Below, one piece after another: positions 1-64,000 of a DNA stretch of 64,000 nt. The notes beneath the pieces were generated by a model. That model was not told the origin of the DNA, did not search any database, and saw only the letters and a list, made by a program, of their open reading frames with translations. Every line of letters begins with the position of its first letter. Position 1 is the first letter of the stretch. Origin of the DNA: an uncultured Clostridiaceae bacterium (GTDB taxonomy: Bacteria > Bacillota > Clostridia > TANB77 > CAG-508); contig CATLFA010000006.1 of NCBI GenBank assembly GCA_949927585.1, positions 3,121 through 67,120 of the forward strand, written 5' to 3'. The position numbers were made by a program, and so were the translations under genes.

Positions 1-1
1 A

Positions 2-442
2 ATAGACGGATTGTCAAGTAGTGTTACAACAATTATACTTACATGTTTAACAGTAATAGGAATTATATATAATTTGAAAGAAATAACATTATTTGGAAGT
101 GCATTATCAGGAGCTTGCTTAGGATTTCTATTATTTAATTTATATCCATCAAAAATAATGATGGGAGATACAGGGTCACTTCTTTTAGGAGGAGCAGTAT
201 CTGCAATGGTACTGTATTTAAAAATGCCATTACTATTAATAATAATAGCAATAATACCAGTATTAGAAACTTTATCTGTAATGTTACAAGTTATGCATTA
301 TAAAAGAACAGGAAATAGAATATTTAAAATGGCACCATTACATCACCATTTTGAATTATCAGGTTGGAGGGAGAATAAAGTAGTATCAGTATTTTGCATA
401 GTGACATTAATAGCATGTATTATAGGATTATTTGCAATATAA
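2..442 (+). CDS. mraY: MraY phospho-N-acetylmuramoyl-pentapeptide transferase, C-terminal part (5' end outside window)
   Basis: ORF open from window edge; DGLSSS, GDTGSLLLGG and MAPLHHHFE motifs; followed by ftsW and murG in dcw order. Confidence 0.9.
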   Translation: MDGLSSSVTTIILTCLTVIGIIYNLKEITLFGSALSGACLGFLLFNLYPSKIMMGDTGSLLLGGAVSAMVLYLKMPLLLIIIAIIPVLETLSVMLQVMHYKRTGNRIFKMAPLHHHFELSGWRENKVVSVFCIVTLIACIIGLFAI

Positions 443-714
443 CCTAAACAATTCTAATAATGAAAAATGAATGAAAACATTTGAGTGTTGCAATTTGTAG
501 ATGACCACATAAACGCAATTAATAATAAATTGAATGTAAGAGCCTAATATGTAAAGAATACATATTGAAAATTACTAATTTATACCTAAAAAAGATAGAA
601 TGTAATTAAAAAATGTATAAAAAATAGTTGTTATCTATTTTCTATATAAATTGGCTAAATAAAGAGTGAGTGTGAAGAGTATAAAACTCTTCGAATTTTG
701 AAAGGAGAAATATA

Positions 715-1873
715 ATGCCTAATACTACAAATGTAAAAAATAAAGGGAAAAATAATCAAAAGCAATTTGATTTTATATTATGCATAACTGTATTTCTATT
801 ATTAGCATTAGGTATTGTTATGGTTTTATCAGCGAGTGCTCCATCATCACTTTCAGAATGGCGGAAATAGTTATCATTATGTAATAAATCAAGCATTTTT
901 GGGGCTATTTGGTATAGTTTTAATGCTTGTAATATCTAAAATTGATTATAGAATTTATAAAAAACTTTATAAAGTAGCATATATACTTTCAATAATATTC
1001 CTTGCATTAGTAGTTGTTCCAAAAATAGGAGTCGAAGTTAAAGGAGCAAAAAGGTGGATAGATTTAGGATTTGGTCGATTTCAACCATCAGAATTAGCCA
1101 AAATAGGATTAATAGTATTTTATGCAGCATATCTTTCAGACCATAGAACAGAATTGAATTCATTTTGGAATGGATTTGTAAAGCCACTAGCATACTTAAT
1201 ACCACCAATAGCAATACTATTCTTTATTCAAGACCATTTAAGTGCATCAATTATTATTATATCAATAGTAAGTATAATGATGATAATGGCAGGAGGTAGA
1301 GTAAAATATTTTTTAACAGCGGGTGTAGCAGGTGTAGCAGCAGGTCTTTCAGGTATGTTAATACTTGCACAAGCAACAGGAAAAGGAGACTTCCGTTTGG
1401 CCAGGTTAACCACATTTTTAGATCCTTGGGCAGATGCAACAGATACAGGATGGCAAGTTATACAAGGTTTATATGCAATAGGTTCAGGAGGTCTATTTGG
1501 AGTAGGACTAGGAAATAGTAAACAAAAATATTTATACATACCAGAACCACATAATGATTTTATATTTGCAGTATTGGCAGAAGAATTAGGATTTATTGGA
1601 TGCGTAATAGTAATTGCATTATTTGCAGTATTTGTGTGGAGAGGAATAATAACATCAATGAGGGCGAAAGATTGCTTTGGAAGTTTATTAGCAGTTGGAA
1701 TAACATCATTAATAGGCATTCAAGCAATAATGAACATAGCGGTTGTTACATCATCAATGCCTGCAACAGGGATATCACTACCTTTCTTCAGTTATGGTGG
1801 AACTGCGTTGGTAATACTATTATGTAGTGTAGGTGTGTTATTAAATATATCACGTTCAAGTTCAAAAGTGTAA
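715..1873 (+). CDS. ftsW: FtsW/SpoVE/RodA (SEDS) family protein; frame changes +1 at CGG 862-864
   Basis: AGGAG RBS + ATG 715; N-terminus ..VLSASAPSSLSEW stops at TAG 868; +1 frame continues GNSYHYVINQAF.. through 1873 with SEDS-like TM pattern and PFFSYGG motif. Confidence 0.85.
862..864 (+). other. in-frame CGG at +1 frame junction (ftsW)
   Basis: tgg cgg aaa tag in frame of ATG 715; gene continues from gga at 863. Confidence 0.7.
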
Positions 1874-1966
1874 GTACAATAGGAGGATTTTTGTCTATAC
1901 ACTTTCAATACTTAATTTAAGCTTAAATGTTATAGGCAAAAAACATAAAATATGGAGGATTTTGAT

Positions 1967-3082
1967 ATGAAGGTAATTATTGCGGCAGCAGGTACTGCTG
2001 GACATATTAATCCAGGGATAGCAATTGCTAATAAAATAAAAGAACAAGAACCTAATTCAGAAATTATATTTATTGGAACTTCTAGAGGGTTAGAAAATGA
2101 CCTTGTTCCAAGGGCAGGGTATAAATTAGAGAAAATACACGCATATGGTTTGAGTAAGAAGATATCAATAGAGAATATAAAAAAGTTATATAAAACGTTT
2201 AAAGGTTATGGTCAAACAAAGAGAATAATAAAAGATTTTAAGCCAGATATAGTAATAGGGACAGGGGGATATATTTGCGGAGCAACGATAATGGCTGCAA
2301 ATAAATATAATATTCCAACACTATTACATGAGAGTAATGCATTCCCAGGTAAAGCAGTAAAAATGTTAGCTAGAAAAACAGATTGTATTTTAGTATCTTT
2401 TGAAGATGCTAAAACAAGAATAAAAAATGCAAAAAAAATAGTACATACGGGAACTCCTATAAAAATTGAGAGAAAAGACTATACTGAGAGTGAAAAAATA
2501 AATATAAAAACTAAATTAAATTTAGATGTAAATAAACCTATTGTATTAGTATTTGGAGGAAGTCAAGGAGCACAAGCTATAAATGAAGCAATAATTCAAA
2601 TTGCCAATAGAAAGTTAAATAGTAATTATCAAATAATGTGGGCAACAGGACCAGAACAATATAAAATAATAAAGCAAGAATTTGCAGATATAAAATTAGA
2701 TATTGAAAGTATACAAAATATGCAAATAGTACCATATATATATAATATGGAAGAAGTTATGAATATATCAAATATTATAGTTGCAAGAAGTGGTGCAATG
2801 ACAATAACTGAAATTTCAAACTTAGGAAAACCTTCGATATTAATTCCACTTCCAAACGTAAGTAATGACCATCAATTATACAATGCAAAAGTACTAGAAA
2901 AAGTTGGGGCAGCTAAAATAATATTAAATAAAGACTTAAAAGCTGATAACTTAAATAAAGAAATACAAAATATAATCAATAATCCACAAAATATGCAACA
3001 AATGGGAATAAATGCAACTAAAAATGCGGTAAAAAATGTAGAAGAAAAAATTTATAATGAGATTAAAAAATTAGTTAAATAA
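1967..3082 (+). CDS. murG: MurG UDP-GlcNAc:lipid I N-acetylglucosaminyltransferase
   Basis: GGAGG RBS 8 nt before ATG 1967; AAGTAGHINPG N-terminal motif; dcw context. Confidence 0.92.
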   Translation: MKVIIAAAGTAGHINPGIAIANKIKEQEPNSEIIFIGTSRGLENDLVPRAGYKLEKIHAYGLSKKISIENIKKLYKTFKGYGQTKRIIKDFKPDIVIGTGGYICGATIMAANKYNIPTLLHESNAFPGKAVKMLARKTDCILVSFEDAKTRIKNAKKIVHTGTPIKIERKDYTESEKINIKTKLNLDVNKPIVLVFGGSQGAQAINEAIIQIANRKLNSNYQIMWATGPEQYKIIKQEFADIKLDIESIQNMQIVPYIYNMEEVMNISNIIVARSGAMTITEISNLGKPSILIPLPNVSNDHQLYNAKVLEKVGAAKIILNKDLKADNLNKEIQNIINNPQNMQQMGINATKNAVKNVEEKIYNEIKKLVK

Positions 3083-3091
3083 TGCCAACAA

Positions 3092-3134
3092 GAACGAAGC
3101 TTTTTAACAATGATATTGTCAAAAAGCTTCGTTC
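3092..3134. terminator. bidirectional hairpin between murG and convergent ORF
   Basis: perfect 14-bp stem gaacgaagcttttt / aaaaagcttcgttc with 15-nt loop. Confidence 0.8.
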
Positions 3135-4245
3135 ATATTAGTACAAAAGTTATTTTACTTTTTGAAAGTTTACCTCTTGTCCGTTTATTAATAATAAGTG
3201 CACGTATTTTTTGAATGATAATTTCGAAAATGCTTCTGGTATATGGAACAAGTGCAAGTTCAATATTAGAAACAGCCTCATATTTTTCATCTAATTTAAT
3301 CATCATGTTAATATAATAATCATTGAAAAATGTATAGTTTTTAGTAGTTCCTAATAAATCCCTATAATAATATAATTTCTTCCTATAATCTTCAATCTCT
3401 TGTAAAGAATAAACATTATTTAAGGCTTTATTAAAATAAGAAGTTATTATAAGGTTTTGAGTTTCAAAAAATATATTTTTAATAGTATTTTTATATAAAC
3501 CAATTTTAGTAGAAGCCCTTGCAATAAAAGTATCACTTACAAATTCATTTTCTAATTTATTAGATAAAGAAATCATCTTTTCTTCAATTTTTAATATCTT
3601 ATCTAAATTAGCATTAATTTTATAAAAATTTTTCTCACCACATAAAGATATTAAAGATTTAACAAACTTAGAGTTACTATTCAAGGTACTATCAAATAAA
3701 ACATTTTCACCTGTAATATATGAAAGTTGATTAACTAAATTGCATATTATAGGATATAAACTAGGAGTATTTGTAGTAAATTCAATATCATAATATTTTA
3801 CAGTTTCTATATCATTATTTAATGCTTTCGCAGAAATTAATTGAACAGCAGCTTCATTTAAAGCCATGCCATGTATTTTAACACCAGTAAAGTCACAAAG
3901 TCCAAGTCTATATAATATATTATTTTTATCTTTTACTTCTTGGTAAGCATGAATAAATTCATGGACAGCATATCTTTTCATTTCATGAATAGATAATCCA
4001 TCTCTAAAATATATAGAAGAATTTTTATAAAAATAACTAGCTTCTCCCATATTGTTTGGGATATTAGCAATAAACATAGGAATATTGCATATTTTTATAA
4101 ATAAATTACTATAATTTAAACCATAAAAAGGAAGAGCAGATATTAATTTTTCTGCAACATATTTTGCAATTAAAGTTACACTTAAAGTATCTAACTGTTT
4201 GATAACAGTAATACCATCCTTTTTTAAGTCTTTTTCTATATTCAT
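3133..4245 (-). CDS. hypothetical protein with HExxH (HEFIH) zincin-like motif
   Basis: 370-aa ORF with RBS; AVHEFIHAYQE motif; no family recognised; in-frame CGG at 3181-3183 near the 3' end. Confidence 0.7.
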   Translation of the reverse strand: MNIEKDLKKDGITVIKQLDTLSVTLIAKYVAEKLISALPFYGLNYSNLFIKICNIPMFIANIPNNMGEASYFYKNSSIYFRDGLSIHEMKRYAVHEFIHAYQEVKDKNNILYRLGLCDFTGVKIHGMALNEAAVQLISAKALNNDIETVKYYDIEFTTNTPSLYPIICNLVNQLSYITGENVLFDSTLNSNSKFVKSLISLCGEKNFYKINANLDKILKIEEKMISLSNKLENEFVSDTFIARASTKIGLYKNTIKNIFFETQNLIITSYFNKALNNVYSLQEIEDYRKKLYYYRDLLGTTKNYTFFNDYYINMMIKLDEKYEAVSNIELALVPYTRSIFEIIIQKIRALIINKRTRGKLSKSKITFVLI

Positions 4246-4776
4246 TATTTTCTCCTTGGTAAATTAATTTTTTAACAAGTACATTATACAATATAATAAT
4301 AAAAGTAGGGTTACAAAGGTGTTAAAGTTTCATTACATTTTTATTACTACAGTTAAAAATAGAATTATAAAATAGTTCACTAATAGAAGGTTAAAATTTA
4401 ATTCATATTTAACTTACAGTAAGCAGTCGCTAATTGCTTTAGTATAATATTTTCATTTTAAAAAAGTAAATTAGACCTCCTTTTATAATTACCACTAGTT
4501 TACCATTTGTAATGTATTGTAAATAGAAATTAAATTTATAAAAGACTTGAAATATAAATAAAAAAGTATTATAATTACTGACATAAATTAGGTATATGAG
4601 GCTAGGAATTCATAATTGAACTAGAAAACAAACAGAAACAATTTTAATGTAGAGTGATGATGGATAAATGTAAAAAATATTACAATTTTCTAAAGCCTAG
4701 ATTTTATTGTGCAACAAGAACTTAACTTCTAATACCAAATTTTAAATATTAAATAATAACTTTATAATTTTTTAGT

Positions 4777-4803
4777 TTTACAAAATAAAAAAGGTGGTAT
4801 AAT
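4777..4803 (+). promoter_or_regulatory. putative ldh promoter (TTTACA-15-TGgTATAAT)
   Basis: extended -10 tggtataat at 4795-4803, -35-like tttaca at 4777-4782, about 45 nt upstream of ATG. Confidence 0.5.
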
Positions 4804-4845
4804 TATAGTATATCAAAGTAAAAAACATAAAGGAGGAGATTTAAT

Positions 4846-5805
4846 ATGAAAGATGGAAAAATTGTTTTAGTAGGAACAGGTTTTGTTGGAATGAGTATGG
4901 CATATTCAATGCTTAACAGAGGTGGAATAGGTGAACTTGTTTTAATAGATATTGATAAAGAAAAAACAGTAGGTGAAGAAATGGATTTATCTCATGGGCT
5001 TCCTTTTGCACCACAAAAAATGGTAATAAAAGCAGGAGATTATAGTGATTGCAAAGATGCTGAAATAGTAGTTATTACTGCAGGAGTTGCGCAAAAACCA
5101 GGCCAAACAAGGCTAGAACTTGCAGAGGTAAATACTAAAATAGTAAAAGAAATAACTAAAAATATAATGGAAAGTGGATTTAACGGGATAATAATAGTAG
5201 CAAGTAATCCTGTGGATTTAATGGCATATGTAGTTTATAAAGTTTCAGGTCTTCCTAAAAATAAAGTAATAGGTTCAGGAACAGTACTAGATACAGCAAG
5301 ATTAAGATATATGATAGCAGATTATATGGATGTTTCTAGTAAAAATGTTCATGCATATATAATGGGAGAACATGGAGATTCATCATTTGTACCTTGGTCA
5401 CATTGCTATGTAGGATGTAAGAAATTAACCGATATAATAAAAGATAAAGGAAGACCAATAGAAGATTTAGAGAAAATACATCAAAATGTTATAAATGCAG
5501 CATATGAAATAATAAATAGAAAAAAAGCTACTTATTATGGAATAGGAATGAGCCTAAATAGGTTAGTAAGAGCAATATTAGATAATGAAAATTCAATATT
5601 AACAGTATCAACGTATTTAGAAAATGGAGAGTATGGGCAAAATGATGTATATATAGGAGTTCCAGCAGTAATTAATCAAAATGGCGTAAGGGAATTAATG
5701 CAATTAGAATTAAATAGCCAAGAACAAGAAAAACTAAATAATAGTTGTAATTTAATAAAGAAAATGAGAGAAGATTCTATTGAAAGCATAATAGAAGAAA
5801 AATAG
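4846..5805 (+). CDS. ldh: L-lactate dehydrogenase
   Basis: GGAGG RBS; VGTGFVG Rossmann motif, ITAG..QKPGQTRLEL, MGEHGDS motifs. Confidence 0.93.
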   Translation: MKDGKIVLVGTGFVGMSMAYSMLNRGGIGELVLIDIDKEKTVGEEMDLSHGLPFAPQKMVIKAGDYSDCKDAEIVVITAGVAQKPGQTRLELAEVNTKIVKEITKNIMESGFNGIIIVASNPVDLMAYVVYKVSGLPKNKVIGSGTVLDTARLRYMIADYMDVSSKNVHAYIMGEHGDSSFVPWSHCYVGCKKLTDIIKDKGRPIEDLEKIHQNVINAAYEIINRKKATYYGIGMSLNRLVRAILDNENSILTVSTYLENGEYGQNDVYIGVPAVINQNGVRELMQLELNSQEQEKLNNSCNLIKKMREDSIESIIEEK

Positions 5806-5850
5806 AAAGTTACAGAGATTTTTTTAAAATCTCTGTAACTTTTTATTTTT
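5806..5850 (+). terminator. rho-independent terminator of ldh
   Basis: stem aagttacagagatttt / aaaatctctgtaactt followed by T-run. Confidence 0.85.
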
Positions 5851-6321
5851 CTAAATGCCATCTATAATTGCAAAAAGTATAACCAAAAAAGCAAATAGAA
5901 TATATACTATATAAATTGTAAAAATAGAAAATTACAAAAACTTCAAAAATGAGTGATATGGTAATAATAATGTACTAATGATACTATTTAGGCATGAGTG
6001 CCTCTTTTCATATATCATTATATATAGAACTACTGCAGTTATAGCTACTGATAAAATATTAATCTATAAATAATCTAAAAAATAGGTAAAGCAGCTAAAA
6101 TTAAGGCTTTATATTCTTCAAAATAGCTATAAAAGAAATAATGCCGTTCCATATAATTTTCCTCCTTATTAAGAATGAAATATAATTTACAGTTAATAAT
6201 GCATCTATTATGCATTGAATTTACATAAAATCATCAAAAACGAGTAAACTTGACAAATTTATGTAGATGAAATATAATAAATGTATAAGCGTAAATCACT
6301 TTTATTTTAGGAGGTATTTCT

Positions 6322-6675
6322 ATGAATATGGAAACAACTAAGGTTGAACGGCATCAGGATGAGTTTTTGGTATCAAATATCGAGGATTTGTACATCGGAG
6401 TGAGTACAAGCCGGGTAGAACAGATGGCAAAAAAGGTTCTGGATGTGGATGAAACAGAGGTAGCTATTTTGTTGGCGACCATCACTGGGGCTAGAGAAAT
6501 AGCCACTGGGAACGAGGAAATAGACGAGGTGGTGGCAGACAATGCAATTATCCATTTGCTTCAGAACTACAATATTGATACCTTAAATGCTATCTTCGAA
6601 GAGATGAAGTATTACGAGATGAGAAATGTTCTCGAATCTGATAACCCTATAAGAGAGCTGGAAGGTATCATCTAA
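6322..6675 (+). CDS. hypothetical acidic protein in a GC-richer patch
   Basis: GGAGG RBS, 117-aa ORF; local GC about 42-45% against about 28% in flanks; two in-frame CGG (6349, 6412). Confidence 0.55.
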   Translation: MNMETTKVERHQDEFLVSNIEDLYIGVSTSRVEQMAKKVLDVDETEVAILLATITGAREIATGNEEIDEVVADNAIIHLLQNYNIDTLNAIFEEMKYYEMRNVLESDNPIRELEGII

Positions 6676-6703
6676 GAGCCAAGATTTACAAAAGAAATAC
6701 GCA

Positions 6704-6732
6704 AAAAACTGGTAGAATTCTACCAGTTTTTT
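6704..6732 (+). terminator. rho-independent terminator
   Basis: aaaaactggtagaa / ttctaccagttttt hairpin with T-run. Confidence 0.8.
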
Positions 6733-6796
6733 ATTGAATAGGAAAAATCAAAATTTACACTGTAGGTGCACACAGTACCGTGCGTTTTTCTTATTT

Positions 6797-9214
6797 TTAT
6801 TTTACAACAATATTATAAATCTTATTTTTAACATAAATTTCTTTAATAATAGTTTTACCTTCTAACAATCCACAAACTGTTTCATTTTTGTGTACAACTT
6901 CTTTTACAGTACTTTCTTCAGAGTTTAAAGGAACTGTAACTGTAGCTTTTAGTTTTCCATTAAATTGAACAGGAATTTCTATTTCACTATCTATTGTTTT
7001 AGCTTCATCATATATAGGCCAAGTTGATTCACATATTGGACTAAAACCTAACTCTTCATTAAGTTCTTCTGTAATATGAGGAGCAATTGGGTTTAATAAT
7101 GTTAAAAGTAATTTATAATCTTGTTTAGATATTTGTTTTTCGTCATCATAACTATTTGCTAAAATCATTAAAGCTGATACGGCTGTATTATAAGACATAT
7201 TACTTAAATCAGTTTGAACTTTTTTAATAGTTTTATGAATTATACTTTCTAGTTTTGAAGAATATTCTTCTCCATCAACAACTTTTTCTTTCAAACGAAT
7301 AACTCTATCAATAAAACGTTTACACCCCTTTAAAGAATCTGTACTCCAAGGAGCATCTTGTGTATAGTCTCCCATAAACATTTCGTAAACTCTTAAAGTA
7401 TCTGCACCATATTCTTTAACAATATCATCAGGGTTAATAACATTACCCTTAGATTTACTCATTTTCTCATTATTTGAACCAAGTACCATACCATGACTTA
7501 CACGAGTCCAAATCATTTCTTTATTAGGTACTAAACCAATATTATATAAGAATTGAACCCAGAACCTCGCATAAAGTAAATGTCTTGCAGTATGTTCCAT
7601 ACCACCATTATACCAGTCAACTCTATTCCAATATTTCATAGCATCCATAGAAGCAAATTCTTTATCATTATGTGCATCCATAAATCTTAAGAAATACCAG
7701 CTAGAACCTGCCCAATTAGGCATTGTATCAGTTTCTCTTTTTGCATTTCCTCCACAACATGGGCAAGCAGTATTCACCCAGTCTGTTATATTTGCAAGTG
7801 GACTCTCTCCGTTTTCAGTAGGTTCATATTCTGCAACATCAGGTAATAATAAAGGTAAATCTTCTTCCTTCATAGGTTGCCATCCACATTTTTCACAATG
7901 AATCATAGGAATAGGCTCACCCCAGAAACGTTGACGAGAGAAAATCCAGTCTCTCATTTTGTAATTATTAACTTTTCTTGCAATACCCATATTTACTAAT
8001 TTTTCAGTAATAGCTTCTTTTGCCTCTTCAACTGTTAGACCAGTAAATTCTTCTGAATTAATTAACTTGCAACCTTTACCTAAATAATCTTGTTTTTCAA
8101 AAGCCTCTACTGAGGTATCTTTTCCATCAATAACTTGTATCATATCTAGTTTGTGCTCTAAAGCATATTCAAAATCTCTTTGGTCATGAGAAGGAACAGC
8201 CATAACGCTACCAGTACCATAATCACCTAAAACAAAATCACCTAAGAAAATAGGAACTTCTTTTCCATTAATAGGGTTAATAGCACTAACACCTTCTAAC
8301 TTGCAACCAGTTTTACCTTTATTAAGTTCAGTTCTTTCCATACTACTTTTTTTAGCAGTTTCTTTAATATATTCATTAACATCATCTTTATTAGTAACCA
8401 TTGGCATAAGTTCTTTAATAAGTTTACCATCTGGAGCAATAACAAAAAATGTTATACCATAAACTGTTTCAATACAAGTTGTAAAAATTGAAAAACTTCC
8501 ACCTTGCTTAATTTTAACATCAAGTTCAACACCAGTAGACTTACCAATCCAGTTAATTTGACCAAGTTTAACTCTATCAGCGAAGTTAGTATCATTTAAA
8601 CCTTTAAGCAGATCTTCAGAATAGTCACTCATTCTCAGCATCCATTGAGATTTTTCTTTTTGTTCAACAGAGCTTCCACATCTTTCACAAACACCACCAG
8701 CGGCGTCCTCATTAGATAAAACACTTTTACAAGTAGGGCACCAGTTAACGCCTATAGTATCTTTATAAGCCATACCATGTTTATAAAATTGTAAAAATTG
8801 CCATTGAGTCCATTTATAATATTCAGGGTCAGTAGTAGAAAATTCTCTAGACCAATCAAAAGAAAAACCTAAATCTTTCATTTGTCCCTTAAAAGTTGCA
8901 ATATTTTCCTTAACAGCATCCTTTGGGTGAATATGGTTTTTAATAGCATATTGCTCAGCAGGAGCACCAAAAGCATCCCAACCCATAGGGTATAAAACAT
9001 TATATCCTTGCATTCTCTTCATTCTAGCAAGAGCATCTTGAGCAGTATAACTTCTAACATGACCAACATGTAAGCCTGCTCCAGAAGGGTAAGGAAATTC
9101 TACTAAAATATAATAAGGGTCTTTTTTAGTGTTACCCGTAACAGCCTTAAAAGACTCATTTTTATCCCAATAATTTTGCCATTTTTTTTCAATTTCATTA
9201 AAATTATAAGCCAC
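6797..9214 (-). CDS. leuS: leucyl-tRNA synthetase
   Basis: 805-aa ORF, GTG start; HVGH and KMSKS motifs; no in-frame CGG. Confidence 0.95.
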   Translation of the reverse strand: MAYNFNEIEKKWQNYWDKNESFKAVTGNTKKDPYYILVEFPYPSGAGLHVGHVRSYTAQDALARMKRMQGYNVLYPMGWDAFGAPAEQYAIKNHIHPKDAVKENIATFKGQMKDLGFSFDWSREFSTTDPEYYKWTQWQFLQFYKHGMAYKDTIGVNWCPTCKSVLSNEDAAGGVCERCGSSVEQKEKSQWMLRMSDYSEDLLKGLNDTNFADRVKLGQINWIGKSTGVELDVKIKQGGSFSIFTTCIETVYGITFFVIAPDGKLIKELMPMVTNKDDVNEYIKETAKKSSMERTELNKGKTGCKLEGVSAINPINGKEVPIFLGDFVLGDYGTGSVMAVPSHDQRDFEYALEHKLDMIQVIDGKDTSVEAFEKQDYLGKGCKLINSEEFTGLTVEEAKEAITEKLVNMGIARKVNNYKMRDWIFSRQRFWGEPIPMIHCEKCGWQPMKEEDLPLLLPDVAEYEPTENGESPLANITDWVNTACPCCGGNAKRETDTMPNWAGSSWYFLRFMDAHNDKEFASMDAMKYWNRVDWYNGGMEHTARHLLYARFWVQFLYNIGLVPNKEMIWTRVSHGMVLGSNNEKMSKSKGNVINPDDIVKEYGADTLRVYEMFMGDYTQDAPWSTDSLKGCKRFIDRVIRLKEKVVDGEEYSSKLESIIHKTIKKVQTDLSNMSYNTAVSALMILANSYDDEKQISKQDYKLLLTLLNPIAPHITEELNEELGFSPICESTWPIYDEAKTIDSEIEIPVQFNGKLKATVTVPLNSEESTVKEVVHKNETVCGLLEGKTIIKEIYVKNKIYNIVVK

Positions 9215-9236
9215 CTAAAATCATCCTCTCTTTTTT

Positions 9237-9284
9237 GTTCCCATTGGGGAGTTTCCAAATGGGGTATCTGTCACTTTTGGGAAC
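9237..9284 (+). repeat. 48-nt dispersed inverted-repeat element, copy A (in leuS 5' leader)
   Basis: gttcccattggggagtttccaaatggggtatctgtcacttttgggaac; termini GTTCCCA..TGGGAAC; matches copies at 12485 and 22721. Confidence 0.85.
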
Positions 9285-9300
9285 TTTTAATAATATTGGT

Positions 9301-9306
9301 ATTATA
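9301..9306 (-). promoter_or_regulatory. candidate -10 (TATAAT) of leuS promoter
   Basis: attata on + strand = TATAAT on - strand, about 85 nt upstream of the GTG start; no clear -35. Confidence 0.35.
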
Positions 9307-9439
9307 CTACATTATTTGGGGAAATGGAAGGGAAAAATTAAAATTAGTTGCAAATTATGGTAAACTATAGTAAAATATTGATAGTGATTTTTTAGTGACT
9401 ATAAATAATAATTTATTTTTTGTAAAGGAGAAAGCGAAT

Positions 9440-9766
9440 ATGGCATTAGTATGGGCAAGTCAATCATTAGTACTTGAAGGATACGCATATTTTAAAGAAA
9501 GAGCACATTTATTTGCTAAAACTAATTACGTAAAAAAGCCTATATATGCGTTCACAGGAGTATCAATTATATGTGATGAATCAGAAGTAAAATCAATTAT
9601 TGAAGAAAAAATAAGAGAAAAGATGCTACAATTAGAAGGCTGGGGAGAAAAATTTGAAGGTTGGAGCTGCTACCGAAAATATTGCAAACCAGGTGAAATG
9701 TATGAATATCCAGAAGGAAAAGAGTTTAAATTGAAAATTGAATACATTAGAGAAAAGAAAAATTAG
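9440..9766 (+). CDS. hypothetical protein
   Basis: AAGGAG RBS before ATG 9440 (track start 9395 lacks an RBS). Confidence 0.6.
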   Translation: MALVWASQSLVLEGYAYFKERAHLFAKTNYVKKPIYAFTGVSIICDESEVKSIIEEKIREKMLQLEGWGEKFEGWSCYRKYCKPGEMYEYPEGKEFKLKIEYIREKKN

Positions 9767-9912
9767 AATACATGGAAAGATACACATAAAAAGTCATTAT
9801 TATATGAAAGTGAAAAAACTTAACAGTTTTGAATTCAAAATGTAAAATAATTTACTTTTTATTGACTAGATTTTAGAAAATAAGTTTAATATAAATAAAG
9901 AAGGAGAACAAT

Positions 9913-10494
9913 ATGAAAGAAAAAATAGTAATGGCAACAAATAACCAAGGAAAATTAAAAGAAGTAAGAGAAATATTGAAAGATTATGAAATATTATCAT
10001 TAAAAGACTTAGGATGTGACATTGAAGTAGAAGAAGATCAAGATACTTTTGAAGGAAATAGTTTAAAAAAAGCAAAAGAAATTTCCAAACTGCTAAAAAT
10101 GCCATGTATATCAGATGATAGTGGACTATGTATAGAAGAATTAAATGGTTTTCCAGGAGTACTAACAGCAAGATTTTTAGGAGAAGACGCAACTCAAGAA
10201 GAAAGAAATAATTATTTATTAAATAAACTAGAGGAAAAGCAAAGTAGAAAGGCAACAGTAGTCACAGTTATGACATATGTAGATGAGATAAAAGGTATAG
10301 TATTAGTAGCAAGGGGAGAAGTAACAGGCAATATATCAAAACAAAAAAGAGGAAATAATGGATTTGGCTTTGATGAAATATTTGAATTAGAAAATGGCAA
10401 AACTTTAGCAGAGTTAACAAGTAAAGAGAAGAATAAAGTAAGTAGTAGAAGGTTATCATTAGAGAAGTTAGGTAAATCACTAAAAGATATATAA
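9913..10494 (+). CDS. rdgB: RdgB/HAM1 non-canonical purine NTP pyrophosphatase
   Basis: ATNNQGKLKE N-terminus, FPGV..ARF, GxxGFGFD motifs. Confidence 0.9.
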   Translation: MKEKIVMATNNQGKLKEVREILKDYEILSLKDLGCDIEVEEDQDTFEGNSLKKAKEISKLLKMPCISDDSGLCIEELNGFPGVLTARFLGEDATQEERNNYLLNKLEEKQSRKATVVTVMTYVDEIKGIVLVARGEVTGNISKQKRGNNGFGFDEIFELENGKTLAELTSKEKNKVSSRRLSLEKLGKSLKDI

Positions 10495-10642
10495 AGAAAG
10501 GATTTAAATGGTATAAAAATATAGTTGTACCATCTAGAAAATTGACATAAATAAAAAATAATGATATAATACAAAAAATTAGCCAATAAGGAAATGTAGA
10601 GATGTATAACTTTTAAAATAATTTTTGAGAGGAGAAAGATAT

Positions 10643-11311
10643 ATGCCAGGTATGACTTTTCATTTTGTATTTGCTGATGAGGTATATAGAAAGATAAAAA
10701 TAAAATTAGATAAGGTAGAGTTCTTCTCTGGAAATATAATTCCAGATTTAGTTACACCAGAAAATAAAGAATATACACATTATCGAATTACTAGTCCAGT
10801 TGATGGACATATGTTTCCTGATTTAGCGAAAGCAAAAAGTGAGCTTTTTGATAAAGATAACTCTATTAAATTAGGAATGTATAGTCATCTTTATTTGGAC
10901 TATCATTTTATAGAAGATTTTCTTTATAAAGAATTTATTTTTGATGTAAAAAACGGAAAAGTAATAAATCCAAGAACCAATACAACATGGGATTTAAGAC
11001 AGTTTTTTGGTAAATGTACAGAAGGTGGAATTTTATATGAAGGTTACACTCAAATAAATAATCTATTAATTAAAGATGGATATATTAATACAAATGATTT
11101 AAGTAATATTCCTAATAATCTACCACTTAATGGAATACCAGTATTTGACAATAGATATGAAATGACATGGAGAGAAGAGTTAAATGGTTATCTTTCGAGG
11201 AAAATACCGTACAATGGTAAGATATTTGAATATGAACGATTAACTTCAGCCATTTATAATATTGCAGATCAATTTATTTCAGATGTAGAAAAGATGTTAG
11301 TTAAAAAATAG
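10643..11311 (+). CDS. hypothetical protein
   Basis: GGAGAAAG RBS before ATG 10643; 222 aa; no family recognised. Confidence 0.6.
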   Translation: MPGMTFHFVFADEVYRKIKIKLDKVEFFSGNIIPDLVTPENKEYTHYRITSPVDGHMFPDLAKAKSELFDKDNSIKLGMYSHLYLDYHFIEDFLYKEFIFDVKNGKVINPRTNTTWDLRQFFGKCTEGGILYEGYTQINNLLIKDGYINTNDLSNIPNNLPLNGIPVFDNRYEMTWREELNGYLSRKIPYNGKIFEYERLTSAIYNIADQFISDVEKMLVKK

Positions 11312-11313
11312 TA

Positions 11314-11360
11314 AAAAAACACATAAATAAAATAGTAATTATTTTATTTATGTGTTTTTT
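11314..11360. terminator. bidirectional hairpin
   Basis: aaaacacataaataaaat / attttatttatgtgtttt stem between convergent genes. Confidence 0.8.
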
Positions 11361-11392
11361 ATAATTAAGGAAATTTGTACATATTGATTATT

Positions 11393-12316
11393 TTATACTT
11401 GTGATATTGAACTTGTCCATGTTTGTACTTTATCTTCAGGAATATATAAATTATTATTTAATCCTCGTCCTAACTGATTTTTCTTATTAGCACCATGATA
11501 GTCACTTCCGCCTGATACTAATAAATTGCGAGATGAACAAGTATCTAATAGATACATAGTGTGTTCATGTGTGAAAGTAGGATAGTAGCACTCTATACCA
11601 TCTATTTCTCCAGTTTCCAATAATTCATATAATATTGATTTTGAATAATCGCCATACTGAAAAATATGAGGAATGAACACTTTTCCAACACATGAACGTA
11701 TCAAGTTTATGGTATCTATATAACTAGGGTATGCACTAAATTCTACATAGAATCTGCTTTTAGGGTTTGTGAGCCATCCCCTATATAAGCTTTCTTTATT
11801 TGTATGCTCTATTTTATCAGAAAACAAAGTATTAGTATTCTTCTCTAAATTTTTTGTATCACTAAACAGTATACTTGAAACAAATTTAGCAGGTTGAATA
11901 AGAAAATCTGTATATAAACTTTCTATATTTTCAGGTAAGATAATATTCTGCTCACGTAGTACTTTTAAAATAGCAGTTAAATAAGATATATTGATTTCTT
12001 CCTTACTTTTATATAAAGTAGAAAGGCTTCTTTTCATCTTACTTACAGATATACCATATCCAAGTAGTTCAATTTCTCTCCCTTGACACATAGTCTTTAA
12101 TTCTATTCCAGGAATAATAATTCCACTAAATAATTTCCTGTACTTTTTAATTTCATAATAAGCATCAACACTTTCATGGTCTGTTATTGAAATCCTTTTA
12201 AGTCCTAATTCCTCAGATTCCATTAAAACCGCTTGTGGTGTTTTGGTACCATCTGATTTATTAGTGTGTACATGTAAATCATTTTTGTTGCTAAGTGAAT
12301 TGTTATAAGGCATCAT
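11393..12316 (-). CDS. PHP-domain metal-dependent phosphoesterase
   Basis: DLHVHTNKSDG N-terminus, ITDHES, GGSDYHG C-terminal motif. Confidence 0.8.
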   Translation of the reverse strand: MMPYNNSLSNKNDLHVHTNKSDGTKTPQAVLMESEELGLKRISITDHESVDAYYEIKKYRKLFSGIIIPGIELKTMCQGREIELLGYGISVSKMKRSLSTLYKSKEEINISYLTAILKVLREQNIILPENIESLYTDFLIQPAKFVSSILFSDTKNLEKNTNTLFSDKIEHTNKESLYRGWLTNPKSRFYVEFSAYPSYIDTINLIRSCVGKVFIPHIFQYGDYSKSILYELLETGEIDGIECYYPTFTHEHTMYLLDTCSSRNLLVSGGSDYHGANKKNQLGRGLNNNLYIPEDKVQTWTSSISQV

Positions 12317-12442
12317 AATTATTCCTCCTTAACAAAAAAATTATTATAATTACTTTACAATTATATAAAGTAATACAAAGAAAGTCAATATATAAACAAA
12401 AAAAGAAAAAGAAACTTGTAAACAAAGGTCGATAAAAAAATA

Positions 12443-12470
12443 TTGACTTTTTTTCATGTTAATATATAAT
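12443..12470 (+). promoter_or_regulatory. adhE promoter (TTGACT-16-TATAAT)
   Basis: ttgact 12443-12448, tataat 12465-12470. Confidence 0.65.
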
Positions 12471-12484
12471 ATTAATAGAAAAGA

Positions 12485-12531
12485 GTTCTCAAAAGGGACA
12501 GATTACCCAAAAGGAAACGTCCCCAATGGAC
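12485..12531 (-). repeat. dispersed inverted-repeat element, copy C (in adhE 5' leader)
   Basis: reverse complement gtccattggggacgtttccttttgggtaatctgtcccttttgagaac aligns with copy A along its full length. Confidence 0.8.
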
Positions 12532-12556
12532 AAAACAAAAGAAGGAGAGATTAAAT

Positions 12557-15160
12557 ATGGCAGAGTATACACAGGAAGAACAAGATAGAGTTAAGGCTAT
12601 GATTGATGATTTAGTTGAAAAGGCTAAAAAAGCATCTAGAGAGTATATGAAATTAGACCAAGAACAAGTTAATAATATTGTAAAGGCAATGTCTATGGCA
12701 GGTCTAGAACACCACATGGAGCTTGCTAAAATGGCAGTAGAGGAAACTGGTCGTGGTATTTATGAAGATAAAATTACAAAAAATATGTTTTCAACAGAAT
12801 ATATTTACCATAGTATAAAATATGCTAAAACAGTTGGAGTTGTTGAAGAAAATGAAGAAGAAGGTTATGAAGAAATTGCAGAACCTATTGGTATTATTGC
12901 AGGGGTTACTCCTGTTACTAACCCAACTTCTACAACAATGTTTAAATCTATAATTTCCGCAAAAACTAGAAATGTTATTATTTTTGGTTTTCACCCATCA
13001 GCTCAAAAATGTAGCACAAGGGCAGCAGAAATTTTAAGAGAGGCAGCAGTTAAAGCAGGAGCACCTGAAAATTGTATTTTATGGATTGAAGAGCCTTCAA
13101 TTTTAGCTACTTCAACACTTATGAATCACCCAGGGGTTGATTTAATACTAGCTACAGGTGGTACAGGAATGGTTAGAGCTGCATACTCATCAGGTAAGCC
13201 GGCTTTAGGTGTTGGACCTGGTAATGTGCCTTGCTATATAGATAAAACAGCTAAATTAAAGACTTCTGTCAATGACTTAGTTCTTTCAAAGTCTTTCGAC
13301 AATGGTATGATTTGTGCTTCAGAACAATCTGTAATTGTTGATAATGATATTCATGAAGAATTTGAAAGATTAATGAAAGAAGCGGGATGTTATTTTTTAA
13401 GTGATGAACAAACTAATAAACTAAGAAATAGTATGTTTATAGAAGAAAAGGGTTGTGCCTTAAATGCTGATATAGTTGGAAAAAGCCCATATAATATAGC
13501 AAAAGGTGCAGGCATAGAAGTGCCAGTGGATACAAAGGTATTAGTATTACACGAAAATGGAGTAGGAATAGAATTCCCATTCTCAAAAGAAAAATTAAGC
13601 CCAGTTCTTGCATATTATATTGTTGAAAATGAAGATGAAGGAATTGATTTAGCAGAAAAATTAATTGAATTTGGAGGCTTAGGACATAGTGCAGTTATAC
13701 ATTCAGAAAATGAAGAAACAATTAGAAGATTTTCTCAAAGGGTAAAAGTAGGAAGAATTATTGTAAATTCTCCATCAACACATGGTGCAATTGGTGATAT
13801 ATATAATACAAATATGCCATCACTAACTTTAGGTTGTGGTTCATTTGGTGGAAATTCAACAACATCGAATGTATCAAGTGTAAACTTAATTAATATTAAA
13901 AAAGTGGCTAAAAGGAGAGTTAATATGCAATGGTTTAAAGTTCCAGATAAAATATATTTTGAAGCAGGTTCAATATCATACTTAGAAAAAATGCCAGACA
14001 TAACAAGAGCGTTTATAGTAACAGATAAGTCTATGGTAGAGTTTGGATATGTAGATAAAATACTATATCATTTAAGAAAAAGAAATGAATATGTTCATTC
14101 AGAAATATTCTCAGATGTAGAGCCAGACCCTTCTTTTGATACGATTAAAAGGGGAGTAGCAATGATGAATGAATTTAAACCTGATGTTATAATAGCATTA
14201 GGTGGAGGTAGCCCAATAGATGCCGCAAAAGGTATGTGGCTATTCTATGAACACCCAGATGCAGATGTTGAAGGTTTAAAACTAAAATTTATGGACATTA
14301 GAAAACGTACTTACAAATTTCCAAGGCTAGGAGAAAAAGCAAAAATGGTAGCAATACCAACAACTTCAGGAACAGGTTCAGAAGTTACATCATTTGCAGT
14401 AATTACAGATAAAAAAATAAATAAAAAATACCCACTAGCAGACTACGAATTAACACCAGATGTAGCAATAGTAGATCCAGACCTAGTAATGAGTCTTCCA
14501 CAAAGAATAACAGCAGACACAGGTATGGATGTACTAACACATGCAATAGAAGCATATGTTTCAAATATGGCATCAGACTACACAGATGGCTTAGCAGAAA
14601 AAGCAGTAGAATTAGTATTTAAAAACTTAAGAACAGCATATAACAATGGAAGCAACAAACATGCACGTGAAAAAATGCATAATGCAAGTACAATAGCAGG
14701 AATGGCATTCACAAATGCATTTTTAGGAGTAAACCACTCAATAGCACATAAAATAGGAGGAGAGTTCCATCTGCCACACGGAAGGATAAATGCAATACTT
14801 TTACCATATGTAATAAGATACAATGCTACTAAACCAACAAAGTTTGTATCATTCCCTAAATATGAATATTTCATAGCAGACCAAAAATATGCAGACCTTT
14901 CAAGAAGAATGGGATTCCCAGCATATACAAATGAGGAAGGAGTAAATTCATTAATAGAAGAAATTAAAAAGTTAAATGCAGATTTAGGAATACCTTCATC
15001 ATTTAAAGAACAAGGAATAGATGAGCAAGAATGGCTTGAAAAAGTAGATATGCTAGCAGACAGAGCCTTTGAAGACCAATGTACAACAGCAAATCCACGT
15101 CTTCCATTAATAGAAGAACTAAAAAAGATTTTAATTGATAGTTATTATGGAAATGTATAA
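12557..15160 (+). CDS. adhE: bifunctional acetaldehyde-CoA/alcohol dehydrogenase
   Basis: 867-aa ORF; ALDH domain plus Fe-ADH domain ([10 protein letters not shown], iron-binding His cluster); no in-frame CGG. Confidence 0.95.
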
Positions 15161-15173
15161 AATATAGTACATA

Positions 15174-15206
15174 AAAATAAGACCTTAAGCAAAGGTCTTA
15201 TTTTTA
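15174..15206 (+). terminator. rho-independent terminator of adhE
   Basis: ataagacc..ggtcttat hairpin + T-run. Confidence 0.8.
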
Positions 15207-15442
15207 TGTACTATATTCAATTGTAAGTTTAAGGTTAGTTAATTAGCTAATGATAGCTCTGTTGTATAATGATTATTCTGAGTATCATATGTAAACTTAT
15301 TACATTTATATTATAATACATCTCATCTAAAAAACAGTAATTACAATATTTTGGAAAAAATTATGTAAAATATTGATTTAATTTGAATAAAGTGTTATAA
15401 TTAAAGAAGTAGTAAAATAATATTTTAAGGAGGAAAAGGCAA

Positions 15443-16255
15443 ATGAAGTTTCCAAAAAATAATTTACGGGGTAGAAAATTAAGGAGAGGTTTAAGTTGTC
15501 TGCTGGCTATTGCTATTGTGATGTTATGCAGTAGCAATATAGTTATGGTAGCCAAAGCTATGGGGAAACAGGAGGTTAAAGGATATGTAAAAGTAGATAC
15601 CTTACTTAACCTTAGAAAGAATCCAAATATGGATGCCACAATTATTGGGGAGCTGCTTCCTGGAGAGATTGTTACCATTGTTGATATGGGAGATGAAAAA
15701 TGGACAAAAGTCAGAACAGAGTCTGGATATGAAGGCTATGTAGTAAATGACTATTTAGTAGTTCCCGGGTTAGATTCTGAAGAATATGAGCTAATATCAG
15801 TTGCAGTAATAACTAAAACAGATGGTAGTTCAGAAAACAGAAACTTCAATATGGAACGGGCAGCCAGATATCTTAATGGATTGGTAGTACATTCAGAAGA
15901 TGAATTTGCATGGTATTCTACTGATAAAACAGAAGGTATAGTAGGACCTGCAAACAAAGAAAATGGCTACAAAGAGGCTCCTATAATAGTGGGAGGAAAA
16001 TCTGTAATGGGTTATGGCGGAGGAGTTTGCCAAGTAAGTACAGCACTATATAATTGTATATATAAAATAGATATAGTGCCAACTCAGCATCATCATCATT
16101 CTTTAGCATCCTCATATGTACAAAAAGGAATGGATGCCACAGTAAGTTATCCGAACAAAAACTTTGTATTTACTAATACAAAGGAATATGCAATTTTATT
16201 TGAGGCTTATACAGATGGGCCACAGGTAGTAGTTGTTGCATACAAGATAAGATAA
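15443..16255 (+). CDS. secreted SH3-like + VanW-like domain protein
   Basis: AGGAGG RBS; signal peptide; GYVKVDTLLNLRKNP (SH3b-like); GGGVCQVSTALYN (VanW-like); GC about 38-40%; in-frame CGG at 15467 and 15857 with no open +1 frame. Confidence 0.75.
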   Translation: MKFPKNNLRGRKLRRGLSCLLAIAIVMLCSSNIVMVAKAMGKQEVKGYVKVDTLLNLRKNPNMDATIIGELLPGEIVTIVDMGDEKWTKVRTESGYEGYVVNDYLVVPGLDSEEYELISVAVITKTDGSSENRNFNMERAARYLNGLVVHSEDEFAWYSTDKTEGIVGPANKENGYKEAPIIVGGKSVMGYGGGVCQVSTALYNCIYKIDIVPTQHHHHSLASSYVQKGMDATVSYPNKNFVFTNTKEYAILFEAYTDGPQVVVVAYKIR

Positions 16256-16258
16256 ATA

Positions 16259-16297
16259 AAAGTGAAGCATTGGGAAATATTCCAATGCTTCACTTTT
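16259..16297. terminator. bidirectional hairpin
   Basis: aagtgaagcattgg / ccaatgcttcactt stem. Confidence 0.8.
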
Positions 16298-17130
16298 TAG
16301 ATAAACTTATAAATTGCTTCTGCAAATCCTCCATTACCTGCAGAATTTTTTGTAATAAAATCTGCTACTTCTTTTACTTCATCATAAGCATTATTAACAG
16401 CGACGGCAATGTTAGTTATATTAAACATGCTTATATCATTAATATTATCGCCAATAGCAAGTATTTGTTCTTTTGGCATACTTAAATGATTGCTCAAAGC
16501 ATTAACTGCATTTCCTTTAGAAACATTAGAAGTGGAAATATCTAAATATTCATAATCTTTATCTATAATATTATCACGATATTTCCCTTTCTTTCTAATA
16601 TGGGTAATGCTAATTCCTTCTATTTGCTGTAATTTACTTTTTGTTTCTGACAAGTCATCACTTGAAGAAAGAACTAGTTGTAAAATTTGAGCATTTCCAT
16701 TAATTAAAGTATTATAAATATCAGAAACTTCCATAATTTCTATTTTACCAGGGAATAATAATGAATTTCTTAAATCCAAATACTCGAGCTTTTCACTTAT
16801 AATTCCAGTATCAGTATTCGCATGTATATGCAAGCCATATTCCTTAGCAAGCTCTAAGCATTTTATAATTGTATTTATAGAAAGAGTTCTTTTGAAAATA
16901 TCCCTATTAGTAGTTAAATCTACACAATGAGAACCATTTCCAAAAATGCCGAAATCTGCACCAATCTTTTTACAAAAATCCTTACTAATAGCATAACTCT
17001 TGCCAGTACAAAGCACAAAAGTAACATTCTTTTCCTTTAAATATGATATAGCTTGAACATTCCTTTCACAAATAGGATGCACATTATCAATTAAAGTACT
17101 ATCAATATCACTAGAAACAAGTTTAATCAT
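16297..17130 (-). CDS. Cof-type HAD-IIB family hydrolase
   Basis: SDIDSTL N-terminal motif, GDNINDISM C-terminal motif. Confidence 0.85.
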   Translation of the reverse strand: MIKLVSSDIDSTLIDNVHPICERNVQAISYLKEKNVTFVLCTGKSYAISKDFCKKIGADFGIFGNGSHCVDLTTNRDIFKRTLSINTIIKCLELAKEYGLHIHANTDTGIISEKLEYLDLRNSLLFPGKIEIMEVSDIYNTLINGNAQILQLVLSSSDDLSETKSKLQQIEGISITHIRKKGKYRDNIIDKDYEYLDISTSNVSKGNAVNALSNHLSMPKEQILAIGDNINDISMFNITNIAVAVNNAYDEVKEVADFITKNSAGNGGFAEAIYKFI

Positions 17131-17514
17131 ACTTTATCTCCTTATATACAAAATTTAAATTAAAGTTACATAAATATAATATCATAAATAGAAGAATAAA
17201 ACAAGTGAAATTATAAGAACAGGGCAAAAAATGTTAAAATTATAGGCAATATTTATCCTTTACTATTTTGAATATATATGATAAAATATAGCTTATGAAA
17301 TAGAGATATGTTGTTTAATAACCAGAGAATAATTATTTGAAGGAGGAAGAATATGAAAAAGGAAACTATGTATATTGCGATATGAGAGGAAATGTATTTG
17401 ATAAATTAGGATTTGAAGATAATGAAAATGTCAATTTAGATAATGTGAAATTTGAAAAGTATTATCCAAATAATAAAAACTTATAAGCGTTTAATAAAAA
17501 GGAGGATAAAACAT

Positions 17515-17694
17515 ATGAAAATCATTATTTCATTTGCAGTAATTTTCGCAATAATACTTTCTATTAAAGTTCTTTCTAATTTAAAATTCAGAAAGAATAA
17601 GAAGAATATTATACTCGACAATCATAGTATTAAACCAGAATTTTCCGATGATGATATACCATTAAGTCAAGCATTAAGAGGATTAAAAAATTAA
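17515..17694 (+). CDS. small membrane protein
   Basis: AGGAGG RBS before ATG 17515; one N-terminal TM helix. Confidence 0.5.
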   Translation: MKIIISFAVIFAIILSIKVLSNLKFRKNKKNIILDNHSIKPEFSDDDIPLSQALRGLKN

Positions 17695-17700
17695 ATAAAA

Positions 17701-17741
17701 AATAAGCTCTCCCAAAAATTAATGGGGAGAGCTTATTTTTT
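17701..17741. terminator. bidirectional hairpin
   Basis: aataagctctccc / ggggagagcttatt stem + T-run. Confidence 0.85.
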
Positions 17742-17812
17742 GTTACTTATACACTTAGTACGTTAGTCGTAGCATCTAAATATTGTACATAAAAGTTTAT
17801 CTCTTAAACTCT

Positions 17813-18685
17813 TTAACATGCACCACGATCATTTGCTAAATCTTGAGATTGAACTATTCTTTTATGAACACTCCCATCTGGTGAAATATATATACTATCA
17901 AAACACATTGGCTCATAATTTAGTAGTTGAAATTCAGACTGTTTAATTGGAGTTTTTAAATTACATGTTAAGTTTAAAATTATTTTTATTCCAAATCTTT
18001 TTTCAAGTGATTTAGGTTCCAAATAGCATCCGCATTGCAGGGTATCATTTTGATGAACATCATCGCAATAAGGTTTTAATAATTCTTGTAAATCTATAAA
18101 ATTTGGATCGTTAGGGTCATCGGTCGACATTTCTGAAAACTTTATTGAAGTAAATCCTATTTTCTTCATTGCTAAGGCGAATTCCTCCATTTTATTAAAT
18201 GAATCAATTCCTTTTTTATTAACAACACAATTAACTCTTAACTTAAGTTTTGGGTTTAACTTATGAAATTCTTTTATTTTATCTAGTTCAGGAGTAATTC
18301 CAACTATATCATTATTTACATTTTCATTACCCATAACAGAAACAATAAGCTTATCTAGTTTTGTTATAACTGGTAATAAACACTCCAAATTGTAGCCATT
18401 AGTATTAACAGTAATTTTTCTCTTAAATGGTGCAATAGCATTAATAATTCTAATTAAATCATTTGGAAATAATGTAGATTCACCACCTAATAGAAGAACA
18501 TCAGGATATTTATATAATGCAATAGCACTTTCTATAATTTTATCTACATTTGTTTTAGAAGCCTTATTAAATCTTCCAACGCAAAAGTAGCACTTACCAT
18601 TGCAAGCAGTAGTTGTTTGAATACACAAACGTGGTCCCATTCTTCCCATACAATAGTTTTCTTTACTTCTTAAGGTAATTGACAT
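17813..18685 (-). CDS. radical SAM protein (paralogue 2)
   Basis: CNGKCYFC (CxxxCxxC) motif, GGEST, TNGY; GGAGA RBS; start overlaps upstream paralogue by 23 nt. Confidence 0.8.
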   Translation of the reverse strand: MSITLRSKENYCMGRMGPRLCIQTTTACNGKCYFCVGRFNKASKTNVDKIIESAIALYKYPDVLLLGGESTLFPNDLIRIINAIAPFKRKITVNTNGYNLECLLPVITKLDKLIVSVMGNENVNNDIVGITPELDKIKEFHKLNPKLKLRVNCVVNKKGIDSFNKMEEFALAMKKIGFTSIKFSEMSTDDPNDPNFIDLQELLKPYCDDVHQNDTLQCGCYLEPKSLEKRFGIKIILNLTCNLKTPIKQSEFQLLNYEPMCFDSIYISPDGSVHKRIVQSQDLANDRGAC

Positions 18686-19562
18686 TTAAATCATCTCCAT
18701 TCAAAACTTTATTATCAAACGAATCATATACCCAACTATCTGTTACTGAACAATCAGGTTGAATAACGTTCATATAATCATGCTGATATTCAATAGTTGG
18801 TATTCCAAAACTTTTTGCCTTAAATACATTATTATATGGGCAACATAGTTTAATATAAGTTTTTATTTTTAAATATTTTGATAATTCTGGTAATTCAAAA
18901 AAACATCCTTTTAATGTAGCATTTTTTTGATGGATTCCAAATTTTATTAATAAATCTTGTAAATCAATAAAATCTACATTTTCATTTGATGTAACTAACT
19001 CCATTAATTTAATTGCTGAAAAGCCTAATTTTTTAGCCTTTTTAGCATATTCTTTTATTTCTTTTAAATTAGAAACTGTTTTGTTTGTTACAACAACAGC
19101 AGCTATAATTTCAGCATTTCCCTTATTTCTATTTAAATCCTTTAGTTCTGTTTCATTAATATATATACCCGTTGAATTTTTACTATAATCAAAAGAATGA
19201 ATACTTAATGTTACAGTATCTAGGTATGGTATACATTCTTTAATTATTTTTAAATTAGAACCATTGCTTATTATGCCAATGTCATTTTTGTATGGTCTAA
19301 TTCCTTTTAATACTTCGACTAAATTAGGGTATAAAGTTGGTTCTCCACCCAATACATCAACTTTTGAAAATTTTGTCATCGAATTAGCAGTATCAATAAA
19401 TTTTTGTGCATCAGTGGATTTTCTAAATGGTGTTCCAGCAGCAATACAAAATTCACACTTACCATTACAACTGTTTAGTAGTTTAATATTTAACAAATTA
19501 TAACTATTTCCACAAATACTATTTTTAGATGGTTTCAATATTAGTTTTTCCTTATCATCCAT
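18663..19562 (-). CDS. radical SAM protein (paralogue 1)
   Basis: CNGKCEFC motif, GGEPTLYP, IISNGS, LSIHSFD; MoaA/viperin-style core layout. Confidence 0.8.
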   Translation of the reverse strand: MDDKEKLILKPSKNSICGNSYNLLNIKLLNSCNGKCEFCIAAGTPFRKSTDAQKFIDTANSMTKFSKVDVLGGEPTLYPNLVEVLKGIRPYKNDIGIISNGSNLKIIKECIPYLDTVTLSIHSFDYSKNSTGIYINETELKDLNRNKGNAEIIAAVVVTNKTVSNLKEIKEYAKKAKKLGFSAIKLMELVTSNENVDFIDLQDLLIKFGIHQKNATLKGCFFELPELSKYLKIKTYIKLCCPYNNVFKAKSFGIPTIEYQHDYMNVIQPDCSVTDSWVYDSFDNKVLNGDDLNVNYLKK

Positions 19563-19638
19563 AATTGTACTCCTTATTTTTGAATTATTATTTGTATTAT
19601 TATTATAATAATCAATTTTTTAATGTTTTTTAATTAAT

Positions 19639-21072
19639 TTAAAAATAAATATTATTAAGCATATCATTCTTAAGTGTCCATAAATTCTTAGATAAATCAA
19701 CATAGTATTCATGTGGCTTTTCTAATCTTTTAACTTCATCCCACATAGTATCAAGTTCTTTTTTAGCATATTTTGCAATTTCTTTTAATGTAGGGTTTTT
19801 ATAAACTAATTTTCCATTCTCGAATATTTTTTCATGTAAAGCTCTAACTGTGTAGTTTGTAAGTGTTTTCTTTTTCCAAGGGTTTTGTGGGTCAAATATT
19901 GTATAGTTATCTTTTGGAATGACTTCATCTGCTAAAGTTATAACATCTGCTAAAGCTTTTTTGGTATCTTTATCATAAAAACGATAAACTTTTTTATATC
20001 CAGGGTTTGTTACTTTTATAGCTGTTTCACTAACTTTAATTTTAGGAGTAATTACTGAATCTTCTTCCATAGCAACTAATTTATATACTCCACCAAAAAC
20101 AGGCTCACTCTTAGCTGTAATTAAGTTTTCACCTACACCAAAGCTATCAATTTTTGCTTCTTGTTCTAATAAAGATGTTATAGAATATTCATCTAAAGAG
20201 TTTGTAGCACAAATTTTACAATCAGGGTAACCATTTTCATCTAATATTTTTCTAACTTTTTTAGATAGATAAGCTAAATCTCCACTATCTAACCTTACAG
20301 CCTTTGGACGAATTCCTTGTGGTTTTAATACTTCATTAAATACTTTAATAGCATTAGGAAGACCACTTTCTATTGTATTATAAGTGTCAATTAGAAGTGT
20401 GCAATCAGTAGGGTAAATTTCAGCATAAGCCTTAAAAGCTTCATATTCAGTGTCGAAACTTTGAATCCAGCTGTGTGCCATAGTTCCACTTGCAGGAACA
20501 TCAAATTCTTTTGCGGAAATAGTGCAAGAAGTTCCAACAGCTCCGCCAATAATAGAAGCTCTAGCACCAGAAACAGCAGCGTCAATTCCATGAGCACGTC
20601 TAGCACCAAATTCCATAACTGGAATATTTTTGGCAGCATTTACAATTCTACTTGTTTTAGTAGCAATTAAGCTCTGGTGATTAATAGTAAGTAAAAGCAT
20701 TGTTTCCAAAATTTGAGCCTCAATCATAGGAGCTCTAACAGTAAGCAAAGCCTCATTAGGAAATACAATAGTTCCTTCAGGAATAGCCCAAATATCTCCA
20801 GTAAATTTAAAGTTTTTTAAATACTGTAAAAAATCTTCTGAAAATTTATTTTGTTTTCTTAAATACTCAATATCATCTTCTGTAAATTTTAAATTTTTAA
20901 TATAGTTAATAACTTGCTCCAAACCAGCAACTATAACATACCCACCGCCGTCTGGTATTCTTCTAAAAAATACATCAAAGTATGCTAGTTTGTTATTCAT
21001 GTTTTTAACAAAATAACCATTTGACATGGTAAATTCGTAAAAATCCGCAACTAATTCTAATTTATTATTCAT
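19639..21072 (-). CDS. pncB: nicotinate phosphoribosyltransferase
   Basis: 477 aa; ADFYEFTM N-terminus, GTMAHSW, RLDSGDL motifs. Confidence 0.9.
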   Translation of the reverse strand: MNNKLELVADFYEFTMSNGYFVKNMNNKLAYFDVFFRRIPDGGGYVIVAGLEQVINYIKNLKFTEDDIEYLRKQNKFSEDFLQYLKNFKFTGDIWAIPEGTIVFPNEALLTVRAPMIEAQILETMLLLTINHQSLIATKTSRIVNAAKNIPVMEFGARRAHGIDAAVSGARASIIGGAVGTSCTISAKEFDVPASGTMAHSWIQSFDTEYEAFKAYAEIYPTDCTLLIDTYNTIESGLPNAIKVFNEVLKPQGIRPKAVRLDSGDLAYLSKKVRKILDENGYPDCKICATNSLDEYSITSLLEQEAKIDSFGVGENLITAKSEPVFGGVYKLVAMEEDSVITPKIKVSETAIKVTNPGYKKVYRFYDKDTKKALADVITLADEVIPKDNYTIFDPQNPWKKKTLTNYTVRALHEKIFENGKLVYKNPTLKEIAKYAKKELDTMWDEVKRLEKPHEYYVDLSKNLWTLKNDMLNNIYF

Positions 21073-21327
21073 AATGATTCCTCCTTTAATATATACTTAT
21101 TAACTTTATGATAGTAACATCATAATACTAAGTATATTAAATTGTCAATAACTTTGTGCCAAAAAATAAAATTAATTGATAAATATTAGAAGTTATGTTA
21201 TTATAAAAATAAAAAGATCTAAGAAATACCTTAAAAGGAGTAATAGATAATGGTATTGCAGGAACACTTCTAAAAGGAATAAAAAATAGTATATTTAAGT
21301 AAATCCTTAAAGATAACTAGAAATAGT

Positions 21328-21356
21328 TTGATTTAGGGATTTATTTATGGTATAAT
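21328..21356 (+). promoter_or_regulatory. promoter of Nudix gene (TTGATT-17-TATAAT)
   Basis: ttgatt 21328-21333, tataat 21351-21356; flanked by imperfect inverted repeat aaatccttaa..ttagggattt. Confidence 0.6.
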
Positions 21357-21396
21357 AGCAACATATTAAAAAAACATTAAATAACTAGGAGATATT

Positions 21397-40618: not shown

Positions 40619-40957
40619 ATGAAATACAAAAATAAAAAAACAAAAGTAGATATGTATGTATTTGATAGTGCACTAGAAGCAAAAAGATATAAACAACTAG
40701 TATTATTAGAGCGAGCAGGAGAAATAAGTAATTTAAGACTACAAGTGCCGTTTTTACTACAAGAAAGTTTTAGAAAAAATAATAAAACATATAGAAAAAT
40801 AGAGTACATAGCAGACTTTGTATATGAACAAAATGGACAAACAATAGTAGAAGACACGAAAGGAATAAAGACAGATGTATTCAAAATTAAACAAAAATTA
40901 TTTGAACATAAATACAAAGATTTAACTTTAAAAATAGTAACAAAGGAGGAGATATAA
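40619..40957 (+). CDS. DUF1064-like protein (putative Holliday-junction resolvase-type nuclease)
   Basis: FDSALEAKRYKQLVLLERAGEISNLRLQ and IADFVY..EDTKG pattern. Confidence 0.6.
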   Translation: MKYKNKKTKVDMYVFDSALEAKRYKQLVLLERAGEISNLRLQVPFLLQESFRKNNKTYRKIEYIADFVYEQNGQTIVEDTKGIKTDVFKIKQKLFEHKYKDLTLKIVTKEEI

Positions 40958-41131
40958 GTGAAAAATACTACATTAAATTTAATGACTACAATAATATTAT
41001 TAACTATTATAACTTTATTTAATTGTATAAATATAAAACAACAACATCACATACAAAACATAGAAACAAAATTAAACATATATGAGCAAAGTTATAATAA
41101 TTTTGTGTTAGAAGATAGTTTGAAGCAGTAG
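40958..41131 (+). CDS. 57-aa membrane protein
   Basis: GGAGG RBS 8 nt before GTG 40958; TM helix. Confidence 0.4.
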   Translation: MKNTTLNLMTTIILLTIITLFNCINIKQQHHIQNIETKLNIYEQSYNNFVLEDSLKQ

Positions 41132-41144
41132 AGGAGGAAAACTT

Positions 41145-41423
41145 ATGTCAGAGGAAGATAAGAAAGCAATACAAAGATTAGAATACATAAATAGACAATA
41201 TGACTGTAATAATTACTACAGTATATATGATTTAGAATGTATAGAGACAATTTTAAATCTAATACAATCACAGCAAGAAGAGTTAGAAAAGAATAAAAGA
41301 CTATTTAGTATTCAAGAAAAAAGAAAATTACAGTTATTGCAACGAAAAGATAAAGAAATAGAAAAGAAAGATAAAATAATAAATGAAATGGCAAAACATT
41401 TAGAAAAATATTCAACAAAATAA
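41145..41423 (+). CDS. coiled-coil phage protein
   Basis: GAGGAGG RBS. Confidence 0.6.
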   Translation: MSEEDKKAIQRLEYINRQYDCNNYYSIYDLECIETILNLIQSQQEELEKNKRLFSIQEKRKLQLLQRKDKEIEKKDKIINEMAKHLEKYSTK

Positions 41424-41443
41424 GCAACTAAAAATTGTTGCTT
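41422..41443. terminator. short hairpin between convergent phage genes
   Basis: aagcaac taaaaat gttgctt, 7-bp stem. Confidence 0.45.
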
Positions 41444-41450
41444 ATAAATA

Positions 41451-41912
41451 CTAATCAAATACAAGAAAAGAAGTACCTGCGCTAGAATAACTTTCTATAA
41501 TATGTCTAGAATTAATTTTAAGTTTAAAATCGAAATATGCGTATTTACCTTTATAACCAACCCAACCCTTGCCTAAATAACGAAGAGTAGCATAAACTTT
41601 ATTTTTCTGATTAATATAAGCTTCACTATTGCCTTCGATAAAATAAAGTAATTCAAGAAGAAGTTTATCAGACATACGTTTTCCTACAATATGAAAGTCT
41701 TCTAGTATTTGTATTAAATCTTGTTCGTTCTGAGGAAATGCTTTAGATACAACAAGTTTATTATCAATAATTTCTTTAACAACAAAATGATTAACGTGAC
41801 AATCATTAATTAGACCAAGTTGTTGAGCTTCTTTTAGACTTACATTTAAAGTATATGAAGAAATATGACCATTTCCATTTTTTTTAGCAATTAAACTGTT
41901 TTGTTTTTTCAT
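41451..41912 (-). CDS. reverse-oriented phage accessory protein (unknown)
   Basis: 153-aa ORF opposite to flanking genes; own hairpin at 41422-41443; palindromic operators upstream. Confidence 0.65.
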   Translation of the reverse strand: MKKQNSLIAKKNGNGHISSYTLNVSLKEAQQLGLINDCHVNHFVVKEIIDNKLVVSKAFPQNEQDLIQILEDFHIVGKRMSDKLLLELLYFIEGNSEAYINQKNKVYATLRYLGKGWVGYKGKYAYFDFKLKINSRHIIESYSSAGTSFLVFD

Positions 41913-41967
41913 AATTACACCTCAGCAAAAAGTATAACATTTTATAACTAAAAAGTCAATGAAAAAA

Positions 41968-42005
41968 GCGTATCGCAATAATAAATAGAATTGCGTATCG
42001 CAATT
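41968..42005. promoter_or_regulatory. two copies of GCGTATCGCAAT; second is a 7-3-7 palindrome AATTGCG-TAT-CGCAATT
   Basis: 41968-41979 and 41993-42004, 25 bp apart, in a divergent intergenic region. Confidence 0.6.
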
Positions 42006-42036
42006 AATTAAAAAATATAAGAGGAGGTAAGCAAAG

Positions 42037-42267
42037 CTGAGTAAAAAAGAAATAGAAAATAAATTAGAACAAACAGAAGATGACGAAATAGTAATAAGTT
42101 TACTATATCAAAAAACAGAATTATTAGAAGAAGAGTTAGAACAACTAGAAACAAACAATAAAAATCTTATAGAGTATATAGAAAAGAAAATGAGCGAATA
42201 TGACGAAACTATTATAGAACTTGTATTACAAAATATATTAACATTTGCGAAAGGAGAAAAGGAATGA
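42037..42267 (+). CDS. coiled-coil ORF with probable CTG start
   Basis: GAGGAGG 9 nt upstream of CTG 42037; in-frame TAA at 42028; stop overlaps next ATG (ATGA). Confidence 0.4.
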   Translation: MSKKEIENKLEQTEDDEIVISLLYQKTELLEEELEQLETNNKNLIEYIEKKMSEYDETIIELVLQNILTFAKGEKE

Positions 42268-42515
42268 TTTTCAATGATATAGAAAAAACATTTATATTAA
42301 TAAAAAAAGATAACTTAATTAAATTCAACAAGCATTGTAGTAGAGAATTAACAATAAAAACAACGGAAATACAATGCACATTATTTTATAATCGCGAAAG
42401 TAAAAGAGATAAAGATTATAAAAAATTAAAAGAGTTTGAGGAGGAAAAAAGAAATAGTACAATAATTGTTTATAGTGATGATTATGATGACAAAATTAAT
42501 ATGCAAGAACTATAA
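42264..42515 (+). CDS. phage hypothetical protein
   Basis: AGGAG RBS. Confidence 0.55.
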   Translation: MIFNDIEKTFILIKKDNLIKFNKHCSRELTIKTTEIQCTLFYNRESKRDKDYKKLKEFEEEKRNSTIIVYSDDYDDKINMQEL

Positions 42516-42549
42516 GCAATAAACGAAAAAGTAAAGGAGCTTGATTGAA

Positions 42550-42792
42550 ATGAATAAAGATGATGAAATAACAAGAGAAGAAATAAGAATAAAAGCATAT
42601 AAAATGAAAGTAAAGAATTTCCTAAAAGAAGTATTAGACGAAAAAATAACAAAAGACACACAAATAAGATATGGTGCAGGCTATTATACATTTTATATTG
42701 AAAACTTTAAATTTATTAATAATTCAAATGGAATAGGACTAATTACAATAAAAATATTAAATGATGAAATAGAGGTGTTTACAGATGAATAA
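42550..42792 (+). CDS. phage hypothetical protein
   Basis: GGAG RBS; ATG 42550. Confidence 0.55.
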   Translation: MNKDDEITREEIRIKAYKMKVKNFLKEVLDEKITKDTQIRYGAGYYTFYIENFKFINNSNGIGLITIKILNDEIEVFTDE

Positions 42793-43063
42793 AGAATTAG
42801 AAGAAACTATAAAAATATTAAAAAGAAGAAATAAAATATTAAAATTAGACTATGCAATAACTAATGAAGATTTAAAAGCAATACAAACAGTATTAAAATA
42901 CATAGATAATTCTATATCTAAAGAAGTAATAAAAGAGAAGATAGAAGAATTACAAAAAGAATATGAATTATTATTAGAACATCAAAATGGACAAGAAAGC
43001 AATAGAACAAAATATTTAAGAGGAAAAATACATATGTGTCAAGAATTACTAGAACAAAAATAA
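42785..43063 (+). CDS. coiled-coil phage protein
   Basis: GAGGTG RBS. Confidence 0.55.
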   Translation: MNKELEETIKILKRRNKILKLDYAITNEDLKAIQTVLKYIDNSISKEVIKEKIEELQKEYELLLEHQNGQESNRTKYLRGKIHMCQELLEQK

Positions 43064-43089
43064 CGCATACTACACTTAAGAGGTGTAAT

Positions 43090-43293
43090 ATGACAGACAA
43101 AGAAATAATTCAATTGTGGCATGAAGGCTATACAAGATTAAACTTAGCAAAAATATACATGAGAAGATATAACGAGAAAGTAAAAATAATAAGACTAGAC
43201 ATGAAGAATCGACATGTAAGATTTATAACGTATAAAGAAGCGTTGAATAGAGTTGAGAGAATATTAATAAAAAATATAAAAGAAAGAAGGTAA
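43090..43293 (+). CDS. small HTH protein (paralogue of 40405..40608)
   Basis: GAGGTG RBS before ATG 43090; KEIIQLWHEGYTRLNLAKIY. Confidence 0.5.
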   Translation: MTDKEIIQLWHEGYTRLNLAKIYMRRYNEKVKIIRLDMKNRHVRFITYKEALNRVERILIKNIKERR

Positions 43294-43297
43294 AAAG

Positions 43298-43711
43298 ATG
43301 GAAAGAAAATATAATGAAAAAATAATTATAAAAGATGGCAAAATAATCTATGCAATACAATTAGATGAGAAAAATAAGAAAAATTATATAACAATAAACA
43401 GAGGAGAGATATATTTTACAGATAGTTGGTATAGTTCATTAGAAGATTTTAATTTTAATGATGAATCTCATAGAATAGCAAAAGAAATATTCATACAACA
43501 ATTGCAAACAGATATAAAAACAAAAATTGGAGAACTAAAATTACTAGAAGAAGTATTTAAAAGTATAGGACTACAGGAATGCATTGGAACAGTTATTCCA
43601 GACAGTTCAAAAATATTATTAGAAGCAAAGAAAGATATACAAGAAGAAGTAACAAAACAAATAGAAGAAAGCGTAAAACCAATTGCTAGAAAGAAGAAAA
43701 AAGCAGTTTAA
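43298..43711 (+). CDS. phage hypothetical protein
   Basis: RBS gaagg. Confidence 0.55.
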   Translation: MERKYNEKIIIKDGKIIYAIQLDEKNKKNYITINRGEIYFTDSWYSSLEDFNFNDESHRIAKEIFIQQLQTDIKTKIGELKLLEEVFKSIGLQECIGTVIPDSSKILLEAKKDIQEEVTKQIEESVKPIARKKKKAV

Positions 43712-43761
43712 AATACATAAGAAAGAAGTGAGAATAAAAAATAAGAAAAAAGGAGGTACAA

Positions 43762-44160
43762 ATGAATAAACAATTGTTAATCCAATACAATGATTTAATA
43801 AAAGAAAAAAAGAAACTAGAAAAGAGAATAGAAAAATTAGAAAAGCAAAGCTCAATGGTATCAGACGTAGTTCAAAATGGATATAAGAGGCATGCAGTCA
43901 TATTCGGATATGATTTAAGTAGAAATAATAAATTGAACCAATTAAAACAAACATTAGTAGAAAGAGACGCAATGATAATAATGCAACAAGTTGAAATAGA
44001 AAACTATATAAACGCAATTGAGCAAAGTGATATAAGACAAATATTTGGACATAGATACATAGATAACATGAACTGGTATCAAATACAAACTATAATGGGA
44101 TATAATCATGAGGATACAGCAAGAAAAAAACATGATAAATTTATTGAAAAAAATTTATAA
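43762..44160 (+). CDS. sigma-70 region-4-like late transcription activator (DUF1492/RinA/ArpU-like)
   Basis: C-terminal IRQIFGHRYIDNMNWYQIQTIMGYNHEDTARKKHDKFIEK; position just before the packaging module. Confidence 0.55.
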   Translation: MNKQLLIQYNDLIKEKKKLEKRIEKLEKQSSMVSDVVQNGYKRHAVIFGYDLSRNNKLNQLKQTLVERDAMIIMQQVEIENYINAIEQSDIRQIFGHRYIDNMNWYQIQTIMGYNHEDTARKKHDKFIEKNL

Positions 44161-44537
44161 ATTTCCGATTTTTCCGCTTTTTATATGCTAAAATAGTAGT
44201 AGGTAGAAAAGTATAAAGAAAGGAGATTACCTTTCGGCAATTCAATTTCTACCTTGCACAGTCAGAAATGGCTCACAGACCAAGTGCAAAAATACCATAA
44301 AATACCTTGTAAAATAAAAGTTTCATAGAGATTGTACTTAACAGTCTCTTACCAGCACGTAAAACTCAATAAAACAAGATAAAGTGAAATAGAAAACGAT
44401 ATGTTAAAGCTTGTTAAAACATATATAAGTACAAAGTAGCAAGATTAGGTTGTGATGTCGAGTTGTCCTAGTTGTAGAGTTAGTTATATAAAATATAGCT
44501 AGCTCTTTTAAAATATAAAGAAAGGAAAGAGAAAAAA

Positions 44538-44744
44538 ATGAAAGATAGAGCAGAAAAATTAATGAATGCAGTTTATTTAGATAGTGAAGAACAAAAGAAT
44601 AAAATACAAAATACAAGAAAAGCCTTTACAGAAGTAACTGCGTTTGTATTAGAAAATATGAAAGATAGTAGAGAAAAGAGTTTAACATTAATAAAACTTG
44701 AAGAAGCTTGTATGTGGGCAATAAAAGGAATAACAAGGGAATAA
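44538..44744 (+). CDS. phage hypothetical protein
   Basis: AAAGGAAAGAG RBS. Confidence 0.5.
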   Translation: MKDRAEKLMNAVYLDSEEQKNKIQNTRKAFTEVTAFVLENMKDSREKSLTLIKLEEACMWAIKGITRE

Positions 44745-45092
44745 AATTAGATATTAATAATACTAGATAAATTAATATATATTAGACGATTATAGAATAT
44801 CGCCTCCTTTCAAAAAAATATAAAATGGCAATAGAGGAATAAAAGACAATTCTAGTTAAGTCTAAATGATTATGCATTATTGTACAAAGCTACAATAGTG
44901 CATTTTCTATATAAAATTGTATGAAGTGATATAAAGGTATGTAGTGAAGAAAACACTAAACCTATGAATGCAAAGAAAAAAACACGTGAAATACTATGAG
45001 GTTTGATTATTTACTTATAGTAACATAAAGAATAATCAATAATGCAAATTTATATCATTTCATAGAGTCTTATAGAAAAGGAAACAAAAGAT

Positions 45093-45350
45093 ATGGAACA
45101 ATGTTTAATAGATAACAAAATATGTTCAGAACAAAACAGAAGATGTAAAGTCTGTAAATTAAATGATTGTAGGAGAACAGTACAAATGATAGAAGATGAA
45201 CAAAAATGGATAGATAAAAGTAATTTAGAAAAGTTAAGGAAGAAACTTCCAAGCGAATGTCAACAATGCAATTTATTAGAAATTATAAATTTAAGTAAAG
45301 AAAAGGTGAAATGCTTTTACAGAATAAATGATAGATGTATATTAAAATAA
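45093..45350 (+). CDS. Cys-rich phage protein
   Basis: several CxxC-like pairs; followed by hairpin aagcacagt..actgtgctt at about 45381-45408. Confidence 0.5.
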   Translation: MEQCLIDNKICSEQNRRCKVCKLNDCRRTVQMIEDEQKWIDKSNLEKLRKKLPSECQQCNLLEIINLSKEKVKCFYRINDRCILK

Positions 45351-45444
45351 TTATATAGCAAAATAGGGTAGCTCCCGACAAGCACAGTACTCCACTGTGC
45401 TTTTTGCTATTTATATTGGAGAAAATAATAGGAGGTTATTTTAA

Positions 45445-46056
45445 ATGAAAGAAATATGGAAAAATATAAAAGGATATGAAGGATATTATCAAGTTAGTAA
45501 TTTAGGAAAAGTAAAAGGATTAAGAAGGACAATAATTTCAAAACATAAAAATGGTTATTATACAAGGGTTATAAATGAAAAAATCTTATCAACAAAATTA
45601 GATAATAGTGGATATCTAGTTGTAGGATTAACAAAAGAAGGTCTATGTACAACAACAAGAGTACATAGACTTGTAGCGCAAGCTTTTATATCTAATCCAC
45701 AAAATAAACCACAAGTAAATCATATAGACGGAGTAAAAACAAATAACAAAGTAGAAAATTTAGAATGGAATACTTCTCAAGAAAATAATCAACATGCAAT
45801 AAAGACAGGTTTAAGAAAAGTAACAGAAAAACAAAAAGAAGCATCTATAAAAAATATATTAAAAGCATGCGAAAAAAATAAAGTTAAAGTAATGCAGTTT
45901 GATTTAAATGGAAATTATATAAAAACATGGGATAGCATTTTAGAAGCTAGTAAACATTGTGGAATTAAAAGTAGTTCAAATATAATACATAATTGCCAAG
46001 GAAAAAATAGTAAAGCAGGGGGATACAGATGGAAATATGTAAAGTTAGAAAAATAA
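45445..46056 (+). CDS. HNH homing-type endonuclease (NUMOD4 + HNH_3-like)
   Basis: [19 protein letters not shown] and [20 protein letters not shown] motifs. Confidence 0.8.
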
Positions 46057-46083
46057 ATATAAAAAAGACTAAGCAAAGTTAGT

Positions 46084-46248
46084 CTAAAACTTTTTCATAG
46101 TATCTTCAATAGCATAAGTAAAGTATTCTACGTCTTCATCTGCGTTAATATCAAAAGCAGAGAAGCCAGTTTGAGCATCTTTATAGATAGAAATTGAGAT
46201 AGTACCAACTTTTTCGCTACAACTTTTATTATTTATGATATTTAACAT
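46084..46248 (-). CDS. 54-aa acidic protein, divergent from the MazF-like gene
   Basis: AGGAGAACGAGA RBS before ATG 46248; below track cut-off. Confidence 0.45.
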   Translation of the reverse strand: MLNIINNKSCSEKVGTISISIYKDAQTGFSAFDINADEDVEYFTYAIEDTMKKF

Positions 46249-46380
46249 TCTCGTTCTCCTTTCTTTAGCAAATGAAAATCAATAATATTATATTTAAAAC
46301 AAAAAGTTTGTCGAAAATTGAAAATAGTTAAAATTAATTAATAGCTTAATAACATAAAATAGAAAGAAAAGGTGAGTTAA

Positions 46381-46764
46381 ATGCCAGAAATTGGGGATAT
46401 ATGGGTTGCAACAATTCCAAAAATAGAAACAAAAAATAATAGAATAATAAGTGTAAAATTAGAAAGAAGACCGTGTTTAATCATAGATGATGGACACGGT
46501 TTTATTATAGAAAAAAATAATGATTATTTAGGTATGAAAATAACTACTAAAGATAAGAAAAATAAAAAAGAAATAACAAACTGGTATGACGTAGGACTAA
46601 GGCAGAAGTCATTTGTTCGTATAGAAATGCCAATAAAAATAGAAACAAATCAATTAGTAAAGAAAATAGGTAAGCTAAGCAAATGTGATACTTATGTTTA
46701 TATAAATGAATTAATGAGTTTTATAAATAAGGATATAAAAAGTAAGTTTGGTGATGCTATATGA
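46381..46764 (+). CDS. PemK/MazF-fold toxin-like protein
   Basis: GDIWVATIP..ERRPCLII..MKITTK..SFVRIEMPIKIETNQLVKKIGKL follows the MazF/PemK motif order. Confidence 0.55.
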   Translation: MPEIGDIWVATIPKIETKNNRIISVKLERRPCLIIDDGHGFIIEKNNDYLGMKITTKDKKNKKEITNWYDVGLRQKSFVRIEMPIKIETNQLVKKIGKLSKCDTYVYINELMSFINKDIKSKFGDAI

Positions 46765-47042
46765 ACATTAATCAAAACATAAATAAATTATTATATGCAT
46801 TAAAACAAAAAGGACAGTTTTATAAAATAAATAGTTTTCAATTTTATAGTGAGAAGAATGATAAATATTGTACTAAGTATCAAATAATGAAAAAAGAATT
46901 AGCAGAAGTATACAATATTGAAACAGAAGAAATGGAAAAGCAAGAAAGATACAAACAAGTTAAAGAATGTTATAGCAAAATAGATTTAATAAAATATCTA
47001 GCAGAAGAATATAGAAAAGGAAGTGAGGCAGATGGAAGATGA
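46761..47042 (+). CDS. phage hypothetical protein, translationally coupled to the MazF-like gene
   Basis: ATGA overlap with upstream stop. Confidence 0.5.
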   Translation: MNINQNINKLLYALKQKGQFYKINSFQFYSEKNDKYCTKYQIMKKELAEVYNIETEEMEKQERYKQVKECYSKIDLIKYLAEEYRKGSEADGR

Positions 47043-47451
47043 AGTAAAAGAAAATAACTATAATAATTTAACATTAAAACAACAAAAATTTATAGACTTT
47101 TATATAGAAAAAGGAAATGCTACAGAAGCAGCAGAATTAGCAGGATATAAAGGTAAAAATCTTAACAGAATAGCTTCAGAGAACTTGTCAAAACTAGACA
47201 GTTACATAAAAGTTAGATTAAAACAATTAGAAGATAAAAGAATAGCAACAGCAGATGAAGTATTAAAATATTTTACTTCTGTTATGCGAGGACAAATAAA
47301 AGATAGTTTTGGAATAGATGCTTCACTAAGAGATAGAAATGATGCTGCAAAGAGTTTAGCACAAAGGTTTGGAATAAATGCACCAGATAAAGAAAACAAA
47401 ACAGATATGGAATTAAGAATAAAAGTAGACTACGGTGATGATGAAGAATGA
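47023..47451 (+). CDS. terminase small subunit
   Basis: LTLKQQKFIDFYIEKGNATEAAELAGY (Terminase_2-like HTH); start GTG 47023 or ATG 47032. Confidence 0.8.
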   Translation: MRQMEDEVKENNYNNLTLKQQKFIDFYIEKGNATEAAELAGYKGKNLNRIASENLSKLDSYIKVRLKQLEDKRIATADEVLKYFTSVMRGQIKDSFGIDASLRDRNDAAKSLAQRFGINAPDKENKTDMELRIKVDYGDDEE

Positions 47452-48671
47452 ATATAATAGTACAAAGCAATAAAGTGTTTAAACCAGTTCATCAATCAAA
47501 ATTAAGATATATAATTATGAAAGGCTCTGCAGGAAGTGGAAAGTCAGTAGATACAGCACAACAATATATATTAAGATTAATGAATGATAAGGGGAGAAAT
47601 TTATTATGTTTAAGAAAGTCAGAAGTTACCAATAGAGATTCTACTTTTGCAGAATTAATAAGTGCTGTAAACAGAATAGGTGTGGCGAACTACTGGAAAG
47701 CTACTTTAAATCCATTAAGCCTTAAATGTATAAATGGCAATAAAATTATATTTCGAGGCATGAATGATGAAAGACAAAGAGAAAAATTAAAATCTATTAC
47801 TTTCGAAAATGGAAAATTAACAGATGTATGGTTTGAAGAATTAACAGAATTTACACAAAATGACTTTGAAATAATAGACGACCGTTTGAGAGGTGAACTT
47901 CCAGATGGTTTGTTTTATCAAATAAAGGGGACTTTTAACCCAGTTAATGCACAGCATTGGGTAAAAAAAGTCTTTTTTGATATATCAGACCCGAACGTAT
48001 TAACACATCATAGCACATATTTAGACAATAGATTTGTTGATGAAGCATATAAACAACGTATGATGAGAAGAAAATTAATTGATCCAGAAGGTTACCGAAT
48101 ATATGGAGAAGGAGAATGGGGAGAAATTGGAGGACTTATTCTTCATAATTGGGAAGTAAAAGAAATATCACAAGAATTACAATACTATGACAGTATATCA
48201 ATAGGACAAGACTTTGGATTTAATCACGCAAATGCAATTTTATTATTAGGATTTAAAGATGGAAATATTTACATATTAAAAGAAATATATGTTTATGAAA
48301 AGGATACATCTGAAATTATACCTATAGCAAATAATCTAGAAATACCAAAGAATAAAAAAATGTATTGCGATAGTGCAGAGCCTGACCGAATCAATATGTG
48401 GAGAAAAGAAAAATATAAAGCAGAAGCTGTAGTAAAAGAAAAAGGTTGCGTTAATTCTCAAATAGATTGGCTAAAACAAAGGAAAATATATGTACACCCA
48501 AGTTGCATATGGACAATTAAAGAATTACAGCAATGGAAATGGCAAAAAGATGAAAAAACCAATACATATTTAGATACACCAGTAGAAATATTTGATGATG
48601 CAATGGCAGCATTAAGATATGGCATAGAAGGACAAAGAAAAGGACTATCTGGTTTATCAATATTAAAATAA
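47448..48671 (+). CDS. terminase large subunit
   Basis: Walker A GSAGSGKS; ATGA overlap with terS; nuclease-domain acidic residues. Confidence 0.9.
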   Translation: MNIIVQSNKVFKPVHQSKLRYIIMKGSAGSGKSVDTAQQYILRLMNDKGRNLLCLRKSEVTNRDSTFAELISAVNRIGVANYWKATLNPLSLKCINGNKIIFRGMNDERQREKLKSITFENGKLTDVWFEELTEFTQNDFEIIDDRLRGELPDGLFYQIKGTFNPVNAQHWVKKVFFDISDPNVLTHHSTYLDNRFVDEAYKQRMMRRKLIDPEGYRIYGEGEWGEIGGLILHNWEVKEISQELQYYDSISIGQDFGFNHANAILLLGFKDGNIYILKEIYVYEKDTSEIIPIANNLEIPKNKKMYCDSAEPDRINMWRKEKYKAEAVVKEKGCVNSQIDWLKQRKIYVHPSCIWTIKELQQWKWQKDEKTNTYLDTPVEIFDDAMAALRYGIEGQRKGLSGLSILK

Positions 48672-48682
48672 GAGGTGCAAAT

Positions 48683-50062
48683 ATGGATATAAACAAAATA
48701 AAAAGAATAATAACACAAGATTATGAAAGAAGAAGACAAATTGCAATAGAAAAGAAATACTACGAAAATGATAATATTATTAAAATAACAGGAATATTAC
48801 CAGCAGATACAGACCCATTAAGAAATGCAGACAATAGAGTGTCACATAACTTTCATCAACTAATAACAGATGAAAAAGTTGCATATATGTTTACAAATCC
48901 AGTTTTATTTGATACAGGAGACGAGAATATAAATAAACAAATAACAAGAACACTAGGAGATGACTTTAAAAGCGAAAGTGCTTATCTATGTACTAATGCA
49001 ACTAATAATAAAGTAGGTTGGTTACACTATTGGATAGACAGTGATGACAAGAGTTTTCAATATGCAACAGTAGAAACAGAACAATGCTTACCGCAATTTG
49101 ATGGAAAATTAAAGAAAAAGTTAATAGGTTTTTATAGATATTATGAAGTAGTAGAAGATGATGAAAGATATAATATTAAATCATACGTTATATTTGAGTT
49201 TTGGGACAACAAACATTGTGAAAAATATAAATTTAAAGGTAATTTACAAGGTACAGGACTTACATATATGCCAGAGGCTTACGAAGAATTTGAACACGAA
49301 TTAGGAGATGTTCCTTTTATCGAATTTAAAAATAATAGAAATATGATAAGTGACTTAAAAAAGTACAAAGACTTAATAGATATATATGACAAAGTAATGT
49401 CAGGATATGCAAATGATTTAGAAGATATACAACAACTTATATACATATTAGAAAATTATGGTGGAGAAGACTTAAAAGAATTTTTAGGAGAACTAAAGAG
49501 GTTTAAGACTGTAAAAACAGAAACAGGAGCAGATGGAAGAACCAATGGAGGTTTAAAAACACTATCTATTGAGATACCAGTTGAAGCAAGAAATAGTATA
49601 CTTGAAATATTAAAAAAGCAAATATATGAAAGTGGACAAGCACTACAACAAGATAATGAGGATTTTGGAAATGCAAGTGGTGTAGCATTAAAGTTCTTCT
49701 ACAGAAAATTAGAATTAAAAGCAGGATTAACACAAATAGAATTTGAAAAAGGATTTAGTAAATTAATAAGAGCAGTAATGAAGTTCTTAAATATATCTGA
49801 CTGGAAAACAATAACAATAACACAAACATGGACAAGGAACATGATAAGCAATGATTTAGAAAACGCACAAATAGCAAATGAAAGTAAAGCAAGTGAAACA
49901 ATATCAGATGAAACTATTGTTAAAAATCATCCTTGGGTAGAAAATCCAGAAGAAGAATTAAAGAAGCTAAAAACACAAAAAGAAGAAGCACAAAAAAGAC
50001 AACAGGAATTGTTTGCGAATGCAGGTGGATTTGATGATAATAATAATGATGACACCGAATAG
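48683..50062 (+). CDS. portal protein (SPP1 gp6-like)
   Basis: 459 aa directly after terL; acidic C-terminus. Confidence 0.85.
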   Translation: MDINKIKRIITQDYERRRQIAIEKKYYENDNIIKITGILPADTDPLRNADNRVSHNFHQLITDEKVAYMFTNPVLFDTGDENINKQITRTLGDDFKSESAYLCTNATNNKVGWLHYWIDSDDKSFQYATVETEQCLPQFDGKLKKKLIGFYRYYEVVEDDERYNIKSYVIFEFWDNKHCEKYKFKGNLQGTGLTYMPEAYEEFEHELGDVPFIEFKNNRNMISDLKKYKDLIDIYDKVMSGYANDLEDIQQLIYILENYGGEDLKEFLGELKRFKTVKTETGADGRTNGGLKTLSIEIPVEARNSILEILKKQIYESGQALQQDNEDFGNASGVALKFFYRKLELKAGLTQIEFEKGFSKLIRAVMKFLNISDWKTITITQTWTRNMISNDLENAQIANESKASETISDETIVKNHPWVENPEEELKKLKTQKEEAQKRQQELFANAGGFDDNNNDDTE

Positions 50063-50076
50063 GAGGTGTTATTTTT

Positions 50077-51712
50077 ATGGCTAGAAAACCAGAGAATTAT
50101 TGGGAAAAACGTTCTACTGAATTAATGAAAAGATTGGAAAAAGGTACAGAAAATACAATAAATTCATTAATACAAGCATATGAACAATCAACTAAAAATA
50201 TTAATAAAGAAATAACTAATATATTTAAAAACTATGCTAAAGATAGTGGGTTAGACAAGAAAACGTTAACACAACTATTAAATAAAAAAGAAACAGAACA
50301 ATATTATAAGAATCTATTAGAAGTAATAAATAGAGATATAACAAGTGATGACATAAAGAAAAAAATGCTTACAAAATATAATGCTCTAGCTTACTCATAT
50401 AGAATTAGTCGTTATCAAGCATTACAAGATAACATTGATGTAGAATTAAAGAAATTAGCAAATATAGAACAAGACATAACTAAAATAAGATATATAGACA
50501 CAATAAAAGAGGGATACTATCATAATATATACGATATTCAAAAAGGTACAGGACTAGGATTTAGTTTTACACAAATAGATAACAGAACAATAAACCTAAT
50601 GCTTAATGAAAATTGGACTAATAATGCAAACTTTTCAAAGAGAATATGGAATAATATCGAAAAATTAGGTAATTATTTAAGAACGCAATTAACAGCTGAT
50701 ATAATGTCAGGTAAGTCAATAGCAAAAATAAGTAAAGAGTTATCTGAATATATGAATGTAGGTTTGTATAATGCTACTACACTAGTTAGAACAGAAGTAA
50801 ATCATTTTGCAAATGAAGCTGAGATGTTAGCTTATGAAGAATTAGACATTGAAAAATATAGATTTATAGCAACATTAGATCAAGTAACTTGTAAGCATTG
50901 TGCTGAACTAGATAATAAAGTATTTAATACAAAAGATAGAAAACCACGGTAAGAATTATCCGCCAATACATCCAAATGATAGATGTACAACAGTAGCTGA
51001 ATTTGATGATGATGTAATAAGTGGATTACAAAGGCGAGCAAAAGACGAAAATGGAAACTCTATATTAGTACCGCAAAATATGAATTATCAAGAATGGTAC
51101 TGTAAATATGTTGATAAAGAAGAAGGAATAATAGATAATTTATTTAATAGAAATCAGAAAGTACAATATAAAGATATTACTAAACAAAAGACTAATATTA
51201 TTAATCAAGCATTTAATAATGATATTATAAAAAATATCGCTTTAAATACAGATATAAGAACAATAAAAATAGGTGGAAACAAAGCATATCACAGAAATGG
51301 TAATATAGTCTTAAGAAATAATTATGATAATAGAACATTGATTCATGAAATAGGACACGCAGTTGATTATAATAATAAATGGCTATCTTCTAATAATTCT
51401 TTCATAAAAGCGATACAATTAGATAAGAATAATATTTTAAAACATCAAGATATGTACAAAAAATTAATAAAAAATAATACCGACAATAGAGAATTAAGTG
51501 ATATAGTAGGAGGTATGACAAATAATAAAATTGTAGGCAAATATAAACACCAAAGCAAATACTGGAAAAAAACAGGAAAACTAGAAAAAGAAATGTTTGC
51601 GCAGATATTTACAATGGCAGGGAATAATGATATAAAACAATTAGAATTATTTCAAAAGTATCTGCCAAATACTTTTAAGGAGTTCGATAATCTTATTAGG
51701 AGGCTATTATAA
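50077..51712 (+). CDS. MuF/SPP1-gp7-like head morphogenesis protein fused to a C-terminal HExxH domain; frame changes +1 at CGG 50947-50949
   Basis: ..CKHCAELDNKVFNTKDRKP then +1 GKNYPPIHPNDRC (MuF C-terminal signature); same frame runs uninterrupted into track ORF 51080..51712 (LIHEIGHAVD). Confidence 0.8.
50947..50949 (+). other. in-frame CGG at +1 frame junction (MuF)
   Basis: cca cgg taa; continuation ggt aag aat tat ccg cca. Confidence 0.75.
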
Positions 51713-51906
51713 TGTATTATGATGTTTTAGATAAAGAAGTAGAACAGAAATTAGATGAATATGCATCTATATTTCCAGAGGGTTTTCCACTAGCACAATT
51801 TGATGGAATAAAACAAGAACTAATAGAAGAAATAAATAAGTGTATTAAGACTAAGACAGAATATGATACAAGTTTTTGGGATGAACACCCAGAATGTGAT
51901 GATTAA
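51712..51906 (+). CDS. 64-aa acidic protein, candidate immunity partner of the MuF C-terminal domain
   Basis: TAATG overlap with the MuF stop; followed by a terminator. Confidence 0.5.
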   Translation: MYYDVLDKEVEQKLDEYASIFPEGFPLAQFDGIKQELIEEINKCIKTKTEYDTSFWDEHPECDD

Positions 51907-51934
51907 GCTGTTAATGTTTTATAATTATAAATTC

Positions 51935-51960
51935 AAGAGCTAGACGTAGCTCTTATTTTT
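51935..51960 (+). terminator. hairpin + T-run
   Basis: aagagcta..tagctctt stem, then atttttg. Confidence 0.65.
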
Positions 51961-52058
51961 GTGTCCTAGATACGACATTAAACTGTCTTATTTTTATGCT
52001 TGAAAAAGCAAATACATTATAGTTGCAGAAATAGCAACAGAAAAGGAGAAATACCAAA

Positions 52059-52679
52059 ATGGAGTTTTTAGAAGAAATTTTAGGAACAGACTTGTATAAT
52101 CAAGTCAAAGGAAAAGTAAGTTCTTATAACGAGAAAGTCGATAAGGACAAAAAAGTAAGTATTGTTAATGTAAATAATGGAGAGTTTGTTGCGAAACCAA
52201 AATATGACCAATTAGAAACAGATTTAAGCAATACTAAAACATCATTAGAAACAGCGAATAATACTATTAAAGACTTGAAAAAGTCTAATGGAGATAATGC
52301 AGATTTACAAAACAAGATAGCAAATTATGAAACTGAAAAAGCTAATCTTGAAAAAGCACATAAAGAGACAACTGAAAAGTTGATAAAAGAAAGTGCAATA
52401 AAAGATGCATTATACAATGAAAAAGCAAAACATCCAGAATTATTACTTGGAAAGTTCGATTTATCTAAAATATTGTTAGATGAAAAAGGCGAAAGAGTAG
52501 TATCTGGAATAGAAGAACAAATAAAATCTAATAAGGAAACTTACAAAGATTTATTTGGAGGGGTTGAACAGCAAAATCAACCATACCATTACACTCCAGC
52601 AAGTGGTAATCAAAATCAAAATACTGGAGCAACAGATTTTGTTGGAATAATTAAAGAAAATCAATCAAGAAAAATTTAA
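52059..52679 (+). CDS. scaffolding protein
   Basis: coiled-coil 206 aa directly upstream of the capsid gene. Confidence 0.7.
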   Translation: MEFLEEILGTDLYNQVKGKVSSYNEKVDKDKKVSIVNVNNGEFVAKPKYDQLETDLSNTKTSLETANNTIKDLKKSNGDNADLQNKIANYETEKANLEKAHKETTEKLIKESAIKDALYNEKAKHPELLLGKFDLSKILLDEKGERVVSGIEEQIKSNKETYKDLFGGVEQQNQPYHYTPASGNQNQNTGATDFVGIIKENQSRKI

Positions 52680-52730
52680 GGCGCTTAAGACGTCTTTTTA
52701 TTTTACCCAAAGAAGAAGGAGGAATGTAAA

Positions 52731-53621
52731 ATGGGTTATTTAAAAGATGAACTATCAGGATTTGTACCTGTTGAGCAAGCAACAGAAATTATGAAAGATG
52801 TGGCTAGAGGGTCAAGTATATTAAGACTTTCAAAAGTTTCACAAATGGAAAGTGATACTAAGAAAATACCAGTTATGACAGAGGGAGCAGGAGCATACTG
52901 GGTAGGAGAAGGAGAGAGAATAAAAACAACTAAAGCAGGCTGGATTTATCCAGAGCTAAAGGCTAAAAAGTTAGCTGTAATTATACCAGTAACAAAAGAA
53001 AAATTAAAAGATACAACAATAGACGTATTTAATGAATTAAAAGAAAGTATAGCAGAAGCATTTTATAAAGCAATAGATGCAGCATGTTTATTTGGAACAA
53101 ACACACCATTTGAAAAAAATGTAATGAATTGCATAGAAACAAGTGGAAATAAAATCGAAATTGGAACAAATACAACATTTGATTTAGATGTTTCTGATGC
53201 TATGGCAACAGTAGAAGAAGATGGATATGATGTAAATGGTTTTGTAGGAAGAGTAGGTATTAAAAATTCTTTAAGAAAATTAAGAGATGGGAATGGAAAC
53301 CAACTATTTGCTGATGGAGTAAATGGTAAAGAATTTTATTCACAACCTATCGAGTTTTCAAGAAATGGTGCTTGGGATAAAACAAAAGCAGAACTAATCG
53401 GAGCTGATTGGGATAAATCTCTAGTAGGTATTAGAGATAGCTTAGAATATGAAATCTTAAAAGAAGCTACTTTAGAAGGAACAACAGATGAAGATGGAAA
53501 ACCAATTTCATTAGCAGAACAAGATTTAATTGGTATTAAAGCTACAATGAGGTTAGCATATTTACCAATTAAAGATGAAGCTTTCTGTGCCGTAGTGCCA
53601 AAAGAAAGTGTAGGTGCTTAA
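52731..53621 (+). CDS. major capsid protein
   Basis: 296 aa, strong AAGGAGG RBS, position after the scaffold. Confidence 0.85.
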   Translation: MGYLKDELSGFVPVEQATEIMKDVARGSSILRLSKVSQMESDTKKIPVMTEGAGAYWVGEGERIKTTKAGWIYPELKAKKLAVIIPVTKEKLKDTTIDVFNELKESIAEAFYKAIDAACLFGTNTPFEKNVMNCIETSGNKIEIGTNTTFDLDVSDAMATVEEDGYDVNGFVGRVGIKNSLRKLRDGNGNQLFADGVNGKEFYSQPIEFSRNGAWDKTKAELIGADWDKSLVGIRDSLEYEILKEATLEGTTDEDGKPISLAEQDLIGIKATMRLAYLPIKDEAFCAVVPKESVGA

Positions 53622-53624
53622 TTT

Positions 53625-53762
53625 ATGAATAAGTATATTAAAGATAATAATATTATTAACGCTACTGAAAAAGCCTACAATGTGATTTATAAAGAGCAAG
53701 GATATATTCCTTATAAAGAAGAAAAGAAAAATACTAAAAAGAAAGAAGAAGCTGACAAATAG
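53625..53762 (+). CDS. 45-aa Lys-rich protein
   Basis: AGGTG RBS; below track cut-off. Confidence 0.4.
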   Translation: MNKYIKDNNIINATEKAYNVIYKEQGYIPYKEEKKNTKKKEEADK

Positions 53763-53786
53763 TTAGCTTCTTTTGAGGTATTAACT

Positions 53787-54158
53787 ATGTCAGATAATGT
53801 AAAAACAATAAAAGAGATATTAAATATACAAGACGATAAATTAGATAACTACTTAAAATTCTGTGAAACAAACATAACAGACAAAATATTAGACAGATGT
53901 CATATAGGAACTATTCCAGAACGACTAGATTCACTTATACAAGAGTTTTTAATTGAACAATATAATCTTAATGAGGAAGGTATTGGAAAGGGTAAAAAAC
54001 AAGTTTCTGGTGCGTCTGACAAGGGACAAACTGTTAGTTTTGAGACTGTAGGTGGAGCAAGTTCAATGTCAAAAAATGTAGATGAATTTCTTAATAGAAA
54101 TATGGCTACTTTAGTTAAATATAGAAAAATGAGGTGGCATAATGGAATTACCAGATGA
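53787..54158 (+). CDS. head-tail connector (gp6-like)
   Basis: position and size; GAGGT RBS. Confidence 0.6.
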   Translation: MSDNVKTIKEILNIQDDKLDNYLKFCETNITDKILDRCHIGTIPERLDSLIQEFLIEQYNLNEEGIGKGKKQVSGASDKGQTVSFETVGGASSMSKNVDEFLNRNMATLVKYRKMRWHNGITR

Positions 54159-54501
54159 ATTTAAAAAAGTAATAGCTGATACGTTTTATGATAAAGAACT
54201 AAAGATAATGACTACTGAAAAAGAGCAAGTAAGAGATGATGAAGGTTGCATTATTGAAACAAAAAAAGACATTGTAAAAGAAATTATAACGGGCAATTTT
54301 CAATATTCTACACTTGAAAAAGTACAACAAGAATATGGTAAGGAAATGGTTGCAGAATGTATTGTTACTTGTGAGGATATGCAAGCAACAGTAAATGACA
54401 TATTAGTGTATCTTGATAAAGAGTACGAAATAAAAGCAATTATTCCTTATGATAGTCATAAAACAATATTATTACACAAAGTAGGTGGTCTAGATGAGTA
54501 G
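54142..54501 (+). CDS. head closure/adaptor protein
   Basis: position; overlapping start. Confidence 0.55.
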   Translation: MELPDEFKKVIADTFYDKELKIMTTEKEQVRDDEGCIIETKKDIVKEIITGNFQYSTLEKVQQEYGKEMVAECIVTCEDMQATVNDILVYLDKEYEIKAIIPYDSHKTILLHKVGGLDE

Positions 54502-54931
54502 TGTAGAGGGTTTAGACGAACTACTTGCTACTTTATCTGGTTTAGGTGGAAACGTTAAAGAAAGTGCAAAAAAAGGATTAGAAAGAGGAGCAAAAAAGAT
54601 ACAGAAAAATGCTAAATATCTATCACCAGTCGATACAGGACATCTTCGCAATTCTATCAAAATAAAATCACAAATAACTCAAGAAGGCGTAGAAGCACAA
54701 GTTTATACAAACCTTGAATATGCTCCATACGTGGAATTTGGAACAGGCGTAAGAGGAGCATCAAGTCATATGGAGAGACCAGAAGGAGTACATTACAATG
54801 CTAGATGGATGGGGCAGAAACCCCAACCTTTCTTAACACCTGCATATTTGCATGCCAAAAACACAGGAGAGGTAGAACAAGAAGTAATTAAATCAATACA
54901 ACAAGATATTAGAAAGTTAGGTGGTAAATAA
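54494..54931 (+). CDS. HK97 gp10-family tail-component protein
   Basis: SPVDTGHLRNSI and EYAPYVEFGTG motifs. Confidence 0.8.
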   Translation: MSSVEGLDELLATLSGLGGNVKESAKKGLERGAKKIQKNAKYLSPVDTGHLRNSIKIKSQITQEGVEAQVYTNLEYAPYVEFGTGVRGASSHMERPEGVHYNARWMGQKPQPFLTPAYLHAKNTGEVEQEVIKSIQQDIRKLGGK

Positions 54932-55287
54932 TGATTAATCAAAAACCAATAGTATATAAAAAGTTATTAGAATTAGAAACAAAAGGAGAAGCAAAACAAG
55001 TATGTGAAGAAGGCAATCAAGATTGGTCAAAATTACCATGCGTAACCTATATGGAATTACAAAATGAGCCAGCACAAGATGCTGACGATGAAGAATATTC
55101 AAGTGCATTAGCAATAAAAGCTGATGCATGGGGAAAGTCATCTAGTGAAGTGTCTAAATTAGCAATGCAAGTAGTTGCAAAAATGAAAGAGTTAGGCTAC
55201 AAAAGAACACTTTACTTAGATGTACCAGATTTAAATAGCAAAATAGAACACAAAACGATGCGTTTTGAAAAAGAAGAAATATTATAA
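54931..55287 (+). CDS. tail completion/terminator-like protein
   Basis: position before the major tail gene; TAATG coupling. Confidence 0.5.
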   Translation: MINQKPIVYKKLLELETKGEAKQVCEEGNQDWSKLPCVTYMELQNEPAQDADDEEYSSALAIKADAWGKSSSEVSKLAMQVVAKMKELGYKRTLYLDVPDLNSKIEHKTMRFEKEEIL

Positions 55288-55301
55288 AGGAGGGCGTTAT
55301 T

Positions 55302-55871
55302 ATGCCAAGAAAATATTTAAAAGGCTTTAGTGGATTAACAATATTTCCAATAACAGAAAATACTTTAGAAAAATATATAATAGGAGAAGGAACAAAAATA
55401 CCATCTGCTCAAAAGTTATCAAAAGAAATAGATAGTTCAGAAGAAAATATTTATGCAGATGATGAAGTGTGGGATATTGACAAAACAGTAAACGGAGAGA
55501 AATTTACATTAACATTAAAAGAATTAGATAATAAATTAAGAGCAATGTTTGAAGGTGGAAATTATGACGAAACAACAAAAGAATATGACTTTACAACTAT
55601 TGATAATGCACCAGAATTTGCTTGTACATATCGTGGACTTTTAGCTGATGGAACTTATAGAATGTTTAGACAATATAGATGTAAAGTAACTAAAGTTAAA
55701 ATGGATTTAGAAACAAAAGGAAATGGAAATAATGGGGCAGTAGAAATTGAAGGAATGTTTATGCCAAGAGCATATGATAATAAACTATTTACAATTAAAG
55801 ACACAGAAGCAGGGAATGCCGATTTAACATGGCTAGATACTATCCCAACTGTACCAACAGCAGGAGAGTAG
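55302..55871 (+). CDS. major tail protein
   Basis: 189 aa, AGGAGG RBS, directly upstream of the chaperone pair. Confidence 0.75.
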   Translation: MPRKYLKGFSGLTIFPITENTLEKYIIGEGTKIPSAQKLSKEIDSSEENIYADDEVWDIDKTVNGEKFTLTLKELDNKLRAMFEGGNYDETTKEYDFTTIDNAPEFACTYRGLLADGTYRMFRQYRCKVTKVKMDLETKGNGNNGAVEIEGMFMPRAYDNKLFTIKDTEAGNADLTWLDTIPTVPTAGE

Positions 55872-55908
55872 AAATACTCTCCTTAAATTTATATTAGGAG
55901 GAAACAAA

Positions 55909-56358
55909 ATGACAACAAAAACTAGCGAAAGTATAAGCTTAAATAAAGCTAAAAAAATACATGGTGTAGAGATTAAAAGGATGCCTTGTGGCAAGTATTT
56001 TGAAGCTCTACAAACTTTAAAGGATTTGCCAGAAGACTTCATAAAAGAGTTATCTGACAATAAGCAAGAATTTAAATTATCAGAAATGTTTACAATAGAA
56101 AATATAATGAATTTAGTAACAAAACTACTAATTATATTACCAGACTTTACATTTAGATTTTTATCTGTGTTAATGGACGTAGATGAAGATTTATTAAGAA
56201 ATGAACTTACACCAAAACAAGTGCTAGATATAATACAAGAATTTTGGAAGATGAATGAATTAGAAAGTTTTTTCGTACAAATGAAGCCAATTTTAATGAA
56301 GATTACAACCCTAATTGGCTTCAAAGAACAATTGCCATCTGTGTTAAAATCGGAATAA
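55909..56358 (+). CDS. tail assembly chaperone (G-like)
   Basis: position between major tail and tape measure; contains a slippery heptamer. Confidence 0.75.
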   Translation: MTTKTSESISLNKAKKIHGVEIKRMPCGKYFEALQTLKDLPEDFIKELSDNKQEFKLSEMFTIENIMNLVTKLLIILPDFTFRFLSVLMDVDEDLLRNELTPKQVLDIIQEFWKMNELESFFVQMKPILMKITTLIGFKEQLPSVLKSE

Positions 56359-56480
56359 GTAAAAAAGAATTTTTGGAAGATTATTATATAGATGAAATAC
56401 CAATAATAATGCAAGAGTATGCAGAATTAAATAAAACAACTTCCTCAAACGAAGAGGAAGTTAGTGCTGATGATTTTTAA
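55909..56480 (+). CDS. GT-like -1 frameshift product of the tail chaperone
   Basis: -1 frame open from about 56256 to TAA 56478-56480, encoding ..GISKKEFLEDYYIDEIPIIMQEYAEL.. Confidence 0.6.
56268..56274 (+). other. -1 slippery heptamer T TTT TTC
   Basis: agt ttt ttc in 0 frame; X XXY YYZ pattern inside the overlap window. Confidence 0.6.
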
Positions 56481-56923
56481 GTATTATCATTTGCTGTAGA
56501 ACCTATACTTACAGCAATTATTTGGTCAACAAAGATATCTACAAAAGGCATTGTAATTTCTCCTCTTAGTCCAGTAGGAGTTATAGTTACATCTTCAAGA
56601 GTAATGGTTATTCCATTATCAAAAGGCTGATTTTGATCTGACTCAGAATAAGTCTTTTCTGCATAATCTAGATATGTAAGACGAATCAAAGAAGCATAAT
56701 CTTTTTTTTCTATGTATTCTTCAACCTTTTGCTTATTAGATAGATTTCCCATAATTTCGTCAGAATCAAATGCTTTTAGTTTTCCACGATACATTCCATT
56801 AGCAGTAAAGATAATTAACTCGTTAGTATCATCATCAAAGCTTTCATTAGAAAATTTTGAAAAACAAGCATAAGATTGTACCTTTAATAGTTTATTTGAA
56901 ATAACTACAGGAGTTTTTGACAT
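56477..56923 (-). CDS. reverse-oriented moron protein (unknown, acidic, soluble)
   Basis: GAGG RBS 8 nt before ATG 56923; convergent with the late operon. Confidence 0.65.
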   Translation of the reverse strand: MSKTPVVISNKLLKVQSYACFSKFSNESFDDDTNELIIFTANGMYRGKLKAFDSDEIMGNLSNKQKVEEYIEKKDYASLIRLTYLDYAEKTYSESDQNQPFDNGITITLEDVTITPTGLRGEITMPFVDIFVDQIIAVSIGSTANDNT

Positions 56924-57105
56924 ATTATTCACCTCACTTTCTATAACTTATGAATTTTTATCATATGTATAAATAAATTATAGCAAGTACAAATTGAAAA
57001 ATATGTCAAATATTGTCAATAAATACAAAAATTTTGTAATAATCGCAGTTTTCGACAGACTTTGACATTTGTTTTATGCTATCCTCCTATTAGGAGGGGA
57101 TAAAT

Positions 57106-57648
57106 ATGTGGTTTTTCATTTTGTTTTTTATTGCAATTATTTCATATTTAATATGGGGGATTAATTACAATGTGAAAGAAAGTCAAAAAAAGAAAGAAGA
57201 AAACAATAGTATTAATGAAAAAGGAAAAGAATACAATGCAGAGTATTCTGCTAAAATAAAACATATATGTGGATTACCATTATCAGAAAATTCAGAATGT
57301 ATAATACATCTATGTAATAACCAAATTATAATTGAAAGTATAGGAAGTATTTTTAAACTACAAAGAAGTAGAATATTAGATATGAATATAAAAACATCTA
57401 AAGAAGTTCAAAACTCTATAAGTAGAGCAGTTGGTGGAGCAATATTATTAGGACCAATAGGAGCATTTATAGGTGGAAGTTCTACAGAATTTCATAGATT
57501 TTTTATAATTATATATAAAAACAAAGAAAATAAGGAACAATATATAAGTTTTGATATGAAAGAAGATATAAATGCATTGAAAGGCATATATAATTATATA
57601 CAAGAATTTAAAAACAATATTACACAAAAAGGAGAAATAGAGTTATAA
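57106..57648 (+). CDS. membrane-anchored moron protein with Gly-zipper segment
   Basis: AGGAGG RBS; N-terminal TM FFILFFIAIISYLIW; GGAILLGPIGAFIGG. Confidence 0.65.
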   Translation: MWFFILFFIAIISYLIWGINYNVKESQKKKEENNSINEKGKEYNAEYSAKIKHICGLPLSENSECIIHLCNNQIIIESIGSIFKLQRSRILDMNIKTSKEVQNSISRAVGGAILLGPIGAFIGGSSTEFHRFFIIIYKNKENKEQYISFDMKEDINALKGIYNYIQEFKNNITQKGEIEL

Positions 57649-57654
57649 TAAATA

Positions 57655-57685
57655 AAAACGCTTGCTTTTGCAAGTGTTTTTATTA
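57655..57685 (+). terminator. hairpin + T-run just upstream of the tape measure gene
   Basis: aaacgcttgc tttt gcaagtgttttt. Confidence 0.65.
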
Positions 57686-57703
57686 TGCAAAGGAAGTGAA
57701 AAA

Positions 57704-60700
57704 ATGGCAAGTGAAACACAAATAGGGCAACTAGTGATTGATCTAAAAATAAAAACAGAAGCACTAGAAAAAGGATTGGAGACAGCTAAAAAAAAGTTAG
57801 AACAGATAGAAAGTGAAAATAAAAAAATAGAGAACAGCAATAAAAGTTTAAATGCAAGCTATTTAGCAATGTCTGCAACAGCAGTATTAGCAATAGGGAA
57901 AATAGTAGGCATTATAAAGGAAGCTACAGAAGAATATAAAACATATACTCAAGCTATGGACTCATTATCTAATGTAGCAGATTATACAAATCAAAACATG
58001 TCAGATATGGCTAGAATAATGGACAAGTATTCTTCAATTATGAACAAATCAGATATAGCAACTACGATAAAGAATTTTTCTTTAATGGGATTTACTATAG
58101 AACAAACTGACAAAATGATAGAAGCATTAACAAATAGCGCTATACGTAACAGAAATGCTAATTATACAGTATCAGAAGCAGTAAGAGTAGCGTCAGAAGG
58201 TTATAGACAAGGTTTATCTACATTATCAGATAGTGCAGGTGTTACAGAAAATCTAAGTGTAATGCTAGATAATTATGCAAAATCAATAGGAAAAACAGCA
58301 AGTCAATTAACAGAAGCAGAAAAAAATCAGGCATATCTAAACAGAACTATGTATGCCGCAGAGCCTTTTGCAGGTGCAATGGAAAACTATCTAGATAGTT
58401 TGGCAGGGAAACAAGGAGAATATAGTCAGGCAATAAGAGAAACACAAGTTGCTTATGCAGAAGCATTAGAGCCTATGATGACAAAAATGTTAGAAGGTGG
58501 AACAGGATTATTAAACATATTAAATTCATTAATATCAGCTAATCCAACTATTGCAAGTGGAATGACAACATTTGCTATAACACTAACTGCAGTTACAGTT
58601 GCAATAATAGCAGTAAAAAAAGCAAAAGATGCTTATACAGCTTCTACTTTTGCTGCAACTGTAGCGACAAAAGGTTTTACAGCAGCATTAATGGCGAATC
58701 CAATTTTTTTGATTGCTACTGGTATTGCAGCGGTTGTTACAGCTTATAGCGTATATTGTACAAAAGCACAAGAAACAGCAGATGCACAAGAAAAACTTAA
58801 TCAAGTAACTGAAAAATATAATCAGATAAAAGAAGGAACATATAATTATACTAATAATAGTACAAACGAATTAGAGCAAGAAAAACAAAACATAGAAAAA
58901 CAATTGGAATTAAAGCAAAAAATATATGAATTAGAAGAGAAAATTAAAAATAACTCTAGCAATCCATTAAAACCAAATTTTGAAGGCACAAAACAGCAAA
59001 TAGATGAATTAAAAAGATTAAAACAAGAATATGAAAATAATACAAAAGCAAATGGAAATTTTGGAAATAGTGTAGAAGAATTAAATAATAAGCTAAAGAT
59101 AAACAAAAAAGGAATTGAAGAATCAAATGCTTCACAAAAAATAAGAAAAGTTTTAGAAGTAGAAAGTACAAAAACGCAACAAAAAGAAGCAGCACAATTA
59201 AAAGTAAATGCACAAAATATGCAGGATTACCTAAACATTATCAAAAAAGGTGATAAATCTACTTCAGAATATCAAAATGCAGTAAAAGAGTTAACTAAAG
59301 CATACCCAGAAGCAGCAAATGCAGAAGGAATAGTTATAGATAAAGCACAAGATTATATAAATGCAGAACAGGCAAAAGCTGATCAAGCTTGGAATACTTC
59401 TCAAGAAACTATTAATGGAAATATAGCAGTAATTAATACATATATAGAAATGGCAAGAGCTGCTGAAAATGATACACAAAAACAGACAGAACTAGCAAAT
59501 AAAATAGGAATTTCATATCAAAATATAATTCCTACATTAACAAGTGTTTTAAATATATTACAAACAATGGGAGGTTATTCGCCAACACAAGTTCCAAACA
59601 TAACCCCAACATCGGTATCAAAAAAAAGCTATAGTGGCTCATCTAGCTACTCAAACAAACGCCTAGACAACTACAAAAAAGAAATAGCACATAAAAAAGC
59701 ATTAGACCAACTAAGTCTACAACAAGAAATAAGTATGTACGAAACAGCACTAAGAAGCTATGCTAAAACAACTGACGAAAAACGAGAACTAAGAGAAAAA
59801 ATATACGAACTTAACAAAGAGCTAGCAAATAAAGAAAAAGAAATGTTAGAACAACAAACAGAAGATTATGAAACATACATACAACAACAAAAGAACTTAC
59901 GAGGTTCTGCATATGACGTAACGCAACAAACAAATGATTATAACAAAATTATTCAAATGCATAGAAACTACTTAAATCAAATAATGAAAGATGAACGCTT
60001 ATCACTTGATGAAAGAAAGCAAATATACAGAGAAGAACTACAAACAATAAGAGATTATGAGCAACAAAAACGCGATTTAAGAGTAGAACAAATAGATAAT
60101 ACAGTATCACAATTAACAAATGCTATAACAAAGCAATTAGAAGAAATGCAAGAAAAAGACAAAGAATTTATAGATAAACAAATTGAAGAAGTAGAGAAAC
60201 TAAAAGAAATTAGAATAAATGCTATAAATGATGAATATGACGCAAAAATAGAAGCAATAGAGAAAGAACTACAAGCATTAGATAAAGCAGAACAACAAAA
60301 GTCAAGAGATGAAGAAGACGAAGAACACGAAAAGAAAAAGAAACGTTTAGAGGATCTTATTGCATTTGAACATGATGTGACAACAAAAGCTAACTATCAA
60401 AAAGAATTAGATAAGCTACTAGCGGAATATCAAAAGACATTAGATAATAGAGCTTTAGAAGATAAAAAAGAAGCATTAAATGAACAAAAAGACTTATTGC
60501 AAGAGGAGCAAGACAACAAAATACAAGCAGTAGAAGACGAAGTAGAAAAACAAAAAGAAGTATATGACAAACAATTAACAGACTTGGAACAATATTATGA
60601 TAAACAAATAGACATGGCACAACAAACAGCTGAAAGTATGCTATTAAATGTTGAACAAAACCAAAATCAAATTCTTAGCTTATTGAAAAGCTATGGCAAT

Positions 60701-64000: not shown

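Follow-up and report, generated by a model that had tools for sequence, protein, structure and literature searches.

The window analysed here is a stretch of 64,000 nt of DNA from an uncultured Clostridiaceae bacterium of the gut, whose genome is represented by 96 contigs. It encodes an integrase, an ImmA-like peptidase and an HTH repressor at 33.1-35.3 kb and, further on, phage tail genes including those for the major tail protein, the tail assembly chaperone G with its T extension, the tape measure and Dit (Table 1). The G protein is 57-77% identical across 32 viral contigs and the T peptide 60-80% identical in all relatives, while the tape measure, which has hydrophobic segments, shares 44-69% identity over its full length with the tape measures of relatives. 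The 9-kb tail region gave no megablast match in GenBank phage records.

The -1 frame of GT overlaps the end of G and is open from 56259 to 56480. Because it runs open to the stop at 56480, the gap between the T stop and the tape-measure start at 57704 is 1,223 nt in this window. This gap contains a reverse gene for an acidic 148-aa protein, an AT-rich spacer, a forward gene for a 180-aa membrane protein and a strong hairpin followed by a T-run. An earlier sequence-only reading of the window had described the same island, and both ORFs, the spacer and the hairpin with its T-run are indeed present where it had placed them. It had also taken G/GT and the tape measure to be normally adjacent, which overlooks gene 15 of phage HK97, the first moron described, located at this same junction (PMC3594210).

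For the reverse gene, the alternative proposed by the ORF finder, a 151-aa frame with a GTG start, is less likely than the 148-aa frame with its ATG start. With 29.3% GC this gene is indistinguishable from its flanks (28-32%). The 180-aa gene is lower, at 23.2% against the same flanks, with the same GC3 (0.12). In base composition the two cargo genes appear hardly foreign to their neighbours. Neither gene has a CGG in any frame, so a CGG-dependent recoding would leave their reading unchanged.

Table 1. Features of the chaperone/tape-measure region, in window positions
Feature	Position	Strand	Details
Major tail protein	55302-55871		phrog_88, E 6e-26
Tail assembly chaperone G, 149 aa	55909..56358	+	between major tail protein and tape measure
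T extension of GT, -1 frame	56268..56480	+	slippery heptamer T TTT TTC 56268-56274; stop 56478-56480
Intrinsic terminator of the 148-aa gene	56437..56463	-	10-bp stem then T-run; dG -13.7, z -4.0
Acidic 148-aa protein gene	56477..56923	-	pI 4.43; phrog_3773; ATG preceded by GAGGTG RBS
AT-rich divergent control region, 182 nt	56924..57105		about 24-26% GC
Candidate extended -10 of the 148-aa gene	56985-56977	-	TGCTATAAT
Candidate promoter of the 180-aa gene	57052-57080	+	TCGACA-17-TATGCT
Membrane-anchored PH-like 180-aa protein gene	57106..57648	+	phrog_17658, 20110 and 888
Intrinsic terminator of the 180-aa cassette	57651..57690 (hairpin 57651-57684)	+	15-bp stem; dG -18.5 kcal/mol, z -4.55
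Tape measure, 1,101 aa	57704..61009	+	phrog_1533, E 3.5e-54; RBS GGAAGTG 57692-57698
Dit	61018-61908

Terminators and control region

None of 200 shuffled sequences folds as well as the terminator hairpin behind the 180-aa gene, which is bidirectional in form and is followed by UUAUUAU, the tape-measure ATG lying 18-19 nt further. A terminator is located 3' of the 180-aa family gene in all 19 loci examined, 6 of 6 of siphovirus type and 13 of 13 distant ones. The hairpins found at that place are non-homologous, and the empty site of one relative (L068) has no such hairpin with a T-run. A terminator scan from 51 to 62 kb of the window returned 9 sites where 2.8 were expected, and further terminator-like hairpins separate late genes at 51935-51954 and 52678-52696. 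Since the late genes hold these other hairpins, the one preceding the tape measure is not unique in the operon.

The terminator of the 148-aa gene is placed antisense inside the last codons of T (peptide TTSSNEEEV). It is present in all seven loci carrying the 148-aa gene and in none of seven relatives without it. This minus-strand terminator had not been listed in the sequence-only reading.

Each gene has a candidate promoter in the control region (Table 1). That of the 180-aa gene matches the consensus at 9 of 12 positions, a level of agreement that shuffling yields almost as often (69 matches against 58.7 expected). A clearer form, TTGnAn-17-TAnnAT, is conserved at -50 in four relatives, whatever sits upstream. 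In the same region, CCTCC (57083-57087) faces the RBS GGAGG (57093-57097), and the plus-strand part, from the TTTCGACA boxes through TATTAGGAGGGGATAA, is common to relatives that carry other cargo.

Two regulatory links were considered and rejected. Control by the prophage repressor would involve its putative operators, three operator-like repeats TTCAGARANAYTGAA beside the repressor gene, and these do not recur in the island. The box TGTCGAA / TTCGACA, as a regulator site, occurs once in the island and shows no enrichment in the window, with five copies against 1.75 expected, a count that 5 of 100 shuffles also reach. The same box is repeated in intergenic regions of the relatives.

The slot in related phages

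Relatives were retrieved via the G protein alone, as 32 viral contigs. In these the distance from the T stop to the tape measure varies from 37 nt in L068, which is empty, to 4,404 nt; among 20 distinct relatives, L068 apart, the content of the slot measures 0.5 to 4.4 kb. Of the 32 contigs, 8 carry the 180-aa gene and 7 a membrane protein that is also 180 aa long but unrelated. Other cargo comprises membrane proteins of 136, 146, 220, 225, 250, 258, 298 or 335 aa, as well as zinc-ribbon proteins that have two membrane helices. One or more forward membrane proteins are encoded in each of the 19 distinct occupied slots, and these proteins belong to at least eight unrelated families. The presence of such a protein in each occupied slot, drawn from so many families, suggests one shared selective task at the membrane.

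The contigs L040 and L041 illustrate how this cargo changes. They are 98.8% identical upstream of the slot and 93% identical downstream, with tape-measure N-termini at 97%, and the difference between them is confined to the interval from the cargo ATG to the terminator stem, which points to a recent exchange of cargo. The different cargo beside tape-measure N-termini that are 97% identical also weakens the idea that the 180-aa gene is strictly matched to one type of tape measure.

Searches with ten other cargo proteins from the slot gave no PADLOC match at E up to 0.01, and the other slot cargo gave nothing above threshold in Pfam or NCBIfam. PADLOC, which the sequence-only reading had suggested for the pair of genes, matched neither of the two proteins at E up to 1.

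Occurrence of the two genes

The 148-aa and 180-aa genes are found together only in the cluster to which this window belongs. Elsewhere the 148-aa gene, which has four different forward partners, accompanies the unrelated 180-aa protein (L010), a 134-aa protein (L073) or a 112-aa zinc-ribbon protein followed by others (L075), and it also stands alone in early or lysis regions (L001, L008). Its homologues are always solitary and on the strand opposite to their neighbours. The 180-aa gene for its part occurs mostly without the 148-aa gene (L013, L015, L016, L041, L061, L067), or next to a reverse DUF6173 gene (L005, L064). For this lack of co-occurrence across genomes, we reject the reading of the two genes as a pair.

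This bears on the notion that they constitute one system, either a defence and its counter-defence in a non-contiguous operon, as for Tai/Ati, or a toxin-antitoxin couple. The divergent layout around a common 182-nt control region would be compatible with such a system. There is moreover a precedent in phage phi80, where an immune gene on the opposite strand, as is the 148-aa gene here, interrupts the late operon beside a late-expressed antidote (PMC11364771). Against this, the two genes do not co-occur, and we regard a single system as extremely unlikely. Of what the sequence-only reading had made of the island, the accessory cargo with its own terminator in the late tail operon agrees with the empty site and with the other genes found in relatives, whereas the two-gene unit had to be given up.

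The 148-aa and 180-aa proteins

Neither protein has anything above threshold in Pfam or NCBIfam. For the 148-aa protein, AlphaFold gave a weak model (pLDDT 58.6, six sequences). The top 50 Foldseek matches of this weak model are all Sm/LSm proteins, but with E values of only 0.02-0.13, so that an Sm-like barrel with a helical insert is a possible fold. A profile search of PDB sequences returned nothing for this protein, and among GenBank phage records it matches only hypothetical proteins, in eight records of Streptococcus agalactiae phages.

The 180-aa protein, with its hydrophobic N-terminus and the segment GGAILLGPIGAFIGG, was modelled with more confidence (pLDDT 84.4). The model consists of a helix (residues 2-42), a beta sandwich (45-97 and 131-150) and a C-terminal helix (155-170). 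The sandwich has seven strands (45-55, 63-70, 73-78, 81-86, 90-97, 131-138 and 144-150), as in the PH-like fold, and a glycine-zipper hairpin at 98-122 appears as an insert in an otherwise soluble fold. In the Foldseek comparison with the PDB, the top matches are nearly all PH/PTB domains or proteins containing one. The best E is 5e-4 with a probability of 1.0, and 49 of the 50 top matches have probabilities of 0.97-1.0; the Sin1 PH, ICAP1 PTB, Rtt106 and Pob3 PH matches reach probability 1.0 with E of 5e-4 to 1e-2. A PH-like fold is thus well supported by the predicted structure. Profile searches of PDB sequences gave no meaningful match for either family.

Bacterial PH-like proteins such as YdbS/YdbT and YokE offer the nearest structural comparison. 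The 180-aa protein resembles them in its seven-stranded beta sandwich capped by a C-terminal helix and, like many of them, is membrane-anchored. It differs from them by the 25-residue glycine-zipper hairpin between strands 5 and 6, which is specific to the family, and the TM-scores are modest (0.39-0.66). None of the Pfam models bPH_1 to bPH_6 matched 19 members of the family at E up to 0.05.

Within the 180-aa family, variants with one or two membrane helices carry lysine-rich stretches after the last helix, and other variants have no membrane helix. Because of these two features, we predict that the PH-like domain lies in the cytoplasm. The protein has no lipobox cysteine.

The conserved part of the protein is the hairpin. 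Its motif AVGGAxLxGPxGAxxGG is the most conserved element of the family and accounts for 7 of the 15 invariant columns in alignment A1 and for 6 of 10 in A4, and five family members match, weakly, the glycine-zipper family C19orf12. Such a hairpin, inserted in an otherwise soluble fold, could belong to an abortive-infection effector, in which the cytoplasmic PH-like domain would sense a phage component and the glycine-zipper segments of several copies would form a pore, which would depolarise the membrane and kill the lysogen before progeny are made. The slot of L065, which carries a SocA/Panacea antitoxin-like gene, indicates that toxin-type cargo also uses this place. However, a hairpin that spans the membrane would call for more than the 17 hydrophobic residues present, none of the Abi models in PADLOC matched, and the locus carries no sign of a trigger or of an antidote. 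A role in genome entry also accounts better for the recurrent adjacency to the tape measure, and we consider abortive infection unlikely.

Distribution of the 180-aa family

The family comprises 49 close clusters and 1,843 distant representatives. At 50% identity this corresponds to about 1,800 clusters, in Clostridia and Bacilli, that are without curated annotation. Two close homologues bear the precomputed Pfam label PF27000. The 180-aa protein and 18 relatives gave no Pfam or NCBIfam family above threshold, and the same searches detected no sequence homology to YebO/gp15. Three family members, the 180-aa protein and two distant ones, had no tblastn match in 50,697 GenBank phage records. Homologues were found in prophages of Bacillus, Lysinibacillus or Psychrobacillus (L099, L105, L113).

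Family members are encoded directly 5' of the tape-measure gene in siphovirus-type tails. The same position is taken in 13 of 50 genomes with PBSX-like contractile tails, and in 2 more the gene stands just before the chaperone. In about 7 of 50 species genomes, distant members lie between repressor and integrase, a placement that would fit expression in the lysogen, and some members sit after MuF, far from any tape-measure gene.

This distribution allows two further explanations to be weighed. According to the first, the 180-aa protein is a late lytic function tied to the tape measure and read through from the tail operon, rather than a moron expressed in the lysogen; it might keep the tape measure out of the producer's own membrane, or might exclude secondary infection during the lytic cycle. 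The gene is oriented as the late operon, the family precedes the tape measure in siphovirus-type as well as PBSX-like tails, and the tape measure here does possess hydrophobic segments. Yet close relatives with a 97% identical tape measure lack the gene, the slot of L068 is empty, and in other relatives unrelated membrane proteins take its place. Furthermore, members placed between repressor and integrase or after MuF do not fit a tail function, and the terminator always found 3' of the gene is sensible for an independent unit. These points make a purely late role decidedly unlikely.

The second explanation is lysogenic conversion, in which the cargo would be unrelated to phage and would provide envelope stress tolerance, bacteriocin resistance or membrane homeostasis in the gut host. 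It would account for the fact that occupied slots all encode membrane or envelope proteins of unknown function, none matching a defence model. YdbS and YdbT, membrane-anchored PH proteins of Bacillus subtilis, have been linked to antimicrobial resistance. On the other hand, the family was found in a phage or prophage context at every locus examined and recurs beside the tape-measure gene, and a conversion role of this kind appears highly improbable.

Discussion

Our results suggest that the island consists of two independent accessory cassettes, or morons, lodged in a hypervariable slot of an integrated temperate siphovirus. That these are accessory cassettes we take to be very probable from the comparison of related phages; for the explanation as a whole, the cassettes together with the working described below, we would give a probability of about 0.6. 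With respect to the description of morons by Juhala et al. 2000, as summarised in PMC3594210, the island is extra DNA absent from related phages and has its own terminator. The same description names a promoter, a base composition unlike that of the neighbours and expression from the repressed prophage. On these points the island has candidate promoters and a 180-aa gene that is lower in GC but equal in GC3, and expression in the lysogen would fit, indirectly, the distant homologues in lysogeny modules and the absence of the operator-like repeats from the island.

In the proposed arrangement, the reverse cassette (56437-56985) would comprise a promoter, the acidic 148-aa gene and the terminator antisense to the last codons of T. 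The forward cassette (about 57050-57690) would comprise a promoter and RBS platform common to other cargo, the 180-aa gene and a terminator directly before the tape-measure RBS. In the lysogen, each gene would be transcribed from its own sigma-A-type promoter, and the terminators would prevent this transcription from running on into the tail genes, which would stay silent. Once the prophage is induced, late transcripts could extend into the tape-measure gene only by passing the forward terminator. The forward gene may also be made late in infection, because it is co-oriented with the late operon.

In the membrane, the N-terminus of the 180-aa protein would point outwards and the PH-like domain would lie on the cytoplasmic side, with the glycine-zipper hairpin dipping into the inner leaflet. 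It would there block the entry of a superinfecting genome at the membrane step mediated by the tape measure, like gp15 of HK97. The 148-aa protein would be a separate factor expressed by the prophage. That the 180-aa protein serves in superinfection exclusion or defence is the most likely of the functions considered, though at somewhat less than even chances. The narrower proposal, that the whole family is dedicated to blocking phage genome entry from the cytoplasmic face of the membrane by acting on the tape measure, is more doubtful and is offered tentatively. It would explain why a self-terminated cassette is repeatedly found before the tape measure, in non-contractile as well as PBSX-like tails.

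The closest precedent is the HK97 gp15 moron, in layout and not as a member of the same family. In HK97, gene 15 is flanked by the genes for the tail chaperone and the tape measure (Juhala et al. 2000; Cumby et al. 2012, PMC3594210), and its product is a YebO-like inner-membrane superinfection-exclusion protein whose effect depends on the tail of the incoming phage (PMC3594210). The 180-aa gene shares with it the position in the tail operon, the status of extra DNA compared with relatives and a small product anchored in the cytoplasmic membrane. HK97 gene 15 has its own promoter and terminator; the cassettes here have terminators of their own together with candidate promoters. The differences are also clear. 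The two proteins have no sequence relation, and the 180-aa protein is larger, with a predicted PH-like cytoplasmic domain and glycine-zipper hairpin. Moreover, the host here is a Gram-positive-type Clostridia, and two cassettes occupy the slot, of which one is encoded on the opposite strand.

Late-operon morons with constitutive expression from the prophage are known in Tai/Ati of phage phi80 and Tab/anti-Tab of phage JBD26 (PMC11364771, PMC10884400). Tab targets the tape measure, and Tab and SNIPE illustrate that defences can target or use tape-measure proteins. Unlike the two genes described here, which form no obligate pair, Tai/Ati and Tab involve soluble blockers of tail assembly, each paired with a counter-defence.

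A comparison can also be drawn within Firmicutes, and the likeness here is one of gene placement. Some distant relatives in the 180-aa family have their genes between repressor and integrase, where genes of the Ltp/Sie2009 type are also located. The Ltp and Sie2009-type proteins of Streptococcus thermophilus and Lactococcus prophages are envelope proteins that prevent the injection of DNA, in the case of Ltp by way of the tape measure (see also PMC3952083). Ltp is a surface-exposed lipoprotein, whereas the 180-aa protein is without a lipobox cysteine and has a domain predicted to lie in the cytoplasm; the Ltp/Sie2009-type proteins and the 180-aa protein showed no similarity in sequence.

Morons at the junction of chaperone and tape measure are a textbook feature of the lambdoid coliphages. 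To our knowledge, almost nothing is known of the contents of this slot in phages of gut Firmicutes. One of the families that occupy it here is very widespread and entirely unannotated. Cassettes can be delimited with nearly single-base precision, with the start codon at one end and the terminator stem at the other. The homologues in Bacillus and its relatives make the 180-aa family a testable model. If the proposal on genome entry is true, the family would play in Gram-positive bacteria the part of HK97 gp15, with a fold unrelated to it, and if its members block DNA entry, prophages of gut and soil Firmicutes would commonly provide immunity in this way. If they do not, the locus would still illustrate, with well-defined boundaries, how rapidly cassettes can be exchanged within an operon that is essential.

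The island and the late operon around it

Host genes run to RNase J, and beyond it the window holds an integrated temperate siphovirus, in which an ImmA-like peptidase, portal, MuF, scaffold and capsid proteins were identified together with the genes placed in the table. Chaperone G carries a canonical -1 frameshift at the heptamer T TTT TTC; the -1 frame, T, stays open as far as 56480, with a peptide 60-80% identical in every relative, and 1,223 nt separate the GT stop from the tape-measure ATG. Here the sequence-only reading had described a reverse gene, a forward gene, an AT-rich spacer between them and a hairpin with a T-run before the tape measure. All four are present: the 148-aa gene (pI of the product 4.43), a 182-nt spacer, the 180-aa gene, whose product has a hydrophobic N-terminus and carries GGAILLGPIGAFIGG, and a 15-bp hairpin plus U-run (dG -18.5, z -4.55) lying 18-19 nt ahead of the tape-measure start. 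One feature had been missed, the reverse gene's own terminator, which lies within the T coding sequence.

No promoter would fit between the island terminator and the ribosome-binding site of the tape measure, so late transcription has to read through, as the sequence-only reading had noted. Two more terminator-like hairpins between late genes and a DUF1492-type late regulator candidate would be compatible with terminator-tolerant late transcription.

Several other features were observed. CCTCC lies opposite the ribosome-binding site GGAGG of the 180-aa gene, with a 5-nt loop between them, and this small hairpin could mask the site. CGG is absent from both island genes. In relatives, tblastn finds gp10-like and Dit genes, and portions of the tape measure, broken up between reading frames. 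Elsewhere in the prophage, a PemK/MazF-like toxin gene (E 1.7e-5) is located just upstream of the packaging genes, and the early region contains a solitary opposite-strand 153-aa gene, devoid of any Pfam match, whose layout resembles a further moron (autonomous accessory phage gene). Three repeats matching TTCAGARANAYTGAA, between the repressor gene and a divergent Cro-like gene, are probably immunity operators.

Coordinates of features in the window and in related phage or prophage loci (L numbers)
Feature	Position	Strand
RNase J (host)	31111-32994	
Integrase	33123-34424	minus
HTH repressor	35000-35332	minus
TTCAGARANAYTGAA repeats	35399-35485	
153-aa gene	41451-41912	minus
DUF1492-type candidate	43762-44160	
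PemK/MazF-like gene	46381-46764	
Large terminase	47448-48671	
Hairpin before scaffold gene	51935-51954	
Hairpin between scaffold and capsid genes	52678-52696	
Major tail protein	55302-55871	
Chaperone G	55909-56358	
Frameshift heptamer	56268-56274	
148-aa gene terminator	56463-56437	
148-aa gene	56477-56923	minus
TTCGACA / TGTCGAA boxes	57050-57068; L041:7565-7600; L040:7575-7600; L075 and L010 intergenic regions	
CCTCC	57083-57087	
GGAGG	57093-57097	
180-aa gene	57106-57648	plus
Hairpin and U-run	57651-57690	
Tape measure	57704-61009	
Dit	61018-61908	
Promoter-embedding inverted repeat, upstream of 180-aa homologues	L015:5933-6003; L002, L005, L016	
SocA/Panacea-like gene	L065:9142-9954	
Second regulatory module	L002:6575-8906; L067:8196-10769	
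180-aa member fused to Phage_Mu_F-matching segment	L026:3706-4632	
180-aa homologue coupled to zinc-ribbon gene	L018:5500-6432	
180-aa homologue coupled to zinc-ribbon gene	L075:546-1413	minus
Frame-split tail/head genes (tblastn)	L010:791-1689 (Dit); L010:7994-8430; L013:3923-4358; L013:9951-10839	

A slot with exchangeable cargo

Relatives were collected by searching viral contigs with the G protein alone, to avoid bias. In the 32 loci obtained, the T end and the tape-measure start were placed by tblastn, and ORFs were read in 20 distinct gaps. This slot spans from 37 nt in L068, an empty site, up to 4,404 nt. At least one forward membrane-protein gene is found in every occupied slot (19/19), in most with a single N-terminal membrane anchor, and at least eight unrelated protein families are represented: the 180-aa family, P0056 (a different 180-aa protein with no similarity to it), families of 136/146, 220, 225, 250/258 and 298/335 aa, and a zinc-ribbon protein with two membrane helices. 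The reverse gene beside T, where present, also differs, being the 148-aa gene, DUF6173, DUF2513, an HTH repressor or a small protein, ribbon-helix-helix-like by eye and without a Pfam hit. Some slots carry further cargo, either an HTH and antirepressor module or a SocA/Panacea antitoxin-like gene.

In L065, the SocA/Panacea-like gene (E 7e-15) follows a 109-aa ORF, with which it possibly forms a toxin-antitoxin pair. L002 and L067 have, between the 180-aa gene and the tape measure, a whole second set of regulatory genes. This module includes an HTH repressor-like gene (reverse) and a Cro-like HTH gene (forward), plus an AntA/ANT antirepressor (L002) or a protein that is ParB-like by eye (L067).

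Comparison of L040 with L041 shows that cargo exchange is recent. The two loci share 98.8% identity across 2.6 kb upstream and 93% across 2.4 kb downstream, and their tape-measure N-termini are 97% identical; the cargo is a 298-aa membrane protein in one and the 180-aa gene in the other. Similarity is lost at the cargo start codon and regained at the 3' arm of the terminator, so that coding sequence and terminator stem together form the unit exchanged between them. Upstream, the platform from the TTTCGACA boxes through TATTAGGAGGGGATAA is common to different cargo and also present in the window. TTCGACA / TGTCGAA boxes occur in two or three copies in slot control regions of several phages, beside different cargo; they are not enriched within the window and could be a regulator-binding site.

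The 180-aa family as a probable self-contained transcription unit

Settings of the 180-aa family were read in 27 viral and 50 species-genome loci, with members at 30-37% identity. In 13 of the 50 genomes, from genera including Bacillus, Lysinibacillus, Psychrobacillus, Cytobacillus, Clostridium and Lachnotalea, the gene lies between the XkdN-type chaperone and tape-measure genes of a PBSX-like contractile tail; in two more it lies just before the chaperone. It lies between an HTH repressor and an integrase in about seven of the 50, and after MuF in one or two. These recurrent positions indicate that the family has settled repeatedly ahead of tape-measure genes, and that lysogeny modules use it too.

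A GC-rich hairpin with a T-run directly follows the gene in 13/13 chaperone-to-tape-measure loci and 6/6 siphovirus relatives. It ends only 20-60 nt from the tape-measure start, and the stems are mutually non-homologous. A putative promoter (TTGnAn-17-TAnnAT) at -50 is kept in four relatives; together with the following terminators, it argues for a self-contained transcription unit. A late helper of the tape measure is a rival explanation of this gene.

In relatives, the putative promoter (TTGCAA-17-TAAAAT) sits inside an inverted repeat some 12 bp long (CTTGCAATATTT...AAATATTGCAAG). It has a folding energy of about -20 kcal/mol and extends exactly to the ribosome-binding site. The repeat could be an operator, or a hairpin forming only in read-through late transcripts.

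The two island genes are independent

The sequence-only reading had treated the two genes as one unit, a view that does not hold: partners of the 148-aa gene vary, and the 180-aa gene is mostly found without it. With six clusters among 5.8 billion proteins, the 148-aa family is a small one. The four closest homologue clusters are all reverse and abut the T stop, with differing forward partners: P0056 in L010, a 134-aa protein in L073, and in L075 a 112-aa zinc-ribbon protein followed by a 180-aa family member and another membrane protein. Distant members are solitary opposite-strand genes, in the early region of Streptococcus agalactiae prophages (e.g. Javan37) or, for another, beside a lysis module. 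A two-gene system was a rival explanation; its obligate form, of the Tai/Ati or toxin-antitoxin kind, is ruled out by the presence of the 180-aa gene without the 148-aa gene in most relatives.

The 148-aa terminator (AACTTCCTC-N7-GAGGAAGTT then a T-run) is found in 7/7 loci carrying the gene and is missing from the same T codons in 7/7 relatives without it. Thus the cassette brought or selected a terminator antisense in the last ~15 codons of T.

The structure model of the 148-aa protein is weak (pLDDT 58.6, six sequences), and from it Foldseek returned Sm or LSm proteins as 50/50 top matches (E 0.02-0.13). Two conserved blocks, IIFTANGxYRGKL and FVDIFVDQIIGVS, resemble Sm1-like and Sm2-like strands; a helical insert of ~45 residues lies between them. 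We consider the putative Sm-like fold a lead only.

Fold and topology of the 180-aa protein

The AlphaFold model of the 180-aa protein is confident (pLDDT 84.4, 45-sequence alignment). A long N-terminal helix (2-42) is made up of a membrane segment and a K/E-rich linker following it. Next, seven strands form a sandwich that a C-terminal helix closes, with a glycine-zipper helical hairpin (98-122, pLDDT ~62) inserted between strands 5 and 6. Foldseek against PDB gave almost only PH/PTB domains or proteins containing one, including Sin1, ICAP1, Rtt106 and Pob3 (E from 5e-4, probability 1.0, TM-score 0.39-0.66). Among viral proteins the best match was an unnamed one of 180 aa. Pfam, NCBIfam and PADLOC yielded no matching model, and PHROG matches were all of unknown function.

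A profile built from 19 diverse members retrieved 1,843 representatives at 50% identity clustering, 915 of them with E <= 1e-10. The invariant core comprises, in order, GLP...C; KI.D; (V)SS.GGAVGGA.L.G..GA..GG(R.K.K); and a C-terminal [IV][ED]L. The number of membrane helices at the N-terminus varies from none to two, and the last helix is always followed by basic residues, which would put the PH-like domain on the cytoplasmic side. On this predicted topology, the 17-residue zipper is best read as an inner-leaflet anchor, re-entrant or in-plane.

In L026, a family member is fused to a C-terminal Phage_Mu_F-matching segment (E 3e-5), and the fusion gene directly precedes a tape-measure-like gene. 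In L018 and L075, the homologue is translationally coupled, by a TAATG overlap, to the zinc-ribbon gene upstream, whose product has two membrane helices and is itself frequent in the slot.

Function and significance

The reading of the 1.2-kb island as accessory cassettes is well supported, and this kind of feature is already known. HK97 gene 15, the first moron described, lies between tail chaperone and tape measure, and its product is an inner-membrane protein that excludes superinfecting phages depending on the phage tail (PMC3594210). The island occupies exactly the same junction. Tab and SNIPE are defences that use tape measures as targets or landmarks. Position, membrane anchoring and these precedents would point to superinfection exclusion by the 180-aa protein; the rival explanations are an abortive-infection pore and lysogenic conversion of a non-phage kind.

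What is new here is the fold assignment of the 180-aa protein and the size and spread of its family, the recurrence of this family across tail types with a terminator always present, the cassette boundaries at base level, and the antisense terminator inside T.
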